From: a phage
Direction: 5' to 3' (one strand)
DNA length: 64,000 nt
Sequence record: OZ335963.1
Shown here: piece by piece, positions 1-64,000 of the stretch
How the letters are laid out: every line of letters begins with the position of its first letter
How positions within the stretch are numbered: the first letter of the stretch is position 1
Translations under genes and position numbers: made by a program
Notes under the pieces: model-generated
Databases searched by the model: none
What the model was told of the DNA's origin: nothing
What the model saw: only the letters and a program-made list of their open reading frames with translations

Positions 1-195
1 AAATGAACTATTTTCTAATGCAACATTCAACGCATTAATAGATGGAACGCTATGGTACTCATTAACATGAGATTTAATTAATTTGAATGTATTTTTAGCT
101 GGACCACTTTCAAAATATTCTGAATCCATATATGGCCAAACTTTTGAAAAATAAGCTTGATCAAATATGAGATGAGAAAGAATAATTTCTACCAC
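1..195 (-). CDS. 41: DNA helicase gp41, N-terminal 65 codons only (gene continues past window start)
   Basis: GTG start at 193-195 preceded by AAGGAG; translation VVEIILSHLIFDQAYFSKVWPYMDSEYFESGPAKN matches remembered T4 gp41 N-terminus; lies downstream of uvsX/40 as in T4. Confidence 0.7.
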   Translation of the reverse strand, partial: MVEIILSHLIFDQAYFSKVWPYMDSEYFESGPAKNTFKLIKSHVNEYHSVPSINALNVALENSSF

Positions 196-204
196 ACTTA
201 CTCC

Positions 205-567
205 TTAAAAGAATTTAAATTTTTTCTTTGACCTTTTATTAAATGCATCTTGTAGTTGCATTGTAATACATTTTTCTACATGAGGAGCTAACTCAGCTTT
301 TCTTTCTTGGTCAAGAACAGCAAAGTCCATTACAACTTTTCCATCAACCCAATCTAATTTTGTCACATACACAATGTGTGTAGAACCATCTTCTAATTTA
401 ATGACAATCTCCTGGATAACATTTTCCATGGCAGATTTAATTATCTTAAGAGATTCATTAAAAAGACGTTCTTTTCTTTCTTCTTCCCCCTCCGAAGAGG
501 GGGATTCATCGATAATTTCTAGATCTAAATCTAAATCATCTTTATTCATTAAATTCTTCCATATCAC
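205..567 (-). CDS. 40: gp40-like small acidic protein (head vertex assembly chaperone position)
   Basis: 120-aa ORF between uvsX and 41 as in T4; alternative start at 549 (MNKDD) overlaps uvsX stop in ATGA-like coupling. Confidence 0.6.
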   Translation of the reverse strand: MIWKNLMNKDDLDLDLEIIDESPSSEGEEERKERLFNESLKIIKSAMENVIQEIVIKLEDGSTHIVYVTKLDWVDGKVVMDFAVLDQERKAELAPHVEKCITMQLQDAFNKRSKKKFKFF

Positions 568-1723
568 TTAACTGATCTAGGTCAGTTTCTAAATCAGCTG
601 CTGATTTACTTTTACTTTCTGGAGATTTAAATTTTTCAACCTTTGAGTTAATCAATTCATCAACTTCAGCTTCAACAATTTCATTACTATCAATAGCACC
701 TAACTGATAAGCGCGTTTAATAGCATCTCGGAATGGCTGATGCTTAAATAAAGGACCCCAGAATGTAGTGCAGTTGGTATCTTTTGCACGCCAAGATTTT
801 TCTTCGCGAATCATCTCGCCGGTTTCTTCATCAAGAAATTCACGAGCATACCAGCCATTTTTAGGTTTTACCACAAATCCTAATTCAAGAGCCATATCTA
901 ACAATCCAGAATAAGGATCGATACCACCGTCAAATTTAACATCAATAAAGAATTTACTTTTTTCTTTAACGGTACGAGATTTTTCTACATTTAGAACAAA
1001 CTGATACCCCTGAAGATCTGAACCATCTTTAATCTGGCGCTTACCGATAATGAATACGGTATCAGCCGAATACATTACGCCTGTACCACCTGTCATCACA
1101 GTTTTACTAAACATTTCAATTGTTTCAATTGTATGGTTAACCGCAACGCATGGAATGTTTTTAATACTAAAATAAGGAGTAACAATACGGAATAATGACT
1201 TCAGTGATTTAGCACGAGTCATATCTGCCACAGATTTTTCATTCAAGGCATCTTCCGTTTCTTTCTTAGAAGCCATATTACCGATTGAGTCGATGAATAC
1301 AATAACTTTTTCACCGCGCTCAATAGCTTCAAGCTGATTCACCATATCAATTTTCAGCTGTTCAACTGACTGGATTGGTGTATGAATTACTCGTTCCGGG
1401 TCAACTCCCATGGATCGCAAATAAGCTGGAGTAATACCAAATTCGCTATCATAGAATAGACATACCGCGTCAGGATATTTGTTCAAATACGCCGCAACCA
1501 TAGTCAAAGACATATTTGATTTAAAGTGTTTAGAAGGACCTGCAAAAATGGTTAAACCAGACTGCATACCACCATCAATCGCACCAGAAATAGCGATATT
1601 AAGCATTGGGATTTTTGTACGGATTACATCCTTTTCATTAAAGAATTTAGATGTAGTCAGTTCAGCAGTCATTTTAGAAGTGGAAGCTTTAATCAAACGG
1701 GATTTTAAATCTGCAATAGACAT
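542..1723 (-). CDS. uvsX: UvsX RecA-like recombinase
   Basis: 393-aa product, near full-length match to remembered T4 UvsX (MSIADLKSRLIKAS...); RecA-type ATPase core. Confidence 0.95.
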   Translation of the reverse strand: MSIADLKSRLIKASTSKMTAELTTSKFFNEKDVIRTKIPMLNIAISGAIDGGMQSGLTIFAGPSKHFKSNMSLTMVAAYLNKYPDAVCLFYDSEFGITPAYLRSMGVDPERVIHTPIQSVEQLKIDMVNQLEAIERGEKVIVFIDSIGNMASKKETEDALNEKSVADMTRAKSLKSLFRIVTPYFSIKNIPCVAVNHTIETIEMFSKTVMTGGTGVMYSADTVFIIGKRQIKDGSDLQGYQFVLNVEKSRTVKEKSKFFIDVKFDGGIDPYSGLLDMALELGFVVKPKNGWYAREFLDEETGEMIREEKSWRAKDTNCTTFWGPLFKHQPFRDAIKRAYQLGAIDSNEIVEAEVDELINSKVEKFKSPESKSKSAADLETDLDQLSDMEEFNE

Positions 1724-1802
1724 TCATTTTTTCCATAGGCATCATTATATTTTCCTCACTGGTTAAAGATAGAGTAATTATAACACAAAATAAATTTAGG
1801 CA

Positions 1803-2651
1803 TTAATCAACTGCTATTGGATGAATAGCATTAAACTTATGAAATGCTTCTGATTTTTCTTTGCGCGAAACACACATGCGAAGAACCTTTAATGGCTCGT
1901 CTTCTTCACCCAACGATTTTCTCTTTTCAATATTCGATGTTTTCCAACGAGCTTGCTCTGGAAACTCTCTATTGATTTGCTCAAGAGCTCTATTATGTTT
2001 TGAATTACTACGAATTGAACTGCACCCGCCCGGAGCCTGTGCTTTTCCAGATACAACCAGATATTTGAACAAGGCCAAATGCGGATAACCTTGATTAATT
2101 AAATTGAGAAATGCATACATATCTTCGCATAAATCAATTTTTCCATACCCAATTTGTTCTGTTGTAAGTTTCCCAAGGTCATACCATGTATTCGTGAATC
2201 CATATGAATTTTCACGATAATTACCCCAAGATGAAGTAATTTTAAAAATAGGTAAACGAGCATGACCGTGATAATACCCGCAATCCATGGCATCTTCAAC
2301 GTATTGAATCAATTCATAGAACTGTTCACGAGTTAATTGATTAATTTTATCTACGCAGCGACGATCATCTTTCTTTCGCATTGAACTCATACGAATAGTA
2401 GTATCATCATCAATCATCCAAATTCGTTGACCTGCATACATATCAGTAATTGCTTTACGAGTACCAGCAATTCCGTTAACATCATCAGGAATAGTTATAA
2501 TTTTAGCTCTAGACCCGTAAGCGTCATAATAAGCTTTTTCTTCGTGTTCACGTACTACAATATGAGGTTCATAATCAGTCGGAAACATATCAAGGGCAGA
2601 AACTGCCCCTACGCGTTGATAGCTTGGAATTACGAATTGAATCATTTCCAT
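1803..2651 (-). CDS. putative GT-A fold glycosyltransferase occupying the beta-gt locus
   Basis: 282-aa ORF fills the uvsX-42 interval; FVIPSY...PDDVNGIAGTR...IWMIDDDT layout with DxD motif; no resemblance to remembered T4 beta-gt (351 aa). Confidence 0.5.
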   Translation of the reverse strand: MEMIQFVIPSYQRVGAVSALDMFPTDYEPHIVVREHEEKAYYDAYGSRAKIITIPDDVNGIAGTRKAITDMYAGQRIWMIDDDTTIRMSSMRKKDDRRCVDKINQLTREQFYELIQYVEDAMDCGYYHGHARLPIFKITSSWGNYRENSYGFTNTWYDLGKLTTEQIGYGKIDLCEDMYAFLNLINQGYPHLALFKYLVVSGKAQAPGGCSSIRSNSKHNRALEQINREFPEQARWKTSNIEKRKSLGEEDEPLKVLRMCVSRKEKSEAFHKFNAIHPIAVD

Positions 2652-3382
2652 TCACCGTTATAATCTTTTTTCGCAATATGAGTTTCGCCAGTTTTCCACC
2701 AATGGTCAACCAAATAAAAATGACGGGAATACACATGAAGGCTCCCGACATTCCATATAATGGAACCTGCTTTATACTGACGAGTTGAATCACCTGCATT
2801 CAAATCAGATACTAATTTATCTAGTACGTATTTTTGCCATGCATAATCATTACGGAATCCGAAGACTACGTCATTTGAACGCATGCTTACTACTGCATTG
2901 ACTTTCTTATCACGAATCAGGTACTGTACTGTATTCGTACACATGAAATCTGACATACCATCTTTATTGTAGTCAAACTGCATGGATGGACGAGTATAAA
3001 TCATGATACCACGTCGAGAATCAGGATTTTGACCAAGTTCAGCTAAACACATATCATACTGGGCATAGTTATCTTCTGACCAGATAGCCCAACCATAATT
3101 CGAGTTAATTTCGCCTTTAGAAGATGCTACCTGTTGCCAAATCTTCGGTGTTTCACCCGGAATATCTTTAACAAACAGACTTTGAGACTTATACCATTCA
3201 AGTTCACGTTGAATGTATTCATCATTAAGAGCGCCAAAAATAAAAGGTTCATCTGCTACAAATGATGCACCAATAATTTCAATAGTTTTAACACCAGTTT
3301 TATCAATTACGAAATCTTTTTCCTTTAATGCAAGACCCAAATCAAGACGGATTTCTTCAACTGTCATATAATCGTTAATCAT
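2642..3382 (-). CDS. 42: dCMP hydroxymethylase
   Basis: 246 aa, near-identical to remembered T4 gp42. Confidence 0.95.
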   Translation of the reverse strand: MINDYMTVEEIRLDLGLALKEKDFVIDKTGVKTIEIIGASFVADEPFIFGALNDEYIQRELEWYKSQSLFVKDIPGETPKIWQQVASSKGEINSNYGWAIWSEDNYAQYDMCLAELGQNPDSRRGIMIYTRPSMQFDYNKDGMSDFMCTNTVQYLIRDKKVNAVVSMRSNDVVFGFRNDYAWQKYVLDKLVSDLNAGDSTRQYKAGSIIWNVGSLHVYSRHFYLVDHWWKTGETHIAKKDYNGEWK

Positions 3383-3535
3383 TTAAACCTCAATTGATGC
3401 ATTCATATTTAACTTGTAACAGTAATAAACCCCAACCTATAATAAGTGTCGGAATCATACAAGGAACCGTTACGCTATAGTATATACTTATTATAATCAT
3501 CAAAATTAAAAGCAATACTGCTAAAATTTTGCTTT

Positions 3536-3787
3536 TCATTCCTTCTCTCTGATGATAATTACTTGGTTTTGCTGTGCAGATTTTTTAGTTTCACCCGCAA
3601 TTGACCAAATAAATGTAATAAACCAACCAATAATTGACCAATTAAACAGTAAAGATGTGAAAAAGATTCCTACTGTCGATTTTGACCCACGCATCAAGGC
3701 GATGAACCACGGAAGCATGTATATAATAATAGCCAACACGCCTGAAACTAAAACCATAAAAATTGAACCTGCTACTAAAGTTTCCAT
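3536..3787 (-). CDS. imm: Imm superinfection immunity membrane protein
   Basis: 83 aa, two hydrophobic helices, T4 position between 42 and 43. Confidence 0.85.
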   Translation of the reverse strand: METLVAGSIFMVLVSGVLAIIIYMLPWFIALMRGSKSTVGIFFTSLLFNWSIIGWFITFIWSIAGETKKSAQQNQVIIIREKE

Positions 3788-3794
3788 GTTTTCC

Positions 3795-4175
3795 TCACTT
3801 AGTCAAATTTTTTACACATGAATTATAAGAATTCACTACATACTCCATTGGAGCATTTTTACCAGTACGCCATTGGTAATTATTAGCCCAATTAGCCCAA
3901 AGTTCGGCGCAGTAGTTTTCAATTTTTTCTTCGCGTGTAATTACATCTGAATTACGATATGCTTGAGCAGATTCATCTGGACGAATAGCTTCGTCAAAAT
4001 TCGCCTGCATTTGTTCTACTGTCTGTTTTGGAGCTTCTTTATAACACTTGACGTTAGGATTATAAAATTTGCTTGAACAGTTTACAATTTTTCCTACATC
4101 AGATTGATTTACTACTGGTCCTTGAGCTACACAACCAGTAAGACCTAATGCAATAACCAAAATAGCGATTTTCAT
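3795..4175 (-). CDS. predicted lipoprotein (imm.1 position)
   Basis: Start taken at internal Met MKIAILVIALGLTGC (signal peptide plus lipobox cysteine); the longer 189-aa ORF reads through the upstream early promoter. Confidence 0.5.
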   Translation of the reverse strand: MKIAILVIALGLTGCVAQGPVVNQSDVGKIVNCSSKFYNPNVKCYKEAPKQTVEQMQANFDEAIRPDESAQAYRNSDVITREEKIENYCAELWANWANNYQWRTGKNAPMEYVVNSYNSCVKNLTK

Positions 4176-4199
4176 TTCATTCTCCAAATTTGTATTGGT

Positions 4200-4262
4200 T
4201 GATAGTTGTATAGTACCACAGAGGAACAGTCTTGTAAACAGTTTTGTGAAAAAATTTTTAAT
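4200..4262 (-). promoter_or_regulatory. T4-type early promoter (UP element, GTTTAC -35, extended -10)
   Basis: Minus-strand reading AAAAATTTTTTCACAAAACTGTTTACAAGACTGTTCCTCTGTGGTACTATAC; about 60-bp module repeated at 31441 and 46308. Confidence 0.7.
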
Positions 4263-4322
4263 GAATTTAAAGGACCTAGAATCATCTATTTTTCCTAAGT
4301 ATAGATTTATATTACTTGTATG

Positions 4323-4343
4323 AAAAAGGGACCCGGAGGTCCC
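4323..4343 (-). terminator. rho-independent terminator after gene 43
   Basis: GGGACC-TCCG-GGTCCC stem-loop followed by U5 on the minus-strand transcript, directly after the gp43 stop. Confidence 0.7.
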
Positions 4344-4356
4344 TAGATTTATTCTA

Positions 4357-7053
4357 TCAGCCAAACAGGAAGTCTAACGAAGCTTTTTCCTCATAGTCCA
4401 TACCTGCTGATTCACACATGCCAGCAAGCGGTTTAACAAACGATTTTTGGAACAAAGTTGAGTAGTCAATCCAAGACAGTACATCAGAACGAATTTCTTT
4501 TGGAAGTTCTGTACCTGATGGCCAAGCAATGCACTTGTCACCAAATGGATTTCCTTCACGTAATGGAAGAACCATTACCTTATTTCCATCCAAAATTGGA
4601 GCTACACCTAAACCGTTAACAGCTCGACGATAAGTTAGCACACCACGAATATGGAATGGACATTTAAATCCTGGCCAGCCTTTATCATCATATTTCGCTA
4701 TATCGTTCGCAGTTTTTACTTCAGCAATAACTTTATAATCAAGTTGACGATATTCTTTCTCAAAGTTCTTGTAATATTCTTGGACGGACTCTTCGCCTTC
4801 CTGAAGAATACGACGAATACTTTCTTCGAGAGCTTCTTGTACTGCTTTTGGTGTTGAACTCTGCTGAGTTTCCATACCCATGATTTTTAGATGCGGTTCA
4901 GCAAATCGCTTATCTTCCATATCATAAACGTTCAGAGCATAACGTTTTTTCGCTTTCCAAAATCCACCAACACCCTTTGAACCAAGTGGAGGGCAAGAAA
5001 TAGCTTCACGGTCCATATGCATCAGATGCTCGCGGTTATTCATATAATCACATAACTCACGATATGCAACATCAATCATAGGTTCCATCTTTTTCTTACC
5101 AAACTGATTCATGAATTCAACTAAATCATTTTGTTCTTTAAAGCGGTCAAGACCTACTTTTTCAATAACTTTATCTACACAAACGTATACCGAATCAGTA
5201 TCACCTGCTGCGATGAAATCTTCACCATTAGTTCCACACACTTTGTTTAGATACTCATTAATTTTACGAGCAATCCACTGAATACCGACTTGACCGAAAA
5301 TTGTGATAGCAGTAGCATTTCGCAAATCATAGTAGCGGAAATGAATATTACCAAGAGCACCATAAAGACTGTTAATAAGAATTTTACGGTTCAGCTGATT
5401 TGTGTTAGCGAGTGTAGCTGCTTTTTCGCATTCTTCGATCAGACTATTAAGAACAGATTCGGTGTAATTCGATAATTCGTTTAAGAAATCATCACTGAAC
5501 TTAACATATCGTTCAACTTCTGGTTTAGTTGAGCAAGACCCTGCGCCTTTCATAATAATCTTTTTAATAGCTTCGGCATTCATTTCTTCCGCGAACATTT
5601 TCTTTTTCCAATCTTTACGCTGGAAAAATACTTTAGCGATTTCCTTTGGAATGATACCTTCTTGGTGCTTATCATACATCCATCCATTCGGAGAACAAGA
5701 ATATTCATCACTTGGCTTAGGAGCTGTTCCTGCGATATATTCATGAATTGGATGAACTTTAAACTGCCCGCGAATAGTCTCAGGACTAATGTTAACCTGA
5801 CGAATAATGCTAGGATACAGAGACGTCAAGTCAAAACTCATAATGTATCGACGAGCAATCGGTTTAGGTTCAAACACAAATGCACCTGGAAAACTCTGTT
5901 TAACGTGCGAACCTTGTTGAGGAATAACCTTATGTTCACCTTTCAGTGAGTTAAAAATAATAGCATCCCAAGTTTTAATAGGACTCATTACACCAGAAAA
6001 AGGCATTTTAGCGTAATAAGACATACTTAAAACTAGATCGATAAACCCACGAATTTTATCAATTGCTTGAACTGATTCTACGTCAATGATGTTATAACTA
6101 ATGTATCGTTGATGATTAGTCTCACGAAGTTTATTAATAGGACCATCGTACGGCAATTTACCTTTTTTGGTTTCATGTTGAGCAACTGATTCCAAAGAGA
6201 ACGATGGCAAATTAGTAAATGCGAATTTCTTGTATAAATCTAAATAATCAAGAATAGATACGCCATCAATAGAATAAATTTCTTTGCTACCGTACATATT
6301 TTGAATTAGTTTAGATTTTACTCGACCGATTGGAGAGAAGCGTTTCATACTACGTTCACCGAGAACCATTTTAACGCGATTCATGATATACGGAACGTCA
6401 AATCCCTCAATATTCCAACCGGTAAAAATAGCAGGTCGTTTCTGTTCCCAGAGATTAATATATTCCATGAGCATATCACGCTCATTATCAAATGGCATAT
6501 AAATTACTCGGTCAAGAATTTCTTGAGGAACTTCATCACCACCTTCACAGTCAAGCTTAGCAGCTAACTTTGCATCCCATTTTGATACTGAACCGTACAT
6601 TGAATTCAATAAATCAAAGACGTAAAAACGATCGTCAATTGAATCATAATGAGTGATAGCATCAATTTCATATTCTGCTTTCATTGGGTCAGGAAATTTA
6701 TCGCCAGTAACCTCAATGTCACAGTTAGCTACACGAACAAATTTTCGGTCATAAACAATTTCTGAACCATATGTATCACTGATATAAGCGAGTTTAAAAT
6801 CGTTCATACCGAGAGCTTCGAGACCGATGTCTTCCATTCGCTTCATCCAGTCTCGCGCATCTTTCATTGATGGAAATTTTTGAGGAGCGCAATTTTTACC
6901 ATAAATGTCTTTGTATTTTGACTCTTCCTTACAATGCCTAAACATAGTCGGAAGATATTCTACTTCGCGAGTACGTTCCTTTCCGTTTTCATCAATATAA
7001 CGCTCAACAATATTATTTCCGACTGTTTCGATAGAGATATAAAATTCTTTCAT
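4357..7053 (-). CDS. 43: DNA polymerase gp43 (family B)
   Basis: 898 aa, matches remembered T4 gp43 end to end (exonuclease and polymerase motifs). Confidence 0.97.
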   Translation of the reverse strand: MKEFYISIETVGNNIVERYIDENGKERTREVEYLPTMFRHCKEESKYKDIYGKNCAPQKFPSMKDARDWMKRMEDIGLEALGMNDFKLAYISDTYGSEIVYDRKFVRVANCDIEVTGDKFPDPMKAEYEIDAITHYDSIDDRFYVFDLLNSMYGSVSKWDAKLAAKLDCEGGDEVPQEILDRVIYMPFDNERDMLMEYINLWEQKRPAIFTGWNIEGFDVPYIMNRVKMVLGERSMKRFSPIGRVKSKLIQNMYGSKEIYSIDGVSILDYLDLYKKFAFTNLPSFSLESVAQHETKKGKLPYDGPINKLRETNHQRYISYNIIDVESVQAIDKIRGFIDLVLSMSYYAKMPFSGVMSPIKTWDAIIFNSLKGEHKVIPQQGSHVKQSFPGAFVFEPKPIARRYIMSFDLTSLYPSIIRQVNISPETIRGQFKVHPIHEYIAGTAPKPSDEYSCSPNGWMYDKHQEGIIPKEIAKVFFQRKDWKKKMFAEEMNAEAIKKIIMKGAGSCSTKPEVERYVKFSDDFLNELSNYTESVLNSLIEECEKAATLANTNQLNRKILINSLYGALGNIHFRYYDLRNATAITIFGQVGIQWIARKINEYLNKVCGTNGEDFIAAGDTDSVYVCVDKVIEKVGLDRFKEQNDLVEFMNQFGKKKMEPMIDVAYRELCDYMNNREHLMHMDREAISCPPLGSKGVGGFWKAKKRYALNVYDMEDKRFAEPHLKIMGMETQQSSTPKAVQEALEESIRRILQEGEESVQEYYKNFEKEYRQLDYKVIAEVKTANDIAKYDDKGWPGFKCPFHIRGVLTYRRAVNGLGVAPILDGNKVMVLPLREGNPFGDKCIAWPSGTELPKEIRSDVLSWIDYSTLFQKSFVKPLAGMCESAGMDYEEKASLDFLFG

Positions 7054-7090
7054 AGATATTCCTTAGTTTATAGCCCGAGTTATTAGGCTC
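7054..7090 (-). promoter_or_regulatory. gene 43 translational operator (hairpin plus Shine-Dalgarno)
   Basis: mRNA reads GAGCCUAAUAACUCGGGCUAUAAACUAAGGAAUAUCUAUG, the classic gp43 autogenous operator hairpin. Confidence 0.8.
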
Positions 7091-7111
7091 TTGATATATT
7101 ATACTCCAAAT

Positions 7112-7129
7112 AAGGGGCCGAAGCCCCTT
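7112..7129 (-). other. C(UUCG)G tetraloop hairpin (GGGGC-UUCG-GCCCC) on the early transcript
   Basis: Palindrome aaggggccgaagcccctt; minus-strand RNA loop is UUCG. Confidence 0.7.
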
Positions 7130-7131
7130 GC

Positions 7132-7365
7132 TTAAATTAATACCAGTTGTCGGTGAAAAATTGTTAATCCATCTGCATTAATTGACTTAACCACTGCGGT
7201 AAAGTGTTTTTGTTCTGGGTGAACTAATTTTTGAAATTCTACCTGAAATTTTAGTTGGAGGTTTTCTGGTAAATCAAAAAGTGTTTCTGTTGCAGAAAGA
7301 TTATATTTTTCTTTAAGGGACGCCATGTATTCTTGCGGAGTTATAGCAGTCATATTAATTACCAA
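7132..7365 (-). CDS. hypothetical protein, 77 aa, between regA and gene 43
   Basis: ORF start overlaps regA stop; I cannot place it as a T4 gene. Confidence 0.45.
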   Translation of the reverse strand: MVINMTAITPQEYMASLKEKYNLSATETLFDLPENLQLKFQVEFQKLVHPEQKHFTAVVKSINADGLTIFHRQLVLI

Positions 7366-7723
7366 TCGTATATTTAGGAACGAGTTTCCATTCGTGTTTT
7401 TGTTTAAAAGAAATAACTCGGAAGTTATTGGTTAAATCTTTCATAAAAGTTCTTTGACCAGGAACGATTTCAATCAGCCCCCAATCTTCTAACAGCCACG
7501 CAATCGAATCACGACGAACTTCATCTTCTTCTGTCATTTCAACCTGACGGCCATCCATACGAAGCATTTCTTTAAAATGAACGATATAGTATAGTCCTTT
7601 TTTCTGAAGAATATGACAGGACTGATACAGAACTTTATCTTTATTATTAGCAATTCCCATACGAGTCAAGGTTTCTTTTACTTTCAGAAAATCTTCAGGT
7701 TTTTTAAGAGTAATTTCAATCAT
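7355..7723 (-). CDS. regA: RegA translational repressor
   Basis: 122 aa, matches remembered T4 RegA. Confidence 0.93.
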   Translation of the reverse strand: MIEITLKKPEDFLKVKETLTRMGIANNKDKVLYQSCHILQKKGLYYIVHFKEMLRMDGRQVEMTEEDEVRRDSIAWLLEDWGLIEIVPGQRTFMKDLTNNFRVISFKQKHEWKLVPKYTIGN

Positions 7724-7724
7724 T

Positions 7725-8288
7725 TTACCATTCCAATGCTAGTTTTTTGAGTTGTTTCTGTTCTTTTACGTTCTTAGTCACTTCTTTTAAAAAATCATCC
7801 GTGACTAAACCTTTTAGTTCTTTTAATACTAAAGGAAGTTTTCCATTTTTAGTAAGAATTGATTTATAGTTAATTGCATCATTTGTATTAACTTGATACC
7901 GCTTAGCAAGTAACTTAATAATCAATACTTCAGTAGAATCTTCGACCAGTTTTGCCCATTTACCATATCTTTTACCACGAGGAACAGCAGCCATCAGATA
8001 ATTAAAATGGGCTTCATCGCTTAAACCTGATCCAATTAAATTCATAGCATATACAGCTGGCATGCATTCAGGAAATTGTGATAATGCATTCTCAACCATG
8101 TATTTTGAATAATCTTTTTGAGCAATAGAGCATTTAGTTTTATTATTAATAGCTCCAATTATTTCAAAAAATTCATTTTCAGCTTTTTCCTTAAAAGAAT
8201 CAGCAGCAGATTGGACAGCTGTCCAATCTTTTGAATACCAAGCAACTTGATGCTCGTTTAATTGAATATCATCTTCAAATAAGCTCAT
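7725..8288 (-). CDS. 62: clamp loader small subunit gp62
   Basis: 187 aa, T4 position and length. Confidence 0.9.
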
Positions 8289-8289
8289 A

Positions 8290-9249
8290 TCACTTCCACT
8301 GCATTTCGCATGCCAATTGAATGAAAAGATATGCTAAATGTAATTCCGTATTAGCCGCAATTCCATGATACTGGTTATTTTCACCAACAATTTCATACAT
8401 ACGAATAATACTTTGCGGAGTTACGCGTGTATAGATTTCTTCGGCAAGTTTACCTACGAACCACGAATAATCAGCTGCATATTTTGGCGCTAAAGCTCTG
8501 AGCTGTTTAACATCTTTATTTTTGAGAGATTCAAGAACATCATCAATAGCACCACGATCGTTAGTAACCAGTGATAAAATACCAGCATCCAAAACACCTT
8601 TAGATGAATAACTATCGAGCTCGCCAATAGTTTTACGAAAATCAGGAAAATTCTTTTTAACCAAAGCTGCTACAACTTTCATATCAGCTATAGCAATTCC
8701 TTCATGCTTGCAGATTTCAGTCAATCGACGAATCATCTGCTTCATCATTTCAATTTTATCTTCATCAGTCGGTTGACCGAACGTAATAACTCGGCAGCGT
8801 GACTGAAGCGGTTTAATAATACCATCAATATTGTTAGCAGTAATAATAATACTACAGTTTGAACTATAAGCTTCCATAAAGGAACGAAGATGCCGCTGAG
8901 ACTCTGCTAACCCTGAACGGTCAAATTCATCAATAACGATTACTTTTTGACGACCATCAAATGAAGCTGCGCTAGCAAAATTAGTCAAAGGACCACGAAC
9001 GAAATCAATTTTACAATCTGACCCATTTACAAACATCATATCAGCATTTACATCATGACACAATGCTTTTGCTACAGTTGTTTTACCTGTTCCTGGAGAA
9101 GGAGAATGAAGAATAATATGTGGAATCTTACCTTTACTTGTAATAGATTTAAAGGTTTCTTTATCAAAGGCGGGAAGAATACATTCATCGATAGTAGATG
9201 GACGATATTTCTGTTCAAGAATGTGTTCTTTTTCATTTACAGTAATCAT
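8290..9249 (-). CDS. 44: clamp loader ATPase gp44
   Basis: Start at [17 protein letters not shown] with GAGGA Shine-Dalgarno; Walker A GTGKTT; 319 aa. Confidence 0.93.
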
Positions 9250-9281
9250 AATTTCCTCATTCAAGTTTTAGTGTAAATTAT

Positions 9282-9299
9282 AAAGGGCCGAAGCCCTTT
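9282..9299 (-). other. C(UUCG)G hairpin between genes 45 and 44
   Basis: aaagggccgaagcccttt; same element recurs at 13992 and 17632. Confidence 0.7.
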
Positions 9300-9300
9300 A

Positions 9301-9987
9301 TTAAAAATCGTGGGTAGAATCAGCTTCAAGAGCTACTACATAATTCGCATGTTCACCTTCAAATTTAGCAGCACCTTGTTTACCTTTTGCCCAGAGCAGA
9401 AGTTTATAATTTCCTGGTTGCATTTTCATATTTGCCATATTGATAATGAAATTAAATGTATTTTCACCATCATAATCACCAAGAGTCAAAGAATATTTAA
9501 CACGGGTCAAAGCAGAATCTTCTACTTTGTTAAAACCGTTAATTACGATTTTACCTTCTTTTACTGTGATAGCAATTGTATCAATCTGCAGACCACGAGA
9601 TACACGCAACAGCTGTTGAAGGTCTTCAGCTTTAATTTCGGTAACAACAGATGCTACCGGGAATGGAATTGGTTTATTAGGAGCAACTACTGTACTTGGA
9701 TCGGCTGCTGGCCAAAAAATTGTTGAACGAGCATCAGCAATTTTAATATTTCCATCTTCTGACTGGGAAATTTCTGCATCGTCATTAACTAGGGACAGAA
9801 TACCGAGAAAACCGTTCAAATCGTAAATTGCTACATCAAAATCAATGGTGTCAGAAATATTTGCTTCCGCATAAGTTGTACCATTAACTGCGCGAGTCAT
9901 AATAAATTGACCGGATTTAAGCATAATACCAGAGTTAATAGTAGCGAAATTTTTAAGCAGAGCAGTAGTATCTTTAGACAGTTTCAT
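9301..9987 (-). CDS. 45: sliding clamp gp45
   Basis: 228 aa, matches remembered T4 gp45. Confidence 0.95.
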   Translation of the reverse strand: MKLSKDTTALLKNFATINSGIMLKSGQFIMTRAVNGTTYAEANISDTIDFDVAIYDLNGFLGILSLVNDDAEISQSEDGNIKIADARSTIFWPAADPSTVVAPNKPIPFPVASVVTEIKAEDLQQLLRVSRGLQIDTIAITVKEGKIVINGFNKVEDSALTRVKYSLTLGDYDGENTFNFIINMANMKMQPGNYKLLLWAKGKQGAAKFEGEHANYVVALEADSTHDF

Positions 9988-9999
9988 GTAATTTCCTTC

Positions 10000-10043
10000 A
10001 ATTCAAATGAGATTTAATTTTATAACTAATTTAATAAAGCAAT
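10000..10043 (-). promoter_or_regulatory. candidate MotA-dependent middle promoter for gene 45
   Basis: Minus-strand AATTGCTTTA (MotA-box like) about 12 nt upstream of TATAAA -10-like element. Confidence 0.4.
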
Positions 10044-10432
10044 TAACGATTAAAATCGGCAGCAATTGTTTCCGCAACAAGTTGAGCAGCAACAATTAGA
10101 CGTTCATCTGCATTACCGCAATAATCATCTTCAAGGCGTTCACCACATGAAGTCATAATAAATTTAGCACCAGCATTTAAAGATTCTGTCGTATGTTTGC
10201 GCATTAGTTCAATCCATTTATTGCTTACTTCACGATCGATAGCTTCATAATACGCATGACGAGCAGGTGCAGATTTAATTTTATTCTGAATAACTTCCAT
10301 CGCGTTATCAGAAAGAGACAAAACCCATGCTCGACGAATTTTATTTTGATTTTGTGGATTTGATTCAGAACGCACGTGTTTTGGCTGAATATCTTTTACA
10401 TCAACAGTATAATTCACAGTAATTTTAGTCAT
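10043..10432 (-). CDS. rpbA: RNA polymerase binding protein RpbA
   Basis: 129 aa in T4 position upstream of 45. Confidence 0.85.
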
Positions 10433-10441
10433 AATACACCT

Positions 10442-10630
10442 TTAGTCATAATAATCAGTAACAGTCCAAGCTTCATTTCTGTTGGACATTATTTTCGTAT
10501 ATTCTGCTTTAAATGCATTCTTAAGCATAGATTCAGTAACTATATGCTCTTCATTAGAAAAATTATTTCTCAGAATATATCGTTTTATTTCAGGAATAGT
10601 TAATAGATGCTGTCCAGTTGAATATTCCAT
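10442..10630 (-). CDS. 45.2: gp45.2-like small protein
   Basis: 62 aa, T4 position and size. Confidence 0.6.
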   Translation of the reverse strand: MEYSTGQHLLTIPEIKRYILRNNFSNEEHIVTESMLKNAFKAEYTKIMSNRNEAWTVTDYYD

Positions 10631-10685
10631 GTTTTTCCTCCATAGAGATTATACTCTAATAAATTAAAGCATAATCTCTTATAAA

Positions 10686-12368
10686 TTAAACCATTACAGT
10701 AAATCGACCAACTTTCTTCATTTGAAGATGTTGACCGTATGCTTGCGGGTCATGGTCTCTATGTGAAATAACAAAAACATTAGTATTTTTTAAACTATCT
10801 AAAATAGTTGAAATAGCTTTTACGCCTTCAACATCGGTTGCTGAATCAAAAACTTCATCAAGAATTAATGTGTTTATTTTAACACCTGAAACTTTTTCGG
10901 CAATATCACGCCAAGTAAATAAAAGAGCAATATCAATTCGTGCTTTTTCACCTTGACTGAATGAAGCATAACTAAAATCTTCACGACCACGGGATTTAAT
11001 TGTCTCATTAAATTCTTCATCTAATGTAAACACATAATCCGCTTCCATTATTTTAAGATAATGGTTAATCTGCTTATTAAATAATGGAATGTACTTTTTA
11101 ATAATAGCACCTTTAATACCAGAATCTTTGAGCATATCAGTCAAAATTCCTCTGTGGTATTTTTCCATTACTAAATTAGTTTTTGTCTTAACAATTTTAT
11201 CAAGTTCTTCTTGAAGCAGTGCTATTTCATCAGCATGGTCAATAAACTCGGATGATGCTTTTTCTATAGCTGCTTTAACTTTTTTAGCTTTATCTACCGT
11301 CGTGATTAGAGATTGCTTTTTATTGCGAATATCATTCGCCAACGTCTGCTGGGTTTTAATATTATCTCGGTATTCATCAACGAGAACTTTTAAATTATCA
11401 CGATGTGTTGAAAGCTGTTCAAACGAATGCGTGCATTCAGAAACTTTATCTTTAATTTTAGAAACAACTTTATCACCGGAACTTAATTGTGACAAACAGG
11501 TTGGACATAATCCACCTTCGTGATACATATTAATGACTTTATTATACGAGTCAATTTTTGATTTAATTAAAAATGCTTCTTGACCGATTTTATTAAATGC
11601 ATCAGTGGGGTCTTCATCCAAAACAATATTAACTAATCTTTCATTAGCTTCTTCTATTTCCGATTTTAGCGTTCTAGCTTCTTTTGCCAAATCATCATAC
11701 ATATTCTGCAGACGAGTAAGGTTATCACCGGTTAATTTTTTCTGACGTTCAACGTTATCATTATATATTTTAATTTGTTGGATAATACTATCTTTTTTAA
11801 CATCAAGCACTTGGTTTTGTGAATTTAATTCACGTATTAGTGCTTTATTAAGCTTATCCATTTCAGCTAATGTTCCTACCTCGAGTAGGTCTTCGACAAG
11901 CTTTCTTCTTGCAGGAGTGGATAGGCCCATAAAAGGGGTATATCCAGCCGTGCCGAGTACGACGATCTGTTTGAAACTGGCGTATGACATTCCGATAAGC
12001 TGTTCAAATTCTGCTTGGAAATCTTTACTGCTGGCAGATTCATTAAGACGTGTACCGTTAACGGTGATTTCGAAAACATTCGGTTTTTGTCCTCTTTTGA
12101 TATAGTACTTTTTCTCATCATATTCCATCCACAGTTCAACTAAAAGTTCTTTCTTATTTGTGCTGTTTATTAATTGACCTTTCTTTACATCACGAAATGG
12201 CTTGCCAAAAAGCCCAAATGTGATGGCTTCTAACATAGTAGACTTACCACCGCCATTTCGTCCAGTAATAAGAGTTTTTTGAACCTTATCTAGTTGAATG
12301 TCAATAGGATTTCCACCTACTGACATTATATTTTGATACCTAACTCGGTTTAGTTTAAAATTCTTCAC
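10686..12368 (-). CDS. 46: recombination endonuclease subunit gp46 (Rad50/SbcC-like ATPase)
   Basis: 560 aa; Walker A GRNGGGKST, long coiled coil with CPTC zinc hook, C-terminal ABC signature. Confidence 0.93.
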   Translation of the reverse strand: MKNFKLNRVRYQNIMSVGGNPIDIQLDKVQKTLITGRNGGGKSTMLEAITFGLFGKPFRDVKKGQLINSTNKKELLVELWMEYDEKKYYIKRGQKPNVFEITVNGTRLNESASSKDFQAEFEQLIGMSYASFKQIVVLGTAGYTPFMGLSTPARRKLVEDLLEVGTLAEMDKLNKALIRELNSQNQVLDVKKDSIIQQIKIYNDNVERQKKLTGDNLTRLQNMYDDLAKEARTLKSEIEEANERLVNIVLDEDPTDAFNKIGQEAFLIKSKIDSYNKVINMYHEGGLCPTCLSQLSSGDKVVSKIKDKVSECTHSFEQLSTHRDNLKVLVDEYRDNIKTQQTLANDIRNKKQSLITTVDKAKKVKAAIEKASSEFIDHADEIALLQEELDKIVKTKTNLVMEKYHRGILTDMLKDSGIKGAIIKKYIPLFNKQINHYLKIMEADYVFTLDEEFNETIKSRGREDFSYASFSQGEKARIDIALLFTWRDIAEKVSGVKINTLILDEVFDSATDVEGVKAISTILDSLKNTNVFVISHRDHDPQAYGQHLQMKKVGRFTVMV

Positions 12369-12628
12369 AAAAGATTCCTTTTAATGTATCTTTTAGACCA
12401 TTCTATCATATCATCATAATCTAAAAAGTATTCATCAAATTCAGCCATGCAAACAACACCTTGTGCTGCCTTTGATGTGATATAAATTATTCCAACATAT
12501 CTAGAATCTTCTTCGGTGTAATCAATATTTGCTATGAATTCATCGTTAATGTCAAATGTCGAAAACTTCACAGTATGCATCCTTAATACAAGATACAGCC
12601 ATATCTTGTAATGATTTAGGTGTGTCAT
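12365..12628 (-). CDS. hypothetical protein (46.1 position)
   Basis: 87-aa ORF; true start may be the internal Met at 12580. Confidence 0.45.
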   Translation of the reverse strand: MTHLNHYKIWLYLVLRMHTVKFSTFDINDEFIANIDYTEEDSRYVGIIYITSKAAQGVVCMAEFDEYFLDYDDMIEWSKRYIKRNLL

Positions 12629-12815
12629 TATCTAAAATGTTGAAATTAAAAGATACAGCCCAATCAGTGCAGACCGTAACCTTTTTAATACAATTATCTT
12701 CAACCTCTAGCGGTTCAAACCAATATTCAATAATTTCTTTATGCCCAATATCATCTTTTACTTCGCATTCAAAATGCTGACTCATCATAACATTTTTAAA
12801 TTCATCAAAAGTCAT
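12552..12815 (-). CDS. hypothetical protein (46.2 position)
   Basis: 87-aa ORF, start overlaps gene 47 stop. Confidence 0.55.
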   Translation of the reverse strand: MTFDEFKNVMMSQHFECEVKDDIGHKEIIEYWFEPLEVEDNCIKKVTVCTDWAVSFNFNILDNDTPKSLQDMAVSCIKDAYCEVFDI

Positions 12816-13831
12816 TGTGTTGCCTCTACATATAACTGATTTGCATATTGAATAAGTGCTTCGCGGTCAGAATCAGTGATGTCTGGAATTGCATTAATGT
12901 ATTCTTCCATCAACATCTGAAGAGATTGAACTTCAACTTCTTCACTATCATCTGACTCGACAGAGTTATCAATCTTTGACACAACTCGTAATGAATGCAC
13001 AACTTTTTCTAGTTCAGATTCGAACTTCGTTAGATTTTTGTCTACTTCAGTTACTATAACACGCACTGATAGATTTGTAAAATCTTTATAGTCAATTTTT
13101 CCCTTAAATGGATACTGAATTCGACGATGCCAGGTGGTGTTGTTTGGAATAAATTCCATTCGTTCTGTTTCTGTATCAAACATCCAGAACCCGCGAGGGT
13201 CATTCTCGTCACCTGCAGTTAGTGTCCATGGTGTCCCAATATATCTGACGTTAGCAGCCTCAGAGATAGTATGGAAGTGACCAGACCACACCTCTTTATA
13301 AGTCTTAAGGAAATCAGGTTCAAGACCATGAGATTTCATTCCTTTATAAAAATAAAATCCATTCAGTTCCCAGTGACCAACACAAAAAGAAGCAGATGAA
13401 GTTTTGATGTGTTCAAGAATTTCACCAGTATTTTCTTCGCACATCCAAGGAATTAAATCAATCAAACATCCGTCAAAATCTACTGTAGTAGGCTTATCAT
13501 ATACTTTAACATTAGGATATTTAGCCAAAAGCTCAGTAGAAGCATTTGGAGTTAAAGTATTTTTAAAGTGCATATCATGGTTTCCTACAACAGTATGTAG
13601 GGTAATACCAGCATCATCAAGCATTTGAACTATTTCACGGGCGAATTCCATAGTTTTATGCGTGATTGCTTTTCGCACATCAAAAATATCGCCGTATTGA
13701 ATCCATGTAGTAATTCCATTTTTCTTAGAATATTCTATTGCTTGTTTAATTCCATCCAACTGAATGGATTGAACCCACTCATCATCGGCTTTAACACCTA
13801 AATGCCAATCACCTAAATTTAAAATTTTCAT
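12812..13831 (-). CDS. 47: recombination endonuclease subunit gp47 (Mre11/SbcD-like phosphoesterase)
   Basis: 339 aa; calcineurin-like metallophosphatase motifs (GDWH, GNHD, GHWE). Confidence 0.93.
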   Translation of the reverse strand: MKILNLGDWHLGVKADDEWVQSIQLDGIKQAIEYSKKNGITTWIQYGDIFDVRKAITHKTMEFAREIVQMLDDAGITLHTVVGNHDMHFKNTLTPNASTELLAKYPNVKVYDKPTTVDFDGCLIDLIPWMCEENTGEILEHIKTSSASFCVGHWELNGFYFYKGMKSHGLEPDFLKTYKEVWSGHFHTISEAANVRYIGTPWTLTAGDENDPRGFWMFDTETERMEFIPNNTTWHRRIQYPFKGKIDYKDFTNLSVRVIVTEVDKNLTKFESELEKVVHSLRVVSKIDNSVESDDSEEVEVQSLQMLMEEYINAIPDITDSDREALIQYANQLYVEATQ

Positions 13832-13968
13832 ATATCAAGAACCGTCATTGAAATGCAAAATAAAATTATTGAAATAAATCCATCTGGAGTGCTAAAGAAC
13901 CCAATCCAACATGCTCTAGTGAATAGATAAAATGCGAGAAAAAGTATCACATATCCAAGAAATATCAT
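13828..13968 (-). CDS. small hydrophobic protein, 46 aa (47.1 position)
   Basis: MIFLGYVILFLAFYLF...; stop overlaps gene 47 ATG (ATGA); below ORF-track size cut-off. Confidence 0.35.
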   Translation of the reverse strand: MIFLGYVILFLAFYLFTRACWIGFFSTPDGFISIILFCISMTVLDI

Positions 13969-13991
13969 TATATCAAACTCCGTATAAAGCT

Positions 13992-14009
13992 AAAGGGCCG
14001 AAGCCCTTT
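13992..14009 (-). other. C(UUCG)G hairpin overlapping the alpha-gt stop codon
   Basis: aaagggccgaagcccttt. Confidence 0.65.
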
Positions 14010-15210
14010 ATTTTGTAATAATGTCAAACTGTTCTTTAAAGCAGAAGCTTGAATCTTGATGCTGATACAAAAATTCATAAGCTTTTTCGCGTTCACGGTC
14101 ATAAAGATTTCGGTCAGATGACAGTTCTTTAATACGCTCAAATGTTGATTCCATGTCATTTTCATCAAACCAAACGATACCGCTATCATGAGAAATTAAC
14201 GGAGTATTATCAACACGGAATTTTAAATTTTCGCCAGTAGATTTCCAAAATACCGGAATTGTTCCACACGCACCAAGCTCGAGATGAGTATATTCTAAAG
14301 AACGTTGTAGATATTTTTTGTCCAACTTACTCAACTGATAACCAAATCCGGATTTACTCATGCGTTCAAGCATCTCGCTATTTACATAACGGTCAAGAAT
14401 TTGCGTTGGCAAATTAGGAGCAATTTTAATTTGGTCTACTTGATGAAGACGATAATATTCGTATGGAATTCCTTTTTCTTTAATAGGAATGAACGCTGGA
14501 GAACGTTCCAGACCTTCCATAATAGTACTTAGCCCAGCAGGTTTAAGATGTTTTTCGTGAAAATCAAACATCTGATAAAAACCTTTCCATGTAGTCGTAC
14601 GACCAATCCAACGGTTGACATTCATGTTAATTTCAGAAACATCTTTCCAGTAGGTTGATCGAACCTTCGCAATATCCATAGGAGGCTGAAAGTTGTATAC
14701 AGTCGGTGCTTCTTCAATATCGTCAAACAGTGAAACAGTTTCTGGATACCATTCTTTCATCAGAACTTTATTAAAATCACCATTATCAGAATGACTAAAA
14801 ATAACATCAGCTCGGCGAACAGTTTCTTCTAATCCCAAATTTCGGCGCAAAGAAAGAGAAGAATGGTCATGTTGATAAACTACAACACGAACCGAAGGTT
14901 TAATGTTATCAATAATTTTTTTATAGTTATTAATAGTGTCTTCTTCGACTGAAGTAGCAGGAACTGAATTGATAATTAGAATATCACAATCATTTACCAG
15001 CTTAAGTGTTTTATCGTATTCTTTTGCCAATAAAACCGGAATTGAAAATGATTTATAATCATGCGCGCAATTACGGGTAAATGATTTATCTTTAGCATAA
15101 ACCAAAGTTACTTCATGACCATTTTTAATAAACCAATCACGTTGCTCAAGAGAAAATTTAGTTACGCCACAACCTTCAAGACCTCGAGCCATAAAAATGC
15201 ATACTTTCAT
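14008..15210 (-). CDS. a-gt: DNA alpha-glucosyltransferase
   Basis: 400 aa, strong match to remembered T4 alpha-gt with scattered substitutions. Confidence 0.93.
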   Translation of the reverse strand: MKVCIFMARGLEGCGVTKFSLEQRDWFIKNGHEVTLVYAKDKSFTRNCAHDYKSFSIPVLLAKEYDKTLKLVNDCDILIINSVPATSVEEDTINNYKKIIDNIKPSVRVVVYQHDHSSLSLRRNLGLEETVRRADVIFSHSDNGDFNKVLMKEWYPETVSLFDDIEEAPTVYNFQPPMDIAKVRSTYWKDVSEINMNVNRWIGRTTTWKGFYQMFDFHEKHLKPAGLSTIMEGLERSPAFIPIKEKGIPYEYYRLHQVDQIKIAPNLPTQILDRYVNSEMLERMSKSGFGYQLSKLDKKYLQRSLEYTHLELGACGTIPVFWKSTGENLKFRVDNTPLISHDSGIVWFDENDMESTFERIKELSSDRNLYDREREKAYEFLYQHQDSSFCFKEQFDIITK

Positions 15211-15260
15211 TTAATATCCTCATTGTTTTGGTTTATTTTACCAAAAATTTATAAAGCAAT

Positions 15261-15280
15261 ATAGGAGCCGAAGCTCCTAT
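15261..15280 (-). other. C(UUCG)G hairpin (GGAGC-UUCG-GCUCC)
   Basis: ataggagccgaagctcctat. Confidence 0.6.
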
Positions 15281-15450
15281 CCGCATAATACACCATACAG
15301 AGGCTCATTAGAGCTTCTAAATTTTATGCGTTTATGTGTTATAGTTCCTTCTGCTTTAGCTTTATCATGAGACTCTTTAAAGCGTCTCATCATTTCTACT
15401 TTAGAGGAACGAATTTTATTATAATCTATTTCACAAGTCTGGGCGTTCAT
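15277..15450 (-). CDS. small ORF, 57 aa
   Basis: ATG 4 nt after the stop of the upstream ORF; ends in the UUCG hairpin; not in ORF track. Confidence 0.3.
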   Translation of the reverse strand: MNAQTCEIDYNKIRSSKVEMMRRFKESHDKAKAEGTITHKRIKFRSSNEPLYGVLCG

Positions 15451-15453
15451 CTT

Positions 15454-15660
15454 TCACAGTTGCCACCATTTTTTGACTTGATAGGAATCAACCCACACTT
15501 TCATATTAGGGTCTGCTCTTACAATAGGAGGATTAACTTCTTTAATTGAACTATCGTGGTATTCTTTTTCAGAAATTTTCACACAAAGATGACCATTCAA
15601 AGATTCAGTAAATCCTGCATTAATTTTAAGACGCTTGAATTTTACGTGTGTAAGCATCAA
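15454..15660 (-). CDS. hypothetical protein
   Basis: 68-aa ORF in the a-gt-55 interval. Confidence 0.5.
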   Translation of the reverse strand: MMLTHVKFKRLKINAGFTESLNGHLCVKISEKEYHDSSIKEVNPPIVRADPNMKVWVDSYQVKKWWQL

Positions 15661-15943
15661 TCATATCCTCAATCTGCGATCTAGTAGTCTTCCAAAGAAT
15701 ACTAATGAGTTCATCGTTATATGGCTGTTTTAGAATATCCCGACTTTTCTTGATAGCATATTCGTATTGAGCAAAATTATTGTTTTCAGCTGCAATCTGA
15801 GCGTGCTTATAAAGACGGTTCAGTTCGCGTTTGTTTTTAGACAATAACTTATTTGCTTTTCTTTCTGCTTCAAGACGGTTCTTTTCTTCAAGAGAAGAAA
15901 TAAGCTTTTCCACTTCATCATTAATTTCGGGTTTATCAGTCAT
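15626..15943 (-). CDS. hypothetical protein
   Basis: 105-aa ORF, lysine-rich helical. Confidence 0.55.
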   Translation of the reverse strand: MTDKPEINDEVEKLISSLEEKNRLEAERKANKLLSKNKRELNRLYKHAQIAAENNNFAQYEYAIKKSRDILKQPYNDELISILWKTTRSQIEDMIDAYTRKIQAS

Positions 15944-15944
15944 A

Positions 15945-16163
15945 TTATTTCTCTAATATAAAATAAAAATCATCATCTGTTAAATGATACCGATAGTTTA
16001 ATTCTACACCATTAGATTTAAAAGCGGTATCATACGGATTTTCTGGATCAATATCAATGTCAAGAGCTAAAACTTCCCTGAGATACATTTTAAGTAAATA
16101 GGGAATAGCTTCAACTTCAGGTATTTCTTCCAAGAATCCGGAGAGGTTAATCGTTAGCCTCAT
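15945..16163 (-). CDS. hypothetical protein
   Basis: 72-aa ORF, start overlaps gene 55 stop. Confidence 0.55.
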
Positions 16164-16704
16164 ATAAAAAATCCAAACTAGGAGAATCGTCTACAACACT
16201 TTTCTTTTCAGCCCCCGGTGTTCTATAGGTTGATTCTTCGTAATGCGTCATTTTATCGTAGATGTCTTGAATAAAAGTTTCATCTACTAACGCAACCATA
16301 TCGTCGTCACGACTGTCATAGACATTGTGAACGAAGTAACTATATTTCTTTGCAACTTCCTTACGTTCTTTTTTAATACGCTGGACGAATGCATTAAAAC
16401 AAGCTTGAGTTATATATGCATGTGGGTTTTTATATTTCGTTTCATCAAAATTATGAAGCCCCTTAATAGAAGCTTCTATACCATCTGCAATCATTTCTTG
16501 TTTCCAAGATTGGGTGTATCCTGAAAAGTTGAAACGTTTAGATAAGCCTTCTGCGATAAGCATAATGGCTAATCCGATAGTATCATTCTGACGAACTACT
16601 TTATTTGGGTCTTTATTATTTGCTAATTCTGTTTTCCAATCAATAATAGCTTGTAAAAGCTCTTTATTGTTTACGTAATTATATTTAGGCTTAGTTTCTG
16701 ACAT
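16147..16704 (-). CDS. 55: late sigma factor gp55
   Basis: Start taken at [20 protein letters not shown] as in remembered T4 gp55 (185 aa). Confidence 0.93.
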
Positions 16705-16782
16705 TTTCACCTCTTAGCTCAATTCATAGATCTATTATATCATAATATTTGAAGATCTATCTTAAAGCATAGAGGATATCAG

Positions 16783-17052
16783 TTATCTAAGTAAGCAGTA
16801 TGCTTGGAATACTTTCTCCATCATCTTTTTAAATTCATGAATATCTATATAATGACTAGTTAAATCAGCATGATATAAAAAGTCTAAAAACTTTTCATGT
16901 GTGCTAACATATTCACTTTCATTTAATTCAGAAACATGGCTTTCCCAATATCCAACACCAGTCTTATTTGGGAAAAATGAAATTTTCATATATTGGTCAA
17001 CATAGAAAATTCCATAATTTTCAATAGTAATAGAAATATTAATAAATTTCAT
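16783..17052 (-). CDS. hypothetical protein
   Basis: 89-aa ORF upstream of gene 55. Confidence 0.55.
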   Translation of the reverse strand: MKFINISITIENYGIFYVDQYMKISFFPNKTGVGYWESHVSELNESEYVSTHEKFLDFLYHADLTSHYIDIHEFKKMMEKVFQAYCLLR

Positions 17053-17270
17053 ACATTCATCAACTTAGCCGCTTCAAGAGCTGCATCTAGTGAATCAAAT
17101 TGGTCAACGTATTCAATCAATTCGCCGTAATTAGCGTATAACCACCATTGGCTAAATTCATACTCAAGGATGAATCCATTTCCTTCAATTTGAGTTAAAC
17201 CAATGCCGTTTGTATTTACTTCATATCCAGCAAGACGCAAATCGTTAATAAGAGCTTCGTTCATATTCAT
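17049..17270 (-). CDS. hypothetical protein
   Basis: 73-aa ORF, coupled to neighbours. Confidence 0.55.
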   Translation of the reverse strand: MNMNEALINDLRLAGYEVNTNGIGLTQIEGNGFILEYEFSQWWLYANYGELIEYVDQFDSLDAALEAAKLMNV

Positions 17271-17593
17271 ACCTTAGCAATTTTCAGGTCAGCAAATTTT
17301 TTCTTGCGTTGATTTTTCATACGACGAATAGTTTTATCAGAAATTTCATGCTTTTGATAAGCTTTAGATTCTACACCAAAAGCTTTAACATCAAATTCTG
17401 ACAAGATATATTGAACCAACAATTCACGGACAGTATTGCGTCCAATCTTCTGATCATTCTGTTTCATCATCTGATGAAGCTCTTTTTCCCATTTATCCAA
17501 AATTTGAGGAGTTACAATATCGCCTTTTTCTAACAAAGAAACTACTTTATCATATGCGTAAGAATTGATGGCGTTTTTAATTTGAATAGTCAT
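17267..17593 (-). CDS. hypothetical protein
   Basis: 108-aa ORF. Confidence 0.55.
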   Translation of the reverse strand: MTIQIKNAINSYAYDKVVSLLEKGDIVTPQILDKWEKELHQMMKQNDQKIGRNTVRELLVQYILSEFDVKAFGVESKAYQKHEISDKTIRRMKNQRKKKFADLKIAKV

Positions 17594-17631
17594 ACATTAT
17601 CCTCAATTACATTAAAATTTTATTATCCAAA

Positions 17632-17647
17632 AAGGGCCGAAGCCCTT
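17632..17647 (-). terminator. C(UUCG)G hairpin followed by U-run
   Basis: aagggccgaagccctt overlapping the stop of ORF 17646-17846, followed by UUUUGG on the transcript. Confidence 0.55.
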
Positions 17648-17846
17648 AGCTAAACTTTTTGGCACCCTTCCAGCCTTCGTACATCATTGCGGCTGATATT
17701 AATATTGCTCCTGCGCATTTTGAATATTTGTGATTCCAAAACCAGTTTAGAAAAACTTCGTCATCAATACCTTGGGCTATCATATTTTCAAAGAACTGAC
17801 GACGAGATTCAGCAATTCGTTGCGATAATTTAGATTCAGGATTCAT
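17646..17846 (-). CDS. hypothetical protein
   Basis: 66-aa ORF. Confidence 0.5.
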   Translation of the reverse strand: MNPESKLSQRIAESRRQFFENMIAQGIDDEVFLNWFWNHKYSKCAGAILISAAMMYEGWKGAKKFS

Positions 17847-17978
17847 TTAAATTTTCCAGTTACCATTTTCATCAATAAATTTAATCCAGTCATTTACTGA
17901 CCACTTGGTCGTATCGCCCTTTGGAGCAACATTTAAAGTGTATAATCCTTGTTTAAAAAGCATGCGTTTGATATTCAT
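17847..17978 (-). CDS. small ORF, 43 aa
   Basis: Start taken at internal Met MNIKRMLF preceded by GAGGAAA, directly after the stop of the upstream ORF. Confidence 0.35.
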   Translation of the reverse strand: MNIKRMLFKQGLYTLNVAPKGDTTKWSVNDWIKFIDENGNWKI

Positions 17979-17985
17979 ATTTTCC

Positions 17986-18279
17986 TCAGCTGTAACGATA
18001 GCACTCGTTTGATTTACGCTTAGCAACTCGTTGAGAAGTATTGTAATCAAAATCATCGTCAATGTAAACTGATTTTTTCAACTTTCTTACTTCACCACGT
18101 AATTGACGATTTAGCTCATCTTTAACTTCTGAATCGATGCCTTTCATTCTACGCCATTTATCAGAGCGAAAAATGTTTTCAACCATATCTTTATGACTTA
18201 CACCATCAGGAGCTTTACGCTTTCCGAAATAGTCATAATCACGAACTTTCAAGTCTTTACGACGATACGTTTTACCCAT
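17986..18279 (-). CDS. hypothetical basic protein
   Basis: Start taken at MGKTYRRKDLK (97 aa), overlapping the stop of the upstream small ORF. Confidence 0.5.
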   Translation of the reverse strand: MGKTYRRKDLKVRDYDYFGKRKAPDGVSHKDMVENIFRSDKWRRMKGIDSEVKDELNRQLRGEVRKLKKSVYIDDDFDYNTSQRVAKRKSNECYRYS

Positions 18280-18448
18280 GGAGTTTAATTTCCTTAGCAA
18301 CTGAACTAAATACAGCACGGTCACAAATCATCTGTTTATTCCATTTAAGTACAGTATAATGAACATCTAGATCATCTACTGCTGTAACAATAACAATATG
18401 TCCGTTAACACGATAATACTGATCTCTTTTAATCTCTTTATCAACCAT
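18272..18448 (-). CDS. small ORF, 58 aa
   Basis: MVDKEIKRDQYYRVNGH...; stop overlaps the next ATG; not in ORF track. Confidence 0.35.
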   Translation of the reverse strand: MVDKEIKRDQYYRVNGHIVIVTAVDDLDVHYTVLKWNKQMICDRAVFSSVAKEIKLHG

Positions 18449-18480
18449 ATCAAATCCTCAAAGGCAATTCATATGTTAAT

Positions 18481-18530
18481 AATACCACAGTTTGAACTTC
18501 CTGTAACAACTTTGTGAAAATTATTTTAGG
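18481..18530 (-). promoter_or_regulatory. candidate early promoter
   Basis: Shares the ...TTTGTGAAAATTATTTTA upstream module with the promoters at 50745 and 51075; -35 is GTTACA rather than GTTTAC. Confidence 0.35.
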
Positions 18531-18585
18531 GAACGATAAGAAGGGAACGATAGCTTAGAATGGTAATATACAGAATGTGAGAAAG

Positions 18586-18601
18586 AAAGGCCCAGAGGGC
18601 C
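18586..18601 (-). terminator. rho-independent terminator after the nrdH-like gene
   Basis: GGGCCC-UCU-GGGCC stem followed by UUUCUUUC. Confidence 0.6.
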
Positions 18602-18605
18602 CGTC

Positions 18606-18929
18606 TTAATCTTCTATGATATCTCTATCATATCCAAGTGAAATGAGAGTTTCTTTGAAGTGTTTAATGTTCTTTTGTCTAGAATCATTAATGAAAATGA
18701 CTGGATAACGAATGTTAAGAGATGTGAATCCAGCGCGTTTAGCAAGAGATACGATTAAAGGACGGTCGTATTCAATCTTACCATTATTAGTGAGGACTTT
18801 ATAAAATGTATAAGGAGCATTGAGCTCCTTTAAAAGTTTTGTAACAGTATAACATCCTGGACAACGTCCTACTTCTTCAGGGATGCCATAAATTTCAATC
18901 TTGTTCTTTAAGTTCGAGTTTTGTTCCAC
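18606..18929 (-). CDS. nrdH: NrdH-like glutaredoxin
   Basis: CPGC redox motif (EVGRCPGCYTVTK); no in-frame ATG before the domain; proposed GTG start at 18927-18929 with AAGGAA upstream; overlaps preceding ORF by 35 nt. Confidence 0.55.
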   Translation of the reverse strand: MEQNSNLKNKIEIYGIPEEVGRCPGCYTVTKLLKELNAPYTFYKVLTNNGKIEYDRPLIVSLAKRAGFTSLNIRYPVIFINDSRQKNIKHFKETLISLGYDRDIIED

Positions 18930-19212
18930 GAGAAATAATTCCTTGGTAAGCCCAATACGGTGGGTTAACAGAATCATCACCAGAATTTTCTTCAGGAAAA
19001 TAAACCTGGATAACAAATCCGGATGCATCAAAGGTAAAATAAACCGTAGGTAATTCACCTAACAATTCGGCACGATTATTAATTTCTTCGAGTTCTCTTT
19101 CACGTCCGGCCCAAAAACTAGGATTTAGACTACATTCATAGAAATAATAGTCATTACCGAACATATCAAAACCTTTCCAACTCTCTACCACATACCGCTC
19201 AAAACTAATCAT
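18895..19212 (-). CDS. hypothetical protein
   Basis: 105-aa ORF upstream of nrdH. Confidence 0.5.
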   Translation of the reverse strand: MISFERYVVESWKGFDMFGNDYYFYECSLNPSFWAGRERELEEINNRAELLGELPTVYFTFDASGFVIQVYFPEENSGDDSVNPPYWAYQGIISRGTKLELKEQD

Positions 19213-19214
19213 AA

Positions 19215-19430
19215 TTAAGCCTTTTTATCAAGAACAGAATTCAGTTTATTAGTAATTTTGTCCAAACGTTCATTGAATTCGCTGGAGGATAAACCCTTTT
19301 CAGGAGAAATTAAACTAATCAAGAAAAATACAACAGTAAAAGGAATAAGAAAAATAGCTCCAACTGCCATAAACAAAAAGAATGTTACGGTTGTAAGAAA
19401 ATCAGCTAAACCTTTACGAAATTTATACAT
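19215..19430 (-). CDS. small membrane protein
   Basis: 71 aa with one long hydrophobic helix. Confidence 0.5.
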   Translation of the reverse strand: MYKFRKGLADFLTTVTFFLFMAVGAIFLIPFTVVFFLISLISPEKGLSSSEFNERLDKITNKLNSVLDKKA

Positions 19431-19546
19431 ATTTTAACCCTTAATTGATTAACCAAGCATTGATAAGCACTAAACTATATTGTGAATAAAATTCTGGACC
19501 AAAATGAAAAATCATATCATTTATAGTGTCCATAATATAATTCAAT

Positions 19547-20017
19547 TTAATCATGTTTCCACACCCCATCGGTATTTGACCAAAGTCGCTGATTATCTGA
19601 TCCTCGCCACAGCTTTTTGGTCGGAAGATTTTTCTCATACTTCCCATCAATAATAACATCAACATATTTAAGCATTTCTAGTTGTTTAATATCTTCAAAC
19701 TTATATCCTGTCCACAACCAAATGCTTTTATTTGGATAAAGATTTTTTACTGTTTGAACAATGCAATGAATAACATCTCGGTTATCAGGATAAAGAGGGT
19801 CACCTCCAGTTATAGTTAATCCTTCTATATAATCATTATTCAAACATTCAATTAATTGTTCTAGTGTTTCACCAGTGAATGGAACGCCATTTCTAGCGTT
19901 CCATGTTGATTTATTATAACATCCTTCACATTTATGCAAACAACCTGTAACGAAAAGAACGACCCTGCATCCAGGGCCATTCACAAAATCGCAAGGATAA
20001 AATCTATCATAATTCAT
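19547..20017 (-). CDS. nrdG: anaerobic ribonucleotide reductase activase NrdG (radical SAM)
   Basis: 156 aa; cysteine cluster CLHKCEGC; start overlaps nrdD stop. Confidence 0.9.
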   Translation of the reverse strand: MNYDRFYPCDFVNGPGCRVVLFVTGCLHKCEGCYNKSTWNARNGVPFTGETLEQLIECLNNDYIEGLTITGGDPLYPDNRDVIHCIVQTVKNLYPNKSIWLWTGYKFEDIKQLEMLKYVDVIIDGKYEKNLPTKKLWRGSDNQRLWSNTDGVWKHD

Positions 20018-21831
20018 TGGTGTTTAATCCTATGCATGATTTCTTTATTTTTACCGAGATTAAATCCGCGTTCGTTCGGATTTCCCAAATAACCACAAGT
20101 TCTTCTTATTGTGTTCATCTTTTTAGGATCAGTTTCTCCACAAATAGAACAAACAAACCCGTTTTCAGTAGGAGTCATTTCATGTGTACTTCCGCATGTA
20201 AAACATTTATCTACTGGCATATTAACACCAAAATAATCTAAATGTTGTGCAGCATAATCCCATACAGCCTCAAGACCTTTTAGGTTATTTTTCATATCAG
20301 GAAGTTCAACATAAGAAATGTGACCACCTGTCGCAATGAAATGATATGGTGCTTCTCGAGAAATCTTTTCAAACGGAGTAATATTTTCTTCTACTGAAAC
20401 GTGGAAACTATTAGTGTACCATCCTTTATCAGTAACATCTTTTACACTTCCATATTTCTCAGTATCAAGTTTACAGAAGCGATAGCACAGGTTTTCAGCA
20501 GGTGTAGAATACAAACTAAAAGCAAAACCAGTTCTTTCAGTCCACTGCTTAAGACGAGCATTCATTTTAGTCAAAATTTCCTGTCCAATATCACGACCGA
20601 CAAGAATATTCAATTCGTGAATACCAATGTATCCTAGGGACACTGAACTTCTACCGTTTTTAAATAACTCAATTATGTCGTCATCAGGTTTAAGACGAAC
20701 CCCGAATGCACCTTCTTGGTAAAGAATAGGAGCAACAGTCGCTTTAACTCCTTTTAAGGAACTAATTCTACACATCAAAGCTTCAAAACACAAATCCATT
20801 CGTTCATTGAACAATTCGGCAAATTTCTGTTCATTGAATTGTGTTCCAATATAAGAATCTAACGCAATACGAGGAAGATTCAGTGTTACAACACCAAGAT
20901 TATTACGTCCATCAAGAATTTCATTACCAGTCGAATCTTTCCATACGCTTAAGAAACTACGGCAACCCATTGGAGAAACAGGAATAGATGAACCGGTGAT
21001 AGCTTTATTGTTCTTAGCTGAAATAATATCAGGATACATTCTTTTGCTTGCACACTCTAAAGCAAGCTGCTTAATATCATAGTTCGGATCATCTTTATAA
21101 AGATTAACACCTTCTTCAACGAACATAACAAGTTTAGGGAAAATAGGAGTTATCCCATCGCGACCAAGGCCTTTAATACGATTTTTCAGAATTGCTTTCT
21201 GAATCATTCGTTCAGTCCAGTCAGTTCCAGTACCAAATGTAATTGTTACAAAAGGCGTTTGTCCGTTTGAACTAAAGAGAGTATTTACTTCATATTCATA
21301 AGCTTGGAATGCATCGTATACGTCTTTTTCTGTTTTAGATTGGGCATAATTCAATGCATCGGCGATTTGCCATTTTTCTGCATCCTCAATATGTTTTGCA
21401 TAGGTGCGTTTAACATAAGGAGAAAGTACTTTATCTACATTCGCAAAAGTCGTTCCGCCATATTGATGAGAAGCAACCTGCGCAGTAATTTGTGCCATAA
21501 TTGCAGTAGCAACGCCGATTGATTTAGGAGTTTCAATCTGCGCATTACCGAGCTTAAATCCGTTCTCAAGCATTCCTTTTAAATCTACTAAACAGCAATT
21601 AGTAAATGGAAGAGCAGGGGAATAATCAATATCGTGGAAATGGATAATTCCGCTTTCATGCGCTTTCATAATAAAAGACGGGACCATATTTTTGGCAATG
21701 TGTTTAGACACAATACCAGCCATAAGGTCCCGTTGAGTTGGAAAAACACGAGAATCTTTATTAGCATTCTCGTTTAAAAGGTCTTTATTAGTTTTATGAA
21801 TCAATCCTTCAATTTCTTTTTCAATTGTCAT
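20014..21831 (-). CDS. nrdD: anaerobic ribonucleoside-triphosphate reductase NrdD, uninterrupted
   Basis: 605-aa continuous ORF; C-terminal glycyl-radical motif RRTCGYLG and CxxC zinc site; no intron. Confidence 0.93.
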   Translation of the reverse strand: MTIEKEIEGLIHKTNKDLLNENANKDSRVFPTQRDLMAGIVSKHIAKNMVPSFIMKAHESGIIHFHDIDYSPALPFTNCCLVDLKGMLENGFKLGNAQIETPKSIGVATAIMAQITAQVASHQYGGTTFANVDKVLSPYVKRTYAKHIEDAEKWQIADALNYAQSKTEKDVYDAFQAYEYEVNTLFSSNGQTPFVTITFGTGTDWTERMIQKAILKNRIKGLGRDGITPIFPKLVMFVEEGVNLYKDDPNYDIKQLALECASKRMYPDIISAKNNKAITGSSIPVSPMGCRSFLSVWKDSTGNEILDGRNNLGVVTLNLPRIALDSYIGTQFNEQKFAELFNERMDLCFEALMCRISSLKGVKATVAPILYQEGAFGVRLKPDDDIIELFKNGRSSVSLGYIGIHELNILVGRDIGQEILTKMNARLKQWTERTGFAFSLYSTPAENLCYRFCKLDTEKYGSVKDVTDKGWYTNSFHVSVEENITPFEKISREAPYHFIATGGHISYVELPDMKNNLKGLEAVWDYAAQHLDYFGVNMPVDKCFTCGSTHEMTPTENGFVCSICGETDPKKMNTIRRTCGYLGNPNERGFNLGKNKEIMHRIKHQ

Positions 21832-22301
21832 TTTAAACTCTTTCTAAGCTGCTTCTTAAATGAAGCTATTAATTGTGTTTTAGTGTCAGATTCATTATAT
21901 TCAAATCCTCTTTGAAGCATCTCAGCCATCATTTCCTCTTTTCCTAAACGAGAAAATTCCTTTGATTTATCTCCAACGAAGTTAGGGTGAATATTATTTT
22001 GGGTGTAATCGGATTTTAAATAAGTAAGTAAATTTTCTAACCATTCAAGATAATCAACACCTTGTCCCTTTAAGCCAGAACGATTAAATTTATGCTTCAT
22101 TTGACCTTCCGCTGCATTGCAGAGATTACAGAGCAATCCACGTACCTTTCCTGCTTTTGGTCCATTTAATTCATGGTCATGGTCAAGGTGATTAGCTTGA
22201 ACATCAGGATTTAGTTCTCGTTGGCAAATTAAGCATTTACCGTTTTGTGCATCATAAAATTTCTGTTTTTCTTCTTTGTATAATTTGCCAGTCAATAACA
22301 T
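21828..22301 (-). CDS. 49: endonuclease VII (Holliday junction resolvase)
   Basis: 157 aa, matches remembered T4 gp49 (MLLTGKLYKEEKQKFYDAQNGKCLICQ...). Confidence 0.93.
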   Translation of the reverse strand: MLLTGKLYKEEKQKFYDAQNGKCLICQRELNPDVQANHLDHDHELNGPKAGKVRGLLCNLCNAAEGQMKHKFNRSGLKGQGVDYLEWLENLLTYLKSDYTQNNIHPNFVGDKSKEFSRLGKEEMMAEMLQRGFEYNESDTKTQLIASFKKQLRKSLK

Positions 22302-22350
22302 AATAAAACCCTTACCTTGAATAGATAAGGGTATTTATTATTTTCAAGTA

Positions 22351-22815
22351 TTAAAATGCTCGGCCAGAAAAAGAATTTTGAGTTTCAAGCCATTCAATAT
22401 ATTCTGCTGCAGCTTGCATTAAATTTCCTTCATAACCATCATTATTTTCTTGTGCAGCTAATTTAGCTAATGCATATGAAATACGTTCACCTTGAAAAGC
22501 AGCTTCAGGCTTCCGAATAACTTGATCAACTCGTTCTACAACTTCTTCAATTTCGCCATTTTCTACTGATTCAGTATTCCACAAGCACCAATAGGCAGTT
22601 GGCTTATCGTAGATGTTAATAATCTTTCCATCAGAAAGTTCAATTTCAATAATTCCAGTATCAGGTTCTATATCATCTTCGCATTCTTTTGCAAGTTCAC
22701 GAACTTTAAAGACAGTACCTGCACTAAGTTCCGGCCAGTAATTACACAGCTCTTTATCAGCACGATTAATTCTAAACCACTTATCTACTACAATCATATC
22801 CCATCTCCATATCAA
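22351..22815 (-). CDS. hypothetical protein
   Basis: 154-aa acidic ORF downstream of gene 49; likely real start at the internal Met (22797). Confidence 0.5.
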   Translation of the reverse strand: MIWRWDMIVVDKWFRINRADKELCNYWPELSAGTVFKVRELAKECEDDIEPDTGIIEIELSDGKIINIYDKPTAYWCLWNTESVENGEIEEVVERVDQVIRKPEAAFQGERISYALAKLAAQENNDGYEGNLMQAAAEYIEWLETQNSFSGRAF

Positions 22816-22920
22816 TTAAGTCGTTTATCGTTGGTTCATTATATACTGTTTCTTCATCAGTGTAAACCGGTTCTTCCGGCTCTGGCTCTACTGTTTCCCA
22901 TCTAGCCGCCCACCAGGGTT

Positions 22921-23241
22921 TTATAGCGTAATCCATTCTCGTATTGTCTGAGTTACTACACGTTCACGGGGCTCGACTAGTTCAACAGTCGGAACTGCAT
23001 AATACCAGTCAGAATGGTAAGAACCTGAGCGAGATTCATTTACAGACACATGAACGTTATGTTTTGGACTAAAATAAACACACTGCCGATATTGGCATTT
23101 GCCATCTTGTACCCAATCTTCTATTTCGACAGGTTTAAGATAATCCGAAAAATCGAAATCATAATTTTCTGAAAATGCATCATGGTCTTCGATGATTTCA
23201 CTCAGAACTGCATCAACATCTAATTTATTTTCAATAGTCAT
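22921..23241 (-). CDS. hypothetical protein
   Basis: 106-aa ORF. Confidence 0.5.
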   Translation of the reverse strand: MTIENKLDVDAVLSEIIEDHDAFSENYDFDFSDYLKPVEIEDWVQDGKCQYRQCVYFSPKHNVHVSVNESRSGSYHSDWYYAVPTVELVEPRERVVTQTIREWITL

Positions 23242-23546
23242 TTGTCACACCACCAATTCGATACTTCAAAATCAGGTTCACCGTTTTCCCAATACCAAGG
23301 ACCCACCGGATGCCAATCACCATGCTCATCTTCTTCAAATTCTTCAGATTCAAGCCCAACATATTGCCATTGGACTTCATAAGCGGTATCACCGATTACA
23401 ACCGTGTTCTCACCATACGGATTAGCCACAACAAAGTCAATACCTTCTGCTTTAGCCAACCAAACCATGTATTCATAGAGTTTATATTCTAGGTCGTCTT
23501 CGGTGCCATCACCTAGAAAAATGGTTTGTTCGTTTAACCCAATCAT
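23238..23546 (-). CDS. hypothetical protein
   Basis: 102-aa acidic, Trp-rich ORF. Confidence 0.5.
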   Translation of the reverse strand: MIGLNEQTIFLGDGTEDDLEYKLYEYMVWLAKAEGIDFVVANPYGENTVVIGDTAYEVQWQYVGLESEEFEEDEHGDWHPVGPWYWENGEPDFEVSNWWCDK

Positions 23547-23731
23547 AATTCCACCATAAATTCAAATAACTGGTCGCGTACACAAGTATCAGTCCAACCC
23601 CATTCGTTGGCTTCTTCTTTTAACCAATCCGGGAGATTTGCTAATACGGTTTCTTTACTAGGGGCAGGAGTATCAAACTCTCTCGCCAACTCTCTTGCGC
23701 AGGTTTTATAGGCCATATCAAATTCAGTCAT
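23543..23731 (-). CDS. hypothetical protein
   Basis: 62-aa ORF coupled to nrdC. Confidence 0.45.
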   Translation of the reverse strand: MTEFDMAYKTCARELAREFDTPAPSKETVLANLPDWLKEEANEWGWTDTCVRDQLFEFMVEL

Positions 23732-23991
23732 TTGAAATATGCTCGCAGTTCGTCAAATCCGCCAATAGAAGTTCCATCAGGAGCAAATACCTGAGGCATC
23801 GTCAATCCGATTTGAGTATCACGACCTAGTTTCGTCAGAAGCTCAGCGATTTTCTCATCATCAAAAACGCCTTTTTCCGGCATAATGTTGATAAATTCAA
23901 ACGGCTGTTTCTTCACAGTCAAAAGACGTTTTGCATTATCGCAATACACACATTTGTGGATGTTGCTATCATAACCATATACTTTAAACAT
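23728..23991 (-). CDS. nrdC: thioredoxin/glutaredoxin NrdC
   Basis: 87 aa, CVYC active site, matches remembered T4 NrdC. Confidence 0.93.
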   Translation of the reverse strand: MFKVYGYDSNIHKCVYCDNAKRLLTVKKQPFEFINIMPEKGVFDDEKIAELLTKLGRDTQIGLTMPQVFAPDGTSIGGFDELRAYFK

Positions 23992-24220
23992 ATTATTCCT
24001 TAATTCCTAGTACTTGTTTAAAAGTCTCGTCGTAATCAAGACTTTGGCCCGTTTGTTCTTTATGTTTGTATATAATATCACTTACTTCTGATAGCATATT
24101 TTATATGAACGAGTTAAAGCAGATTTAAGCACGCTGTATCTATCAGGAAATTTACCATGTTCATTATAATACGCTATTGCTAATTCACGGACTGCCTTTT
24201 CAGCAATCTCCATATATTCT

Positions 24221-24538
24221 TTACGCTTGGTCATTTTCTTCTCGGTCAAATCGGTGTTTGCAATGACGACATTTATAACGAAGATTACTAGTCTGCCAAT
24301 GGACTAATTGAACCTGTTCAGTACCGCATTCAGGACAATTAGGAACGTTTTTAGAAGCCCTTTCGCGACGTTCAACCATAGCCATAATGGCATCCCAAGC
24401 TGGAGGTTTAAAGTCTAAATCATCACAATCATGAATCTTTCCACGCATTTCCAGATCGTCTTCTTCACCAGCCATAATAATTTTAATTAGACTGGAATTA
24501 CTTGAAGCTGCGATATCTTCTAATAGACGCTTTTTCAT
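24221..24538 (-). CDS. hypothetical zinc-ribbon protein
   Basis: 105 aa with CPECG...CRHCKH four-cysteine motif. Confidence 0.5.
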
Positions 24539-25464
24539 TTTAATACCTCAATAGCATTACGTAAACCATTTGCTTTTGCATTAAGAGCTTTTAACAATTT
24601 GGTGTGTTCGGCAATCTGGGCTTCAACTTCAATTAAGCGAGCATTGAGATATTCACGTTCTTCGCTCAAGTTATCAATCTTTTCTACTTTAGGCTCTTTT
24701 ACAACTGTCTTATATGTATTAGGGTTCTTCAGTTTAATTAGAATGCGTGAACTGTATAACATTGAACCATTATCTTCGGTTTCGTCATACATTTCTACTA
24801 CGTCCATGATTTTTAGCATCATGCGGAGTTTATAAGACAACGAACGAATAGTTTTGTTGTGCTTATTAATTTCTTTAGAGTTCATGGTGCCGAGATTACG
24901 TGAGTAATAATAAGGAACCTGGATATCAATTGACAATGATGCGTTACCATTACCAGTTGGTTTGAATACTGCAGTAACCCAATCTTTAACATGAACTTTA
25001 TTTGTACGGTCATCGCCAGCGGTAAATAGTTTACGAGCATGCTTAAAAAGCATATTCACTTGGTCATTGAATTGACAAGAGAATTTATCAGCAAATTTAG
25101 TTTCAGGAATGGTAGATAGCCAATCAGCCAAATGGGTCTTTTTAACATCGTTAACAATAGTAAATTCAACCAAATCGGTTATAGATGTCGTAGATTTAAT
25201 GAAGCTCGGCTTCATAAAGTTTTTAATGTTATCGCGAGCTACAGTAGAAGATAACATACGAGAACGTTTAAACCATTCAAGCAAATTGCCTAATGAATGA
25301 GAATAGGCGTTCTGAGTATCTTTACAGATATGATTTTCCTGGCCAACATATTGAAGGAAATCACGAAGAATATTATTGATTACTGCTCTGTGTCCGATAT
25401 TATAATTACGGTGTTTAGTAATAAGACTGTCAAAATAATCAATATAATGTTTACGAGTTTTCAT
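24535..25464 (-). CDS. coiled-coil-tailed protein, paralogue A
   Basis: 309 aa; C-terminal heptad-rich segment; shares the KIMDVV/KYMDVV block with paralogue C. Confidence 0.6.
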   Translation of the reverse strand: MKTRKHYIDYFDSLITKHRNYNIGHRAVINNILRDFLQYVGQENHICKDTQNAYSHSLGNLLEWFKRSRMLSSTVARDNIKNFMKPSFIKSTTSITDLVEFTIVNDVKKTHLADWLSTIPETKFADKFSCQFNDQVNMLFKHARKLFTAGDDRTNKVHVKDWVTAVFKPTGNGNASLSIDIQVPYYYSRNLGTMNSKEINKHNKTIRSLSYKLRMMLKIMDVVEMYDETEDNGSMLYSSRILIKLKNPNTYKTVVKEPKVEKIDNLSEEREYLNARLIEVEAQIAEHTKLLKALNAKANGLRNAIEVLK

Positions 25465-25516
25465 GTTCTTCTCACTTGGTTAATGATTTATACTCCGAGC
25501 CATCCATGGCTTTAAA

Positions 25517-26518
25517 TTACTTAATTAACTGTAAAGCTTGTTCAAGACGATCCAGGCGATTAACAGATTCTTCCCAAATCCTTTTAGCCTGCTCATAATC
25601 TTTCTGCGCTTTATTAGAAATTTCTAGAGCTTCTTTATAAGCTTTTTCTAATGCAATAACTTCTGGACGAATTTCTACCGATTCAGGTGAATCATCAAGA
25701 TTATCCATTAGTTCCTCAGGGGTAGTTTCTTCTTTAGGAGTATTCACAATTTCCTCACATTTTTGTTGATAAATTTCTTTATCAGTCGGTGAGTACGCGC
25801 ACTTTACTTCACGAAGACTAACTACAATTTTGTATCCTTCCCAACCGCACATATTTTTAAAAGGATAAGTATAAATATTTTCTACTGTTTCCATACAAAG
25901 TAGTGCAGTCTCTAATTGACGAGTTATATCGCTAGCGATTGAGAAAAATTTATTAATGTTCTTTTGATTAGCTTCTGGTGTAAAAAATTCATAATTCACA
26001 AAAATAGCTGCTTTATTTTTATCAAGCTCATATTCTTTTATGATAATCATATCAGAAGCCCAAGGATGGATTTGACGATAATCGCCATAGCATAATTTAG
26101 AAGCTGATTTTAGAATTTGCTTCTTGAAAAGTCTAAAATTACTAATCCAACGACGAGTAAAAATATTCTCAGGGTCTTCTTTAATATTAAGATGATAAGA
26201 ATTAACATCACCGAACCAATTGTATCCTACTACATCTTTAGTTCGTTTAATTTCTTTCCCAAATTTACTAAGAATATCTTGATTAACTAAATATGAAAGA
26301 AGACGAGACCCTTTAAAGGTTTCCTTAATATCATCTTTATATTCGCGACTAGAAATTTTATGAACTTCATGAATAAATTTGTTGGAAGAAACAATACTTG
26401 CATCAGTATTATTGAGCCATTGATTGATAATGGAAATAACACTATTCTGACTAGACATAGGTTTAACTTTATCATCAATAACACTATTGAACGATTTGAT
26501 ATATTCGTTACGAGTCAT
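25517..26518 (-). CDS. coiled-coil-tailed protein, paralogue B
   Basis: Start at MTRNEY with GAGGAG Shine-Dalgarno (333 aa); FRLFKKQILKSASKL block shared with paralogue C. Confidence 0.6.
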   Translation of the reverse strand: MTRNEYIKSFNSVIDDKVKPMSSQNSVISIINQWLNNTDASIVSSNKFIHEVHKISSREYKDDIKETFKGSRLLSYLVNQDILSKFGKEIKRTKDVVGYNWFGDVNSYHLNIKEDPENIFTRRWISNFRLFKKQILKSASKLCYGDYRQIHPWASDMIIIKEYELDKNKAAIFVNYEFFTPEANQKNINKFFSIASDITRQLETALLCMETVENIYTYPFKNMCGWEGYKIVVSLREVKCAYSPTDKEIYQQKCEEIVNTPKEETTPEELMDNLDDSPESVEIRPEVIALEKAYKEALEISNKAQKDYEQAKRIWEESVNRLDRLEQALQLIK

Positions 26519-26544
26519 ATTAATCTCCTCAGTAGAAAGTAAGA

Positions 26545-26580
26545 ACATTATACCACATCCTTGTGGCAAAGTAAACTAGT
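26545..26580 (-). promoter_or_regulatory. early promoter
   Basis: Minus-strand GTTTAC, 15-nt spacer, TGGTATAAT. Confidence 0.55.
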
Positions 26581-27604
26581 TTAGTGCATTTAGTGCATTG
26601 TTCAGTTTAGAACGTTGCTTCGTGAGATTTTTGACTTTTTCTTGAGCTTTTTCTAGCATCTTTTCAGCTTCTAACACTTCATTAGTTGCTTTAACGAGTT
26701 CATCATCTACTGCCTTGATAGACTTCTCAATCGCATCTGCATGCCATTTTTCAACAGGTTTAAGACTCGGATTTTCAACAGGAAGAAAATTCGCTTTATT
26801 GAATTTCCATGCATCCTTATTACCTGAACTATACATCCAAAATTTAGGATCGTTTGATGAGCAATTGGATAAATTTAAGTTATAGTTATCTTGTACTTCC
26901 TGCTTTTTCTCTTGCGGGATTTCGTCCTTTCTCAAAAAATCATATTTAAATGAAACGATCATATCAAGTTCATATGTTGTTGTGTCTAATTTAAATCGTT
27001 CGAAATGCTGTGAAATCTTAGACTGAACAGCAGCAACAACATCCATATACTTAAATGCTTCTGTCAACTGCGATTTAAGGCATTCGCAAATTGAAAGAGA
27101 ATTTTTTGTATTAGGTTTAAAGCTAATTCGTGCAGTTCTATTATTTTCTTTTAATGGTCTTACTTCCATCTGAAGAGTATAACCATCAAATTTCAGATTC
27201 TTTAAATTAATGTCAGAACCTTTTAATCGACTAGCCGTCGACAAAATTTGTTTTAATTGTTTACGGAATAGAGCAATAAATCTCCATTCAATACGATAAT
27301 GATTTGGATTGAAAAATCCAGATGATAAATCGACCTTACTTTGACCAACGCCTTGAACAAATAGAGGATTTTTATAATCAATAGTTTTACAGAAATCGGT
27401 GAGCTGCTCACGAGCCGTCATTTGTGTAATATACCCCGCTTTACTAAAATTACTCACCCATTCACTGCTATTTAGATATTTAAAGTGATGAATAGCACGA
27501 TTAACTTTATCAGGGTCTAAATTATTTTCACACAAAAATGTCATAACATTACGAGTATCGCTGGCAGTACGAACCATATCTTCAATTTGAGAACGAGTTT
27601 TCAT
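26576..27604 (-). CDS. coiled-coil-tailed protein, paralogue C
   Basis: 342 aa; ALFRKQLKQILSTASRL block; C-terminal coiled coil. Confidence 0.6.
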   Translation of the reverse strand: MKTRSQIEDMVRTASDTRNVMTFLCENNLDPDKVNRAIHHFKYLNSSEWVSNFSKAGYITQMTAREQLTDFCKTIDYKNPLFVQGVGQSKVDLSSGFFNPNHYRIEWRFIALFRKQLKQILSTASRLKGSDINLKNLKFDGYTLQMEVRPLKENNRTARISFKPNTKNSLSICECLKSQLTEAFKYMDVVAAVQSKISQHFERFKLDTTTYELDMIVSFKYDFLRKDEIPQEKKQEVQDNYNLNLSNCSSNDPKFWMYSSGNKDAWKFNKANFLPVENPSLKPVEKWHADAIEKSIKAVDDELVKATNEVLEAEKMLEKAQEKVKNLTKQRSKLNNALNALN

Positions 27605-27612
27605 GGTGTTCC

Positions 27613-28518
27613 TTAAGATTTAAGTAAATCAACAATTTTAATTAACTTTTCACGCTCAGATTTAGCTTTACTACTCAATCCAGATAGTCTGAAAATTTCA
27701 TCATCATATTGTTGAATAGAAATATTCAGCTCTTCAATTTGCTTATTAAAATAATCAATTTGTTCAGAATGTTTTTCATTACTACTAATTGGTACAGGTT
27801 TCGTAGGTAATGTAGTTGAACTGGATTCATCCGGGCGGTAAATTAAAATACAACTTGAACCAATAGGGCATTTTGCACCAGATGAATATTCTAATGTTCC
27901 AGATTCTTTTAAAACTTCAAAAGCTAAACAGAGATGATGCCCCATATTAACATAATCTGTGGAGCGAGCTCTGATGTAATAATCATCGCCACGAATACTA
28001 AATTTAAAGCATTTAAGGTCTTCCGTATTATTGGTCTTAAAAATCATTTGTTTATCTAGACCTTTAGCTAATCGAGCGCCTAATGCTAATAATCGTCGTT
28101 GATTTTCCCACAAATCCGCAATCATTTGATCGAATGATAATTTCGGCATTAGTCGACCATAAAGGTCATATCCTTTATTATAATTACGAAGGATTTCACT
28201 CGCGTTAATACGAGACAATGCTCCAATTTTATTAAGAGCTTTCATAATGCGATTAGATAAACTCATTCCAGACCCATTTGTTCGCTGTAAATGTTTTTCT
28301 AATCCAAATCCAATATCAACTTTAAACTTATCTAAAATTTCTGCATGAACATCTCTGTCGATAACATTCAAATCCAAAGTTGGGTTAAATCTATGAAAAA
28401 ATTTATCTGGCTCTGCACTGCGAAATACAGTCCATTCATTCATCATTTTTTTATTAACTAAAGATTTAATTACTGCATTGACATTATTAATTACTACTGA
28501 CATATTTTCCTCACTCAA
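27613..28518 (-). CDS. coiled-coil-tailed protein, paralogue D
   Basis: 301 aa; RRLLALGARLAKG block; C-terminal coiled coil. Confidence 0.55.
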   Translation of the reverse strand: MSEENMSVVINNVNAVIKSLVNKKMMNEWTVFRSAEPDKFFHRFNPTLDLNVIDRDVHAEILDKFKVDIGFGLEKHLQRTNGSGMSLSNRIMKALNKIGALSRINASEILRNYNKGYDLYGRLMPKLSFDQMIADLWENQRRLLALGARLAKGLDKQMIFKTNNTEDLKCFKFSIRGDDYYIRARSTDYVNMGHHLCLAFEVLKESGTLEYSSGAKCPIGSSCILIYRPDESSSTTLPTKPVPISSNEKHSEQIDYFNKQIEELNISIQQYDDEIFRLSGLSSKAKSEREKLIKIVDLLKS

Positions 28519-28922
28519 TCAATTTCAATTTTACTAAATATACAGAATAAGATGGAACAGACTATATAAGCACCACACACAGATTGAACTAATACCATTC
28601 CAAAGAACCAAACAATATTATCAAACAATGTCTGTTTTACGTCGAAAGGACGTAAACTTACAGTAATATTATCACCTTTTTCTATTGAAGAATACATCTC
28701 TGGGGAAATATATTCACTAAATCTATAACCGTCTTTGAGTTCATATACGGCAATAAACGATAAACTAGACCCTTTTCCTTGTGTTCCTGTAATGGTATTA
28801 ACTACAGTAACATCATAATCTTTATAATGCATATAATCATTAATTGCGTAATAACCATATGCAACTACTACACATAAACAACATATCAATAAATTCAATC
28901 TTCTAATTATCAACCGTTTCAT
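28515..28922 (-). CDS. membrane protein
   Basis: 135 aa with N- and C-terminal hydrophobic helices. Confidence 0.55.
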   Translation of the reverse strand: MKRLIIRRLNLLICCLCVVVAYGYYAINDYMHYKDYDVTVVNTITGTQGKGSSLSFIAVYELKDGYRFSEYISPEMYSSIEKGDNITVSLRPFDVKQTLFDNIVWFFGMVLVQSVCGAYIVCSILFCIFSKIEID

Positions 28923-28940
28923 AATAATCTCAATTAAAAG

Positions 28941-28985
28941 GGCTTAGAACCATTATACCATCCTTGGTATAAAGCGGTTATGCGA
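28941..28985 (-). promoter_or_regulatory. candidate early promoter (extended -10 TGGTATAAT)
   Basis: Strong extended -10 on the minus strand, weaker -35. Confidence 0.4.
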
Positions 28986-29505
28986 GTACCGTCTTTAACC
29001 GTTCTTCAAACTTCCGAAGAGTATTTTGGCGTTCAGCTCTTTGCTTTTTGTAAGTTTCAATACGCTCTGAAATGAGAGAGTATCGTTCATTTACTGATTC
29101 TTTCATAAAATCAGGAATTTCACGAGAAGCTTTAATCTCGTCAAATTTATCAATAACAGCTTGCTCTTCAGCAATTAAGTTATCATACATTAAAATATCT
29201 TTCTTGATGAACTCAATATCTTCTTGAGTTACACGAGATAATTTAGATGCTTTATCCTTTTTGTACTGTTCGTTAGTATCACGAGACCAGTGTAATGTAC
29301 GATTTTTATTCGTATTTTTGTAAATTTCTACAATACCGATCTCATCAATAATAACGATCCAATTCCAACGGGATTTGTAAATTTGTCCTCCATCAACAGT
29401 GATTTCACCTCCGATTGAGATGTCATTAAAGAACTTGCTTTGTGCTTCAGATTTAAATTTACCATCATTGTAATTTACCAAGTTGAAAATATCTTTAGCG
29501 TTCAT
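28978..29505 (-). CDS. hypothetical protein
   Basis: 175-aa ORF with helical C-terminus, directly downstream of an early promoter. Confidence 0.55.
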   Translation of the reverse strand: MNAKDIFNLVNYNDGKFKSEAQSKFFNDISIGGEITVDGGQIYKSRWNWIVIIDEIGIVEIYKNTNKNRTLHWSRDTNEQYKKDKASKLSRVTQEDIEFIKKDILMYDNLIAEEQAVIDKFDEIKASREIPDFMKESVNERYSLISERIETYKKQRAERQNTLRKFEERLKTVLA

Positions 29506-29520
29506 TTTCTGTTCCTCCGT

Positions 29521-29572
29521 AGTTGATAGAGTAATAATACCACAGAGGAACAGTCTTGTAAACCACTAAAAG
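29521..29572 (-). promoter_or_regulatory. T4-type early promoter
   Basis: Minus-strand GTTTACAAGACTGTTCCTCTGTGGTATTATTAC, same core as the promoter at 4200. Confidence 0.65.
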
Positions 29573-29880
29573 AAACTTCTTTCACAATTTTTTCCACTGA
29601 ACCATGCACTTACCGCTTTCTTAGTCTCAGGAGCAGTGTTATCCATAAACCATTCAAAGGCAGCCTTTTTATGATTCTGGAGGGCTTCTCGGGCTTTAAT
29701 CTGTTCACGGTCTATTAACACTAACATATGAGCCTTTCTTGTCACCATGGGCTTCTTATGATTTTTTGAATACTCCCAATCATTTGTCCATCGCATTGTC
29801 GTTGCGAACTGAAATACTGCTTCTTTAATTTTAGTTTCGTAAATTTCACGAGCCTTTGAGTATAACATCACTACCTCCAT
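29566..29880 (-). CDS. hypothetical protein
   Basis: 104-aa ORF. Confidence 0.5.
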   Translation of the reverse strand: MEVVMLYSKAREIYETKIKEAVFQFATTMRWTNDWEYSKNHKKPMVTRKAHMLVLIDREQIKAREALQNHKKAAFEWFMDNTAPETKKAVSAWFSGKNCERSFF

Positions 29881-29969
29881 TCACCAGTTTAATTCTAGTC
29901 ATCTTTTTAATGGCAGTCCATATAATCTATTTCTGAACTGCCTTTTTGTCATAGAAGTCCTCTTATGAA

Positions 29970-30956
29970 TTATTTCAGAAGAGTAACCTCAGCGATTTCT
30001 TCCCAACCGTTTTTGTCGGTCATAATAAAGTCAGCAAGATAAAGAGCAGTACGCAGTGAAACATTGCGTAAACGATTAACATTAACTTTCATCCATGATA
30101 ATGCTTTATAAGTTTCTTCATCAGAAAGACCGCGCTTTTGCATCATGTCAGTTGAAAGAATAACATCTTCAACCCTGACCATAATTTCTTCATTAGTATG
30201 AACACCCAAATCCAAATAAACCGAGCGGGACACTAATGCTTGTAAATGTGGAGCAAGTTTAGTACCACGGTCTAATTCGCGGTCAATGTCAACGTTTGTG
30301 ATAAAAACAATCGTTCCTTTAAATTCAAACTCACGCTCAATGCCTTTTTCTTCTAAGTAAGAAGACGCAGTGCTCCAGCAGACTTTACGGGTCTCTCCAG
30401 TGTCCAGAGCAGCTTTTAGAAGATTAAGAATGTCCATATCAGAGAAAACATCCACATCATCAATCAAAAGGACAGAATTCTCTTCACGATTATTCCAAAG
30501 CTGTTCATAAAGACCAATACCAGAGATTTTACCATTAATGCTTTTATATTCAATGTATCCAATATCATTTGCTTTATTCAAAGCTTTATCTAAAGAATAC
30601 GTTTTACCAATACCTGCTGCGCCAGAGATAATTAATGAACGAATATTTCCATTAATAATACCATTCGTCATCATTCCCATAACATTAAATCTTTTATTAA
30701 TGCGGGTTTTCATATCTTCATACGATTCTTTAACTTCTTCAACTTTTACACCATCATATGAAATATCTGATTTGTAAACCCAAACACCGCGACGTTTACC
30801 GTCAATTTCAACAAAAACTTTACCATCTCCTTGTGCATCTACCGGAGCATTATCTGGGAACCATTCGCCTAAGAGCTCAAAAGTTCCAGAGATTTCTTTA
30901 CCGAAGTAGATACCCTTATTGATAGTTACAGTTTTCATTTTATTCTCCAATTTCAC
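29970..30956 (-). CDS. P-loop ATPase
   Basis: 328 aa; Walker A GAAGIGKT and Walker B VLLIDDVD preceded by about 100-aa N-terminal domain. Confidence 0.6.
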   Translation of the reverse strand: MKLENKMKTVTINKGIYFGKEISGTFELLGEWFPDNAPVDAQGDGKVFVEIDGKRRGVWVYKSDISYDGVKVEEVKESYEDMKTRINKRFNVMGMMTNGIINGNIRSLIISGAAGIGKTYSLDKALNKANDIGYIEYKSINGKISGIGLYEQLWNNREENSVLLIDDVDVFSDMDILNLLKAALDTGETRKVCWSTASSYLEEKGIEREFEFKGTIVFITNVDIDRELDRGTKLAPHLQALVSRSVYLDLGVHTNEEIMVRVEDVILSTDMMQKRGLSDEETYKALSWMKVNVNRLRNVSLRTALYLADFIMTDKNGWEEIAEVTLLK

Positions 30957-30962
30957 ATTTGT

Positions 30963-31015
30963 TTTGATAGGGTAATAGTATCACACTACTACCCTACTGT
31001 AAACAATTTATTTTA
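30963..31015 (-). promoter_or_regulatory. early promoter
   Basis: Minus-strand GTTTACAGTAGGGTAGTAGTGTGATACTAT. Confidence 0.5.
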
Positions 31016-31271
31016 GTGTTTGCCAAATTTTTACTGCTTCGCGACGAGATACTTCTACAGCTCCAAGTTCTACGGCTTTTTGACGTCGGCGAGCATGTAA
31101 GTCATAATGTTTAATGCGTTTATCTTGAAACCAAGAACGTTTCATTCCTATTGCTTCTGCCATTTCATGGAGCTCTTCAATATCTCCATCAGTGAACATA
31201 TGACAATTTTTAGTTAGATGACCGCGAAGTTTCCATCCATGATTCATTAAAACATCTACGTAAACTGTCAT
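31008..31271 (-). CDS. hypothetical protein (conserved small protein, possible DUF4031-like)
   Basis: 87 aa, MTVYVDVLMNHGW...HMFTD...ELHEMAEAIG...HYDL pattern; family assignment from memory only. Confidence 0.45.
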   Translation of the reverse strand: MTVYVDVLMNHGWKLRGHLTKNCHMFTDGDIEELHEMAEAIGMKRSWFQDKRIKHYDLHARRRQKAVELGAVEVSRREAVKIWQTLK

Positions 31272-31417
31272 TGATTCTGCTCCAAATATGTTTCTATAAT
31301 TTTCTGAGCGAGATAAACTGCGTTATCTTCAGTTGCGTCTTCTAAGAAATTTTCAAAATAAGCTGAAATTTCTTCTGTGTCAATCAACTTTTTTACTTCA
31401 ATTAACGTAGTTTTCAT
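31268..31417 (-). CDS. small ORF, 49 aa
   Basis: Start at MKTTLIEVKK directly downstream of the 31441 early promoter; the longer 105-aa ORF reads through that promoter. Confidence 0.4.
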   Translation of the reverse strand: MKTTLIEVKKLIDTEEISAYFENFLEDATEDNAVYLAQKIIETYLEQNQ

Positions 31418-31440
31418 TTTATTCCCCAAATCCGTATCAG

Positions 31441-31502
31441 TTGATAGTTGTATAGTACCATAAAGCTTTATGCTTGTAAACCGTTTTGTGAAAAAATTTT
31501 TG
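31441..31502 (-). promoter_or_regulatory. T4-type early promoter (repeat of the module at 4200 and 46308)
   Basis: AAAAATTTTTTCACAAAACGGTTTACAAGCATAAAGCTTTATGGTACTATAC on the minus strand. Confidence 0.7.
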
Positions 31503-31512
31503 AAATAAAAAA

Positions 31513-31530
31513 GGGAGCCCGAAGGCTCCC
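31513..31530 (-). terminator. C(UUCG)G hairpin terminator
   Basis: GGGAGCC-UUCG-GGCUCCC followed by U-run. Confidence 0.7.
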
Positions 31531-31532
31531 TA

Positions 31533-32543
31533 TCATTTATAATAACTTCGGTGGTTTTCAAGATAAACCCTCTCAAGGAAGTCATCCCAGAAACCCATGT
31601 CTACTTTTTGCTGCATACCGTTCTTAGAAGCTTCAATAGATGCTGCTTCTACTTGATCGACCACATCTTCCAAAAACTCTTGAACAGTTTTAAATGGATG
31701 TTTACCCAACTTCACGTCGAGAATAAATGGAGCGTCTTGAAGTGGATAGACTAAGTCACCAGTTTTGTAAATTTCCAATAGTTGGAGTCCGCCACGACAA
31801 GCATGACTTAGAGCTTTCCAGTCAATGCCCTCATTCGCTTCAGCCTTACGAGCGCGTTCGCCGTATTCAGCATCTAATTTGTTCAGTGACTGCTTAAGCT
31901 CGATAAGAGAAAGCGTTGTCTGATATTTACGGCCCAACACAGTGTAGAACGTTTGTGGGCCTGTTTTCTCATGATTATGGAATACCCATTCACAGAATTC
32001 GTTCTCTGGAAGACGATGCTTAATATCTTCAACTTTAGTTCGACGCTGCTTAATGGAACCGTCTTCTTGGTAATCAACCCATTGCTCAGGGATTTGATTA
32101 ACTACTTTCAATACATCACGCAATGCGGCCAAACGAGAACCCTTGACACCATATTTAGAAGCTTGCTTGCGGACATATCCTAAATAAGATTTCATGTTAG
32201 TTGTATAAAAACGAGAACGATTGTCTTGAATAAATTTCCATACATCAGGCAAATCAGATTTAACTACCAGTTCAGGTGGAGTGTGAAGCATATCTAATGC
32301 TACGGTTTCACCATCTACTGCTAATTTAAAGAAATATTTAAGACTGTATAGTTCATGGTCAATATCATCTTTAGTGTTTTTAGATGATGTGTTGTTGGTA
32401 TTTTTACTCATATGCTCTTTAACATTTCCGATAAGAATATCACGAGCAGGAGGAACAAAGATTTCTTTAAAATCTACATCAGATTCTGGTGTAGAAGTTC
32501 CATAAAGATGACTACCGAAATAGCTTTTCATTACTGTTTTCAT
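31533..32543 (-). CDS. putative nucleotidyltransferase (Pol-beta superfamily)
   Basis: N-terminal YFGSHLYGTSTPESDVDF fits the hG[GS]x9-13Dh[DE] NTase signature; 336 aa. Confidence 0.55.
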   Translation of the reverse strand: MKTVMKSYFGSHLYGTSTPESDVDFKEIFVPPARDILIGNVKEHMSKNTNNTSSKNTKDDIDHELYSLKYFFKLAVDGETVALDMLHTPPELVVKSDLPDVWKFIQDNRSRFYTTNMKSYLGYVRKQASKYGVKGSRLAALRDVLKVVNQIPEQWVDYQEDGSIKQRRTKVEDIKHRLPENEFCEWVFHNHEKTGPQTFYTVLGRKYQTTLSLIELKQSLNKLDAEYGERARKAEANEGIDWKALSHACRGGLQLLEIYKTGDLVYPLQDAPFILDVKLGKHPFKTVQEFLEDVVDQVEAASIEASKNGMQQKVDMGFWDDFLERVYLENHRSYYK

Positions 32544-32986
32544 TTAACATCCTTAAATTCTATCATAGGGCAGATTTTAGATTTACTAGCTTTAAGGTAT
32601 TCAACGATTACACTATTAGGATGTTCAATACCGTTTTCTTCGTCTTGTTGACGCTTCCACGCTCTATCATACCTGACTCCTTCCCATAAACCTGAAATCT
32701 TAGCTACAATATATGCTATACCTACTGCAATAACGACAATCGTAGCAAATATCAGTACACCAAATACGGTTCCGCCTGCGTGTAGAAGCCAGAATCCTGT
32801 AACACCAAATTGACTTAAAATAGCTTGTCCTACCACCCAACTACCTAATAGCCCCGATGTGCAAATAACACCGATAACTAAGAACGTCCACGCCATTTTC
32901 CAGAAATATTTACACAAAGAATTCGGACGCTGCCAGTAAAAGAAATCATGCATACGAACGTGCCAAGAGTTTTCATTAATAATCAT
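32540..32986 (-). CDS. membrane protein
   Basis: 148 aa, three predicted hydrophobic helices. Confidence 0.55.
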   Translation of the reverse strand: MIINENSWHVRMHDFFYWQRPNSLCKYFWKMAWTFLVIGVICTSGLLGSWVVGQAILSQFGVTGFWLLHAGGTVFGVLIFATIVVIAVGIAYIVAKISGLWEGVRYDRAWKRQQDEENGIEHPNSVIVEYLKASKSKICPMIEFKDVK

Positions 32987-32988
32987 AA

Positions 32989-33510
32989 TTATCCTTTCAT
33001 TGAAGGTGTAACAGTTGTTAAATACTTAATCATAGCTTCAGCTTCTGATTTTGATAATGAAATTTCTCCATTGTTTTGACGAATAGAAATAAAATCCGGA
33101 TGATGGTCACCACCAGCTTTTAAAATACACATATAAGTATCAGTTTCATCTTCAATATCTGAAATGATTGAAGCAGTTCCACATGAATGTGGTTTTTGAT
33201 AAATCAATACAGCTTTTCTTCCACCGTTTGACTGTTCATAAACTTTTAACACATCAAACAAATCACTTCTTTTATCAATAGCTAAGATGTTGTTTTCATC
33301 TTCAATGTTAAATCCTTCGGATACTTCATAAAGTGTCACCCATAAATCACCAATATCAATAACAGCGTTCACTTTTCCATGACTTTCAAGAGCATTACAA
33401 ATTTTCTTGATTTCATCATAACTCATTTTAATAATATCATCTCCTTGAATAAAGAAGATGTCATTTTTAAATTCAACACGAATTAAACCACTTCCACTTG
33501 AAATAAACAT
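32989..33510 (-). CDS. hypothetical protein, paralogue of 33517-34083
   Basis: 173 aa; C-terminus SEAEAMIKYLTTVTPSM resembles DEAIALKTYLDSVIPTM in the neighbour. Confidence 0.55.
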   Translation of the reverse strand: MFISSGSGLIRVEFKNDIFFIQGDDIIKMSYDEIKKICNALESHGKVNAVIDIGDLWVTLYEVSEGFNIEDENNILAIDKRSDLFDVLKVYEQSNGGRKAVLIYQKPHSCGTASIISDIEDETDTYMCILKAGGDHHPDFISIRQNNGEISLSKSEAEAMIKYLTTVTPSMKG

Positions 33511-33516
33511 ATTTCC

Positions 33517-34083
33517 TCACTTTGAAATCATAGTTGGAATGACAGAATCAAGATAAGTCTTTAGCGCAATAGCTTCGTCTTTGGTAAATGTGACAATATG
33601 CGATCGAAAATCGTCAATTTGACGAATAGTTAAGACATCTCCATCTTCATAGCATTTTGACACATTTAAAACAGTTTCATCATTTTGATCGCACTGATCG
33701 CAAGCGTTAGTAATAATAGCATTGCAATTTTTGAGCCATTTTAAACTATGTTTTCTTTCATTAGAATAATAAAAATATTTAATGTAAGTTATAAAATTAT
33801 CCCAATTATTAATTGATAAGCACATTGACTCACTTTTAATATTAAATCCTGGGCATGAAGAATAAAAATGAATTTTGTGCTCATCATTGATGCTTACTAT
33901 TTTATCAGTATAAGGATATTCAATTTGGGTTAAATGAATGATTTCACTAGGCATAAAATACAGCATATCGTCTTCTTGTGTCAAACGATACATGTTATTT
34001 ACTTTTTCTATAGCCAATTCACCAAAAAGCGGACTAACTTCTAATACTAATCGTTTCATATTGATTCTCTTCGACTCACTCAC
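33517..34083 (-). CDS. hypothetical protein, paralogue of 32989-33510
   Basis: 188 aa; Cys-rich (CDQCDQ). Confidence 0.55.
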   Translation of the reverse strand: MSESKRINMKRLVLEVSPLFGELAIEKVNNMYRLTQEDDMLYFMPSEIIHLTQIEYPYTDKIVSINDEHKIHFYSSCPGFNIKSESMCLSINNWDNFITYIKYFYYSNERKHSLKWLKNCNAIITNACDQCDQNDETVLNVSKCYEDGDVLTIRQIDDFRSHIVTFTKDEAIALKTYLDSVIPTMISK

Positions 34084-34189
34084 AATTACATACTCCTTTG
34101 AATAATATCAATAATGTTGTTCACCAGATTATAAGTAAACATTGGATAATTATATTGAATCATCACATACACAACAAACAAAACTTTCA

Positions 34190-34250
34190 TTCTCTTCTCC
34201 TTGGCAGTTGACAAGATTACTATATCATAACCTTGCCAACTTGTAAACCA
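34190..34250 (-). promoter_or_regulatory. candidate early promoter
   Basis: Minus-strand GTTTAC, 18-nt spacer, TATAGT. Confidence 0.4.
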
Positions 34251-34413
34251 TTAAATGACGTTTTCAATAAAATTCTGAAGCTTTGTGTGAGCATCAACCA
34301 TGATTTTCATTTCTTCCTTTGCGAAAGCTGTACCTCTTTCTCGAGCAGAATACTCATAGTCAGAAACTGCATTAGCATATTCTTCAATTAGCTTCATTAA
34401 AAACATCTGCTTT

Positions 34414-34608
34414 TCAGTTTTCATTATTCCACCTAATCATTTCAAGATATTGAACTAACTTAGCTTTGGATTTATCCAAATCTCTTTTAGCTGCTTCTAT
34501 ACCGTCGTATGAATATCCTTCACAATGCTCAACTGCCAATTGGTATGAATCTATTTCAATATCACGTGCTAATTTGATGATTTTTTCAAACTGTTCGCGT
34601 GTTAGCAT
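34414..34608 (-). CDS. hypothetical protein
   Basis: 64-aa ORF. Confidence 0.45.
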   Translation of the reverse strand: MLTREQFEKIIKLARDIEIDSYQLAVEHCEGYSYDGIEAAKRDLDKSKAKLVQYLEMIRWNNEN

Positions 34609-34610
34609 AC

Positions 34611-34829
34611 TTAAACTCTCGTATTATGATTGATAATTTCATCAAGAAACATGTCTAAAGCTTCTACAGCATTATCAACTTTAGCTTCAAGTTCTTCAAT
34701 GCCTGACGAAGCAAAGTTAATGCGTTCCTCATCTGCTTTGCGAATTAAAGCTACCAATTCTTTAAATTTATCTGCTTGTTCAATGCTAATCATTATTCCA
34801 CCACGTATGAAAGAGAGAATATTGCACAC
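34611..34829 (-). CDS. hypothetical protein
   Basis: 72-aa ORF; start may be the internal Met at 34793. Confidence 0.45.
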
Positions 34830-35026
34830 GCCATATGAGTTGCAGCTTCATCACACATATCATAACGTTTCTTAAGAAGTTCTACAAGTTCTTCACTAGT
34901 AACTTCATCCATGTCGACGAAAAAATCACCATTAATGATGACGTAGATATTTCCTTCTTGATTGAGTGCTTCAATTTTCATGATGTTCTCCTCTTTATCC
35001 GATAGTTGTATAGTATCACAGCTCAA
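34793..35026 (-). CDS. hypothetical protein
   Basis: 77-aa acidic ORF. Confidence 0.45.
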
Positions 35027-35052
35027 ATGGAAAGTAAACCGGTAAAATGAAA
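35001..35052 (-). promoter_or_regulatory. early promoter
   Basis: Minus-strand GTTTAC...TGTGATACTATAC. Confidence 0.5.
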
Positions 35053-35055
35053 AAA

Positions 35056-35071
35056 GTCTCCCGAAGGAGAC
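35056..35071 (-). terminator. C(UUCG)G hairpin terminator
   Basis: GUCUCC-UUCG-GGAGAC followed by U6. Confidence 0.7.
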
Positions 35072-35076
35072 TAATG

Positions 35077-35463
35077 TTATTCGAGGGAAAGAAGATATTT
35101 GCTCTGGTAAAACATCCCAGTAATATCATCTATCGTGCTTTGAATGGCTGGAGGCATTTCTTTATAAATGCTGTTAGATTGGTCTAGTATGTGATCAATC
35201 ATTTTAATTGTGTCGGTAGGAAGTTTACTAGCATCTGGAATTGAAGGTGTGTATTTTCTACCAGAATACCCCAAATATTGCTCACCAAATTTATCAATCA
35301 AATCTGGCAACTCAGAGAAAATAAAATCGTATGCTTTGTGTCTAGCATAACTTTTAGTTTCAAAATGCGCAGAATGAAAATAAGCTTGTGCAGCCATTAA
35401 TAAACCTAAGTATTCATCTGCCTTTGAAGGTTTTCCACTTTGTGAAAAGTCGCTGAATTTCAT
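35077..35463 (-). CDS. hypothetical protein (rI.-1 position)
   Basis: 128-aa ORF directly downstream of rI. Confidence 0.55.
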
Positions 35464-35753
35464 TCAGTCTCCAATTTAATGTTCATAATTCTAGCGTATG
35501 ATTGTGCCATCTCCGCGCCTCGCTCTATACATTCAAAATCGGAAGAGCACGGGTCATTTTTATAAGTCGTTCGCATAAAACTATAGAACTGTTCAGATGA
35601 TTCTACGCTTTTATTTTCAAAAAGCATATAAACGTGTCTAATACCAGATTCCATAAATTTATCAAAATGAGGATCGACATTCGCTTCAATTGGTGGAGAC
35701 AAAGCAAACGCTAATCCTAGCATGGCAAATAGTGCCGTTGCTTTTAAGGCCAT
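35460..35753 (-). CDS. rI: lysis inhibition regulator RI (periplasmic antiholin)
   Basis: 97 aa with N-terminal signal-anchor MALKATALFAMLGLAFA; T4 position near tk. Confidence 0.85.
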   Translation of the reverse strand: MALKATALFAMLGLAFALSPPIEANVDPHFDKFMESGIRHVYMLFENKSVESSEQFYSFMRTTYKNDPCSSDFECIERGAEMAQSYARIMNIKLETE

Positions 35754-35765
35754 AAAGGCCTCCTA

Positions 35766-35978
35766 TCATTTTTGTCCTGTATTTACTTTATGCCGATGCA
35801 CGGCCTTAACTTTATCAAGGTATTTTTCAAAATTTCGCAATCTAGTATAGTCTGCCGGAGATTGGTTGAGTGATACTTCTCGACGCAAAGCTGAAATGAT
35901 ATTTCCAACTTCCCTACGAATTTCATCTAATTGAAGAACAGTAAGATTGCGAAGTTGCTTTTCAGTTAATTGTAGCAT
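35766..35978 (-). CDS. hypothetical protein (rI.1 position)
   Basis: 70-aa ORF. Confidence 0.5.
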
Positions 35979-36020
35979 ATATACCCCTTTAGTTAGATAA
36001 ACCTATTTATAACTTTTGCA

Positions 36021-36602
36021 CTAACCGAGCTTTTTAGTTAATTCATTCCAATGTTTTCTACACAAAGAAACATAAATTTCATCACCAATACAGATTTGAT
36101 TACCTTCTTTAACTGGCGTTCCATCTTCCATTAATCGAGCTGTCATAATAGCTTTTTTACCACAATGACAAACTGCTTTTAGTTCAATAAGTTTATCTGC
36201 AATCGCCAAAAGTTCTTTAGAACCTTCAAATAATTTTCCAGCGAAATCAGTCCTTAGCCCATAAGCCATAACAGGAACATTATATGTATCAACAATTCGG
36301 CTTAATTGATGCACCTGTTCAGTTTTTAAAAACTGGGCTTCATCTACAAATACACAATGAATATCTTTTTGTGCTTCAGCCCATTTATAGAACTCAAAAA
36401 TATCCATATCATCCGTAATAATATTCGCTTCCTGTTTAATTCCAATGCGAGAAACGACTTCACAGACAGAATCACGAGTATCAATAGCAGGCTTAAGAAC
36501 TAATACACTCATTCCGCGTTCTTTATAATTATGCGCAGCAGTCAAAAGAGAAGCAGATTTTCCAGCATTCATTGCTGCATAAGTAAAAATTAAACTCGCC
36601 AT
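36021..36602 (-). CDS. tk: thymidine kinase
   Basis: 193 aa; P-loop GKSASLL and C-terminal zinc-ribbon cysteines typical of type II TK. Confidence 0.93.
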   Translation of the reverse strand: MASLIFTYAAMNAGKSASLLTAAHNYKERGMSVLVLKPAIDTRDSVCEVVSRIGIKQEANIITDDMDIFEFYKWAEAQKDIHCVFVDEAQFLKTEQVHQLSRIVDTYNVPVMAYGLRTDFAGKLFEGSKELLAIADKLIELKAVCHCGKKAIMTARLMEDGTPVKEGNQICIGDEIYVSLCRKHWNELTKKLG

Positions 36603-36611
36603 ATCACCTTC

Positions 36612-36797
36612 TTAAAGCGTATTCACATAAGCTATTAATTCGTTTTCTTTCTTATCAAACCGATCAGCAAATTCTTCTTGCTGATCGGGAGATAGCGGGC
36701 CATATTCATCATAAAAGGTGTTTGCTTCTGTATGCTCATCTAGAAGTTCATGGATAAGCTCAAACAATTTATCTTTTTGTTCTTTACTCAGACTCAT
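36612..36797 (-). CDS. hypothetical protein
   Basis: 61-aa acidic ORF. Confidence 0.45.
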   Translation of the reverse strand: MSLSKEQKDKLFELIHELLDEHTEANTFYDEYGPLSPDQQEEFADRFDKKENELIAYVNTL

Positions 36798-36967
36798 ATA
36801 TTAATTTCCAGGAGTTTTAAAATAATTCGCTTTTGCTTAAATATTTCCACAGTTAAATGATCAGTATCTTTTTGACCGATTCCAATGGCAAAACCTTTAT
36901 TAACAGCGAGTTCAATTAAATTATCAAGTTCACGTAACACTTCATATTGTAGCTCAGAACTATTCAT
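36797..36967 (-). CDS. small ORF, 56 aa
   Basis: MNSSELQYEVLRELDNLIEL...; ATGA-type overlaps at both ends; not in ORF track. Confidence 0.35.
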
Positions 36968-37176
36968 TTCGGTTTACCTTCTTTAACGAAATCAGGATAA
37001 GGATAAAATCCTGAATAAAATCCTTCACCTTTATGATTGATACATCCTTTATTAGAACAATAGCACCAATAATCGAAATCACAAGCCATTTCATCATTAC
37101 ATAAAGCAAAAACAACCGGCCATTCGCACTTTTCGCAGTGGGCATTTTTAAGAATACTAGTTTGACTCATAACCAT
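36964..37176 (-). CDS. small Cys-rich protein
   Basis: Start taken at MVMSQ; nine cysteines in 70 aa (CEKCEW...CNDEMACDFDYWCYC...CINH). Confidence 0.45.
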   Translation of the reverse strand: MVMSQTSILKNAHCEKCEWPVVFALCNDEMACDFDYWCYCSNKGCINHKGEGFYSGFYPYPDFVKEGKPK

Positions 37177-37379
37177 GTAACCTTTAAGCAATATTCTTCT
37201 ACGTGCTGTTTACGACCTTTCTTATCAATAAAGGTATATTCAACGAATGTTCCAATATAATCTTTATCTACATCATGCGGACTATTAATTGGGCATTTAG
37301 TACGGCAAATGCGTTCCCATTGACGAATAATTTCCACTTTGTTTTTAGGATCAAACGGATGCGGGTAATGTACTTTCAT
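37167..37379 (-). CDS. hypothetical protein
   Basis: 70-aa ORF. Confidence 0.45.
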   Translation of the reverse strand: MKVHYPHPFDPKNKVEIIRQWERICRTKCPINSPHDVDKDYIGTFVEYTFIDKKGRKQHVEEYCLKVTWL

Positions 37380-37830
37380 AATCCACCACTATTAAATCAA
37401 TATCAGGAGTAAACATGTCGATTAATTTAGAAACCTTATCCCAATCACCGCCAGCAATACCACAACCTATGCGTGGAATGTAAATTACTGGTTTAAACAA
37501 AAGGGTTTCTGCCTGTTGATTTAATTCTATCATACAGTTTACTAAAGCACCATAATCAAGATTAGGACCCGGTTCGTATTGCGTATACAGGTTATAGCAT
37601 ATACCAAATCCCGTAGGACTATGTTTAAAAACAATAGACATATCGCCTAATTTATCGCGAGAACCGTACTCGGTAGTGGTTTTATCTATTTCTAAAATTT
37701 TGGGATAGGCTCTTGCTAATTGACCTGCTACACCAGAGCCCATTGTGTGGAAGCAATTGCACCCGTGCGCAATAATATTACCTTGAAGAAATAGGGCGAC
37801 AATATCGCCCTTGATATATTTTACAATCAT
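37351..37830 (-). CDS. macro-domain protein (ADP-ribose binding/processing fold)
   Basis: KGDIVALFLQGNIIAHGCNCFHTMGSGVAGQLARAYP and IYIPRIGCGIAGGDW resemble macro-domain motifs. Confidence 0.6.
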   Translation of the reverse strand: MIVKYIKGDIVALFLQGNIIAHGCNCFHTMGSGVAGQLARAYPKILEIDKTTTEYGSRDKLGDMSIVFKHSPTGFGICYNLYTQYEPGPNLDYGALVNCMIELNQQAETLLFKPVIYIPRIGCGIAGGDWDKVSKLIDMFTPDIDLIVVDYESTLPASV

Positions 37831-38174
37831 CTAGTACTCAATCCTCGATTATAAGAATCTACTAAACGGTCAACCATTGAATGACAAGCGGCTTTATCTT
37901 TCTCCTCCGCAACTGAACATTCTAAGGTATTCCACTTTTTAGCATATCGTTTTAACAATGTATCATTTTTATATCTGCTTGATTTATCTCTTTCTCCGTC
38001 TTTATATGCATATATTAATTTCTGTGCAAATTCAGCTTGGCATGCTTTATTTTTCCCGCAATAATCCGCGGCAGTACGGTTTACATACTCTCTAATTTCA
38101 GTATATGATGTATCTGCTGATGCAGAAGCAGAAAATGAAATTAATCCTATACATAAAACCAAAATTTTAGTCAT
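37827..38174 (-). CDS. secreted small protein (signal peptide)
   Basis: MTKILVLCIGLISFSASASA signal peptide; 115 aa with four cysteines. Confidence 0.5.
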   Translation of the reverse strand: MTKILVLCIGLISFSASASADTSYTEIREYVNRTAADYCGKNKACQAEFAQKLIYAYKDGERDKSSRYKNDTLLKRYAKKWNTLECSVAEEKDKAACHSMVDRLVDSYNRGLSTR

Positions 38175-38712
38175 TTACTATTTCCAAAAGTTTATTATTT
38201 TTAAGGTAGTTAGCCTTTTCTAGGACTTCAGAAGCATATTTAGAACCTGCTTTAACATTCCATCCCGAATTATAAGAGGATATTGCTTTTCTTATATCGC
38301 CCTTATGTATATTTAACCAATAAGAAAGTTCAATGTACGCCCAGGAAGCTGAATTGGACCGTTTATTCAACATTCTTTTTATTTCAGCATCGGTCATATT
38401 ATAACCAAGTTCCTTAACTCTTGCTCGCATGGTTGGCAAATAATTTTGGAACATTCCATAGGCATGATGCTTTGGTTTAGATTTTAAATTAACTCCGGCA
38501 GAGCTTTCTTGCCATAAAATAGCAGCCATTATATGACCTAATCCGCTCTTGTGGATGTTTTTGTGTGTTTTATATTTTCCATCCTTAGAAAATTGTTCCC
38601 CGAATTGATATGCGTAACGCATGTTATCGAGTTGGACATTACTGAAAGTATGCTCGGAGCTATGTGCCATCATTGAAATGGCCAATAGACCAGCGAGTAG
38701 TGCTTTTCTCAT
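38167..38712 (-). CDS. secreted lytic-transglycosylase-like protein
   Basis: Signal peptide MRKALLAGLLAISMMAHS; WQESS...AYGMFQ resembles SLT-domain catalytic motifs. Confidence 0.5.
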   Translation of the reverse strand: MRKALLAGLLAISMMAHSSEHTFSNVQLDNMRYAYQFGEQFSKDGKYKTHKNIHKSGLGHIMAAILWQESSAGVNLKSKPKHHAYGMFQNYLPTMRARVKELGYNMTDAEIKRMLNKRSNSASWAYIELSYWLNIHKGDIRKAISSYNSGWNVKAGSKYASEVLEKANYLKNNKLLEIVND

Positions 38713-38719
38713 GCTTACC

Positions 38720-39181
38720 TCATTGAGTTTTAATTACTGCTTTAGAAGCCTTTCCTGGTAAACGACGACTGTTGATAATTGCCATCCTGCATTGAAGCGA
38801 CGGGTCTTTGAACTTCGCATTAGGTTTACAAACTGTAAATCCAAGCCAAAGATTTCCATCTGTGATTTCTAAACGTCCAGGACGATATTCAACCCCATCA
38901 ATAAAATCCTCGTCAATGTCAGGACGTGGAGGCATACTCAGGAATTCATTAACTTCTAAAACATGGTCTTTTATTTTATGGAATAATTCAAAAACATATG
39001 TCTCATCAATCTCCCGTTGAATTGCACGATCAAGAAGATGCTGAGAATATTTTAGATGAAACGATGAGACTCCTGCTGCTTTTGATGCCTCACGAATCTC
39101 ATTGTTAATTTGACGAAACTCCGACTCAAAGTGACGACGGAGCTTATTTCGACGGATAAAAACTTCTGTGTTGATAGTCAT
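38720..39181 (-). CDS. regB: RegB endoribonuclease
   Basis: 153 aa, matches remembered T4 RegB. Confidence 0.9.
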   Translation of the reverse strand: MTINTEVFIRRNKLRRHFESEFRQINNEIREASKAAGVSSFHLKYSQHLLDRAIQREIDETYVFELFHKIKDHVLEVNEFLSMPPRPDIDEDFIDGVEYRPGRLEITDGNLWLGFTVCKPNAKFKDPSLQCRMAIINSRRLPGKASKAVIKTQ

Positions 39182-39194
39182 GTTATTCTCCTCT

Positions 39195-39245
39195 TAACTG
39201 ATAGAAAAATTATACCACAGTCAAGAGGAAAAGTAAACAGTTATT
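39195..39245 (-). promoter_or_regulatory. early promoter upstream of regB
   Basis: Minus-strand GTTTAC, 17-nt spacer, TGGTATAAT. Confidence 0.65.
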
Positions 39246-39519
39246 CTTTAAATCTAATCAATTTATTCATAGACTTTGAAACTTCTGCACGGACCTCATG
39301 TAGGTTTTTAAGCTGTTCAAGACGTTGCTCATAGTAAGCAATTTCATCTTCTTCAAGACAGTCCTGTGAGTCTTCTTTAAGATAACGTGCATAGTCCTGG
39401 AAAGCTTTACGGACTACTTCCTGGAAGTCATCAAGACTTTGAATTTTCTTAGGAGCAACAGATACACGACGAGGGGCAGTATAATACTCATAACCAAACC
39501 CTGCGCTTAATTGAGCCAT
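39241..39519 (-). CDS. hypothetical protein
   Basis: Start taken at MAQLSAGFG (92 aa), TAATG-coupled to the upstream ORF. Confidence 0.45.
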
Positions 39520-39785
39520 TAGTATTTTTCCTCTGGTTGAAACACAGCACGACAAGCCCACATACTGGCTTCTTTGAGTTTCGTTTTAGCAATAGTTAAC
39601 TGATCGAGGCTTTCAGCATAATTCTTCGTGAATTCACAGTCTTCACAATTATCTAGTGCTTCCCAGAATTCATCATATAAAGCATCAAAGATAAGTCCTA
39701 AACGAACTTCAGCATCTTTGATAGCATTCACTTTACTGATTTTATCGTCAGTATGTGGCTTATAACCTTTAATGTCTTCAATCAT
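39519..39785 (-). CDS. hypothetical protein (vs.4 position; candidate Acb2-like)
   Basis: 88-aa ORF between regB and the GrcA-like gene; assignment by position only. Confidence 0.4.
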
Positions 39786-39999
39786 ATTTTACTTCCTCAC
39801 CTGTTCCCAAATCATATTCAACTAAACGAATAGGTTCATGAATGCCATATCCTTGAACAGAAATTTCTGTCGTAGGATAAATTCCATTAATATCACCCAT
39901 GGTCCACGCTTCATTAAATTGCTGTTCGCCTGAATTACTAAACCACTCGGCGAAAGCATTTAACACATCTTTAGAACCTTCAATAATTATCTTTGCCAT
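39778..39999 (-). CDS. hypothetical protein
   Basis: 73-aa ORF. Confidence 0.45.
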   Translation of the reverse strand: MAKIIIEGSKDVLNAFAEWFSNSGEQQFNEAWTMGDINGIYPTTEISVQGYGIHEPIRLVEYDLGTGEEVKYD

Positions 40000-40361
40000 T
40001 ACAAGCTCTCAGTAAAGGTACGAGCGATAACGTCGCGCTGCTGTTCCGGAGTCAGAGAGTTAAAGCGAACTGCATAACCGGATACACGGATGGTCAGCTG
40101 CGGATATTTTTCCGGATGCTTAACTGCATCTTCCAGAGTTTCACGACGCAGAACGTTAACGTTCAGGTGTTGACCACCTTCAATTTTAACTGTAGGCTGT
40201 GGTTCAATTTCAATTTCACGGGTGTGCAAACCGTAGAAAATTTCTGGGTCTACAAAAGAGTCCTCTTTAAAGGTTTTAGAAACAATAATTCGTGCTTGAA
40301 TACCATCTTCAAAATAAATAGTACCTTTATGTGTGCCTTCAAGAATTTGATATGCTTTCAT
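39999..40361 (-). CDS. autonomous glycyl-radical cofactor (GrcA/YfiD-like)
   Basis: C-terminal 60 aa near-identical to remembered E. coli GrcA, including glycyl-radical motif RVSGYAV; start at MKAYQILEG with GAGG Shine-Dalgarno. Confidence 0.85.
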
Positions 40362-40369
40362 ATAACCTC

Positions 40370-40699
40370 TCAATTAGAAAATAAATTTATCCAAGATTGC
40401 TCTTTAATTAAAAATGGCTCAGAATCATATGCCATTAAACTTTGGGTGATTAGTCCTTTAAAAGGTCCATCAATAAATTCCATGGTAAAATATGGAATTT
40501 TATTCATTAATCTTGCATTAGGAGCAGTGCACAAAACTCTGCATCCTTTGAATACGCCTTTTTGTAATTTGTACTGCTTAGGATAAAATTCGCTCAAGAC
40601 GTTGTTATTTGCCAAAATTTCAAAATGATTCACCAACTTATTTTTAATAGTTTTTGGCGAAAAATAAAGATATTCGAAAAGTTGCGTATCTGTCATCAT
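40370..40699 (-). CDS. hypothetical protein
   Basis: About 110 aa from [10 protein letters not shown]; overlaps stop of the upstream P-loop ORF. Confidence 0.45.
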
Positions 40700-41286
40700 T
40701 GCATTCCAATTACGAAAAACTGCGGACGAGTAATACCACCAATGCGGCATTTACTATTGCAGCAGTGTTGCACAGTTTCAATATGAATATCATAAATTTT
40801 ATCCATATCAGGAGATTTAACAGGCTCATCGATTATATACAAAATTCGAGAAAGCGATAAACCTCTGAACTTGCTACCTCTATTACCAACAAAACTACGG
40901 ACAGAATCGGTAAATAAGCGGAATCGAATATCATCGCTAGAATAACGAGAAAATTCTTTTTTAATGTGGCCCGCAGAAATTTTAGCGTAAGCTGAAGTAT
41001 TAGAAAGAACAATAACTGTTCCACCGTCATACAACCAATTAGCGGCAAAATTAGTTACTGCAGTTGATTTACCGGATTGACGTCCACCATCTAGTCGAAG
41101 TGTACAGTATTCTTTAAATAAATGTGGCGAATCAGGTACATAAAATCCACTATTACAAATTTCTTCTACTCTAGCATCAGAATGGTGTGTAAAAGCATTC
41201 ATCAGGGATAGATAAGGACCAGTTAAAAATGTTCTCATTTTATTCTCTCTAAATTTGGGCCATTCCATGGCGCATGAATTATCCAT
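40696..41286 (-). CDS. P-loop NTPase
   Basis: Walker A GGRQSGKST and Walker B ILYIIDEP; start may be the internal Met MRTFLTG at 41238. Confidence 0.55.
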   Translation of the reverse strand: MDNSCAMEWPKFRENKMRTFLTGPYLSLMNAFTHHSDARVEEICNSGFYVPDSPHLFKEYCTLRLDGGRQSGKSTAVTNFAANWLYDGGTVIVLSNTSAYAKISAGHIKKEFSRYSSDDIRFRLFTDSVRSFVGNRGSKFRGLSLSRILYIIDEPVKSPDMDKIYDIHIETVQHCCNSKCRIGGITRPQFFVIGMQ

Positions 41287-41465
41287 TTCTGTATTTACCC
41301 ATTACCGCACTTGGGCTCGACCTTATTACAGGTTGGCGGGAATCCCTCATAGAATCATGAGGTCCAGGTTGTTCCCATGTTATTTGAATGTAAATATTTT
41401 TGCCGTAATACTATACCAGTGTGGCTTCATTAAAATTTTTTCATTGAGTCATTTTACCTCTCCAA

Positions 41466-41520
41466 GTAATTATGAATATACTATCACAATTTTAGGAGAA
41501 AGTAAACTGCTATTTACCTT
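41466..41520 (-). promoter_or_regulatory. early promoter
   Basis: Minus-strand GTTTAC...TGTGATAGTATATTC. Confidence 0.5.
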
Positions 41521-41812
41521 TAATTACTTTAGCTGCTTCGATAGCCGCTTGCTGAAGGTCGTCCATAGACATACCGAATTTAGAAGCAAAGTTATCAATT
41601 TTCTTTTCGACAGCATTCAAAGGCTTGGCCTGTTTACCTTCATTAGCGCCAGGAAGAGCGAGAATACGCTCTTTGTCAATATAAAGGCTTACAAGTTTCT
41701 TACGGTCTTTATCGGACAAATCATGAAATGAATGAGCCTTTTTATTTATAGCGGCTTCTAATTTACTCGCAGTTACGCGGGCTTCAGTGATAAATTCTTG
41801 ATAGGTTTTCAT
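41510..41812 (-). CDS. ipII: internal protein II
   Basis: 100 aa with capsid targeting sequence MKTYQEFITEA. Confidence 0.85.
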   Translation of the reverse strand: MKTYQEFITEARVTASKLEAAINKKAHSFHDLSDKDRKKLVSLYIDKERILALPGANEGKQAKPLNAVEKKIDNFASKFGMSMDDLQQAAIEAAKVIKGK

Positions 41813-41853
41813 ATGTTTCCTTTAAATGTAAATAGGCCTAAGTATCGGCCTTA

Positions 41854-42429
41854 TTAATTACCACGGGCTGCATTAGCAACGGCATAAGCATACTGAACAT
41901 TAGCGTCTTTAAACGTACCTTTAGAGGTATCTATTTCTGCCTTAAAGCCGCCTTTAGCCATAACATCGGCGAATTCTTTACGGAAAGCCATTGCATCAAG
42001 ACCTTTCCATGTTGATTTGTGCTTGGCGAATTCAAGACCAGCGTAGTTGACAGCTTTAGCCAATTTATTATCAATGACCCATTTACCGGCTTTAGGCACA
42101 AACTTCGGACCTTTTTGTTTAGAGAACAGTTTTAAATTCCAGCGACGAAGATCACTATCGGCTTTAACAAAAGCTGCGTCTAAGTTACTAGCAACAACAT
42201 CTTCAATATGAGCAAATTTAAGTCCGTCAACTTCAATATTTAGATCGTTACGCCAGCGAAGTCCTTCCCAAGCGAAAGCTTTAAAATCAGAAGCTTTTGT
42301 GGCTAGATATCGTTCAAGCGGAGCAGTTTTAGGGTCAAAGCCGTTTCCTCGGTAAGTCCACTCATCTTTATTAATGCCTTTGGCCTTTTCCGCAGAAGCT
42401 TCAGCGATAAATTCTTTATACGTTTTCAT
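41854..42429 (-). CDS. ipIII: internal protein III
   Basis: 191 aa with capsid targeting sequence MKTYKEFIAEA. Confidence 0.85.
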   Translation of the reverse strand: MKTYKEFIAEASAEKAKGINKDEWTYRGNGFDPKTAPLERYLATKASDFKAFAWEGLRWRNDLNIEVDGLKFAHIEDVVASNLDAAFVKADSDLRRWNLKLFSKQKGPKFVPKAGKWVIDNKLAKAVNYAGLEFAKHKSTWKGLDAMAFRKEFADVMAKGGFKAEIDTSKGTFKDANVQYAYAVANAARGN

Positions 42430-42454
42430 GTGTTTCCTTTAAATATTTTAATTA

Positions 42455-43031
<577 letters not shown>

Positions 43032-43487
43032 TTAAAAGAGGTTGTTCATTATTCGGTAAAGTGAAGGACCCATCACATATTGCCACTGGGTACGAGGAAT
43101 AAGAGCAAAAGCATCCATCTCTGGAATCATAACGCCATCTTTATTTTCAAAATAAGACCCACAATGGCAATTTCTAAACATCTCATGCTCTACTGGAATC
43201 GTATAATAAAATAACTGCAAGTCTTTATTACTAGAATATTTAAATACACCTAGGTCTTCTAAAAGGTCTGGATTATAATTGTTAAAGCCAGTCTCTTCTA
43301 AACATTCTCTTCGTGCTGCATCTAGTGCGCTTAAATCAGAATTTTCTACACGGCCCTTTGGAATATCCCAGCGATGGGCCATCATTCCAGACTTACGAGA
43401 ACCAGTAACTCGTCCCATAAATAAATCTTTATCTTCTGTCATAAAGATAATACCAGCTGATAATGTTTTCATTTTAATTTCCTGCAT
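43032..43487 (-). CDS. nudE: Nudix hydrolase NudE
   Basis: 151 aa; Nudix box GRVENSDLSALDAARRECLEETGF. Confidence 0.88.
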   Translation of the reverse strand: MQEIKMKTLSAGIIFMTEDKDLFMGRVTGSRKSGMMAHRWDIPKGRVENSDLSALDAARRECLEETGFNNYNPDLLEDLGVFKYSSNKDLQLFYYTIPVEHEMFRNCHCGSYFENKDGVMIPEMDAFALIPRTQWQYVMGPSLYRIMNNLF

Positions 43488-43858
43488 TCAGTGATAAAGT
43501 TATTTAAATTTTGAGTATATTTCTTTTCATCAAAAATCTTTTGTTGTCTGCGTAGCCGCCATGGCATTTCAATGAACGTGTACCATATCCCAGATAATAT
43601 TGCTGCTGTCAAAATATTAACAAGTATGGTTAAAAGAATCCAATCTTCTATTCTGTCCATTGGATTTTTTATGAAAAAGTAAAATACGAATGATGTCACA
43701 GGAAGACTAATAATATACCACAGAATCATAATTTTATCTGTGAACCAATCAGCGTTCGTTAACTTAGCGCGACCGTTATGAATACACACGAATTTATCGT
43801 CTGTTATAATAGATGGCTTAACTGGTTGATATCCCATTCTAAACTCCCTAATCAGCAA
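43469..43858 (-). CDS. small membrane protein, e.x family member 1
   Basis: 129 aa; two TM helices; C-terminal FITECRKLK shared with the next two ORFs. Confidence 0.55.
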   Translation of the reverse strand: MLIREFRMGYQPVKPSIITDDKFVCIHNGRAKLTNADWFTDKIMILWYIISLPVTSFVFYFFIKNPMDRIEDWILLTILVNILTAAILSGIWYTFIEMPWRLRRQQKIFDEKKYTQNLNNFITECRKLK

Positions 43859-43952
43859 ATTTTCATATCTTCGGAACAGCCATTCCAGTCAACTCCATCA
43901 ACTGAAATGCCATCGTCCCCATCATCTAAATCATACCAGCGAGTTTTTAAAA

Positions 43953-44315
43953 TCATTTGATTTTCCTGCAATCATTCACGAATTCTTTCATTGATTCATT
44001 TTCAATATAAGACATGTAGTTATTATATTCTTTTAATTGTATTTTGTAATCCTTTTTTCTTTGCCAATTTATTTTAAAATTATCATAATGAAAAAATAGC
44101 ATGGTACCAAAGAATGAAAATAATGAAATCGCTATAGTAAAACGAAGTTCACTCCAAACATCTGTTATAATTGCTGAACTATCGATGTTTAAAATAATAC
44201 AGTCAATCATTAATCCAATAAGACTACCCGCAAGAGCTACAGCCAACGCCACAGCAAAAATTAAAAATGACTCAGAAAAAGAATATTTGACTTTATTTAG
44301 TTTTGGCTTTTGCAT
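43953..44315 (-). CDS. small membrane protein, e.x family member 2
   Basis: 120 aa; two TM helices; C-terminal FVNDCRKIK. Confidence 0.55.
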   Translation of the reverse strand: MQKPKLNKVKYSFSESFLIFAVALAVALAGSLIGLMIDCIILNIDSSAIITDVWSELRFTIAISLFSFFGTMLFFHYDNFKINWQRKKDYKIQLKEYNNYMSYIENESMKEFVNDCRKIK

Positions 44316-44710
44316 CGTGATTCCTTAACAAATTTCATAATTTCATTAAATTCATACATATTTAGTTTAAGCTGGTGTTCCTTTTTAATCTTTTTACACT
44401 GAGCTTTCCATTCACGTACACGTTTACGATAATGTCTTCCTTGATACCAATATCCTACCCAATTTACAGGTACTAATAAAAATGGAACTACTAATGGAAG
44501 AATTAATACTAACAGAAATATTATGCCAGATTCAATATCAGTCATAAAGTCTATAACCATTCCAACAATCAATAGAATTACAAATGATATAGCTGTCACA
44601 GGACCTATTAATACATCAGTAGGAATTATCTGACGCTTTAGTTCATACTTCACAGGTTTACTTGGAAGGTATAGTGATGGCTTTGACATATTCTCTACAT
44701 TCCTTAACAA
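44297..44710 (-). CDS. small membrane protein, e.x family member 3
   Basis: 137 aa; two TM helices; C-terminal FVKESRCKSQN. Confidence 0.55.
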   Translation of the reverse strand: MLRNVENMSKPSLYLPSKPVKYELKRQIIPTDVLIGPVTAISFVILLIVGMVIDFMTDIESGIIFLLVLILPLVVPFLLVPVNWVGYWYQGRHYRKRVREWKAQCKKIKKEHQLKLNMYEFNEIMKFVKESRCKSQN

Positions 44711-45272
44711 ATTTTTCTAATAATAAATCGCTTTCAAAATTAGGATTTTCCACGAATTTATCAAAAAGATCATCAACAATAGTTAAGATATTCTTTTTAC
44801 TAAGAATACGCTTATTTTCATATTTTGTTTCAGAGTCAACTATAAGAGTAAAGAAATATTTCTTTCCCTGAAATTTTACCGTAGTATCAATATAAAATAA
44901 ATTTGACTTTTGTAAATTACGTTTAAACCATGCGTCACTTAAACTATAAACGCCAAGATAATCATAATCGTCATTTAAATAACAAACTGTCCATTCAGGA
45001 GAAATGAAATCAGTAAATTCAACATCAAAATCACATGTCAATGAATGAATTGATTCAATACTTTTAATGAGTATTCCAGGACGTATTAAAGACTTTTTAC
45101 CTCTAGAAAATCTTCCGGAAAGGCTTTCATCAGTTTCATATGAAGACTCCCAATAGTAATTACGTCCTTCTGCCATGCGTTTAAGAGCATTTAGTAATTG
45201 GTCTGGAACATCAACCTGTCTTTGGAACTCTTCAAACATTGAATTGAAATCACTTTGCATTTTCATTTTCAT
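44658..45272 (-). CDS. hypothetical protein
   Basis: 204-aa soluble ORF. Confidence 0.55.
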   Translation of the reverse strand: MKMKMQSDFNSMFEEFQRQVDVPDQLLNALKRMAEGRNYYWESSYETDESLSGRFSRGKKSLIRPGILIKSIESIHSLTCDFDVEFTDFISPEWTVCYLNDDYDYLGVYSLSDAWFKRNLQKSNLFYIDTTVKFQGKKYFFTLIVDSETKYENKRILSKKNILTIVDDLFDKFVENPNFESDLLLEKFVKECREYVKAITIPSK

Positions 45273-45291
45273 TCCTATTTACTCCAAGTAT

Positions 45292-45309
45292 AAGGGGCCG
45301 AAGCCCCTT
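45292..45309 (-). other. C(UUCG)G hairpin
   Basis: aaggggccgaagcccctt between two ORFs. Confidence 0.65.
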
Positions 45310-45313
45310 ATCA

Positions 45314-45907
45314 TTATTTCAGAGAATTAATGTATTCCTGAACATCGGCAGAGGTAGTTTCAACCCCAGAAATATTACCGTTAAAGGTTTCAACTCGAGC
45401 AAGGGTATCTTCAATATCAACCTTAGTCAGTGCTGCAATTTCAACTACATCATCAGCAGTACTAATTCCAAGGGCATTTGCTGCACGAGTTTCACGGATA
45501 TATTCCAATTTAACCGCAAGTTCTTGACGAGCATCATCTAACTCAACTACTTTCTTGGCGATTTCAATTCGCATTTCAGCATAACCGTCAGCCTTAGTAG
45601 TCAACTGCTCAGCTGTTCGACGATATAGTAAACCGAGTTTAGCATGCATTGTTACATCTTGGCCTTCGGAAAGAAGTTTACGAATTTCACGCTCTTTTGA
45701 TTCGGCCTGTCGATTCTTTTCGATAACAAGTTCACGAATACGTTTTTCTTCGTTAATAGATTTAACAGAAGCAGTTTTTAGATCTTTAATTTTATCAAGT
45801 AGTTTTGCTGCTGCAGCAGTATACTGTTCTTCGACAGATAGATTTTTAGCCATAGCAGAACCAAGTTTAGTGCGAATAAACTCAACAATTTTCTTCAGTG
45901 TGTTCAT
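45314..45907 (-). CDS. coiled-coil protein, possibly PspA/IM30-like
   Basis: 197 aa, largely helical/charged; N- and C-terminal segments loosely resemble PspA; family call tentative. Confidence 0.5.
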
Positions 45908-46011
45908 AGTATTTCCTTAGGTTGATTAAGATTTAAAATCCGTAAAAGTAGTATTATACTCTATCATCAAGTTACAGGCTCATAATATCTCAATCATGAG
46001 CCTATGTAAAC

Positions 46012-46275
46012 TTATTTCATATTATTGAAATATTCTTCTGCAATTTCGTCGTTATCGTGGTAAACTTTAGAAGACAGTTTAACATAACCTTCAGCAGTGA
46101 ACATATTAATCACAACCTTTACAGTATACCACTGTCCGTCTTCATTACCCATTACTGCGTAAGTTTCAAACATCGGATGATCAGGACCGATAACTTTAAT
46201 ATCATTCACTGTACGACCGAAATCTTCTGAAACGCATTTCATAAAGAAGTTGAACAGTTCGCCGTAATTATCCAT
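46012..46275 (-). CDS. hypothetical protein
   Basis: Start at MDNYGELFNFF (87 aa) downstream of the 46308 early promoter. Confidence 0.5.
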   Translation of the reverse strand: MDNYGELFNFFMKCVSEDFGRTVNDIKVIGPDHPMFETYAVMGNEDGQWYTVKVVINMFTAEGYVKLSSKVYHDNDEIAEEYFNNMK

Positions 46276-46307
46276 TTCATTCTCCAAGTTGTTTTTCTGT
46301 ATCAGTA

Positions 46308-46372
46308 GTTGATAGTTGTATAGTACCATGGAAGAACAGGGATGTAAACAGTTTTGTGAAAAAATTTTTAAA
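46308..46372 (-). promoter_or_regulatory. T4-type early promoter (third copy of the module)
   Basis: AAAAATTTTTTCACAAAACTGTTTACATCCCTGTTCTTCCATGGTACTATAC on the minus strand. Confidence 0.7.
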
Positions 46373-46482
46373 AAGTTTTAGGGAATTCTAGGGCAGGGAG
46401 GGGCAATTAAAGGATAGGATAATATATTATAAAGGGTAGAAACTAAATGATGCCTAGAGAGGTCCAGAAAGGTCTAGATACC

Positions 46483-46507
46483 AAAAAGCCCTATCATTTA
46501 GATAGGG
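46483..46507 (-). terminator. rho-independent terminator
   Basis: CCCTATC-UAAAU-GATAGGG stem followed by CUUUUU, just after the stop of ORF 46516-47079. Confidence 0.6.
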
Positions 46508-46515
46508 ATTTAAAA

Positions 46516-47079
46516 TTATTTACCTAGTTTAGTTATTATAGCTTCGGCAGCAGCTTTTAGCTTAGATGCGGTGTTAATACGATTTTTAATTTCAGTATAC
46601 GCATCGCCAAGAACATCAAGGCTATCAGAATAAACACTTACACTATTGCGTTCGCTATTTGAAATAGAACCTTTAGTTTTACGATCAAAATCGGTGTACA
46701 CGTCTTGAAGATCACGGGCTGCCTTCTTTGCATCATCCAATGCGTCAAGAGCTTTATTTAAAGCATTAACATATTTTTTAGTGTCAAACATATTCTTAGA
46801 AATTTTAACAGGTGCACGTTCAGGAGTAGCTAATGCAGATTTAGGAACCTGAGCGCCAGATGCCAGTTTCTTAGAAATTTTGAAAAATGCTTTATTGAAT
46901 TTATTTTCTTGACTCATCGTAAAAGAACTATTATCGATGTTATACATTTCAATAGCTTTAGCTTTCCACTTAAGAAAATCGCCGCGGTCTTTTGGGTCTA
47001 ATTGGAAGAATACTTTAGTAAGATCTGCTTCAGATGGTAATTTTGCTGCTTCGGTTAAAAATTCGGCATAGGTTTTCAT
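46516..47079 (-). CDS. internal-protein-like (capsid targeting sequence)
   Basis: 187 aa starting MKTYAEFLTEA, the prohead-protease cleaved targeting signal shared with IPII/IPIII. Confidence 0.6.
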   Translation of the reverse strand: MKTYAEFLTEAAKLPSEADLTKVFFQLDPKDRGDFLKWKAKAIEMYNIDNSSFTMSQENKFNKAFFKISKKLASGAQVPKSALATPERAPVKISKNMFDTKKYVNALNKALDALDDAKKAARDLQDVYTDFDRKTKGSISNSERNSVSVYSDSLDVLGDAYTEIKNRINTASKLKAAAEAIITKLGK

Positions 47080-47168
47080 TTAAAATCCTTGAAATAATTT
47101 ATCGGTTGGTTATTAATTATTTATTACTTTGTTATTATCCGTAACAGCATTCTATATGTGATTCAAAC

Positions 47169-47197
47169 TAAAAAGCCCCAACCTTTTGGTCGGGGCT
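47169..47197 (-). terminator. rho-independent terminator (copy 1 of 34-bp repeat)
   Basis: GCCCCGACC-AAAA-GGUUGGGGC followed by U5. Confidence 0.7.
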
Positions 47198-47204
47198 AAG
47201 AATG

Positions 47205-47678
47205 TTATTTGATTTGTTTAGCAGACCAAATGCGGTCTTTAATAATTTTTTGGATGTCTTCAACATACTCAAGAGAGTGAACATGTGGATTATCTTTGAA
47301 ACTATAAGCACGGGCTAACTTTTGGCCTTCGGTTTTGATTACTAAAAGCTCTTTAAGGATAGCTTCATATTTAGCAATAATTCCTTTAACGATATTTTTT
47401 TCTTGTGCCGCTTTAGGATCTGCTTTAGGAGCAGGTTTACCCGAAGCCTTTGCAAAAGCAGCGCCAGTAGCAACTAGACTTTTCCAGGCCATACTAACTG
47501 CATTTCCCGTAAATCCTTCTGCTTTCATGTCGCGAGCAAATTGGAATCGTGATTCGTCAGAAGCATCTTTATAGGAATATTTACCCGCTGCAATGGCTGC
47601 TTTTGCGACAGCTTGAATTTCGGTGCTAGATGCTTCATTTAACACCGCTTCATTTAAAAATTGAGCATATGATTTCAT
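47205..47678 (-). CDS. internal-protein-like (capsid targeting sequence)
   Basis: 157 aa starting MKSYAQFLNEA; late promoter upstream. Confidence 0.6.
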   Translation of the reverse strand: MKSYAQFLNEAVLNEASSTEIQAVAKAAIAAGKYSYKDASDESRFQFARDMKAEGFTGNAVSMAWKSLVATGAAFAKASGKPAPKADPKAAQEKNIVKGIIAKYEAILKELLVIKTEGQKLARAYSFKDNPHVHSLEYVEDIQKIIKDRIWSAKQIK

Positions 47679-47718
47679 CTTATTTCCTGTTTTAATTCGT
47701 GGATTTAATATACTACTG

Positions 47719-47726
47719 TATTTATA
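47719..47726 (-). promoter_or_regulatory. late promoter TATAAATA
   Basis: Exact TATAAATA on the minus strand about 40 nt upstream of the 47678 start. Confidence 0.5.
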
Positions 47727-47727
47727 C

Positions 47728-47756
47728 TAAAAAGCCCCAACCTTTCGGTCGGGGCT
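47728..47756 (-). terminator. rho-independent terminator at the end of the tRNA/stable-RNA transcript (copy 2 of repeat)
   Basis: GCCCCGACC-GAAA-GGUUGGGGC followed by U5. Confidence 0.7.
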
Positions 47757-47759
47757 AAG

Positions 47760-48072
47760 CCTTGCGGCAACCTTGTCGGGGTTCCACCTGCTAAGGCAAG
47801 TGTTTGTACGAAACGCCGGGATTTGAACCCGGTTATTAAGTAGTTGACGCTACTCAATATTTTTAAAAGGCCATATCTCGACCATATCCGAACGTTCCGT
47901 CAAAAACGCTACTCGGCTTACGGCAAAGATATTTCCTCGAATCGATAATTCTGTGCGCCGTTTCAGCTGTGATGTAAGGGGGCATTAACAGATCGTAAAG
48001 ATTTGTTAATGCCAGTCCTTACCCAGGGAACATCAGTCCGACGACTTACCGGTAGCGACCCGGTTTCTTGTT
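47760..48072 (-). ncRNA. candidate stable structured RNA(s) distal to the tRNA cluster
   Basis: No ORF; tRNA-like T-arm CCGGGTTCAAATCCCGG without an acceptor stem; 10-bp hairpin GGCATTAACA/TGTTAATGCC. Confidence 0.3.
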
Positions 48073-48148
48073 TGGTCGAGGCAGTAGGGATCGAACCTAC
48101 GACCTAGGACTTAGAAGGTCCTTGCTCTTCCTTCTGAGCTATGCCTCG
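48073..48148 (-). tRNA. tRNA-Arg (UCU)
   Basis: Hand-folded cloverleaf: acceptor CGAGGCA/TGCCTCG, anticodon loop CUUCUAA, T-arm GGTTCGATCC, CCA encoded. Confidence 0.8.
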
Positions 48149-48152
48149 TATT

Positions 48153-48227
48153 TGGCGGACATGCATGGATTCGAACCATGGACCAATTGATTAACAGTCA
48201 ACTGCTCTACCACTGAGCTACACATCC
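48153..48227 (-). tRNA. tRNA-Asn (GUU)
   Basis: Hand-folded: D-arm TAGCTCAGTGGTAGAGC, anticodon loop CUGUUAA, T-arm GGTTCGAATCC, CCA encoded; acceptor has two G-U pairs. Confidence 0.65.
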
Positions 48228-48231
48228 AAAT

Positions 48232-48318
48232 TGGTGGGGAGTGATGGAGTCGAACCACCCGAGTCGCAATGACAATGGATTTACAGTCCACACCGCTACC
48301 TCTACGGGATAACTCCCC
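48232..48318 (-). tRNA. tRNA-Tyr (GUA)
   Basis: Hand-folded: acceptor GGGGAGT/ACTCCCC, anticodon loop CUGUAAA, long variable arm, CCA encoded. Confidence 0.65.
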
Positions 48319-48331
48319 TTAATTCTTAATT

Positions 48332-48406
48332 TGGTGGCCCTGGGTGGAATTGAACCACCATCTGGCGATTATGAGTCGCTTGCTTGAACCTTCCAGCTAC
48401 AGGGCC
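48332..48406 (-). tRNA. tRNA with CAU anticodon (Ile or Met)
   Basis: Hand-folded: acceptor GGCCCTG/CAGGGCC, anticodon loop CUCAUAA, T-arm GGTTCAATTCC, CCA encoded. Confidence 0.7.
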
Positions 48407-48407
48407 T

Positions 48408-48483
48408 TGGTGCTGATTGACGGAATCGAACCGCCGACATCCTCATTACAAGTGAGGTGCTCTACCTACTGAGCTAAATCAGC
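48408..48483 (-). tRNA. tRNA-Thr (UGU)
   Basis: Hand-folded: acceptor GCTGATT/AATCAGC, anticodon stem CCTCA/TGAGG, loop CUUGUAA, CCA encoded. Confidence 0.8.
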
Positions 48484-48488
48484 AAAAC

Positions 48489-48578
48489 TGGCGGAGGCGA
48501 TAGGATTTGAACCTATGAGTCGCCGGAGCGACTGCCGGTTTTCAAGACCGGTGCATTAAACCACTCTGCCACGCCTCC
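48489..48578 (-). tRNA. tRNA-Ser (UGA)
   Basis: Hand-folded: acceptor GGAGGCG/CGCCTCC, anticodon loop CUUGAAA, long variable arm, CCA encoded. Confidence 0.8.
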
Positions 48579-48580
48579 AG

Positions 48581-48654
48581 TCTCCGCGGCAGGATTTGAA
48601 CCTGCGACATTCTGCTCCCAAAGCAGACGCTCTACCAAACTGAGCTACACGGAG
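48581..48654 (-). tRNA. tRNA-Pro (UGG), CCA not encoded
   Basis: Hand-folded: anticodon stem TCTGC/GCAGA, loop UUUGGGA; 3' end abuts tRNA-Ser with 2-nt spacer. Confidence 0.8.
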
Positions 48655-48664
48655 TAAATTAAAT

Positions 48665-48738
<74 letters not shown>

Positions 48739-48743
48739 AAATT

Positions 48744-48830
48744 TGGTGCGAGAAGTGGGACTCGAACCCACAAGGAAATCATTCCGCAGCATTTTAAGTG
48801 CTGTGCCTTTACCAATTTGACCATTCTCGC
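48744..48830 (-). tRNA. tRNA-Leu (UAA)
   Basis: Hand-folded: acceptor GCGAGAA/TTCTCGC, anticodon loop CUUAAAA, long variable arm, CCA encoded. Confidence 0.8.
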
Positions 48831-48831
48831 G

Positions 48832-48904
48832 CTGGGAATAAAGGACTCGAACCTTTGCATCTAGCAGTCAAAGTGCTATGCCTTACCAACTTGGCTAATT
48901 CCCA
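48832..48904 (-). tRNA. tRNA-Gln (UUG), CCA not encoded
   Basis: Hand-folded: acceptor TGGGAAT/ATTCCCA, anticodon loop CUUUGAC; 3' end 1 nt from tRNA-Leu 5' end. Confidence 0.8.
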
Positions 48905-48990
48905 ATTATTAACAAAGGCTCTCAAACAAGAACCCTTGATGATAGAGGGTATTAATCAGTGCGATATGAGTTAATAATAACAAATAATTC

Positions 48991-49506
48991 TTAAAGCAAA
49001 TTAAACATTTTAACGGTCGGTAAAACAATTTCTTCTTCGATATAAGCAAATTCTACATGTTCAACTACACGCAAGAAATCATATTCGCAGTATTCAGAAG
49101 CATGACCAAGAATATCAATGAGGCCTTCAGATATCTTATTACCATTCACAAAGAATAAGTCAAATACGCGTTCTTCATCTTCTTCGGATTTATTACCAAG
49201 GTCAACTTCTATATCAAAGACCTTTTTAATGAATTCTGGATAAAGTTGGTCTGAGAACAGTCCTTCAACCAAATATTCATATATAAAAAGCTCTTGCTCG
49301 CTGAATAAACCATTGCCGCAATAACGGTCAGCTTTGGTGCTAGAATGACGGCTCTTAAACTTCTTCAAAAGATATTTAAATTGTTGGAGCTCATGCTCTT
49401 CTACGCCAAACAGTGTTTTAGTTTTATAGTTGTCACCATCATTTTCATAGGTAGTGACATCAATTACGTAACCCTTAGGAATTGTGCTGCCTAAACGAAT
49501 ATACAT
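48991..49506 (-). CDS. hypothetical protein
   Basis: 171-aa acidic ORF between tRNA cluster and ipI. Confidence 0.55.
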   Translation of the reverse strand: MYIRLGSTIPKGYVIDVTTYENDGDNYKTKTLFGVEEHELQQFKYLLKKFKSRHSSTKADRYCGNGLFSEQELFIYEYLVEGLFSDQLYPEFIKKVFDIEVDLGNKSEEDEERVFDLFFVNGNKISEGLIDILGHASEYCEYDFLRVVEHVEFAYIEEEIVLPTVKMFNLL

Positions 49507-49802
49507 TTGCTCACCATATTAATGTAAGTATATTTAATACATTCAAGACCCAAAGGATTCTTGAAAATATCATATTCAAGAGGACCTTTTTCTGTTTCAA
49601 TAAAGAAATCAAAATTTACTGTATTAAATTTACGGTCTTCCTTTACTAATTTAACCTGTGAAGACGAACGGTCAATGTAAACCTTTTCAACTTCAAAACA
49701 CGTTAAAATGTCATAATCATCAATCAAGGCTTTAGCTGCTTCTTGATCATATTTATATCCATTTTCAATGGATGATACTTTCGCATAAAGAATCATTATC
49801 AA
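49491..49802 (-). CDS. hypothetical protein
   Basis: 103-aa ORF. Confidence 0.5.
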   Translation of the reverse strand: MIMILYAKVSSIENGYKYDQEAAKALIDDYDILTCFEVEKVYIDRSSSQVKLVKEDRKFNTVNFDFFIETEKGPLEYDIFKNPLGLECIKYTYINMVSKCIFV

Positions 49803-50218
49803 CCTTCATCAATAATAGTATGCGTATTGGCATTTACAATTTGCCACCAATCAAAGCGATTGGAACCATACATCGGTTTGTTTTCATTTTCTTTGATGAT
49901 GTCACGGAGTTCATCTTCAGTGGCGGCTTTCGCGATTAAATCAGCATATCCACCACGAGGATAATAATTATCACCTGCAAAAAGTAAAAAGTTTGGTTTA
50001 ATGTTATTGAACTCTTCAAGAGTAATAACTTTTCCTGACGGTTGAACAATCTCTACATATTTATATCCCAATTTTTGAGCCGCATCTACTGCTTCAAGCA
50101 AAGTATCATGAGCCCATCCAATTTGACAACCTGGCTTTTCAGATGGATTAGCCTGATAATCCGCATACACTTTATACATTCTATTCACCTTTAGAAATTT
50201 TATCCATAACAATAGCAA
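49799..50218 (-). CDS. hypothetical protein
   Basis: 139-aa ORF, probably starting at MYKVYADYQ. Confidence 0.5.
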   Translation of the reverse strand: MLLLWIKFLKVNRMYKVYADYQANPSEKPGCQIGWAHDTLLEAVDAAQKLGYKYVEIVQPSGKVITLEEFNNIKPNFLLFAGDNYYPRGGYADLIAKAATEDELRDIIKENENKPMYGSNRFDWWQIVNANTHTIIDEG

Positions 50219-50366
50219 TTAAACCAATTAAAAATGCTACTACAAGTGAAAACACATTTTCTGCTGTAGTCAATAATCCGCATATAAATCCAACAAACAT
50301 TGAAAAACTAAAAGCGGAAGCAGAAATTGCAATAGCAACATTTCGAATTAATTCACAACGTTTCAT
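50181..50366 (-). CDS. small membrane protein
   Basis: 61 aa, two hydrophobic helices; GGAG Shine-Dalgarno; early promoter upstream. Confidence 0.5.
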   Translation of the reverse strand: MKRCELIRNVAIAISASAFSFSMFVGFICGLLTTAENVFSLVVAFLIGLIAIVMDKISKGE

Positions 50367-50380
50367 TTTATTCTCCTCGG

Positions 50381-50445
50381 TAGTTGATAGGGTAATAGTA
50401 TCACAACTAAAACCCTATGTAAACAACTTTGTGAAATATTTATTA
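50381..50445 (-). promoter_or_regulatory. early promoter
   Basis: Minus-strand GTTTACATAGGGTTTTAGTTGTGATACTATTACC. Confidence 0.6.
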
Positions 50446-50730
50446 CAAAAGATTTTTAGCAATAATCTTGAGATGTGCCGCAGAAATGTGTTTAGCTTTA
50501 AACAACGCAGTTTCTTCAGCAGGAGAGATAATGATTGTAGCACCATCCTTTTTAGCAGACCACCCATCACCTAGGTAAACAGTACCTTTGATTTCTTCGC
50601 CATCAACCAGACTAATCATTGGTTTACCTTCTCGTCCTTTATTTGCTTTAATAACTTCAGAAGTAAGAGTAGCTTCGGTAATAGTAGAAACTGGGGTAGT
50701 TGTAGAAGTAAATTCTTTAAATGTTTTCAT
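50443..50730 (-). CDS. ipI: internal protein I (IPI, anti-restriction)
   Basis: 95-aa precursor with 19-residue targeting sequence MKTFKEFTSTTTPVSTITE before Ala20; T4 position upstream of 57B. Confidence 0.75.
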   Translation of the reverse strand: MKTFKEFTSTTTPVSTITEATLTSEVIKANKGREGKPMISLVDGEEIKGTVYLGDGWSAKKDGATIIISPAEETALFKAKHISAAHLKIIAKNLL

Positions 50731-50744
50731 TTTATTTTCCTAAT

Positions 50745-50810
50745 TAATTTTGATGAGATAATGGTATCACAACTAAAACCCTGTGTAAACAGCTTTGTGA
50801 AATTATTTTA
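50745..50810 (-). promoter_or_regulatory. early promoter (duplicated leader module, copy 1)
   Basis: Minus-strand GTTTACACAGGGTTTTAGTTGTGATACCATTATC; flanking 5' leader duplicated at 51075. Confidence 0.6.
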
Positions 50811-51060
50811 AATCTTCTAATCGTTTCTTCATCTTAGAACCGTTCTTAGCGATTTCGCCTGCATCAGAGCATAATGCTAAAAGAGCTTTAACTTTAGTTT
50901 GGTCTCCTTTAAAAGATGAAGGATCGACTGCAGCAGCAAGTTCTTTAATACGAGAGAAAAGACGCTCAGCTTCAGCTAAAGCCATTCCAAGCTTTACTTC
51001 CATACCGTGGGAAGATTCAGTAATAGTAGTTTTTGTAGCAAACTCTTTGAAAGTTTTCAT
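50803..51060 (-). CDS. internal-protein-like (capsid targeting sequence)
   Basis: 85 aa starting MKTFKEFATKTTITE; 5' leader and first codons duplicated from ipI. Confidence 0.55.
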   Translation of the reverse strand: MKTFKEFATKTTITESSHGMEVKLGMALAEAERLFSRIKELAAAVDPSSFKGDQTKVKALLALCSDAGEIAKNGSKMKKRLEDLK

Positions 51061-51074
51061 TTTATTTTCCTAAT

Positions 51075-51829
<755 letters not shown>

Positions 51830-51830
<1 letters not shown>

Positions 51831-52555
51831 TATAGTACCTTTAGTGTATTTTTAATTTTAGAAAAAAGTTCTTCAAGAGAACCATCGTTTGTAATTACTA
51901 AATCGCCATCACGAATTGGCAATCCAGCTTCTGTAATATGAGTATCATTGGATTTTTGACCAGGACGAACTACATGAATTACTGTAGCACCCATCGCCCT
52001 AGCCGCATCCATTTCATGATCTTGACGAGTATCAGGAACGATATAATAATCATAGCCTGAGTTAAATTTATCAAGATAATCTAAAGCAAATAATTTTACC
52101 CAATACATGCGGTCGAAGTTATTAACAATCAAATCCGTACCTAGGGCTTGCATCAGACGACGGACTGACCATTGATCTTCAATATTATTTATAACATCAG
52201 CAATCTTGTTAAATGCTACGAAAGTAACTGATTCTTTTCCTTCGTCATCAAAAACAAACACGCCTTTAATTGGGCTTTTACTATTAAGATAGCAAAATGC
52301 TTGTTCCATAATCGTAATTACTTCTAATTTAGTCAGATTTAAATTAGTCTCACGATCATAGTCAATTCCTTCAAACTCTTTACGAGTTAAGCAAGGATAG
52401 TCAGTGTTTGCAGCAAACACGCCCCATGCATAAGCCAATGCATCTTTAATAGGACCAGCAAGTTGATATTTAGCTGCAGAATAATTATTCATGATAAAAT
52501 CTGCAGTAGTATCTTTTCCACTACGCTTTACACCACTTAAAAAGATTAGTTTCAT
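51830..52555 (-). CDS. 1: deoxynucleoside monophosphate kinase gp1
   Basis: 241 aa; P-loop GVKRSGKDT; matches remembered T4 gp1 start MKLIFLSGVKRSGKDTTADFI. Confidence 0.93.
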
Positions 52556-52604
52556 ATGTTTCTCCTCAAATTTAGTTAAGATTATAACACATGAAACTGA
52601 AGCA

Positions 52605-53135
52605 TTAAACTTCTGCTATAATTTTACCATCTTTTTCTACTTGAAAATACGTATAAGGAATCGTTGCTGTACATACTAAAGCTGGATCTGAATCTTCTGT
52701 GTAGCTAAATTCTACTTCAGACAGGTCAGAAACCCAGGGCTTATAAAAATTTATTGACATCACGATTTCAGTTTTACTATTATCTAAAATGTAAAGCGTA
52801 ATGTATTCAGGACCTGTTTTTTGGGCAGTATTTTCACCTGTAAGATAGTTACTAGTTCCTAGCATCCATTCATACATTCCTATCCACGACTTAAGCTCTT
52901 CATCAACTATAAATCTCACGATGAGTGGATCGTACTCAAATGTAACTCCTGGACGCTGTGCTCGGCCTAGTCCAAACGGCCCAGTCACGGTATCAGTAAC
53001 AGGTATTCTAATTCCTGGAATAGGAACTGACTGAGCATTTAAAGTAAAAGCAGATGTAGTATTACTATGCGGTATTGATACTACAAAGTTAGTTGTATTT
53101 GCTTGGTTAAAAATTTGTTGCAGAGCTTGTGACAT
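52605..53135 (-). CDS. 3: tail completion/sheath stabiliser gp3
   Basis: Start at MSQALQQIF with GAGGAA Shine-Dalgarno gives 176 aa as in T4; T4 order 1-3-2-4. Confidence 0.8.
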   Translation of the reverse strand: MSQALQQIFNQANTTNFVVSIPHSNTTSAFTLNAQSVPIPGIRIPVTDTVTGPFGLGRAQRPGVTFEYDPLIVRFIVDEELKSWIGMYEWMLGTSNYLTGENTAQKTGPEYITLYILDNSKTEIVMSINFYKPWVSDLSEVEFSYTEDSDPALVCTATIPYTYFQVEKDGKIIAEV

Positions 53136-53241
53136 ATATTCCTCATAATGCTTTATAAATGTTGGTGGTATAATGGGTCTAAGTCCCTTCCATTCAATTC
53201 CAATTAGAACAAACAATAGAAAAGAATGGAAGATAATAGAA

Positions 53242-54066
53242 TTAGATATTTGACCAGACTTTGTTTGCAGAGAAACGTTTTCCTTTTGAAACGAACTGCT
53301 GAAGTGGCATTAACACAACGTTCGCCCAGTCTTTCGGGGCGATTTCAACAAGGCTACCCATAATATTACCAGGTATATATGCCTTAATCATTTGGTCTGC
53401 ACCCCTAAATCCTTTCACTTGACTCCAATCAATTTTTAATTTTGTTTTATTAGTAATAGTAGGTGTATTTGAATATTGCTTTAAAAGCTCTTCTAGAAAT
53501 TGCTGACGAGCTTTAGGTGGAATATAGTGCAAGTTCAATCCGTACATTAAATTATGTTTACCTAAACCAAGATAAATTATCAAAGGAAATTTATCCCAGT
53601 AAGGAAGAGTTTCCTTGTGTTTAGCATCATAAGCAAAAGCATATATTCGTCCCGGCTGCGGGCGAACAACTTTATGTCCTTTTACTTGCTTAATAGTTTC
53701 AGCAAACCACTTTCTGGTTTTATTATTAATTGCTGCGCCTTCATTACGAATTTTATCACGCAATGTTTGCCTGAATGAATTTATCATAAGCAGTTGTCTT
53801 TCTTGCTTATTGAGTTTATTCATTGGTTTTGATTCAAGCTTTTGAATCTTTTCAGCTGTTTTAATTCCTGAAGCATATTTTGACATTGCCGAAGTAAACG
53901 TAGAGTATTTGATTCCTCTTTCTTCAGCAAATTGCTTTCCTGTCATTCCTTTTGCTTTGGCCTTTCTGTATTCAAGACCTATCTGAATCCATTTCTTTTC
54001 GTTTAATGATTGCTTAACCTTTGGAACTTGGGGAGTGCTTTCATTAATTATTTGAAAAATAGCCAT
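53242..54066 (-). CDS. 2: DNA end protector gp2
   Basis: 274 aa, T4 length and position. Confidence 0.85.
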
Positions 54067-54518
54067 TATGCCCCCTTAAAGCCAAGAGCTCGTAATCCAT
54101 CTTCTGTTAGAATTCTAAATTTTATTCCACGCTTTTCAGCTAAAGCTTGTGCTGCTTTCCATTTGTCAGTATTAACGGAATATGTATAAATTTCATTCAT
54201 AAATCTTTTCTTCGCTGCAGTTGTTAGATGTGACGGTTTAACTGGTGGTTGTGTTTCTTTTTTAGGTTTTATTTCAATAAAAAATTCTTGTCCAGAAGAA
54301 TCTTTCATCCAAATATCCATGAAGTATCTACGTTTTTTCCCTTCTGCATTACAAAAATAAGGAATTACTGCTGTTTCACTACCCCATGCAATAATTTCTG
54401 GATTTTTATCTAACCATTCAAAAAAGAATTTTTCCCAATTTGATCTATACGTAATTTTTTTAGGGTCACCTCTATATTTTGATATATTTTTAGGAACCCA
54501 TTTTCCAGAATATGCCAT
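54066..54518 (-). CDS. 4: head completion protein gp4
   Basis: 150 aa, T4 length and position; start overlaps gp2 stop. Confidence 0.85.
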
Positions 54519-54529
54519 TGGATTCTCCT

Positions 54530-54537
54530 TATAAATA
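54530..54537 (+). promoter_or_regulatory. late promoter TATAAATA for gene 53
   Basis: Exact TATAAATA 29 nt upstream of the gene 53 ATG. Confidence 0.6.
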
Positions 54538-54544
54538 GATAATA

Positions 54545-54552
54545 TATTTATA
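54545..54552 (-). promoter_or_regulatory. late promoter TATAAATA for genes 4-2-3 (divergent)
   Basis: Exact TATAAATA on the minus strand upstream of the gene 4 ATG. Confidence 0.5.
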
Positions 54553-54565
54553 AACAGGAGGGCCC

Positions 54566-55156
54566 ATGCTCTTTACATTTTTTGATCCGATTGAATATGC
54601 GGCCAAAACGGTGAATAAAAACGCGCCGACTATTCCTATGACAGATATTTTTAGAAACTATAAAGACTATTTCAAACGTGCTCTTGCAGGATACCGCTTA
54701 CGCACTTATTATATTAAAGGTTCACCACGCCCGGAAGAATTAGCAAATGCTATATATGGAAATCCGCAGTTGTATTGGGTTTTATTGATGTGTAATGATA
54801 ATTATGATCCGTATTATGGATGGATTACTTCGCAAGAAGCTGCTTATCAAGCATCTATACAAAAATACAAAAACGTAGGTGGAGACCAAATAGTATATCA
54901 TGTGAATGAGAACGGTGAAAAATTTTATAATTTAATATCATACGATGATAATCCATATGTTTGGTATGACAAAGGTGATAAAGCTAGAAAATATCCTCAA
55001 TATGAAGGAGCACTTGCCGCGGTCGATACGTATGAAGCTGCTGTTCTTGAAAATGAAAAACTTCGTCAAATAAAAATAATAGCAAAATCAGACATCAATT
55101 CATTTATGAACGACCTTATACGTATAATGGAGAAATCTTATGGAAATGATAAGTAA
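54566..55156 (+). CDS. 53: baseplate wedge protein gp53
   Basis: 196 aa, T4 length and position. Confidence 0.88.
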   Translation: MLFTFFDPIEYAAKTVNKNAPTIPMTDIFRNYKDYFKRALAGYRLRTYYIKGSPRPEELANAIYGNPQLYWVLLMCNDNYDPYYGWITSQEAAYQASIQKYKNVGGDQIVYHVNENGEKFYNLISYDDNPYVWYDKGDKARKYPQYEGALAAVDTYEAAVLENEKLRQIKIIAKSDINSFMNDLIRIMEKSYGNDK

Positions 55157-56870
55157 TAACCTTAATTGGTTTGTTGGTGTTGTTGAAGATAGAATGGACC
55201 CATTAAAATTAGGTCGTGTTCGTGTTCGTGTAGTTGGTCTGCATCCACCTCAAAGAGCGCAAGGCGACGTAATGGGTATTCCAACTGATAAATTACCATG
55301 GATGTCAGTTATTCAACCTATAACTTCTGCAGCAATGTCTGGAATTGGAGGCTCCGTTACTGGTCCAGTAGAAGGAACTAGAGTTTATGGTCATTTTTTA
55401 GACAAATGGAAAACTAACGGAATTGTTCTTGGCACATATGGCGGAATAGTTCGCGAAAAACCTAATAGACTTGAAGGATTTTCTGACCCAACTGGACAGT
55501 ATCCTAGACGTCTAGGAAATGATACTAACGTATTAAACCAAGGAGGAGAAGTAGGATATGATTCGTCTTCTAATATTATCCAAGATAGCAATCTAGACAC
55601 TGCGATAAATCCTGATGATAGACCATTATCAGAAATTCCAACTGATGATAATCCAAATATGTCAATGGCTGAAATGCTTCGCCGTGATGAAGGATTAAGA
55701 CTAAAAGTTTATTGGGATACAGAAGGATATCCGACAATTGGTATTGGTCATCTTATCATGAAGCAGCCAGTTCGTGATATGACCCAAATTAATAAAGTTT
55801 TATCAAAACAAGTTGGTCGCGAAATTACTGGAAATCCAGGTTCTATTACAATGGAAGAAGCGGTAACTTTATTTGAGCGTGATTTGGCTGATATGCAACG
55901 TGACATTAAATCACATTCTAAAGTTGGCCCAGTTTGGCAAGCAGTTAATCGTTCTCGTCAAATGGCATTAGAAAATATGGCATTTCAGATGGGCGTTGGT
56001 GGTGTAGCTAAATTTAACACAATGTTAACTGCTATGTTAGCCGGAGATTGGGAAAAAGCATATAAAGCTGGTCGTGATTCATTGTGGTATCAACAAACAA
56101 AAGGCCGTGCATCTCGTGTTACCATGATTATTCTTACAGGGAATTTGGAATCATACGGTATTGAAGTGAAAACACCGGCTAGGTCTTTGTCTGCAATGGC
56201 TGCTGCTGCTGTAGCAAAGTCTTCTGATCCAGCTGACCCTCCTATTCCGAATGATTCGAGAATTTTATTTAAAGAACCTGTTTCTTCATATAAAGGTGAA
56301 TATCCGTATGTTCATACAATGGAAACTGAAAGCGGTCATATTCAGGAATTTGATGATACCCCCGGGCAAGAACGATACAGATTAGTTCATCCGACTGGAA
56401 CATATGAGGAAGTATCACCTTCAGGAAGAAGAACAAGAAAAACTGTTGATAATTTGTATGATATAACAAATGCTGATGGTAATTTTTTGGTAGCTGGCGA
56501 TAAAAAGACTAACGTCGGTGGGTCAGAAATTTATTACAACATGGATAATCGTCTCCACCAAATAGATGGAAGCAATACAATATTTGTGCGTGGAGATGAA
56601 ACTAAGACAGTTGAAGGTAATGGAACTATCCTAGTAAAAGGCAATGTTACTATTGTAGTTGAAGGTAATGCTGACATTACAGTTAAAGGAGATGCTACCA
56701 CTTTAGTTGAAGGAAATCAGACTAATACAGTAAATGGAAATCTTTCTTGGAAAGTTGCTGGGACAGTTGATTGGGACGTTGGTGGTGATTGGACAGAAAA
56801 AATGGCATCTATGAGTTCTATTTCATCTGGTCAATACACAATTGATGGATCGAGGATTGACATTGGCTAA
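55140..56870 (+). CDS. 5: baseplate hub/cell-puncturing protein gp5 with lysozyme domain
   Basis: 576 aa; internal lysozyme domain (MAEMLRRDEGLRLKVYWDTEGYPTIGIGH) paralogous to gene e; C-terminal beta-helix repeats (VEGN...). Confidence 0.95.
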   Translation: MEMISNNLNWFVGVVEDRMDPLKLGRVRVRVVGLHPPQRAQGDVMGIPTDKLPWMSVIQPITSAAMSGIGGSVTGPVEGTRVYGHFLDKWKTNGIVLGTYGGIVREKPNRLEGFSDPTGQYPRRLGNDTNVLNQGGEVGYDSSSNIIQDSNLDTAINPDDRPLSEIPTDDNPNMSMAEMLRRDEGLRLKVYWDTEGYPTIGIGHLIMKQPVRDMTQINKVLSKQVGREITGNPGSITMEEAVTLFERDLADMQRDIKSHSKVGPVWQAVNRSRQMALENMAFQMGVGGVAKFNTMLTAMLAGDWEKAYKAGRDSLWYQQTKGRASRVTMIILTGNLESYGIEVKTPARSLSAMAAAAVAKSSDPADPPIPNDSRILFKEPVSSYKGEYPYVHTMETESGHIQEFDDTPGQERYRLVHPTGTYEEVSPSGRRTRKTVDNLYDITNADGNFLVAGDKKTNVGGSEIYYNMDNRLHQIDGSNTIFVRGDETKTVEGNGTILVKGNVTIVVEGNADITVKGDATTLVEGNQTNTVNGNLSWKVAGTVDWDVGGDWTEKMASMSSISSGQYTIDGSRIDIG

Positions 56871-56904
56871 TATACTTCCAATGAGCGCTGATTTAGGAGA
56901 ATCC

Positions 56905-57399
56905 ATGGAAGGTTCTTCTATCGACGTCACCTTTACCGCTCAATTAGAAACAGGTGAAACGTTAGTATCTATAAATATAACTAGTTACGAAGAAACTCCT
57001 GGGGTTTTAGTAGAAGAAAATCGTTTATATGGAACGTATGAATCTGTATTTGGATTTGGAAATGACGCATTGAAATATCGTTTAGATGATGAATTTAAAA
57101 CTGCTGCTTCATGGGAAGACCTTCCAACTGATTCTAATACTCAGTTATATCTATGGAAAGCTCCTCAAAACCTCCAGAAGATATTCACTTATGAAGTAAC
57201 ATTAATATATGACTACCAAGAACAAAGTGAATCTGGAGGTTCTGGCAGTAATTCTAGGTCATCTTCTGATACTACTGAACCAACCGATCCTCCAACTCCA
57301 ATAAGAAAAACTCTTGTTAAAAATTACACAAAAACTATAGTTGGAAATTGGAGTCGTTGGGCTGATAAATTAAGAAGCTACGTATATGAGAGGCAATAA
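56905..57399 (+). CDS. 5.1: gp5.1-like protein
   Basis: Start at MEGSSIDV with AGGAG Shine-Dalgarno; alternative starts at 56881 or 56842. Confidence 0.6.
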
Positions 57400-57692
57400 T
57401 GTCAGGATTAAGTTATGATAAGTGTGTTACTGCTGGCCATGCTTCATGGCCTCCAACGGTTGTGAATGCTACACAAAGTAAAGTATTCACTGGAGGAATT
57501 GCTGTTCTCGTAGCAGGTGATCCAATTACAGAACATACAGAAATTAAAAAGCCATATGAAACACATGGCGGAGTGACACAACCTAGAACTTCTAAGGTAT
57601 ATGTCACTGGAAAGAAAGCTGTTCAAATGGCTGATCCAATATCATGCGGTGATACTGTGGCTCAGGCATCATCTAAAGTATTCATTAAATAG
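57399..57692 (+). CDS. 5.4: gp5.4 PAAR-repeat spike tip protein
   Basis: 97 aa, T4 size and position between 5.1 and 6. Confidence 0.85.
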
Positions 57693-57700
57693 GATTTAAA

Positions 57701-59683
57701 ATGGCAAATACCCCTGTAAATTATCAATTAACACGAACAGCAAATGCTATTCCCGAGATATTCGTCGGGGGTACATTTGCTGAAATAAAACAAAACCTCA
57801 TTGAATGGCTTAATGGCCAAAATGAATTTTTGGATTATGATTTTGAAGGTTCAAGATTAAACGTTCTGTGTGACCTTTTAGCTTATAATACGTTGTACAT
57901 TCAGCAGTTTGGTAATGCTGCCTTGTATGAAAGCTTTATGCGTACTGCTAATTTGCGTAGTTCAGTAGTTCAAGCTGCACAAGATAATGGATATTTACCT
58001 ACTTCAAAATCAGCTGCTCAAACTGAAATTATGTTAACTTGCACAGACGCATTGAATAGAAATTACATTACTATTCCTCGCGGTACTCGTTTTTTAGCAT
58101 ATGCAAAAGATACTTCTGTTAATCCTTATAACTTTGTCTCTACCGAAGATGTTATTGCTATTCGTGATAAAAATAACCAATATTTTCCACGATTAAAATT
58201 GGCTCAGGGACGTATAGTAAGAACTGAAATCATTTATGATAAATTAACACCGATTATCATTTATGACAAAAATATAGATAGAAACCAAGTTAAACTATAC
58301 GTTGATGGAGCAGAATGGATTAACTGGACAAGAAAGTCAATGGTTCATGCTGGTTCTACATCAACAATTTACTACATGCGTGAAACTATTGATGGAAATA
58401 CTGAATTTTATTTTGGTGAAGGTGAGATTTCCGTTAATGCGGCAGAAGGAGCATTGACCGCTAATTATATTGGAGGTCTTAAACCTACCCAGAACTCTAC
58501 GATTGTTATTGAGTACATCAGTACTAACGGTGCAGATGCGAATGGCGCAGTCGGATTTTCATATGCAGATACATTAACAAATATAACTGTCATCAATATT
58601 AATGAAAATCCAAACGACGACCCAGATTTCGTTGGAGCAGACGGCGGTGGTGACCCAGAAGATATTGAGCGTATTCGCGAATTGGGTACTATTAAACGCG
58701 AAACCCAACAACGCTGCGTAACTGCGACTGATTATGATACATTCGTTTCAGAGAGATTTGGTTCTATTATTCAAGCAGTTCAAACTTTCACTGATTCTAC
58801 AAAACCCGGTTATGCATTTATTGCTGCTAAACCTAAATCAGGTCTGTATTTAACTACTGTACAGCGTGAAGATATTAAAAATTATCTCAAAGACTATAAT
58901 TTAGCTCCTATTACACCATCAATTATTTCTCCTAATTACCTTTTTATTAAGACTAATTTAAAAGTCACATATGCTTTAAATAAGCTGCAAGAATCCGAAC
59001 AGTGGCTCGAAGGTCAAATAATTGATAAAATTGATCGTTATTATACCGAAGATGTAGAAATTTTTAACTCATCTTTCGCTAAATCTAAGATGTTGACATA
59101 TGTAGATGATGCAGATCATTCTATCATTGGCTCATCAGCGACAATTCAAATTGTTCGTGAAGTACAAAACTTCTATAAAACGCCTGAAGCAGGTATTAAA
59201 TACAATAATCAAATAAAAGACCGTTCTATGGAATCTAATACGTTTTCATTTAATTCTGGACGAAAGGTTGTAAATCCTGATACTGGTTTAGAAGAAGATG
59301 TATTATATGATGTTCGCATAGTATCAACAGACCGAAATTCTAAAGGAATTGGTAAAGTTATTATTGGTCCATTTGCTTCTGGCGATGTTACAGAAAATAA
59401 AAACATTCGTCCATATACAGGCAACGATTTTAATAAATTAGCAAATTCTAGTGGACGCGACAAATACTATGTTATCGGTGAAATAAATTATCCAGCTGAT
59501 ATGATTTATTGGAATATCGCTAAAATTAATTTAACATCCGATAAATTTGAGGTTCAGACTATTGAACTATATTCTGACCCAATAGACGATGTTATTTTCA
59601 CACGTGATGGTTCACTGATTGTATTTGAAAATGATTTACGCCCGCAATACTTAACTATCGATTTGGAGCCTATATCACAATGA
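57701..59683 (+). CDS. 6: baseplate wedge protein gp6
   Basis: 660 aa, T4 length and order. Confidence 0.93.
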   Translation: MANTPVNYQLTRTANAIPEIFVGGTFAEIKQNLIEWLNGQNEFLDYDFEGSRLNVLCDLLAYNTLYIQQFGNAALYESFMRTANLRSSVVQAAQDNGYLPTSKSAAQTEIMLTCTDALNRNYITIPRGTRFLAYAKDTSVNPYNFVSTEDVIAIRDKNNQYFPRLKLAQGRIVRTEIIYDKLTPIIIYDKNIDRNQVKLYVDGAEWINWTRKSMVHAGSTSTIYYMRETIDGNTEFYFGEGEISVNAAEGALTANYIGGLKPTQNSTIVIEYISTNGADANGAVGFSYADTLTNITVININENPNDDPDFVGADGGGDPEDIERIRELGTIKRETQQRCVTATDYDTFVSERFGSIIQAVQTFTDSTKPGYAFIAAKPKSGLYLTTVQREDIKNYLKDYNLAPITPSIISPNYLFIKTNLKVTYALNKLQESEQWLEGQIIDKIDRYYTEDVEIFNSSFAKSKMLTYVDDADHSIIGSSATIQIVREVQNFYKTPEAGIKYNNQIKDRSMESNTFSFNSGRKVVNPDTGLEEDVLYDVRIVSTDRNSKGIGKVIIGPFASGDVTENKNIRPYTGNDFNKLANSSGRDKYYVIGEINYPADMIYWNIAKINLTSDKFEVQTIELYSDPIDDVIFTRDGSLIVFENDLRPQYLTIDLEPISQ

Positions 59684-62600
59684 CAGTAAAAGCACCTTCA
59701 GTCACTAGTCTCAGAATTTCCAAGTTATCCGCAAATCAGGTGCAAGTACGCTGGGATGACGTTGGTGCTAATTTCTACTATTTTGTAGAAATCGCTGAGA
59801 CAAAAACAAACTCGGGGGAAAATCTCCCGAGCAATCAATACCGATGGATTAACTTAGGATATACTGCAAATAACAGCTTCTTTTTTGATAATGCTAATCC
59901 ATTGACATCGTACATTATTAGAGTAGCTACAGCTGCACAGGATTTTGAGCAGTCTGATTGGATTTATACCGAAGAGTTTGAAACTTTTGCTACAAACGCT
60001 TATACATTTCAAAACATGATTGAAATGCAATTAGCTAATAAATTCATTCAGGAAAAATTTACTCTTAATAATTCTGACTATGTTAATTTTAATAATGATA
60101 CTATAATGGCTGCATTGATGAATGAATCATTCCAATTCAGCCCATCATATGCTGATGTTTCATCAATAAGTAATTTTATTATTGGTGAAAATGAGTATCA
60201 TGAAATACAAGGTTCTATTCAGCAAGTATGTAAGGATATTAATCGAGTTTATTTGATGGAATCAGAAGGGATTCTATATCTTTTTGAGCGTTATCAACCT
60301 GTAGTTAAAGTATCCAATGATAAAGGTCAAACCTGGAAAGCTGTAAAGCTCTTCAATGACCGTGTAGGATATCCTTTATCTAAGACTGTATATTACCAAT
60401 CTGCGAGCACAACATACGTTCTAGGATACGACAAGATTTTCTATGGCCGCAAATCTACTGATGTTAGATGGTCAGCTGATGATGTTAGATTTAGTTCACA
60501 GGATATAACATTTGCTAAACTTGGTGATCAACTTCATTTGGGATTTGATGTTGAAATCTTTGGTACTTATGCTACATTACCTGCAAACGTGTATCGTATA
60601 GCTGAAGCTATTACTTGCACCGATGATTACATTTACGTTGTCGCCAGAGACAAAGTTAGATACATAAAAACAAGCAATGCACCTATAGATTCTGACCCAT
60701 TATCTCCAACATATTCGGAAAGGCTTTTTGAACCTGATACAATGACTATAACTGGAAATCCTAAAGCAGTATGCTATAAAATGGATTCTATCGGTGATAA
60801 AGTTTTTGCTCTTATTATTGGTGAAGTTGAAACATTAAATGCTAATCCTAGAACATCAAAAATAATTGATTCTGCTGATAAAGGAATATATGTTTTAAAT
60901 CATGGCACAAAAACGTGGAAAAGAGTTTTTGGCAATACTGAAGAAGAAAGAAGACGTATTCAACCCGGGTATGCGAATATGTCAACTGATGGTAAATTAG
61001 TTTCGCTATCTTCAAGTAATTTTAAATTTTTAAGTGATAATATTGTTAATGACCCTGAAACTGCAGCAAAATATCAGTTAATTGGTGCCGTTAAATATGA
61101 ATTTCCTCGTGAATGGTTAGCTGATAAGCATTATCATATGATGGCATTTATAGCAGATGAAAAATCTGATTGGGAAACTTTTACTCCTCAGCCAATGAAA
61201 TATTATGCAGAACCATTCTTTAACTGGTCTAAAAAATCTAACACACGGTGTTGGATAAACAACTCTGATAGAGCTGTAGTAGTTTATGCTGATTTAAAAT
61301 ACACTAAAGTTATTGAAAATTTTCCAGAAACATCTCCAGACAGATTAGTTCATGAATACTGGGATGACGGCGATTGCACTATAGTAATGCCAAACGTTAA
61401 ATTCACTGGATTTAAAAAATATGCGTCTGGGATGCTTTTTTATAAATCCTCCGGTGAAATAATTTCTTATTATGATTTTAACTATCGAGTGAGAGACACG
61501 GTTGAAATAATTTGGAAGCCAACTGGAATATTTTTAAAAGCATTTTTACAAAACCAAGAGCGTGAAACTCCTTGGTCACCAGAAGAAGAGCATGGATTAG
61601 CTGACCCTGATTTAAGACCATTAATTGGCACAATGATGCCTGATTCTTATTTACTACAAGATTCGAATTTTGAGGCATTTTGCGAAGCATATATTCAGTA
61701 TCTTTCTGATGGATATGGAACTCAGTATAACAATTTACGAAATTTAATTCGTAACAAATATCCACGAGAAGAGCATGCATGGGAATATTTGTGGTCAGAG
61801 ATATATAAAAGAAACATTTATTTAAATGCTGACAAACGTGATGCTGTTACAAGATTTTTCGAATCACGTAGCTATGATTTTTATTCTACTAAAGGAATTG
61901 AAGCATCATACAAATTTCTTTTTAAAGTTCTTTATAATGAAGAAGTTGAAATTGAAATTGAATCTGGGGCTGGTACTGAATATGATATAATCGTTCAATC
62001 TGATTCTTTGACCGAAGACTTAGTAGGACAAACGATTTATACAGCTACAGGAAGATGTAATGTTACTTATATAGAAAGAAGCTATTCTAATGGTAAATTG
62101 CAATGGACCGTAACTATTCATAATCTTTTGGGAAGATTAATTGCCGGTCAAGAAGTTAAAGCAGAAAGACTCCCTAGTTTCGAAGGCGAAATTATTCGCG
62201 GGGTTAAAGGAAAGGATTTGCTTCAAAATAATATAGACTATATTAATAGAAGTAGATCATATTATGTAATGAAAATTAAATCCAATTTACCTTCTTCCCG
62301 CTGGAAATCTGACGTTATTCGTTTTGTTCATCCAGTAGGATTTGGATTTATAGCAATTACTCTTTTAACAATGTTTATTAATGTTGGTTTAACTCTTAAA
62401 CATACAGAGACTATAATTAATAAATACAAAAACTACAAATGGGATTCTGGATTGCCTACTGAATATGCTGATAGAGTAGCTAAATTAACTCCAACTGGTG
62501 AAATTGAACATGATTCAGTAACAGGAGAAGCAATTTATGAACCTGGCCCAATGGCTGGTGTAGAATATCCTCTTCCTGATGACTATAATGCTGAAAATAA

Positions 62601-62778
62601 CAATTCAATATTTCAAGGTCAATTGCCGTCTGAACGACGCAAATTAATGAGTCCTTTATTTGATGCATCTGGAACAACATTTGCACAATTTAGAGATTTA
62701 GTTAATAAACGTCTAAAAGATAATATAGGAAATCCAAGAGACCCTGAAAATCCAACACAGGTTAAAATAGATGAATGA
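59680..62778 (+). CDS. 7: baseplate wedge protein gp7
   Basis: 1032 aa, T4 length; start overlaps gp6 stop (ATGA). Confidence 0.93.
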   Translation: MTVKAPSVTSLRISKLSANQVQVRWDDVGANFYYFVEIAETKTNSGENLPSNQYRWINLGYTANNSFFFDNANPLTSYIIRVATAAQDFEQSDWIYTEEFETFATNAYTFQNMIEMQLANKFIQEKFTLNNSDYVNFNNDTIMAALMNESFQFSPSYADVSSISNFIIGENEYHEIQGSIQQVCKDINRVYLMESEGILYLFERYQPVVKVSNDKGQTWKAVKLFNDRVGYPLSKTVYYQSASTTYVLGYDKIFYGRKSTDVRWSADDVRFSSQDITFAKLGDQLHLGFDVEIFGTYATLPANVYRIAEAITCTDDYIYVVARDKVRYIKTSNAPIDSDPLSPTYSERLFEPDTMTITGNPKAVCYKMDSIGDKVFALIIGEVETLNANPRTSKIIDSADKGIYVLNHGTKTWKRVFGNTEEERRRIQPGYANMSTDGKLVSLSSSNFKFLSDNIVNDPETAAKYQLIGAVKYEFPREWLADKHYHMMAFIADEKSDWETFTPQPMKYYAEPFFNWSKKSNTRCWINNSDRAVVVYADLKYTKVIENFPETSPDRLVHEYWDDGDCTIVMPNVKFTGFKKYASGMLFYKSSGEIISYYDFNYRVRDTVEIIWKPTGIFLKAFLQNQERETPWSPEEEHGLADPDLRPLIGTMMPDSYLLQDSNFEAFCEAYIQYLSDGYGTQYNNLRNLIRNKYPREEHAWEYLWSEIYKRNIYLNADKRDAVTRFFESRSYDFYSTKGIEASYKFLFKVLYNEEVEIEIESGAGTEYDIIVQSDSLTEDLVGQTIYTATGRCNVTYIERSYSNGKLQWTVTIHNLLGRLIAGQEVKAERLPSFEGEIIRGVKGKDLLQNNIDYINRSRSYYVMKIKSNLPSSRWKSDVIRFVHPVGFGFIAITLLTMFINVGLTLKHTETIINKYKNYKWDSGLPTEYADRVAKLTPTGEIEHDSVTGEAIYEPGPMAGVEYPLPDDYNAENNNSIFQGQLPSERRKLMSPLFDASGTTFAQFRDLVNKRLKDNIGNPRDPENPTQVKIDE

Positions 62779-63775
62779 TTCAAGTGTTATCTATCGTGCG
62801 ATAGTTACTTCAAAATTTAGAACAGAAAAAATGTTGAATTTTTATAATTCAATTGGAAGTGGTCCAGATAAAAACACTATCTTTATCACATTTGGAAGAT
62901 CAGAACCGTGGTCATCAAATGAAAATGAGGTGGGCTTTGCTCCACCTTATCCAACTGATTCTGTATTGGGTGTAACTGACATGTGGACTCATATGATGGG
63001 AACTGTAAAGGTTCTTCCATCTATGCTTGATGCAGTTATTCCTCGTAGAGATTGGGGAGATACTAGATATCCGGATCCATACACATTTAGAATTAACGAT
63101 ATTGTAGTGTGTAACTCAGCTCCTTACAATGCTACCGAATCAGGCGCAGGCTGGTTAGTATATCGTTGTTTAGATGTTCCTGATACAGGAATGTGCTCAA
63201 TTGAGTCTTTAACTAATAAGGATGAATGCCTTAAGTTAGGTGGAAAATGGACTCCTTCTGTTAGGTCAATGACTCCTCCTGAAGGTCGAGGAGACGCGGA
63301 AGGAACAATCGAACCCGGAGACGGATATGTTTGGGAATATCTTTTTGAGATTCCGCCTGATGTATCTATAAATAGATGCACGAATGAGTATATCGTGGTT
63401 CCTTGGCCTGAGGAATTAAAAGAAGACCCGGCTAGATGGGGTTATGAAGATAATCTCACTTGGCAACAAGATGATTTCGGATTAATTTATCGCGTTAAGG
63501 CAAACACTATACGTTTTAAAGCATATTTAGATTCAGTTTATTTTCCGGAAGCTGCATTGCCTGGAAATAAAGGATTTAGACAAATATCAATAATCACGAA
63601 TCCTCTTGAAGCTAAAGCTAATCCAAATGACCCAAACGTTAAAGCTGAAAAGGATTATTATGATCCGGAAGATTTAATGAGGCATTCGGGCGAAATGATT
63701 TATATGGAAAATAGGCCACCTATTATCATGGCAATGGATCAAACAGAAGAAATCAATATTCTGTTTACATTTTAA
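62771..63775 (+). CDS. 8: baseplate wedge protein gp8
   Basis: 334 aa, T4 length and order. Confidence 0.93.
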   Translation: MNDSSVIYRAIVTSKFRTEKMLNFYNSIGSGPDKNTIFITFGRSEPWSSNENEVGFAPPYPTDSVLGVTDMWTHMMGTVKVLPSMLDAVIPRRDWGDTRYPDPYTFRINDIVVCNSAPYNATESGAGWLVYRCLDVPDTGMCSIESLTNKDECLKLGGKWTPSVRSMTPPEGRGDAEGTIEPGDGYVWEYLFEIPPDVSINRCTNEYIVVPWPEELKEDPARWGYEDNLTWQQDDFGLIYRVKANTIRFKAYLDSVYFPEAALPGNKGFRQISIITNPLEAKANPNDPNVKAEKDYYDPEDLMRHSGEMIYMENRPPIIMAMDQTEEINILFTF

Positions 63776-63780
63776 CTTAA

Positions 63781-63804
63781 GGGAGCCCATGGGCTCCCTT
63801 TTTC
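63781..63804 (+). terminator. rho-independent terminator after gene 8
   Basis: GGGAGCCC-AUG-GGCUCCC stem followed by U-run. Confidence 0.7.
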
Positions 63805-63806
63805 TT

Positions 63807-63814
63807 TATAAATA
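63807..63814 (+). promoter_or_regulatory. late promoter TATAAATA for gene 9
   Basis: Exact TATAAATA 25 nt upstream of the gene 9 ATG. Confidence 0.6.
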
Positions 63815-63838
63815 CTATAAACTCATAAGGAAACCGCT

Positions 63839-64000
63839 ATGTTCATTCAAGAACCAAAGAAATTGATTGATACCGGCGAAATTGGTAACGCTTCTACTGG
63901 TGATATCTTATTCGACGGTGGTAATAAAATTAATAGTGATTTTAACGCAATTTATAATGCGTTTGGCGATCAGCGCAAAATGGCAGTAGCAAATGGCACT
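63839..64000 (+). CDS. 9: baseplate wedge/tail fibre socket gp9 (N-terminal 54 codons, truncated by window end)
   Basis: MFIQEPKKLIDTGEIGNASTGDILFDGGNKINSDFNAIYNAF matches remembered T4 gp9 N-terminus. Confidence 0.85.
   Translation, partial: MFIQEPKKLIDTGEIGNASTGDILFDGGNKINSDFNAIYNAFGDQRKMAVANGT

What the first reader, a model, noticed from the sequence alone, without database searches (positions are those of the whole stretch)
46516..47678. Two extra capsid-targeted internal-protein-like genes next to the tRNA cluster
Both ORFs (187 and 157 aa) begin with the 10-11 residue capsid targeting sequence used by T4 internal proteins (MKTYAEFLTE|A and MKSYAQFLNE|A; compare IPII MKTYQEFITE|A and IPIII MKTYKEFIAE|A in this window). 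The body sequences are unrelated to IPI/II/III. Proteins with this signal are packaged into the head, cleaved by the prohead protease and injected with the DNA; the characterised example, IPI*, blocks a type IV restriction enzyme. These are therefore candidate injected early effectors, possibly anti-defence. The 47205-47678 gene has its own late TATAAATA promoter, consistent with a virion component.
Basis: partly seen in the sequence, partly recalled or inferred. Interest (0 to 1): 0.7.

Follow-up and report, generated by a model that had tools for sequence, protein, structure and literature searches.

The report
Unnamed T4-type internal head protein pair
Two neighbouring genes of a T4-like phage carry the short N-terminal tag that sends proteins into the phage head for injection with the DNA; they belong to one unnamed family of such proteins, a known kind whose characterised members disarm bacterial restriction enzymes.

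Summary
ORF-A (47079..46516, 187 aa) and ORF-B (47678..47205, 157 aa) start with MKTYAEFLTE|A and MKSYAQFLNE|A. This leader occurs only four times in the six-frame translation, always at an ATG ORF start; the other two are IPII and IPIII.

- The two are distant paralogues of one family (PHROG 2280, "unknown function"), found in four Tevenvirinae genera.
- The leader is the most conserved 10-column stretch of that family.
- Both mature proteins are basic and lysine-rich like IPII/IPIII. The only prohead-protease-type sites lie in the leader.
- A terminator hairpin followed by TATAAATA (ORF-B) or AATAAATA (ORF-A) precedes each gene, with no T4-type early promoter.
- The genes form presence/absence cassettes between e.8 and rnaC. 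T4 has neither, and a 40-nt repeat bounds the ORF-B cassette.

Packaging, cleavage and injection are inferred, not shown. No fold or family match suggests a target.

Published transposon data for phage Bas37 score the ORF-B orthologue dispensable. The 99%-identical ORF-A orthologue is almost insertion-free (1 of 48 sites), which is unexplained.

Verdict: a new, unannotated member family of a known kind; an anti-defence role is plausible but untested. Interest is moderate.

The parts
47205..47678 (-). ORF-B, 157 aa, leader-bearing protein of family phrog_2280. Predicted mature form is 147 aa, 16.0 kDa, pI 9.5.
   Evidence: AlphaFold2 mean pLDDT 73; present in 512 phage records, listed rows 'hypothetical protein' or unnamed
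47634..47678 (-). ORF-B leader, MKSYAQFLNE|AVLNE|A: capsid targeting sequence with two LNE|A sites. A 15-nt tandem duplication (47657..47643 and 47642..47628) created the second site.
   Evidence: the Mosigvirus orthologue lacks the duplicated unit
47719..47726 (-). TATAAATA late-promoter motif, 41 nt upstream of the ORF-B ATG and just after the rnaC terminator T-run
   Evidence: The same motif in the same position occurs in Klebsiella phage KP1 and before Yersinia gp154; Mosigvirus has AATAAATA; T4, which lacks the gene, has no motif.
47733..47756 (-). Terminator hairpin at the 3' end of the rnaC homologue, upstream boundary of the ORF-B cassette
   Evidence: homology to T4 rnaC/rnaD/tRNA-Arg covers 47724-48118
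47720..47759 (.). Upstream copy of the 40-nt direct repeat (terminator plus flank)
   Evidence: family D4, 93% identical to 47161-47200. RB14 lacks exactly the DNA between the two copies.
47161..47200 (.). Downstream copy of the 40-nt direct repeat. It contains the ORF-B terminator hairpin (47197..47174).
46516..47079 (-). ORF-A, 187 aa, diverged paralogue of ORF-B. Predicted mature form is 177 aa, 19.6 kDa, pI 9.5.
   Evidence: AlphaFold2 mean pLDDT 59 with the same helix layout; present in 165 phage records; 185/187 identical to bas37_0243
47050..47079 (-). ORF-A leader, MKTYAEFLTE|A
47118..47125 (-). AATAAATA, a 7-of-8 match to the late promoter, 39 nt upstream of the ORF-A ATG
   Evidence: RB14 has GATAAATA at the same place. 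Function not shown.
46489..46507 (-). Terminator hairpin downstream of ORF-A. Homology to T4 resumes at 46507.
47724..48072 (-). Homologue of the T4 stable RNAs rnaC and rnaD, lying between the tRNA cluster and ORF-B
   Evidence: 90% identity to T4 rnaC/rnaD/tRNA-Arg; no Rfam family matched here
48073..48904 (-). Cluster of ten tRNA genes
41510..42429 (-). IPII (41812..41510) and IPIII (42429..41854), the canonical leader-bearing genes used for comparison
50443..51060 (-). IPI (50730..50443) and an Ip5-like gene (51060..50803), both with IPI-type long leaders and T4 early-type promoters

Best explanation
ORF-A and ORF-B are two diverged paralogues of an unnamed family of T4-type internal head proteins. 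The proposed mechanism has four steps; each step is marked as inferred, or as resting on established T4 biology or analogy.

1. Each gene is transcribed late from its own TATAAATA-type promoter, inside a unit insulated by terminators (inferred from motifs).
2. The N-terminal leader (M-x-x-Y/F-x-E-F-L-x-E) directs the protein into the scaffolding core of the prohead. The prohead protease gp21 then cuts after L-x-E (established for IPIII; inferred here).
3. The basic, lysine-rich mature proteins of 16 and 20 kDa stay with the packaged DNA and enter the cell with it (inferred).
4. The most likely role is neutralising a host-strain-specific first-line defence, by analogy with the five leader-bearing proteins of known function. 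I put the head-packaged internal protein part at about 0.7 and the anti-defence part at about 0.35.

The genes are gained and lost as cassettes of promoter, ORF and terminator, by recombination between repeated terminator hairpins.
For: - Leader specificity: the leader occurs only at the ORF starts of IPII, IPIII, ORF-A and ORF-B in 64 kb.
- Family: both ORFs hit phrog_2280 over their full length (E 3e-53 and 2e-60). Yersinia phage gp154 aligns end to end with ORF-A (E 3e-4) and with ORF-B (E 1e-3). AlphaFold2 gives both the same layout: leader helix, three-helix domain, disordered Pro/Lys/Ala linker, long helical hairpin.
- Leader conservation: in 12 family members that are 21-51% identical to ORF-B, apart from one 79% orthologue, the 10 leader columns have mean pairwise identity 0.53 against 0.27 for the rest. 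That is rank 1 of 165 windows. All full-length representatives found among 1.84 billion proteins start with such a leader.
- Cleavage sites: [LI]xE[AGS] sites occur only in the leader.
- Charge: mature pI is 9.5 with net charge +9 and +7, against pI 9.6-9.7 for IPIII and IPII.
- Promoter context: a hairpin followed by TATAAATA or AATAAATA is conserved in front of family members in four genera and absent from T4, which lacks the genes. There is no early-promoter repeat of the kind found before IPI, Ip5 and e.8.
- Accessory status: the locus occurs in four states, namely both genes, A only, B only, or neither.
- Literature: Ip1, Ip2 and Ip3 each block a distinct GmrSD enzyme (PMC12373910). Bas37_0260 blocks McrBC.
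- One source names a Klebsiella phage member 'Internal head protein'.
Against: - I found no virion proteomics or N-terminal data for any family member.
- No Pfam, PDB, PADLOC, BFVD or PDB-fold match suggests an activity.
- TATAAATA is not enriched in the window, and the ORF-A motif is only a 7-of-8 match.
- The Tegunavirus members begin ML.Y rather than MK[TS]Y, whereas that phage's own IPII and IPIII keep MK[TS]Y. The leader variant is therefore family-specific and its targeting ability is untested.
- Once the leader is removed, profile comparison of ORF-A and ORF-B is not significant (E 0.045).
- Functional data: bas37_0244 (ORF-B) showed no conditional fitness effect in the two host comparisons read. 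bas37_0243 (ORF-A) is nearly insertion-free, unlike ipI, ipII and ipIII in T4.
- Seven other orphan ip genes (ip4-10) gave no reproducible inhibition of the GmrSD variants tested.
Confidence: 0.65

Rival explanations
1. The proteins are packaged through the leader, but their job is structural or physical rather than anti-defence. Candidates are neutralising DNA charge, organising the prohead core, or aiding DNA packaging or ejection. That could make ORF-A important for the fitness of phages that carry it.
For: The mature proteins are lysine-rich and basic. The predicted long helical hairpins and disordered Lys/Pro/Ala linkers look more like scaffold or DNA-binding proteins than compact inhibitors. 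Lysines of the internal proteins contact DNA phosphates in T4 heads (PMC3012670). The ORF-A orthologue bas37_0243 is scored essential, with 1 of 48 TA sites hit. The family spans genera that differ in DNA modification.
Against: The genes are absent from T4 and many close relatives, and they vary as presence/absence cassettes. Disrupted alleles occur naturally in RB69 and OE5505. ORF-B is dispensable in Bas37. T4 IPII and IPIII were long given such roles and are now shown to be GmrSD inhibitors (PMC12373910).
Confidence: 0.2
2. The near absence of insertions in the ORF-A orthologue is an artefact of the method, not biology. The transposon's anti-CRISPR gene may be expressed too late or too weakly inside a strictly late, terminator-insulated unit. 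ORF-A would then be an ordinary dispensable internal protein.
For: The same method scores the known non-essential T4 late genes hoc, inh, segE, uvsW, segC and wac as essential. The authors concede that locus-dependent effects are possible. ORF-A sits between two terminator hairpins with no early promoter. Its downstream neighbours are all dispensable, so polarity does not explain the result. Natural frameshifted copies exist.
Against: ORF-B lies behind an almost identical hairpin, also has only a late motif, and yet tolerates insertions at 29 of 34 sites. The late genes soc and alt tolerate insertions in T4. The text I read does not state whether the transposon carries its own promoter.
Confidence: 0.5
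3. The leaders are relics, or recombination linkers shared at the DNA level among cassettes, and the proteins are late cytoplasmic proteins that are not packaged.
For: The region encoding the ribosome-binding site and leader forms a DNA repeat family across the ip genes (family D1). Exchange at such shared regulatory sequences is a documented shuffling route in T4-type phages (PMC2839356).
Against: DNA identity of the ORF-A and ORF-B leaders to those of IPII/IPIII is only 62-68%, so the similarity is maintained at the protein level. The leader is the best conserved part of a family that has otherwise diverged to about 25% identity across four genera. The cleavage motif is retained, and even duplicated, in many members.
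Confidence: 0.07

Closest known systems
T4 internal proteins IPII and IPIII (Ip2, Ip3)
   Same: Same 10-residue leader ending in (I/L)-x-E|A. Similar size (IPIII 181 aa mature, ORF-A 177 aa), pI 9.5-9.7 and lysine richness. Non-core genes in a variable region of the same genome.
   Different: No sequence similarity beyond the leader. The locus differs: e.8-rnaC rather than denV-e. IPIII has a T4 early-type promoter whereas ORF-A and ORF-B show only late-type motifs. The leader has Leu where IPII/IPIII have Ile. IPII and IPIII have demonstrated packaging and GmrSD targets (PMC12373910); these proteins have neither.
T4 IPI / IPI* (Pfam PF11634), inhibitor of GmrSD of E. coli CT596
   Same: Head-targeted and N-terminally processed. 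It is the model for the proposed mechanism.
   Different: There is no PF11634 match. IPI has a 19-residue leader and, per the review read, a compact fold of two beta sheets flanked by helices. ORF-A and ORF-B are predicted to be all-helical two-domain proteins.
Bas37_0260, leader-bearing McrBC inhibitor at the ipI locus (bioRxiv 10.1101/2025.11.20.689424)
   Same: An unannotated 'hypothetical protein' recognised by its N-terminal signal. It is encoded in the same phage genome (Bas37) that carries 99%-identical ORF-A and an ORF-B orthologue.
   Different: Different locus. bas37_0260 is non-essential in the reference library (15 of 15 sites hit) and is depleted on K-12 carrying type IV restriction. 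bas37_0244 showed no conditional effect, and bas37_0243 is depleted everywhere.
Orphan internal proteins Ip4-Ip10 of T-even phages (Repoila et al. 1994, as cited in PMC12373910)
   Same: Identified by the leader alone, with function unknown. They are polymorphic between close relatives.
   Different: The RB14 annotation names Ip4 and Ip5 but leaves ORF-A as 'RB14ncORF136c'; ORF-B homologues are labelled 'RB32ORF133c' in other records. This suggests the family is not among the named Ips. I could not read the 1994 paper to confirm that. PHROGs annotates the Ip1-Ip5 families as internal virion/head proteins but phrog_2280 as 'unknown function'.
PeSL promoter-stem-loop cassettes of T4-type phages (Arbiol et al. 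2010, PMC2839356)
   Same: An accessory ORF carries its own promoter and a GGGG...CCCC stem-loop terminator, and is gained or lost by recombination between repeated flanking elements. RB14 differs from the window exactly between the two 40-nt repeats.
   Different: PeSLs carry sigma-70-like early promoters. Here the stem-loop is followed by a late TATAAATA-type motif.

Membership tests
T4-type internal head proteins (leader-bearing Ip class) | N-terminal capsid targeting sequence of about 10-19 residues resembling MK(T/S)(Y/F)x(E/Q)F(I/L)xE | tested here: met
   MKTYAEFLTE and MKSYAQFLNE. The pattern occurs only at four ORF starts in the window and is conserved across the family.
T4-type internal head proteins (leader-bearing Ip class) | gp21 prohead-protease cleavage motif (L/I)-x-E followed by A/G/S at the end of the leader | tested here: met
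   LTE|A in ORF-A; LNE|A twice in ORF-B; no such site elsewhere in either protein. This is sequence only; cleavage itself was not observed.
T4-type internal head proteins (leader-bearing Ip class) | Expression at the time of prohead assembly (late promoter) | tested here: inconclusive
   ORF-B has TATAAATA 41 nt upstream, conserved in KP1 and the Yersinia phage and absent from T4. ORF-A has only AATAAATA (GATAAATA in RB14). The motif is not enriched in the window. No transcript data are available.
T4-type internal head proteins (leader-bearing Ip class) | Small, basic, lysine-rich mature protein | tested here: met
   pI 9.54 and 9.50; 26 and 20 lysines; comparable to IPII and IPIII.
T4-type internal head proteins (leader-bearing Ip class) | Physical presence of the processed form in the virion, and injection with the DNA | not testable with these tools
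   No proteomic report was found for any family member.
T4-type internal head proteins (leader-bearing Ip class) | Dispensable on laboratory hosts | tested here: inconclusive
   From published Bas37 transposon data: the ORF-B orthologue is non-essential (29 of 34 sites) and the ORF-A orthologue is scored essential (1 of 48). The method also mis-scores some T4 late genes.
IPI_T4 nuclease inhibitor (Pfam PF11634) | Match to the family profile | tested here: not met
   No hit for either ORF; the window's IPI scores 2e-53.
PHROG phrog_2280 (unknown function) | Full-length match to the family profile | tested here: met
   ORF-A E 2.8e-53 over residues 1-181; ORF-B E 1.7e-60 over 1-157; the Klebsiella and Yersinia members also match.
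Inhibitors of type IV restriction enzymes (functional class) | Relief of restriction by GmrSD, McrBC or similar enzymes | not testable with these tools
   Analogy only. No structural or sequence link to any known inhibitor.

The most novel reading that the evidence does not exclude
ORF-A represents an internal head protein that its phage cannot do without, unlike every characterised Ip. It might be a packaged protein needed against a K-12 function other than the four deleted restriction systems. It might instead be needed to counter something the phage itself brings, or for head assembly or ejection in the lineages that acquired it. The e.8-rnaC site would then be a third, late-only Ip locus with its own cassette exchange mechanism.
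Probability: 0.15. Interest if true: 0.7.

Novelty: new member of a known kind. Interest (0 to 1): 0.4.

Why it matters
All five leader-bearing proteins of known function (Ip1, Ip2, Ip3, Bas37_0260 and Alt) are delivered with the DNA. Four of them disarm type IV restriction enzymes that attack modified phage DNA. Orphan leader-bearing proteins are therefore a short, testable list of candidate counter-defence factors relevant to the host range of therapeutic T4-like phages.

This family is widespread: ORF-B occurs in 512 and ORF-A in 165 of the phage records searched, across four genera. It is almost everywhere labelled hypothetical. It also sits at a locus not covered by any internal-protein description I could find. 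Renaming it and testing it would be cheap.

The unexplained lack of transposon insertions in the ORF-A orthologue deserves a direct check, whichever way it resolves.

Tried and rejected
- Pfam, PADLOC, PDB sequence search and Foldseek (BFVD and PDB) with the ORF-B model gave nothing informative. The ORF-A model (pLDDT 59) was too weak to search with.
- With the leader removed, profile comparison of ORF-A and ORF-B was not significant. The case for paralogy therefore rests on PHROG co-membership, the bridging Yersinia gp154 and the shared predicted layout.
- I tested whether the family leader co-varies with the leaders of the bona fide Ips in a divergent genus. It does not: the Yersinia phage's IPII and IPIII keep MK[TS]Y while the family members have ML.Y.
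- Rfam has no model matching the rnaC/rnaD region, so I used homology to T4 instead.
- Literature searches for virion proteomics of any carrier phage, and for the ORF names RB69ORF148c/149c, RB32ORF133c and RB14ncORF136c, found nothing.
- Repoila et al. 1994 and the T4 genome review are not in the library. Statements about Ip4-Ip13 and about late-promoter variants therefore rest on secondary citation or on memory.
- A pseudogene or chance-ORF reading is rejected, because both genes are conserved at 95-100% in most of the records that carry them.

Full report
**What the window is.** The region is 97-99% identical to Tequatrovirus genomes such as Shigella phages sb3 and pSs-1 and Escherichia phage ime09. 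Gene order follows T4, read on the minus strand: IPIII, IPII ... e, nudE, e.2-e.8, then the locus in question, then rnaC/rnaD, ten tRNAs, trna.2-4, IPI, an Ip5-like gene and 57B.

**The observation.** ORF-A (47079..46516, 187 aa) and ORF-B (47678..47205, 157 aa) are real ATG-initiated ORFs with the quoted N-termini.
- A strict leader pattern scanned over all six frames hits four places only, all at ORF starts: IPII, IPIII, ORF-A and ORF-B.
- IPI (Pfam IPI_T4, E 2e-53) and an 85-aa Ip5-like gene at 51060..50803 carry the longer IPI-type leader. The window therefore encodes six leader-bearing proteins.
- TATAAATA lies at 47726..47719.
- The mature parts are unrelated to IPI, IPII, IPIII, Ip4, Ip5 and RB69 gp156.

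**The two genes belong to one family.**
- Both match PHROG phrog_2280 ('unknown function') over their full length, with E 3e-53 and 2e-60.
- BLASTP between them sees only the leader. Profile comparison of the mature parts is not significant.
- Yersinia phage fHe-Yen9-01 has a tandem pair, gp154 and gp153. gp154 aligns end to end with ORF-A (24% identity, E 3e-4) and with ORF-B (25%, E 1e-3).
- AlphaFold2 gives both window proteins the same layout (ORF-B pLDDT 73, ORF-A pLDDT 59). The layout is a leader helix at residues 4-11, a three-helix domain, a disordered Pro/Lys/Ala-rich linker and a long C-terminal helical hairpin.

I conclude that they are old paralogues. The sequence evidence for this is thin, and I say so.

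**Distribution.**
- ORF-B homologues occur in 512 phage records: Tequatrovirus, Mosigvirus at about 73% identity, and the N-terminal domain in Jiaodavirus (Klebsiella) and Tegunavirus (Yersinia).
- ORF-A occurs in 165 records, nearly all above 95% identity. One is a frameshifted copy in the RB69 reference, annotated as ORF149c/148c.
- A profile search of 1.84 billion representative proteins found 18 hits. Every full-length one begins with a leader of the form M-x-x-F/Y-x-E/D/S-F-L/V-x-E.
- Source names are almost all 'hypothetical protein'. One UniRef entry for a Klebsiella phage says 'Internal head protein'.
- No paper in the library mentions the ORF names.

**Is the leader functional?** All tests here are on sequence.
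- In an alignment of 12 diverse members, the 10 leader columns have mean pairwise identity 0.53 against 0.27 for the other 164 columns. This is the best of 165 sliding windows. Of seven invariant or nearly invariant columns, three (M1, F7, L8) lie in the leader.
- Sites of the form [LI]xE[AGS], the gp21 type, occur only in the leader: once in ORF-A and twice in ORF-B, where a 15-nt tandem duplication repeats LNE|A. Several relatives also have a second site a few residues on. The true mature N-terminus may therefore be the second site, as in the long IPI leader.
- The mature proteins have pI 9.5 and net charge +9 and +7, like IPII and IPIII.

**Transcription context.**
- Each gene follows a G+C-rich terminator hairpin (47756..47733, 47197..47174), and another follows ORF-A (46507..46489).
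- Directly after the first hairpin comes TATAAATA. The same arrangement precedes the Klebsiella KP1 orthologue and Yersinia gp154. The Mosigvirus orthologue and window ORF-A have AATAAATA, and RB14 ORF-A has GATAAATA. T4, which lacks the genes, has no such motif after rnaC.
- The T4 early-type promoter repeat found in front of IPI, Ip5, trna.4, e.8 and e.6 is absent here (family D2).
- Across the whole window TATAAATA is no commoner than chance (14 against 10.6). The argument therefore rests on position and conservation, and no expression data exist.

**A third, polymorphic Ip locus.**
- Relative to T4, the window carries a 1.2-kb insertion (about 46508-47723) between the e.8 terminator and rnaC.
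- RB14 has ORF-A only. It differs from the window by exactly the segment between two 93%-identical 40-nt direct repeats (47161-47200 and 47720-47759) that contain the hairpins.
- An evenly spaced sample of the 699 matching records shows all four states. Both genes are present in 128 records at 80% coverage or more. ORF-B alone is the commonest state, ORF-A alone is rarer, and some have neither.
- This resembles the promoter-stem-loop cassette shuffling described for RB49 and phi1 (PMC2839356), except that the promoter here is of the late type.

**What is known about the class.**
- Internal proteins share only the capsid targeting sequence and are viewed as a diverse set of injected defence antagonists (PMC3012670).
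- Ip1, Ip2 and Ip3 each inhibit a distinct GmrSD type IV enzyme without cross-protection. ip4-10 gave no reproducible hit on further GmrSD variants (PMC12373910).
- Bas37_0260, a leader-bearing 'hypothetical protein' at the ipI locus, inhibits McrBC (bioRxiv 10.1101/2025.11.20.689424).

**Functional data found in a supplement.**
- Bas37 is phage KarlGJung (MZ501089). Its bas37_0243 is 185/187 identical to ORF-A, and bas37_0244 has the length and spacing of ORF-B.
- In the transposon library, bas37_0244 is hit at 29 of 34 TA sites (mean about 470 reads). It shows no conditional effect in the two host comparisons I read (log2FC -0.11 and -0.30).
- bas37_0243 is hit at 1 of 48 sites (mean 0.2 reads) and is scored 'Essential'.
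- Its downstream neighbours are freely disrupted, so polarity is not the cause. The authors do not comment on this gene.
- The same method scores the known non-essential T4 late genes hoc, inh, segE, uvsW, segC and wac as essential. By contrast soc, alt, ipI, ipII and ipIII tolerate insertions.
- A method artefact tied to a late-only, insulated unit is therefore possible. It does not easily explain why ORF-B, behind an almost identical hairpin, tolerates insertions.
- Natural disrupted ORF-A alleles (RB69, OE5505) argue against strict essentiality.

I leave this unexplained.

**No clue to activity.** Pfam, PADLOC, PDB sequence search and Foldseek against BFVD and the PDB gave nothing beyond self-hits.

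**Verdict.** The finding is real. It is best described as an unannotated family of T4-type internal head proteins at a third, late-expressed cassette locus. It is a new member of a known kind, not a new kind.
- Head targeting is well supported by sequence (about 0.7) but unproven.
- The anti-defence role is plausible by analogy (about 0.35).
- The ORF-A insertion gap is the one surprising element and is cheaply testable.

Noticed in passing
window 50803-51060 (-), with repeats 50696-50818 and 51026-51148: A sixth leader-bearing gene (85 aa, MKTFKEFATKTTITE|S..., Ip5-like, phrog_3499 type) lies beside IPI. A 123-nt block holding the early promoter, ribosome-binding site and leader is repeated at 85% identity in front of both genes.
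   Followed up: partly
window 45314-45907 (-), e.6 orthologue: The Bas37 gene at the e.6 position (bas37_0240, same 594-nt length) is non-essential on K-12. It is strongly depleted (log2FC -6.49, adjusted p 0) in the first clinical-isolate comparison of the HIDEN-SEQ supplement. A knock-out plasmid was built for it, but the main text does not discuss it. It is a candidate anti-defence gene two genes downstream of the finding.
   Followed up: partly
window 47628-47657 (-): A 15-nt tandem duplication (TTAAATGAAGCGGTG / TTAAATGAAGCATCT) in the ORF-B leader duplicates the LNE|A cleavage motif. Mosigvirus orthologues have a single copy.
   Followed up: partly
L004 7429-7991 (RB69, NC_004928 73428-73990): The RB69 reference (a Mosigvirus) carries an ORF-A copy that is nearly identical, by inspection of the translations, to the Tequatrovirus one. 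It is split by a frameshift into ORF149c and ORF148c. This is either a sequencing error or a natural pseudogene, and the high identity across genera suggests recent lateral transfer.
   Followed up: partly
L009 (Yersinia phage fHe-Yen9-01, 55-90 kb): Seven ORFs in 35 kb match the leader pattern, and an eighth (gp165) has an IPI-type leader. Only two of these are annotated as internal virion proteins. Unannotated leader-bearing ORFs appear to be common in Tevenvirinae.
   Followed up: partly
window 48073-48904 (-): The cluster has ten tRNAs and no segB, against eight tRNAs plus segB in T4. The gene ARAGORN calls tRNA-Met (CAT) at 48332-48406 is annotated tRNA-Ile in the RB14 record.
   Followed up: no
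T4 data in the supplement of bioRxiv 10.1101/2025.11.20.689424: The T4 genes scored falsely essential include the contiguous block hoc, inh, segE and uvsW. This pattern may mark regions where the transposon's marker is not expressed in time, which bears on how to read the ORF-A result.
   Followed up: no

Follow-up and report, generated by a model that had tools for sequence, protein, structure and literature searches.

A duplicated predicted terminator hairpin brackets a candidate internal-protein gene at the rnaC–e.8 locus of T-even phages

Described repeat-flanked loci and the rnaC–e.8 locus

T4-like phages carry short regulatory repeats known as promoter-early and promoter-middle stem-loops (PeSL and PmSL; Arbiol 2010, PMC2839356; Comeau 2014, PMC4122927). 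In RB49/phi1, recombination between flanking promoter/stem-loop elements has been described, together with excised circles (PMC2839356). Conserved repeats also flank two polymorphic internal-protein (IP) loci of T-even phages (Repoila 1994, as recounted in PMC2839356, PMC4122927 and PMC12373910), and according to Arbiol 2010 (PMC2839356) T-even genomes have no internal-protein genes outside these loci. The T4 internal proteins IPI, IPII and IPIII are injected inhibitors of GmrSD-type Type IV restriction (PMC12373910; PMC3012670; PMC9391042). During laboratory evolution of T4, DNA between microhomologies of 6–10 bp was deleted and amplified (Srikant et al. 2022, PMC9391042), and ipIII is among the genes lost in these deletions (PMC9391042).

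The window, a stretch of 64,000 nucleotides of phage DNA (sequence record OZ335963.1), belongs to Tequatrovirus and is ~97.6% identical to phage ime09 at the locus studied here. This variable locus lies between an rnaC-like RNA gene and e.8. A hairpin repeat, T, stands there in two copies around a candidate internal-protein gene, ipA, which is followed by a second candidate, ipB. Like PeSL and PmSL, T is a short conserved regulatory motif in which a predicted terminator stem-loop immediately precedes a promoter. The motif is intergenic, lies in a hyperplastic region and is repeated on either side of a non-essential ORF, and close relatives carry a single copy without the ORF. The proposed mechanism is also the same, namely homologous recombination between the copies with excision and integration of circles. 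In contrast, the putative promoter here is a late one (TATAAATA), whereas theirs are sigma-70-like early or MotA middle promoters, and only the terminator part is repeated (34–40 bp versus ~100 bp). The T stem is strong and GC-rich, whereas the stems of the T4/PST pair are AT-rich. T occupies one locus with 1–2 copies per genome sampled, whereas PeSL and PmSL are dispersed over hyperplastic regions.

The likeness to the IP loci of Repoila 1994, as far as they are recounted in the later papers, lies in the variable ORFs with a conserved 11-aa N-terminal leader and in the bracketing conserved short sequences, which are thought to mediate shuffling of the IP repertoire. Early-promoter repeats of the type so recounted are present at the window's own ipI and ipII/ipIII loci. 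Unlike the loci in those accounts, the present one is a third site, rnaC–e.8, and its flanking repeat is a predicted intrinsic terminator and not an early promoter. The two candidate proteins share with IPI, IPII and IPIII of T4 the leader MK(T/S)Y..F(I/L).E|A, and they are likewise small, basic, Lys/Ala-rich, non-essential and variable between phages. However, their similarity to the T4 proteins is detectable in the leader only, and they are candidates for packaging, cleavage, injection and anti-restriction activity. As in the T4 microhomology events (PMC9391042), DNA between short direct repeats appears to be lost or gained. The repeats are chance matches of 6–10 bp there, whereas here a probably functional element of 34–40 bp recurs across hundreds of genomes.

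The terminator repeat and the cassette between its copies

The earlier note described a 34-nt hairpin repeated around the gene at 47205–47678, and both copies were recovered, copy 1 exactly and copy 2 with a single loop substitution (T>C, + strand; Table 1). The copies are 97% identical, stand in direct orientation 559 bp apart, and the repeat stretches to 40 nt at 93% identity (47161–47200 versus 47720–47759). No further match to T within 3 mismatches was found in the 64-kb window, and no comparable repeat pair was found in 100 dinucleotide shuffles. On the minus strand both copies fold as claimed into a GC-rich 10-bp stem and a U-run (AGCCCCGACC-(G/A)AAA-GGUUGGGGCU, then UUUUU). The stem has 7/10 G-C pairs and closes a 4-nt loop, with energies of −20.3 and −19.5 kcal/mol and z-scores of −3.6 and −5.3 (61-nt context) for the two copies.

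Table 1. Features of the rnaC–e.8 locus in the window
Feature	Coordinates	Strand	Remarks
e.8 homologue	46012..46275	-	conserved, bounds the variable locus
Predicted terminator T_C	46474..46513	-	downstream of ipB; CCCUAUC-UAAAU-GAUAGGG, U5, −10.4 kcal/mol
ipB, second leader-bearing ORF	46516..47079	-	187 aa; leader MKTYAEFLTE|A, pI 9.4
ipB 5' homology block	47048..47089	-	ribosome-binding site and leader codons; 76% identical to ipA block 47647–47688
Predicted terminator T, copy 1	47167..47200	-	downstream of ipA; stem-loop 47174–47197, AAAA loop, U5
ipA, internal-protein-like ORF	47205..47678	-	157 aa; leader MKSYAQFLNE|A
Shine-Dalgarno-like AGGAAA	47683..47688	-	read from sequence, upstream of ipA start codon
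Putative T4-type late-promoter box TATAAATA	47719..47726	-	abuts copy 2 U-run; 40 nt upstream of ipA ATG
Predicted terminator T, copy 2	47726..47759	-	first on the transcript; stem-loop 47733–47756, GAAA loop, U5
rnaC-like and rnaD-like stable RNA region	47807..48070	-	approximate, projected from T4; upstream of copy 2

The GC-rich stem, the short loop and the immediate U-run on the transcribed strand are those of an intrinsic terminator. Both copies also closely follow a transcription unit whose orientation they share, copy 2 after the rnaC-like RNA and copy 1 starting 5 nt past the ipA stop codon. In relatives, the structure is kept by pairing-compatible changes (a small sample, judged by inspection). 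With GA, AG or UAG in the 5' arm, pairing to the invariant 3' arm GGUUGGGG is retained; RB69 and RPN187 have UU there, and their hairpin still folds at −16 kcal/mol despite a 2x2 internal loop. Since the variants keep the pairing, selection on the structure of T is suggested. In phage G8, the equivalent hairpins are annotated as 'putative transcriptional terminator'. Rfam has no family for T or for rnaC/rnaD, and only ten tRNAs were found with it in 45–50 kb. T is probably a Rho-independent terminator that closes the tRNA/rnaD/rnaC transcription unit of T-even phages.

The earlier note placed a late promoter together with the gene between the two copies, and the comparison agrees with this layout. 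The box TATAAATA was called with the late-promoter consensus. By number alone the motif does not stand out in the window (14 occurrences versus 10.6 expected), and it is regarded as a putative promoter box because of its position and its conservation at the same spot in relatives. The order of terminator and then box is kept in AR1, ime09, G8, QL01, JS10 and VR20, before different downstream genes. No early-type (sigma-70-like) promoter was found next to T, with just a weak 9-of-12 match after copy 1; an early-type promoter was found near the e.8 homologue (~46320–46348). The interval between the T copies would form a self-contained late-gene cassette consisting of a late promoter, a ribosome-binding site, ipA and a terminator.

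ipA was confirmed as a real ORF, and its leader, predicted protease site, pI and Lys/Ala content fit the label 'internal-protein-like' that it had been given. The leaders of ipA (MKSYAQFLNEA) and ipB (MKTYAEFLTEA) correspond to that of T4 ipII/ipIII (MKTYQEFIAEA). A prohead-protease (gp21) site, (L/I)-x-E, is predicted at residues 8–10 (LNE|A in ipA, LTE|A in ipB), where the window's ipII and ipIII have it too. ipA has a pI of 9.5 with 13% Lys and 18% Ala, and the ranges for both proteins (pI 9.4–9.5, 13–14% Lys, 13–18% Ala) are like those of the window's ipII/ipIII. With this capsid-targeting leader and protease site of T-even internal proteins, ipA is probably packed in the head and injected with the DNA, and ipB may be packaged as well. 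Both genes lie outside the two described IP loci, which the window carries at 50384–51148 (ipI) and 41465–42510 (ipII/ipIII).

Both ipA and ipB match phrog_2280, 'unknown function', over their full lengths; the classical IP genes of the window match PHROGs annotated as internal virion protein. No family with an internal virion or head protein annotation includes ipA or ipB, and neither has an NCBIfam match, a significant PDB match or a Pfam match above the gathering threshold. ipB has one sub-threshold chance match in Pfam. Internal proteins are not known to have a defining fold. ipA is named 'hypothetical protein' in every cluster member read, no record or family library examined annotates either gene as an internal protein, and a literature search with locus tags of the homologues found nothing relevant. 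Among the ipA alleles (153–157 aa) the N-terminal half varies, and the C-terminal half is near-invariant. BLASTP between ipA and ipB detects similarity in the 11-aa leader only, and the gene bodies are not alignable. Profile-profile comparison (hhalign) gives a weak C-terminal match of 23 aa (probability 30%). The 5' block common to ipA and ipB also has relatives at the 5' ends of ipII and ipIII.

Presence, absence and junctions in relatives

The window was aligned pairwise with six relatives, and all junctions fall inside T, so that the gene is present or absent with breakpoints in the repeat, as the cassette reading of the earlier note would predict. LF73P3, ESh24 and RB69 are without exactly the 559-bp unit, and their single terminator has the flank of copy 1 on its left and that of copy 2 on its right (matches to 46200–47200 and 47720–48069, overlap 40 bp). 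AR1 carries ipA between two T copies, and ipB is missing (46200–46532 and 47167–48069, overlap 55 bp). Both genes are missing from T4 and T6, which have a single terminator. The single T of T4 is at the equivalent place, ~50 nt past rnaC, and the two matches (46200–46507 and 47724–48076) overlap by 30 bp of it. The segment 47724–48076 is 93% identical to positions 5326–5677 of the T4 locus L001, which contains rnaC and rnaD. Downstream of ipB, the T_C hairpin is different from T and weaker, and its promoter-distal flank CTAGATACCAAAAAGCCC is nearly identical to the T flank of T4 (CTTAGATACC...) and of AR1 (CCTAGATACC...).

The 40-mer of T was found at 928 places in 534 phage records. The repeats do not occur at many unrelated sites: T is at 1 or 2 places per record in 60/60 records sampled, and it is confined to the rnaC–e.8 locus in the window and in the relatives inspected. 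Within Tequatrovirus, the gene was not found without its flanking repeats, and each inspected genome with ipA has both copies. In direct counts with junction probes, which like all record counts here include redundant GenBank/RefSeq pairs and laboratory variants, ipA and ipB were found together in 128 records and ipA only in 278. The probes for ipB only and for the empty site also counted loci with ipA, as BLAST fragments separated by up to 580 bp were joined. These two classes were corrected by subtraction and are approximate, with ~37 records for ipB only and ~80 for neither gene, including T4 and T6. The four classes sum to ~523, which agrees with the 534 records that hold T. The count for both genes is matched by 128 records in which 80% or more of the two-cassette interval (window 45900–48150) is covered, and the 165 records with ipB fit the tally as well.

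ipB is present in ~165 phage records (~30%), independent of ipA. Since ipA is present at this site in three genera and in ~78% of records, the empty site of T4 may have arisen by later loss and need not be ancestral. Scans of IMG/VR gave 9 loci with ipA relatives and 6 with the hairpin, as extra examples too few for statistics. An assembly artefact was ruled out, because the arrangement recurs in hundreds of independent genomes.

The T copies within one genome share the variant of their own lineage. Both copies have GCCCCGACC in Tequatrovirus and GCCCCUUCC in Mosigvirus RPN187, and AR1 has a perfect 36-nt repeat. The copies of Dhakavirus JS10 have the GGCCCUUCC...GGGCC variant and form a perfect 31-nt repeat, with another gene, phrog_2143, between them. 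The identity of the copies reaches positions without pairing, which are CUUA before the stem, the loop and the bases after the U-run. All 4/4 combinations of the copy 1 loop (AAAA or GAAA) with the downstream flank (ipB or e.8) were seen, and in G8 the same two hairpins enclose an ipA allele whose DNA identity is just 81%. A different, shorter hairpin follows the ipA homologue in Dhakavirus QL01 and in two IMG/VR contigs. The presence/absence junction between the QL01 type and JS10 is located in a repeated ribosome-binding-site/ATG segment and not in T, which indicates that T is not the sole usable linker.

Explanations of the arrangement and its meaning

The four presence/absence states, the breakpoints in T, the locus specificity, the lineage variants and the Dhakavirus parallel support the cassette reading of the earlier note at the level of genome comparison. 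We consider it likely that the arrangement is a T-flanked late cassette exchanged by recombination between T copies. The T copies would provide transcriptional insulation of the cassette and also 34–40 bp of near-perfect homology for the very active recombination machinery of the phage. Crossing-over between them would delete the cassette and leave one T. At a resident T, recombination with either a donor genome or an excised circle of T and ipA would insert or replace it. The ipB cassette may be gained and lost likewise through the shorter homology (AAAAAGCCC plus flank) between T and T_C. The outcome would be a small hyperplastic locus, with contents that vary among otherwise ~95% identical phages. 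For efficient homologous recombination in T4, roughly 50 bp is usually quoted, and 34–40 bp falls below this length. Co-infecting phages can also transfer the whole arrangement by crossovers in the rnaC and e.8 flanks, for which the repeats are unneeded.

The exchange could instead be driven by the flanks, which are 91–97% identical among relatives, with T being incidental. Double crossovers in these conserved neighbours, possibly with co-conversion by Seg homing endonucleases, would be consistent with the seg-type endonuclease genes in the tRNA clusters of T4, AR1, ESh24 and G8, and homing endonucleases are named as a parallel source of exchange by Comeau 2014 (PMC4122927). This explanation is quite unlikely. 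No seg gene was found in the tRNA cluster of the window, and flank-driven exchange accounts for the spread of the arrangement but not for its origin, and leaves unexplained both the three independent junction types within 30–55 bp around T and the lineage-specific variants common to both copies. We also find it very improbable that the repeat is a relic, idle in mobility, of an old tandem duplication of an IP gene and its terminator into ipA and ipB. The shared phrog_2280 match, the common leader, the 76% identity of the 5' DNA blocks and perhaps a shared C-terminal segment are what such a duplication would leave, but the gene bodies are not alignable although the T copies share 97% identity, the hairpin after ipB (T_C) is a different one, and the repeat brackets ipA alone and not the ipA–ipB pair. 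The four states with junctions in T, as well as the unrelated gene inside the same duplicated terminator in Dhakavirus, also argue against a relic.

T contains the GGGC/GCCC pair that was tied by Mosig to deletion endpoints in T4; Mosig et al. mapped 13 T4 deletions, and Arbiol 2010 (PMC2839356) recounts GGGC/GCCC endpoints for about half of them. The junctions cluster in T even with ~9–12 nt of flanking homology (T versus T_C). The GCCC...GGGC hairpin might be recognised or cut by a structure-specific or sequence-specific phage function, with T as an attachment-like capture site for cassettes and not as passive homology. Such a targeted hotspot is rather improbable, because homology-dependent recombination suffices for all the data, there is no candidate recombinase at the locus, and the other GC-rich hairpins of the window are single and not duplicated. 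It is also unlikely, though conceivable, that rnaC–e.8 is a third, hitherto unannotated IP locus of Tevenvirinae at which the hairpin is a preferred recombination site, perhaps enzymatically targeted, and late anti-defence cassettes (ipA, ipB and the Dhakavirus phrog_2143) are captured, swapped and lost. That the same optimal terminator was merely selected twice, with no history of duplication or recombination, would agree with the preserved pairing of the hairpin variants. This functional convergence is close to refuted by the identity at positions without a pairing role, including the perfect 36-nt repeat of AR1, and by the restriction of T to the rnaC–e.8 locus; the other terminators of the window are also unrelated to T in sequence.

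The principle of shuffling by flanking repeats is already published (Repoila 1994; for PeSL, Arbiol 2010 and Comeau 2014), and as the general principle is not new, the value of the present case is incremental. New are the locus, the combination of a putative late promoter with a strong predicted terminator, and two unannotated candidate internal proteins. The T-flanked cassette illustrates, cleanly and at nucleotide resolution, the reshuffling of accessory genes by T4-like phages by means of repeated regulatory signals, with all four presence/absence states across roughly 520 sequenced genomes. ipA and ipB are widespread unannotated genes with the packaging leader of internal proteins and are missing from T4 itself. 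Because the three T4 internal proteins (3/3) specifically inhibit different GmrSD restriction enzymes (PMC12373910), both ipA and ipB are direct candidates for new injected anti-defence factors, and they may help to explain host-range differences among therapeutic Tequatrovirus phages.

Terminator repeat and the cassette between its copies

The terminator hairpin (T) is repeated as a 34-nt sequence, and the two copies differ by a single base in the hairpin loop, as the earlier note described. In register, the copies are 93% similar over 40 nt. All the genes across this region are on the minus strand, on which each copy has the sequence AGCCCCGACC-(G/A)AAA-GGUUGGGGCU and then UUUUU, consistent with the GC-rich stem and U-run proposed previously. 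The stem contains 10 pairs, 7 of which are G-C, and carries a tetraloop; the folding energies are -20.3 and -19.5 kcal/mol. When up to 3 mismatches were allowed, two T sites were found in the 64-kb window and no T-like match was found in 100 dinucleotide-preserving shuffles. The remaining repeat families of the window consist of early promoters and of the RBS/leader block found in internal protein (IP) genes.

The two copies bracket a gene together with its late-promoter-type box, as claimed before: a TATAAATA box, an RBS and a 157-aa ORF (ipA) all lie between them, and with one T they form a 559-bp cassette. TATAAATA, which we take to be the T4 late-promoter consensus, is a putative promoter here. 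Taken by itself, the octamer shows no enrichment within the window, but the position of the box at T is kept in relatives. The order on the minus strand is tRNAs, an rnaD/rnaC-like stretch (93% identical to rnaD and rnaC of T4), T copy 2, the box, ipA, T copy 1, a second IP-like gene (ipB), another terminator (T_C), an early-type promoter and e.8.

Features of the terminator region
Feature	Position	Strand	Remark
tRNA genes (10)	48904 to 48073	minus
T copy 2	47726-47759	minus	upstream copy
TATAAATA box	47719-47726	minus	abuts U-run of upstream T copy
RBS AGGAAA		minus	between T copies, with ipA
ipA	47678-47205	minus	157 aa
T copy 1	47167-47200	minus	downstream copy
ipB	47079-46516	minus	187 aa
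T_C	46474-46513	minus	different from T and weaker

The mechanical ORF of e.8 (46012-46329) has 105 aa, and its true start is probably at 46275, because Met19 (MDNYGELF...) is where both the match to the family and the T4 protein start. The ten contiguous tRNA genes are Arg, Asn, Tyr, Met, Thr, Ser, Pro, Gly, Leu and Gln, without a seg homing-endonuclease gene; the T4 cluster has 8 tRNA genes and segB, and a seg-like ORF replaces tRNA-Pro in AR1, ESh24 and LF73P3. tRNA-Arg directly adjoins the rnaD-like RNA in the window (48069-48073), as in T4. At this junction ime09, AR1, LF73P3, ESh24, G8 and RB69 have about 365 bp of inserted sequence that includes an ORF of 114-116 aa (RB69ORF150c-like, MKGNVYLVVHDL...). 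This insertion, present in some phages and absent from others, is a second polymorphism at a distance of about 300 bp from T.

Gene content at the terminator in relatives

Comparison of this junction among related T-even genomes, which had been proposed as a check, revealed four architectures with the junctions inside T. The window is from a Tequatrovirus. Phage ime09, its closest match at this locus (97.6% over 46200-48069), has the same state as the window, with ipA, ipB and two T copies. In AR1, two T copies surround ipA and the e.8 flank follows directly. LF73P3, ESh24 and RB69 carry ipB only, and their one T joins the left flank of copy 1 to the right flank of copy 2. Both genes are missing from T4 and T6, which have a single T between rnaC and the e.8 flank. 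In pairwise alignments all the junctions fall within the terminator, where the window-homologous blocks overlap by 30 bp in T4, 40 bp in the ipB-only phages and 55 bp in AR1.

Records were counted with 160-nt junction probes when at least 80% of the probe was covered. By these approximate counts, which include redundant records, ipA with ipB was found directly in 128 records and ipA only in 278. ipB was present in 165 records and the probe of e.8 flank, T and rnaC in 358; about 37 with ipB only and about 80 without both genes were taken by subtraction, because BLAST joins pieces 559 bp (one cassette) apart into one place. The four classes sum to about 523, consistent with the 534 records that hold the T 40-mer (928 places) and with those covering 80% or more of the interval 45900-48150, which spans the two cassettes (128), or containing ipB (165). 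The 40-mer occupied 1 or 2 places per record in 60 of 60 sampled; with two sites in the window, T is not scattered over many unrelated sites, the pattern named earlier as contrary evidence.

Several observations suggest that exchange takes place at T. The hairpins flanking ipA are constant while the enclosed gene varies among relatives. Lineage-specific substitutions are common to both T copies of one genome (both GCCCCGACC in Tequatrovirus, both GCCCCUUCC in Mosigvirus RPN187). Dhakavirus JS10 has a perfect 31-nt repeat of a T variant (GGCCC...GGGCC; locus L011, 1892-1922 and 2515-2545) around a phrog_2143 gene, and the corresponding copies in QL01 (locus L008, 1169-1199 and 2300-2330) enclose ipA and the phrog_2143 gene. 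This Dhakavirus gene encodes 184 aa with a hydrophobic N-terminus and is annotated 'unknown function'. The loop of copy 1 and its downstream neighbour are AAAA/ipB in the window, AAAA/e.8 in G8, GAAA/ipB in loci L012 and L013, and GAAA/e.8 in AR1; the presence of all four combinations within about 20 nt implies recombination or recurrent mutation.

RB69 (Mosigvirus; locus L003, 1603-2915) is 94-95% identical to window 46200-48073 across ipB, T and rnaC despite its different genus, which suggests that this segment was exchanged recently between genera. Its ipB is apparently frameshifted and annotated as overlapping ORFs 148c and 149c. Gaprivervirus VR20 (locus L010, 2585-3110) has a 127-aa ORF upstream of T, between rnaD- and rnaC-related sequences, with a leader-like start (MLTYAEFLN...), its own TATAAATA box and no PHROG match.

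ipA and ipB as candidate internal proteins

ipA and ipB begin with MKSYAQFLNEA and MKTYAEFLTEA, which are of the T-even IP leader type (MKTYQEFIAEA in T4 ipII and ipIII), and an (L/I)xE|A protease site is predicted at residues 8-10 of both. Their pI is 9.4-9.5, and their Lys and Ala contents are like those of the window's ipII and ipIII. Both match phrog_2280 ('unknown function'), and the records and family libraries examined gave neither an IP label; the window genes at both classical IP loci match PHROGs annotated as internal virion protein.

The ipA allele of G8 has only 81% DNA identity, and in Mosigvirus and Dhakavirus a third one is found (about 74%). In the alignment of alleles from three genera, residues 9-80 are strongly divergent, with a 4-5-residue indel immediately past the leader; beyond about residue 80 the protein is near-invariant up to its C-terminal end. 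Because the variation is concentrated in the N-terminal half, this half is suggested to be diversifying or mosaic.

Proposed exchange at the terminator and known systems

The four states with junctions inside T support the earlier proposal that the gene was inserted or is exchanged as a cassette through repeated terminators. T would act as the intrinsic terminator for the transcription unit made up of the tRNAs and rnaC, and its duplication would surround a late cassette that is self-sufficient. The cassette would be lost when the T copies undergo homologous recombination with each other, and it would be inserted or replaced when a T already in the genome recombines in this way with a donor genome or with an excised circle. 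For the ipB cassette, the homology used would be the shorter stretch that T has in common with T_C (AAAAAGCCC and flank). Such a mechanism is plausible because 6-10 bp microhomologies in T4 laboratory evolution led to deletion or amplification of the DNA between them within a few rounds (PMC9391042), and flanking promoter/stem-loop elements recombine and circles form in RB49/phi1 (PMC2839356). Most records contain ipA, and the gene is found in three genera, so the empty site of T4 may represent a loss.

Other explanations appear less probable. The window's other terminators have no sequence relation to T, and identity of the T copies through functional convergence alone is extremely improbable. 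Exchange driven by the flanks or by homing endonucleases is unlikely, and we give the same low probability to T being a targeted recombination hotspot. An old tandem duplication that produced ipA and ipB is slightly less likely still. BLASTP yields no alignment between them past the leader, which speaks against it; in its favour, both match phrog_2280 and profile comparison gives a weak hint of a common C-terminal segment.

The cassette reading has a limit in Dhakavirus. In QL01 and two related contigs, a shorter hairpin (AGCCCCGUCUGGGGCU) lies directly downstream of ipA, so that ipA without the flanking repeats, expected earlier to speak against a cassette, does occur partly in this distant genus, although cassette behaviour still fits. 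In the comparison of QL01, which has ipA, with JS10, which lacks it, the junction lies in a repeated RBS/ATG segment of about 38 nt, outside T; therefore ipA can apparently move on short regulatory repeats other than T.

The principle is already published, and this case shares it. As cited in later papers, Repoila et al. 1994 described two polymorphic IP loci with conserved sequences on their flanks, and PeSL and PmSL elements with a mini-circle model were described by Arbiol 2010 (PMC2839356) and Comeau 2014 (PMC4122927). The window's ipI and ipII/ipIII loci have the early-promoter repeats described for classical IP loci. At the ipI locus (50384-51148), two IP genes (95 and 85 aa, MKTFKEF leaders) are each preceded by a repeat of early promoter, RBS and leader (123 nt at 85%) with the promoter part in three copies, the classical Repoila-type arrangement. 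Early-promoter repeats of 57 nt (41465-41521 and 42454-42510, 81% identical) surround an ipIII-like (191 aa) and an ipII-like (100 aa) gene, whose 5' blocks share 91% identity over 47 nt.

The ipA/ipB locus differs from these classical loci, and Arbiol 2010 (PMC2839356) reported IP genes to be absent elsewhere in T-even genomes. In contrast to PeSL and PmSL, the predicted promoter belongs to the late class, the repeat is confined to the terminator (34-40 bp), and the hairpin is strong and GC-rich. According to PMC2839356, Mosig connected the GCCC/GGGC inverted pair, which T also contains, with the endpoints of T4 deletions. It is possible that ipA and ipB were recognized as IPs earlier, e.g. 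in Comeau 2007; our literature search covered open-access text. In practice, the locus provides two widespread candidates for injected proteins, neither of them annotated, and a precisely delimited site at which recombination can be studied experimentally.

Follow-up and report, generated by a model that had tools for sequence, protein, structure and literature searches.

Tyr and Asn tRNA genes in a T4-like tRNA operon: a T2/RB3-type arrangement very probably lost from T4 through SegB homing

Introduction

In phage T4 (NC_000866) the tRNA operon carries, in transcription order, Gln, Leu, Gly, Pro, Ser, Thr, Ile, segB, Arg, rnaD and rnaC, which gives eight tRNA genes with neither Tyr nor Asn among them. 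SegB is a homing endonuclease, and its gene is absent from T2L, RB1 and RB3 (Brok-Volchanskaya et al., 2008, PMC2330249). The preferred 27-bp SegB site was located inside the tRNA-Asn gene of these three phages, and in co-infections of T4 with T2L, homing by SegB almost eliminated about 1250 bp of T2L DNA that encodes the Met, Tyr, Asn and Arg tRNAs (PMC2330249).

Phage tRNA-Tyr has also been studied in relation to host defense. The PtuAB nuclease of Septu cuts within the variable arm of tRNA-Tyr (Chihara et al., 2026, PMC13096335). Overexpression of the T6 tRNA-Tyr rescues T6 from Septu, deletion of the tRNA region sensitizes T6, and T4, which is without a tRNA-Tyr, cannot escape (PMC13096335). 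As the T6 tRNA-Tyr is itself cut by Septu (PMC13096335), the protection was taken to be dosage-dependent. The tRNA-Tyr of T5 and SP15 neutralizes retron-Eco7, an effect that needs the decoding function and depends on the promoter (Azam et al., 2024, PMC11555353).

Here, a T4-like tRNA operon carrying both a Tyr and an Asn gene was compared with these systems. Gene identity and structure, conservation, covariation, allele distribution, breakpoints and codon enrichment were computed in this analysis. SegB targeting and the anti-Septu and anti-retron roles of the T6 and T5 tRNA-Tyr were taken from the literature.

Gene content of the tRNA operon

The window (the whole stretch of phage DNA that was analyzed, 64 kb) was 96-98% identical to many published phages, dozens of which reached that level across the 1.4-kb tRNA region, and a 24-kb stretch of it had 95-97% identity to many genomes. 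On its sequence, the window is a Tequatrovirus. ARAGORN was run on the whole window and called ten tRNA genes at 48073-48904, each of them on the minus strand; the same ten were reported by Rfam RF00005 at the gathering threshold. The order of transcription was Gln(UUG), Leu(UAA), Gly(UCC), Pro(UGG), Ser(UGA), Thr(UGU), CAU, Tyr(GUA), Asn(GUU), Arg(UCU). An earlier note on this DNA had folded the same ten by hand in the same order, and both programs agreed with it, also in reading the Tyr and Asn folds as genuine tRNAs with these anticodons. The features of the locus are as follows.

48831-48904, minus strand: tRNA-Gln (ARAGORN)
48744-48830, minus strand: tRNA-Leu (ARAGORN)
48665-48738, minus strand: tRNA-Gly (ARAGORN)
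48580-48654, minus strand: tRNA-Pro (ARAGORN)
48489-48578, minus strand: tRNA-Ser (ARAGORN)
48408-48483, minus strand: tRNA-Thr (ARAGORN)
48408-48904, minus strand: the block of six upstream tRNAs common to T4 (Gln, Leu, Gly, Pro, Ser, Thr)
48332-48406, minus strand: CAU-anticodon tRNA, T2-type allele (Met according to ARAGORN and most records)
48232-48318, minus strand: tRNA-Tyr (GUA), class II, with long variable arm, A73 and encoded CCA (ARAGORN, RF00005)
48153-48227, minus strand: tRNA-Asn (GUU), with G73, encoded CCA and two acceptor-stem G.U pairs (ARAGORN, RF00005)
48151-48177, minus strand: 27-bp sequence homologous to the preferred SegB site, GGTTCGAATCCATGCATGTCCGCCAAA, made up of the 3' part of tRNA-Asn and 2 nt
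48073-48148, minus strand: tRNA-Arg (UCU), T2-type allele, unlike the tRNA-Arg of T4 and T6 (ARAGORN)
47953-48068, minus strand: rnaD, species 2 stable RNA (blastn, 88% identical to T4 rnaD over 115 nt)
47807-47945, minus strand: rnaC, species 1 stable RNA (blastn, 98.6% identical to T4 rnaC over 139 nt)
47733-47756, minus strand: intrinsic-terminator-like hairpin with a T run (pattern scan, a match to the consensus only)

The interval 48153-48318 extends exactly from the 3' end of tRNA-Asn to tRNA-Tyr's 5' end. No credible ORF was present in it, just ORFs of 40-50 aa that overlap the tRNAs, and no homologue of T4 SegB was found within the 64-kb window (tblastn, best E 1.6); the earlier note's observation that the CAU and Arg tRNAs enclose no ORF was thereby borne out. 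The CAU tRNA was identical to E. coli ileX (tRNA-Ile2) at 58/76 positions, including the whole anticodon arm and the GGCCC/GGGCC acceptor end; with T4 tRNA-Ile it shared only 47/75.

Downstream, rnaD begins 4 nt after tRNA-Arg and is also annotated in the RB3 record, and rnaC is annotated in the records of both Kha5h and RB3. The hairpin has a 10-bp stem with 7 G-C pairs and a TTTTT tail, and a terminator is annotated at the homologous place in Kha5h. T4 has the same layout of tRNA-Arg, rnaD, rnaC and terminator. From this homology, the ten tRNAs, rnaD and rnaC would make up one minus-strand unit that ends at the 47733-47756 hairpin, and host enzymes would excise the tRNAs from the transcript. 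When 47000-49700 was scanned for sigma-70 promoters, 4 sites were found where 6.1 were expected, which is uninformative.

Exchange of the segB segment

T4 has the operon in the same orientation and between the same flanks as the window, and homology covers its first six tRNAs and rnaC/rnaD. The two differ in that T4 has segB (666 bp) where the window has Tyr and Asn, and in that the CAU and Arg tRNA sequences are different. The T4 record (NC_000866) agrees with what the earlier note had said of it, namely eight tRNAs without Tyr and Asn, and segB at the homologous place. The window was 97% identical to T4 over the aligned segment, which takes in tRNA-Thr and about 20 nt of the CAU tRNA; beyond it homology ended, to resume only in the T arm of tRNA-Arg. 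Since the CAU and Arg tRNAs on either side are thereby different alleles from those of T4 as well, the difference was read as a cassette swap and not as an insertion.

The earlier note had described the two genes as inserted into the canonical T4 tRNA order, and this description did not hold. That the eight-tRNA order of T4 is ancestral, with Tyr and Asn inserted in the present lineage, was judged very unlikely. Such a history would fit the standing of T4 as the reference genome with eight tRNAs, and the fact that tRNA genes do move between phages, the Tyr lineage being found in unrelated ones. The distribution of the two forms is against it: the Tyr+Asn pair was present in 468 phage records (at least 80% coverage) and T4 segB in 126, so that the Tyr-Asn form is about 3.7 times commoner; it occurs in T2 and RB3; and the Asn gene is also found without Tyr, as Met-Asn-Arg, in more distant T4-like genomes. 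Moreover, segB has been shown to be mobile, with tRNA-Asn as its target, and to overwrite the block, and an insertion would not cause the CAU and Arg flanks to differ.

Since SegB targets tRNA-Asn and homing replaces the block, the segB-bearing state of T4 was taken as the derived one. In T4, segB would have replaced both Tyr and Asn, with co-conversion of the neighboring CAU and Arg tRNAs; in T6, it would have replaced tRNA-Asn. No tRNA-Asn remnants were found next to segB in T4 or T6. An rnaD motif was used to scan IMG/VR, and of the 28 loci obtained about 12 proved to be tRNA regions of the T4-like kind, a sample too small for frequencies; the variants of the slot among them were Met-Arg, Met-Asn-Arg, an eight-tRNA gapped form, and ten- and eleven-tRNA forms.

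The T2 Asn and Ser sites of SegB are stated to differ at G6, A16, G18, A26 and A27 (PMC2330249), and the register of the 27-mer was checked by finding the T2 sites to differ at exactly these positions. The window 27-mer retained all five discriminating bases together with the motifs GGTTCGAATCC and CCAAA (consensus GGTTCRANTCC and CCAR), and departed at positions 12, 13, 14 and 17 (4/27, in the degenerate middle) from the T2/RB3 site that had been tested. On this comparison, the tRNA-Asn allele of the window would probably be sensitive to SegB.

Taken as a whole, we hold with high confidence that the two genes encode functional phage tRNAs of a common segB-less operon of the T2/RB3 type, and that T4 lost them via SegB homing. 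The arrangement itself is already known: it is the T2/RB3-type allele, for which experiments were published in 2008, and hundreds of genome annotations include it. RB3, JB75 and Kha5h are annotated with all ten tRNAs in this order.

Structure and conservation of tRNA-Asn

The earlier note had asked for verification of the tRNA-Asn call because its acceptor stem needs two G-U pairs. These pairs exist (U4.G69 and G5.U68 in the ARAGORN drawing), but the doubt was misplaced: tRNA-Asn scored 72.6 bits against RF00005 (E 9e-16), and it is tRNA-Tyr that is marginal. The two-nucleotide connector (positions 8-9) and D stem of the RF00005 type were both found in tRNA-Asn.

Between the window allele and that of T2/RB3, which is 14 nt different, five pairs were fully compensated (29:41, 31:39, 49:65, 50:64 and 51:63) and one further pair changed from G.U to G-C. 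An alignment of six tRNA-Asn sequences with E. coli asnT included (A3) had compensatory changes in 16/21 pairs, 98.4% of cells paired, and G73 invariant. E. coli asnT has the same anticodon loop, CUGUUAA. Identity elements of E. coli AsnRS are the anticodon G34-U35-U36 and discriminator G73, and tRNA-Asn carries both (GUU, G73). The window-type allele is common to JB75, Kha5h and SHBML-50-1, and is 1 nt from the allele of JS98-like phages.

Minimum free energy folding gave no cloverleaf for tRNA-Asn or for tRNA-Tyr (z -0.9 and -1.1 against shuffles). This is usual for tRNAs and uninformative, and covariation was used instead.

Structure and conservation of tRNA-Tyr

The RF00005 score of tRNA-Tyr was 30.2 bits, against a gathering score of 29 (E 4e-4). 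For comparative analysis, 70 distinct relatives were gathered from IMG/VR and phage records. In an alignment of 53 distinct relatives (A2), 17/24 pairs had compensatory changes and 99.2% of cells were paired, a level reached by 0/500 shuffles and above that of all slid controls. The compensatory changes were extensive in the four helices other than the D stem. Discriminator A73 was present in 70/70 relatives, and the anticodon loop, CUGUAAA, is that of E. coli tyrT.

The D stem required separate treatment. All 70 relatives have a 7-bp acceptor stem followed by a UANN connector, CCGU, a canonical D loop and GCGG; in the window the connector is UAUC and the D loop AGAGGUA. A two-nucleotide connector (positions 8-9) leading into a D stem of 3-4 bp was not found. 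With such a connector the D stem was 54.7% paired across relatives and pair 12:23 never formed, whereas CCGU/GCGG behind the four-nucleotide UANN connector was 100% paired, yet invariant, and this shifted register was partly fixed by the search pattern used to collect the relatives. The register with the four-nucleotide connector is therefore favored, on pairing across the family, but not proven. We attribute the low covariance score of tRNA-Tyr to this family-wide four-nucleotide connector before the D stem, and not to decay.

Other folds were considered and dropped. The D-stem register drawn by ARAGORN, UCCC/GCGG with a C.C mismatch, was abandoned for the same difference in pairing (54.7% vs. 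100% in the shifted register). A 9-bp acceptor, or an 8/5 fold like that of tRNA-Sec, was rejected, as the eighth pair would be U.C and the score against the tRNA-Sec model, though higher than that against RF00005, was 34.4 bits, under that family's threshold of 47. The T5 tRNA-Tyr has the variant CUGU/GCAG, which is compatible with both D-stem registers.

The four-nucleotide connector is not specific to phages, as 51 matches were found in cellular genomes. These were mostly tRNA-Tyr genes of Lachnospiraceae and Tahibacter, and none of the 51 was from Enterobacteriaceae.

Identity elements of E. coli TyrRS are A73, the anticodon G34-U35-A36, a long variable arm and G1-C72. All four are carried by the window tRNA-Tyr. 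Two indirect observations bear on charging with tyrosine: according to the T5 record, the tRNA-Tyr of T5 can turn into an amber suppressor that works effectively, and the T6 and T5 tRNA-Tyr rescue phenotypes that depend on translation. The phage Tyr and Asn tRNAs would be charged by host TyrRS and AsnRS, and by analogy with the described phages both may be expected to be expressed, charged and of benefit in this phage.

The tRNA-Tyr of the window is identical in RB3, RB6, JB75, Kha5h and SHBML-50-1. Searched alone, the gene was found in 1347 phage records, and 144 records were at least 99% identical. Its lineage is common to unrelated coliphage groups (T4-like, T5-like, rV5-like and FelixO1-like).

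A pseudogene assignment by tRNAscan-SE had been named in the earlier note as evidence against these genes. Formally, one was found: the identical copy in Shigella phage SHBML-50-1 (KX130864) is labelled 'tRNA-Pseudo-GTA', from a tRNAscan-SE run by another group. Covariation and the published experiments overrule this flag. That one or both genes are decaying pseudogenes, with tRNA-Tyr as the candidate, was judged extremely improbable. The flag, the score close to the gathering value, the mismatched C.C of the D stem and the G.U of the T stem in the ARAGORN drawing, and the label 'tRNA-OTHER' on the homologous Tyr gene in two other records all point that way. However, the low score is explained by the UANN connector with an intact CCGU/GCGG D stem in 70/70 relatives, and decay does not fit the compensatory change in the other four helices, the 100% conservation in RB3, RB6, JB75 and others together with the 144 near-identical records, or the expression and biological activity of its kin in T6 and T5.

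Codon usage

Codon usage was compared between 85 ORFs of the window (18,004 codons) and 44 annotated genes of E. coli K-12 (16,431 codons). Both codons of interest were enriched about twofold: TAT occurred at 36.1 per 1000 in the window vs. 16.6 in E. coli (2.2x), and AAT at 42.5 vs. 20.1 (2.1x), which made them the second and fourth most enriched codons of the window. Other codons of phage tRNAs were enriched as well (AGA 6x, ATA 2.1x, TCA 2.1x, GGA 1.9x, ACA 1.7x, TTA 1.6x, CCA 1.4x and CAA 1.3x). All ten phage tRNAs thus read enriched codons, which supports the classical role of codon supply. With the Tyr and Asn tRNAs, the tRNA pools for UAU/UAC and AAU/AAC would grow, and use of these codons in the AT-rich phage far exceeds that in E. 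coli. Codon supply is not a complete explanation, since Lys codons were 2x enriched and no tRNA-Lys is encoded in the window.

Counter-defense role

The tRNA-Tyr of the window agrees with the tested T6 gene at 85/87 nt. From this likeness we infer anti-defense activity: the window tRNA-Tyr would also buffer the phage against the PtuAB nucleases of Septu and retron-Eco7.

Selection on the two tRNAs, or on Tyr at least, could even act chiefly through counter-defense in place of codon supply; we regard this as a tentative possibility, with the balance somewhat against it. It is suggested by the effects on Septu of a T6 tRNA-Tyr only 2 nt from that of the window, which rescues T6, and of deletion of the T6 tRNA region, which sensitizes it; by the neutralization of retron-Eco7 through the T5/SP15 tRNA-Tyr; and by the spread of the lineage over T4-, T5-, rV5- and FelixO1-like phages, with variable and T arms identical to those of T5. 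A further point in its favor is that the slot also holds His-GTG in relatives, though CAU/CAC codons are not enriched. Against it, the literature examined gave no tRNA-Asn nuclease that is countered by a phage tRNA-Asn, and the SP15 tRNA-Asn did not rescue from PrrC170 (PMC11555353). The published rescue works via decoding and dosage, so that the two roles are inseparable, and the enrichment of UAU and AAU is strong.

A wider version of this idea, which we consider doubtful, is that the place next to rnaD is a counter-defense slot that prefers GUN-anticodon tRNAs, built around a tRNA-Tyr whose structure, with a four-nucleotide connector and a fixed CCGU/GCGG D stem, is atypical and which would have spread horizontally over T4-, T5-, rV5- and FelixO1-like coliphages to counter tRNA-Tyr nucleases, with codon supply secondary. 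In this phage the slot contains Tyr and Asn; SHBML-50-1 and one IMG/VR genome have His in addition. The tRNAs with GUN anticodons are those of the queuosine family. If this were true, SegB homing would keep a variable slot adjacent to rnaD in flux.

Implications

For the window itself these results are of little importance, as the arrangement is the standard one of most Tequatrovirus genomes. They bear more on how such loci are annotated. T4 is unfit as the 'canonical' tRNA set for T4-like genomes, its own state being a minority one made by segB, and tRNA-Tyr genes of this type should not be discarded as pseudogenes over a low covariance-model score. Two predictions follow for the phage. Carriage of tRNA-Tyr predicts partial protection against defenses of the Septu and retron-Eco7 type, and an uninterrupted tRNA-Asn predicts that the locus would be overwritten in co-infection with segB-bearing phages. 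Both predictions are relevant to the choice of phages for therapy or mixed cocktails.

Comparison with known phages

The tRNA locus of T2L, RB1 and RB3 is among the closest known counterparts. RB3 (KM606994) is without segB and has CAU, Tyr, Asn and Arg between tRNA-Thr and rnaD, as in the window; its CAU-to-Arg block was 94.3% identical to that of the window. T2 (AP018813) has the same CAU-Tyr-Asn-Arg module; its CAU allele is that of the window, and its Arg allele differs by 1 nt. Unlike the window, T2 is without tRNA-Thr, and an ORF lies between its Ser and CAU genes.

T6 is intermediate between the window and T4. It has a T4-type CAU tRNA, then Tyr, then segB in the slot where the window has Asn, and a T4-type Arg; homology with the window breaks off exactly where the Tyr spacer ends. 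The Pro, Ser and Asn tRNAs are absent from T6. Both of the nucleotides at which its tRNA-Tyr differs from that of the window (2/87) are G-C/G.U exchanges, and the variable arm, in which Septu cleaves, is identical. T6 escapes Septu by SegB-driven tandem amplification of Tyr, whereas the window is without segB and has no local driver.

The tRNA-Tyr of T5 (NC_005859, T5t22) was identical to that of the window at 75 positions. From the variable arm through the T arm all positions are identical and the UANN connector architecture is shared, while the sequences of the acceptor, D stem and anticodon stem differ. In T5 the gene lies in an unrelated context, a 25-tRNA region with its own promoters.

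Accessory tRNAs of the Tyr/Asn slot

48232-48318, minus strand: tRNA-Tyr
48153-48227, minus strand: tRNA-Asn
1611-1686 of the L006 locus (KX130864) and 4355-4430 of the L016 locus, both from relatives: tRNA-His(GUG), an eleventh tRNA

The three accessory tRNAs seen between the CAU tRNA and tRNA-Arg (Tyr-GUA, Asn-GUU and His-GUG) all carry a GUN anticodon, that of the queuosine family. tRNA-His, present in some relatives, lies between tRNA-Asn and tRNA-Arg. His codons were not enriched in the window (CAU 1.0x, CAC 0.4x), so codon supply is no obvious explanation for it.

The window tRNA-Tyr was aligned with those of distinct relatives (alignment A2). Its acceptor stem is joined to the D stem by a 4-nt connector, U-A-N-N (UAUC in the window), instead of the usual 2 nt, and the D stem (CCGU/GCGG) is invariant in the alignment. 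The connector was found in 70/70 distinct relatives analysed, and cellular tRNA-Tyr genes from Lachnospiraceae and Tahibacter have it too. This connector accounts for the marginal covariance-model score of tRNA-Tyr, and for the labels 'pseudo' and 'tRNA-OTHER' in some records. By eye, base 26 seems to co-vary with the fourth connector base (C with U, A with G).

For tRNA-Asn, comparison with T2, RB3 and two further relatives (L014 and L034) revealed two clearly distinct alleles circulating in Tequatrovirus. They are 14 nt apart, and the differences include five base pairs in which both partners have changed and pairing is kept. The more distant JS98-like genomes, which carry Met-Asn-Arg only, have a tRNA-Asn 1 nt different from the window-type allele. 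This suggests that single tRNA genes are exchanged between genera.

Identity of the CAU tRNA

48332-48406, minus strand: CAU tRNA, named tRNA-Met by ARAGORN and most genome records

This gene is probably an AUA-reading tRNA-Ile, as in T4, judging from its likeness to E. coli ileX (tRNA-Ile2, lysidine-modified CAU): 58/76 positions are identical, and the anticodon arm (GCGAC-UCAUAA-UCGC) and the GGCCC/GGGCC acceptor end are shared. ATA codons are enriched 2.1x in the window. Only 47/75 positions are common to the window CAU tRNA and T4 tRNA-Ile.

Stable RNAs and downstream ORFs

47807-48068, minus strand: rnaC and rnaD (stable RNA species 1 and 2), conserved
46516-47079 and 47205-47678, minus strand: paralogous phrog_2280 ORFs (187 and 157 aa), downstream of rnaC
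47174-47197 and 47733-47756: terminator-like hairpins with a 10-bp stem, one after each phrog_2280 ORF

In JB75 (2593-2912 of its locus), DNA homologous to rnaC/rnaD bears annotations for two small hypothetical proteins (JB75_0133 and JB75_0133A); these CDS calls overlie the stable RNAs and are probably spurious. The phrog_2280 ORFs begin with MKTYAEFLTEA and MKSYAQFLNEA, similar to the MKTFKEF... start of internal head proteins further upstream (50443-50730 and 50803-51060), and their hairpins are near-identical, AGCCCCGACC(G/A)AAAGGTTGGGGCT. T4 has no counterpart at the corresponding place.

Variation in the cluster and its flanks

48991-49506, minus strand: phrog_2290 ORF (171 aa), upstream of tRNA-Gln

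The cluster is also polymorphic outside the Tyr/Asn slot. In T2 (AP018813) tRNA-Thr is missing, and the Ser and CAU tRNAs are separated by a 402-bp ORF (2060-2461 of its locus) with the odd annotation 'tail sheath monomer'; T6 lacks the Pro and Ser tRNAs, and its tRNA-Thr, annotated in the record, was not called by ARAGORN. The window phrog_2290 ORF is of the type found in T2 and SHBML-50-1, whereas T4 and JB75 carry the trna.2 type; mosaicism in the operon flanks therefore does not depend on the Tyr/Asn slot.

Follow-up and report, generated by a model that had tools for sequence, protein, structure and literature searches.

The window, the whole 64,000-nt stretch of phage DNA analysed here, comes from a Tequatrovirus (T4-like phage). 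Its closest DNA matches were Tequatrovirus genomes at about 97% identity, none identical among the matches listed. In the part studied here, the gene order is T4-like and every gene lies on the minus strand. The region from 57B to trna.4 is a polymorphic internal-protein (IP) locus, present here as 57B-ip5-ipI-trna.4. The initial annotation had placed two ORFs in it, at 50443-50730 and 50803-51060, and both were found there on the minus strand. The features are the following:

51830-52555, minus strand: gene 1 (dNMP kinase)
51588-51830, minus strand: 57A
51133-51588, minus strand: 57B, Acb1 anti-CBASS family (Pfam Acb1, 2.6e-60); conserved left boundary of the IP locus
51061-51148, minus strand: promoter-leader block, copy 1
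50803-51060, minus strand: ip5, 85-aa precursor (phrog_3499; annotated Ip5 in RB14, T2 and T6)
51016-51060, minus strand: ip5 leader, codons 1-15, reading MKTFKEFATKTTITE
50806-51015, minus strand: predicted mature Ip5, 70 aa, starting SSHG, 7.5 kDa, pI 9.2
50731-50818, minus strand: promoter-leader block, copy 2
50443-50730, minus strand: ipI, 95-aa precursor (Pfam IPI_T4, PDB 2JUB, phrog_4363)
50674-50730, minus strand: ipI propeptide, 19 aa, ending ITE
50446-50673, minus strand: mature IPI*, 76 aa
50367-50437, minus strand: promoter block, copy 3, promoter part only (similarity about 50384-50437)
50181-50366, minus strand: trna.4, 61-aa hydrophobic protein (phrog_1692, 6e-35); conserved right boundary of the IP locus
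downstream of trna.4: more small ORFs and, at 48073-48904, ten tRNA genes in a block
41854-42429, minus strand: ipIII, 191 aa, leader MKTYKEFIAE (six-frame motif scan); second IP locus
41510-41812, minus strand: ipII, 100 aa, leader MKTYQEFITE (motif scan); second IP locus

Both boundary genes carry the same annotation, 57B and trna.4, in RB14, T4, T2 and T6. The trna.4 product has no capsid-targeting leader and is not an internal protein. At the second locus, an early promoter lies upstream of ipIII.

The ipI and ip5 genes

The 95-aa gene had been proposed as an IPI homologue, and the evidence supports a stronger statement. Its product matched Pfam PF11634 (IPI_T4) at 2e-53 (178.7 bits, cut-off 25), with residues 20-95 covering model positions 1-76, which is the whole mature domain; it also matched phrog_4363. 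The same residues were identical at 75 of 76 positions to PDB 2JUB, the 76-residue mature T4 IPI*, with I66 in place of V66. Because of this identity and the Pfam match, the gene is ipI itself. The proposed precursor architecture –a 19-aa propeptide ending in ITE followed by a 76-aa mature protein– was confirmed as well, since the 2JUB chain begins at ORF residue 20 (ATLTSE...) and residues 17-19 are ITE. The T4 ipI gene agrees with it in length, 19-aa propeptide, and position upstream of trna.4. However, it directly follows 57B, whereas in the window ip5 sits between the two. At 99% identity to the T4 protein, the IPI* of the window probably inhibits the GmrSD of E. coli CT596.

The 85-aa product matched phrog_3499 ('internal head protein') at 1.2e-49, with residues 1-85 aligned to profile positions 1-85. 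The same gene is annotated Ip5 in RB14, T2, and T6; the RB14 annotation reads "similar to RB15 T6 T2 RB51 RB70 Ip5, RB69ORF127c", and UniProt Q38378 is the Ip5 of RB70. The protein of the window is 92-100% identical to the Ip5 of T2, T6, RB14, RB15, RB51, and RB70, and 99-100% identical to those of T2 and T6. It had been described as a protein with a related leader and an unrelated helical body. This agrees with the BLASTP alignment to IPI, limited to residues 1-22/1-26, and with the AlphaFold2 model, a two-helix hairpin (H17-44 and H54-84) of moderate confidence (pLDDT 71) built on a shallow alignment. The term IPI-like was rejected for the ORF past its leader, where BLASTP similarity to IPI ends.

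The coding sequence of ip5 is under strong purifying selection: compared with the copy in VR26 (Gaprivervirus), dN/dS was 0.057 at a dS of about 1.4. Compared with T6, there were eight synonymous changes and no nonsynonymous ones, and a Shine-Dalgarno sequence (AGGA) stands 8 nt 5' of the ATG. These features indicate that ip5 is a real gene, and the substitution patterns argue against an untranslated ORF, the case that the initial annotation had singled out as damaging to its reading.

The family extends well beyond the closest relatives. In tblastn searches, the 70-residue body was at least 90% identical in 269 phage records, and a relative of about 54% identity appeared in another 226, where it lies in the other IP locus by the lysozyme gene. 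A distant relative in phage vB_Eco_Geo, for instance, is a 93-aa protein with the leader MKTYSEFLSE, and its gene comes right after that for lysozyme. When 1.84 billion cluster representatives were searched exhaustively with HMMER, only three clusters (50% identity) were recovered, and every sequence retrieved from them starts with a targeting-type leader (MKT/MQT). Judged from these sequences, Ip5 is an independent, widespread internal-protein family whose body is old and evolves separately.

The searches for known domains and folds gave no assignment for Ip5. Against Pfam, there was a sub-threshold match to DUF7890 alone (E = 0.076; 13 bits, cut-off 26), and the best hit of a sequence search of the PDB had E = 0.76. 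A Foldseek search of the PDB with the model returned nothing at E <= 0.001, just generic or designed helical hairpins. The rows for the LSD1 tower domain and a small terminase were given no weight, the helical hairpin being a generic fold.

Ip5 presents sequence features of a T-even internal protein. In T4, the first ~10 residues of IP propeptides target the proteins to the capsid, into the prohead core; targeting depends on leader positions 4 and 7, the propeptides are removed by the prohead protease gp21, and ~360 copies of each IP per head are ejected along with the DNA (PMC9026906). The Ip5 leader, MKTFKEF, fits the capsid-targeting motif MKT(Y/F)(Q/K)EF and has F4 and F7. In all six frames of the window, the motif occurs in four ORFs only: ipII, ipIII, ip5, and ipI. 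A candidate gp21 site, I-T-E at residues 13-15, closes the leader. All Ip5 relatives keep (I/L/M)-x-E within their first 10-17 residues: close sequences have the E/SSHG junction in common, distant relatives have L-x-E at residues 8-11, and VR26 has M-T-E. Two more (L/I)-x-E motifs, LAE at 28-30 and IKE at 38-40, lie in predicted helix 1, so the mature N-terminus could differ from SSHG. The predicted mature protein is small and basic; its pI of 9.2 compares with 9.0 for IPI*, 9.7 for IPII*, and 9.6 for IPIII*. It also sits in an IP locus, between 57B and ipI/trna.4. A literature search for virion proteomics of Ip5 found none, the name being swamped by inositol phosphates.

The repeated promoter-leader block

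The promoter, Shine-Dalgarno sequence, and first codons of ip5 and ipI had been reported as near-identical over some 70 bp. The repeat is real, but longer than that: the repeat search aligned 50696-50818 with 51026-51148 (123 nt, 85% identity ungapped, 330-nt spacing), and the shared block spans about 140 nt, including the final codons of the gene upstream, the early promoter, the 5'UTR, the Shine-Dalgarno sequence, and the leader to the cleavage codon. The initial annotation had proposed to align the two 5' blocks; a gapped alignment of the two whole units confirmed the repeat, with 33 of 34 positions identical from the -10 element to the ATG. Thus, the notion of promoter, Shine-Dalgarno sequence, and leader as one shared 5' module was borne out. 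The count of two copies was incomplete, as a third one, limited to the promoter part, precedes trna.4 (about 50384-50437).

The edges of the block are well defined. Homology already begins within the upstream gene, with its four final codons (GAT TTA AAA TAA), and both 57B and Ip5 terminate in D-L-K. It ends at GAA, the codon for the E of the ITE cleavage site, and the gene bodies are at chance level. Within the leader codons, 38 of 57 positions are identical between ip5 and ipI, one 12-nt indel included; the ipI leader holds the additional 12 nt, flanked by CTAC repeats. Repoila and co-workers are said to have described, in 1994, an 11-residue motif and a 70-bp block at IP loci.

Each of the three copies gave one sigma-70-type promoter match with a TG-extended -10:

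Copy 1, minus strand: UP/-35 element TTTCACAAAGTTGTTTACA at 51114-51132; extended -10 TGATACTAT, with TACTAT at 51091-51096; 13-bp hairpin across spacer and -10 at 51081-51110 (-18 kcal/mol, z = -2.9); 5'UTR with Shine-Dalgarno AGGA
Copy 2, minus strand: -35 TTTACA at 50784-50789; -10 TACCAT at 50761-50766; no hairpin (z = +0.66)
Copy 3, minus strand: -35 at 50418-50423; -10 at 50395-50400; hairpin at about 50387-50418; 5'UTR unlike those of copies 1 and 2

Copy 2 is a mosaic with a spacer like that of copy 3 and a 5'UTR like that of copy 1, and it forms no hairpin because of this composition. On these matches, ip5, ipI, and trna.4 each have a T4-type early promoter of their own, as far as promoters can be predicted, and each gene is preceded by a Shine-Dalgarno sequence. 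The genes ip5 and ipI also have a common 5'UTR, Shine-Dalgarno sequence, and IPI-type capsid-targeting leader.

For late transcription, we found no canonical late promoter adjoining ip5 or ipI, the nearest upstream being TATAAATA at 52186-52193, and no terminator-like site in 49700-51900. Late expression of ip5 and ipI for prohead assembly may come from read-through from that upstream promoter, or from lasting use of the early promoters.

The anatomy of the window matches exactly that of the T-even IP loci (Repoila, Tetart, Bouet, Krisch, EMBO J 1994), and nothing essential differs from these loci as later articles describe them, with IP genes that have a common N-terminal leader and are each flanked by a conserved early-promoter block. 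The PeSL cassettes, known from RB49/phi1 and further T4-like phages (Arbiol et al. 2010, Comeau et al. 2014), are similar to the blocks of the window in being promoter-containing intergenic blocks with a stem-loop that border small accessory ORFs and are substrates for recombination. However, each PeSL copy combines a sigma-70-like early promoter with a G+C-rich stem-loop terminator, whereas in the window three of three copies have the promoter, and only copies 1 and 3 have a hairpin, which is AT-rich. Unlike in PeSLs, this hairpin overlaps the spacer and -10, is missing in copy 2, and has no T-run terminator after it. The window blocks are thus not PeSLs, in line with Arbiol et al., who regarded the IP-locus elements, with their T4 early promoters and weaker AT-rich stem-loops, as analogues of PeSLs rather than homologues. 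Petrov 2010 does not mention IPs.

The IP locus across phages

Comparison of the locus across T-even genomes, another step that had been suggested, showed that the boundaries 57B and trna.4 are constant and that the enclosed cassettes vary. The phages compared have six different architectures within these boundaries:

T4: 57B-ipI-trna.4
T2: 57B-ip5-ip7-trna.4
T6: 57B-ip5-ip6-trna.4
RB14, RB3-type phages, and the window: 57B-ip5-ipI-trna.4
T4_ev240: the arrangement of the window and, in addition, a 74-aa gene (leader MKTYQEFIAE)
VR26: 57B-ORF-ip9-ip5-ip6-trna.4

The slot of ip5 directly downstream of 57B is the same in the window as in T2, T6, RB14, RB15, RB51, and RB70. Its downstream partner differs: ipI in the window and in RB14/RB3-type phages, ip7 in T2, and ip6 in T6. 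The RB14 locus, annotated 57B, Ip5, ipI, and trna.4, is 96.9% identical to that of the window. An ip5-to-ipI junction query was covered to at least 80% in only 12 records, and the T4-type 57B-to-ipI junction was found in 157. By these counts, the arrangement of the window is a minority one, yet it has been sequenced before.

The promoter of T4 ipI is the ip5 promoter of the window, so that in T4 the ipI coding sequence stands behind an ip5-type spacer. Therefore, the difference between T4 and the window amounts to exactly one unit of 330 bp. The crossover between them would lie somewhere within the identical stretch from the -10 to the ATG. The difference may reflect either gain or loss of the ip5 unit.

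Three modules –UP/-35 element, spacer, and 5'UTR plus leader– re-assort across phages. The UP/-35 element is near-constant in most copies and differs only upstream of trna.4 in T2, T6, T4_ev240, and VR26. Two types of spacer were observed, CTGATGAGGTAGTG, always after 57B, and AGGGTTTTAGTWGTG, after an IP gene. The 5'UTR plus leader falls into a type for the MKTFKEF genes (ip5, ipI, and ip7), a type for the MKTYQEF genes (ip6 and the 74-aa gene), and that of trna.4. Thus, T2 ip7 has the same 5'UTR and MKTFKEF leader as ip5 and ipI. The Ip5 body of VR26, from SSHG onwards, follows a 10-aa IPIII-type leader (MKTYQTFMTE), compared with the 15-aa IPI-type leader in the window; since the same body occurs with another leader, leader and body are separable modules joined at the cleavage site.

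Origin of the arrangement and role of Ip5

Our main reading, to which we give a probability of about 85%, is that of a polymorphic IP locus where both precursors are packaged, cleaved, and injected, Ip5* acts as a defence inhibitor, and recombination at the conserved blocks shuffles the cassettes. By analogy with T4 biology, the MKTF-EF leader would bring the Ip5 and IPI precursors into the prohead scaffolding core. Cleavage by gp21 after I-T-E would then yield the 76-aa IPI* and the 70-aa Ip5*, and several hundred copies of each would be injected with the DNA. IPI* would block a type IV restriction enzyme of the GmrSD type, which cleaves glucosyl-hmC DNA, as has been described for this protein, and IPs are regarded as diverse defence proteins with only the targeting sequence in common (PMC3012670). 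Ip5* is probably injected as well and would inhibit a host first-response defence stoichiometrically, the likeliest target being another GmrSD subtype. The conserved blocks would serve as portable homology, with unequal or inter-phage homologous recombination adding, removing, or swapping whole cassettes; the T4 locus would be that of the window minus one such 330-bp unit, and the shuffling would tune host range.

For the origin of the ip5-ipI pair, the initial annotation had favoured a local duplication, with the ipI cassette copied in situ (promoter, Shine-Dalgarno sequence, and leader) and the body of the duplicate then replaced by foreign sequence. The IPI-type leader of ip5 in this phage (MKTFKEF...TITE), which at the DNA level is the ipI leader minus 12 nt, fits such an event, as do the 5'UTRs of the two genes with their 33/34 identity. 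However, the Ip5 body is that of an old and separate family, at a dS of about 1.4 from VR26 and spread over three clusters at 50% identity. It occurs without ipI in T2, T6, and VR26, and in the last of these with an IPIII-type leader, whereas the 5'UTR and MKTFKEF leader on T2 ip7 point to a module common to several cassettes and not to a private duplicate of ipI. Moreover, ip5 directly precedes ipI in only 12 records against the 269 that have ip5 at 90% identity or more, and the relative of about 54% identity in the other IP locus (226 records) also speaks against a local origin. The duplication is thus unsupported and, in our view, quite improbable, and recombinational shuffling of pre-existing cassettes fits better with the sequences, since the body is old, is found without ipI and with another leader, and shares its 5' module with ip7. 

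The similarity of the blocks might also reflect nothing but the strong T4 early-promoter consensus, a functional convergence silent on descent or recombination. The UP/-35 element TTTCACAAARNTGTTTACA does recur elsewhere in the window, at three early promoters unrelated to these (4233, 31475, and 46343), and other early-promoter blocks in the window are already 51-68% identical to copies 1 and 2. Nevertheless, copies 1 and 2 are 82% identical to each other, which exceeds both chance and that generic baseline. Their identity, almost complete from the -10 to the ATG, extends into the untranslated leader and over 15 codons, sequence that is no part of the promoter consensus, and the spacer and 5'UTR types re-assort between phages as discrete modules. 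We rejected this explanation, which the identity of 5'UTR and leader effectively refutes and which we regard as barely credible. Returning to cassette shuffling, the conserved blocks offer 45-80 nt of near-identity, and T4 recombination proceeds readily even at microhomologies of 6-10 bp (PMC9391042); the simplest reading is therefore that cassettes are gained, lost, and exchanged through homologous recombination. Later articles (PMC2839356, PMC4122927) credit Repoila et al. 1994 with the idea of shuffling via conserved elements that contain promoters and lie at the two IP loci.

Regarding function, a different GmrSD is inhibited by each of Ip1, Ip2, and Ip3, with no cross-protection, and Silas et al. 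found no reproducible inhibition when ip4-10 were set against five further active GmrSD systems (PMC12373910). Judged from the numbering, ip5 was probably in that set, and because the screen gave no reproducible effect, the target of Ip5 need not be a common enterobacterial GmrSD cluster. The same result would fit a packaged Ip5 without an anti-defence role, which aids the scaffolding core or DNA condensation or acts on a non-restriction host target. Ip5 is small, basic, and predicted to be helical, and in IPIII mutants head assembly is slowed and bursts are smaller (PMC9026906). We nonetheless consider such a role unlikely: the T4 internal proteins of known function, three out of three, inhibit a GmrSD enzyme, T4 assembles normally without ip5, and the presence or absence of ip5 among otherwise near-identical phages is typical of host-range accessory genes and not of assembly factors. 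More speculative still is that the promoter-leader blocks form an integron-like system that excises and re-inserts single IP units, together with Ip5 as an injected inhibitor of a non-GmrSD defence; we find the combination doubtful. The mini-circles reported for PeSLs in RB49/phi1 are a precedent for such excision, and a non-GmrSD target of Ip5 would account for the lack of a target in screens of GmrSD variants.

The genes ip5 and ipI and the polymorphic IP locus have all been described previously. The window adds no new principle and provides one more example of the 57B-ip5-ipI arrangement of RB14/RB3-type phages. The locus represents a textbook hotspot of phage counter-defence, with interchangeable injected inhibitors behind a common expression and packaging module. 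GmrSD partners are available for Ip1-Ip3, and a phage that carries ip5 together with ipI, ipII, and ipIII could help find the target of Ip5.

Leader-bearing internal protein genes

Gene 57B (51133-51588, minus strand) matches the Pfam family Acb1, an anti-CBASS phosphodiesterase, at 2.6e-60, and therefore a further known counter-defence gene sits immediately upstream of the cassettes for injected proteins. In T4_ev240, a database record labelled 'evolved T4', the order 57B-ip5-ipI is followed by a 74-aa gene with the leader MKTYQEFIAE (1251-1475, minus strand), placed ahead of trna.4. Thus, this record carries three cassettes in tandem, with one block ahead of each.

The window contains a second internal protein (IP) locus.
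41510-42429, minus strand: ipIII and ipII

The ipIII gene (191 aa, leader MKTYKEFIAE) has its own early promoter, and a 41-nt spacer with a short GGCC hairpin separates it from ipII (100 aa, leader MKTYQEFITE). Since both are present, this is a phage with four leader-bearing genes.

Ip5 contains further (L/I)-x-E motifs.
50941-50979, minus strand: LAE (residues 28-30) and IKE (residues 38-40)

Both are conserved in the family and located within predicted helix 1. Because they fit the sequence rule of the prohead protease gp21, the mature form of Ip5 could be shorter than predicted.

Hairpins and early promoters

Folding of the three promoter copies, ahead of ip5 (copy 1), ipI (copy 2) and trna.4 (copy 3), gave hairpins across the spacer and -10 box in two of them.
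51081-51110, minus strand: hairpin of promoter copy 1
about 50387-50418, minus strand: hairpin of promoter copy 3

The copy 1 hairpin has 13 bp (-18 kcal/mol, z = -2.9). Copy 2 is a mosaic of the copy 1 and copy 3 types, and for this reason no hairpin spans its spacer and -10 box. The two hairpins are not terminators, since neither is followed by a T-run.

Three other early promoters are near-identical and form their own subfamily.
4233-4251, minus strand: early promoter
31475-31493, minus strand: early promoter
46343-46361, minus strand: early promoter

They share the sequence AAAAATTTTTTCACAAAAC(T/G)GTTTACA ... GGTACTATACAACTATCAAC, with pairwise identities of 68-78% over 95 nt, and precede small ORFs that are unrelated (126, 49 and 87 aa).

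tRNA cluster and adjoining ORF

48073-48904, minus strand: ten contiguous tRNA genes
48991-49506, minus strand: 171-aa ORF, flanked by the trna.2-like gene and the tRNA cluster

The cluster encodes tRNAs for Arg, Asn, Tyr, Met/Ile(CAT), Thr, Ser, Pro, Gly, Leu and Gln, and no homing-endonuclease gene interrupts it. Immediately past tRNA-Ile, T4 has the homing-endonuclease gene segB, whereas the window continues directly with more tRNA genes. The RB14 annotation also includes the Asn and Tyr tRNA genes. The 171-aa ORF corresponds by position and size to T2_138 of phage T2, and the T4 annotation of the same interval contains no counterpart.
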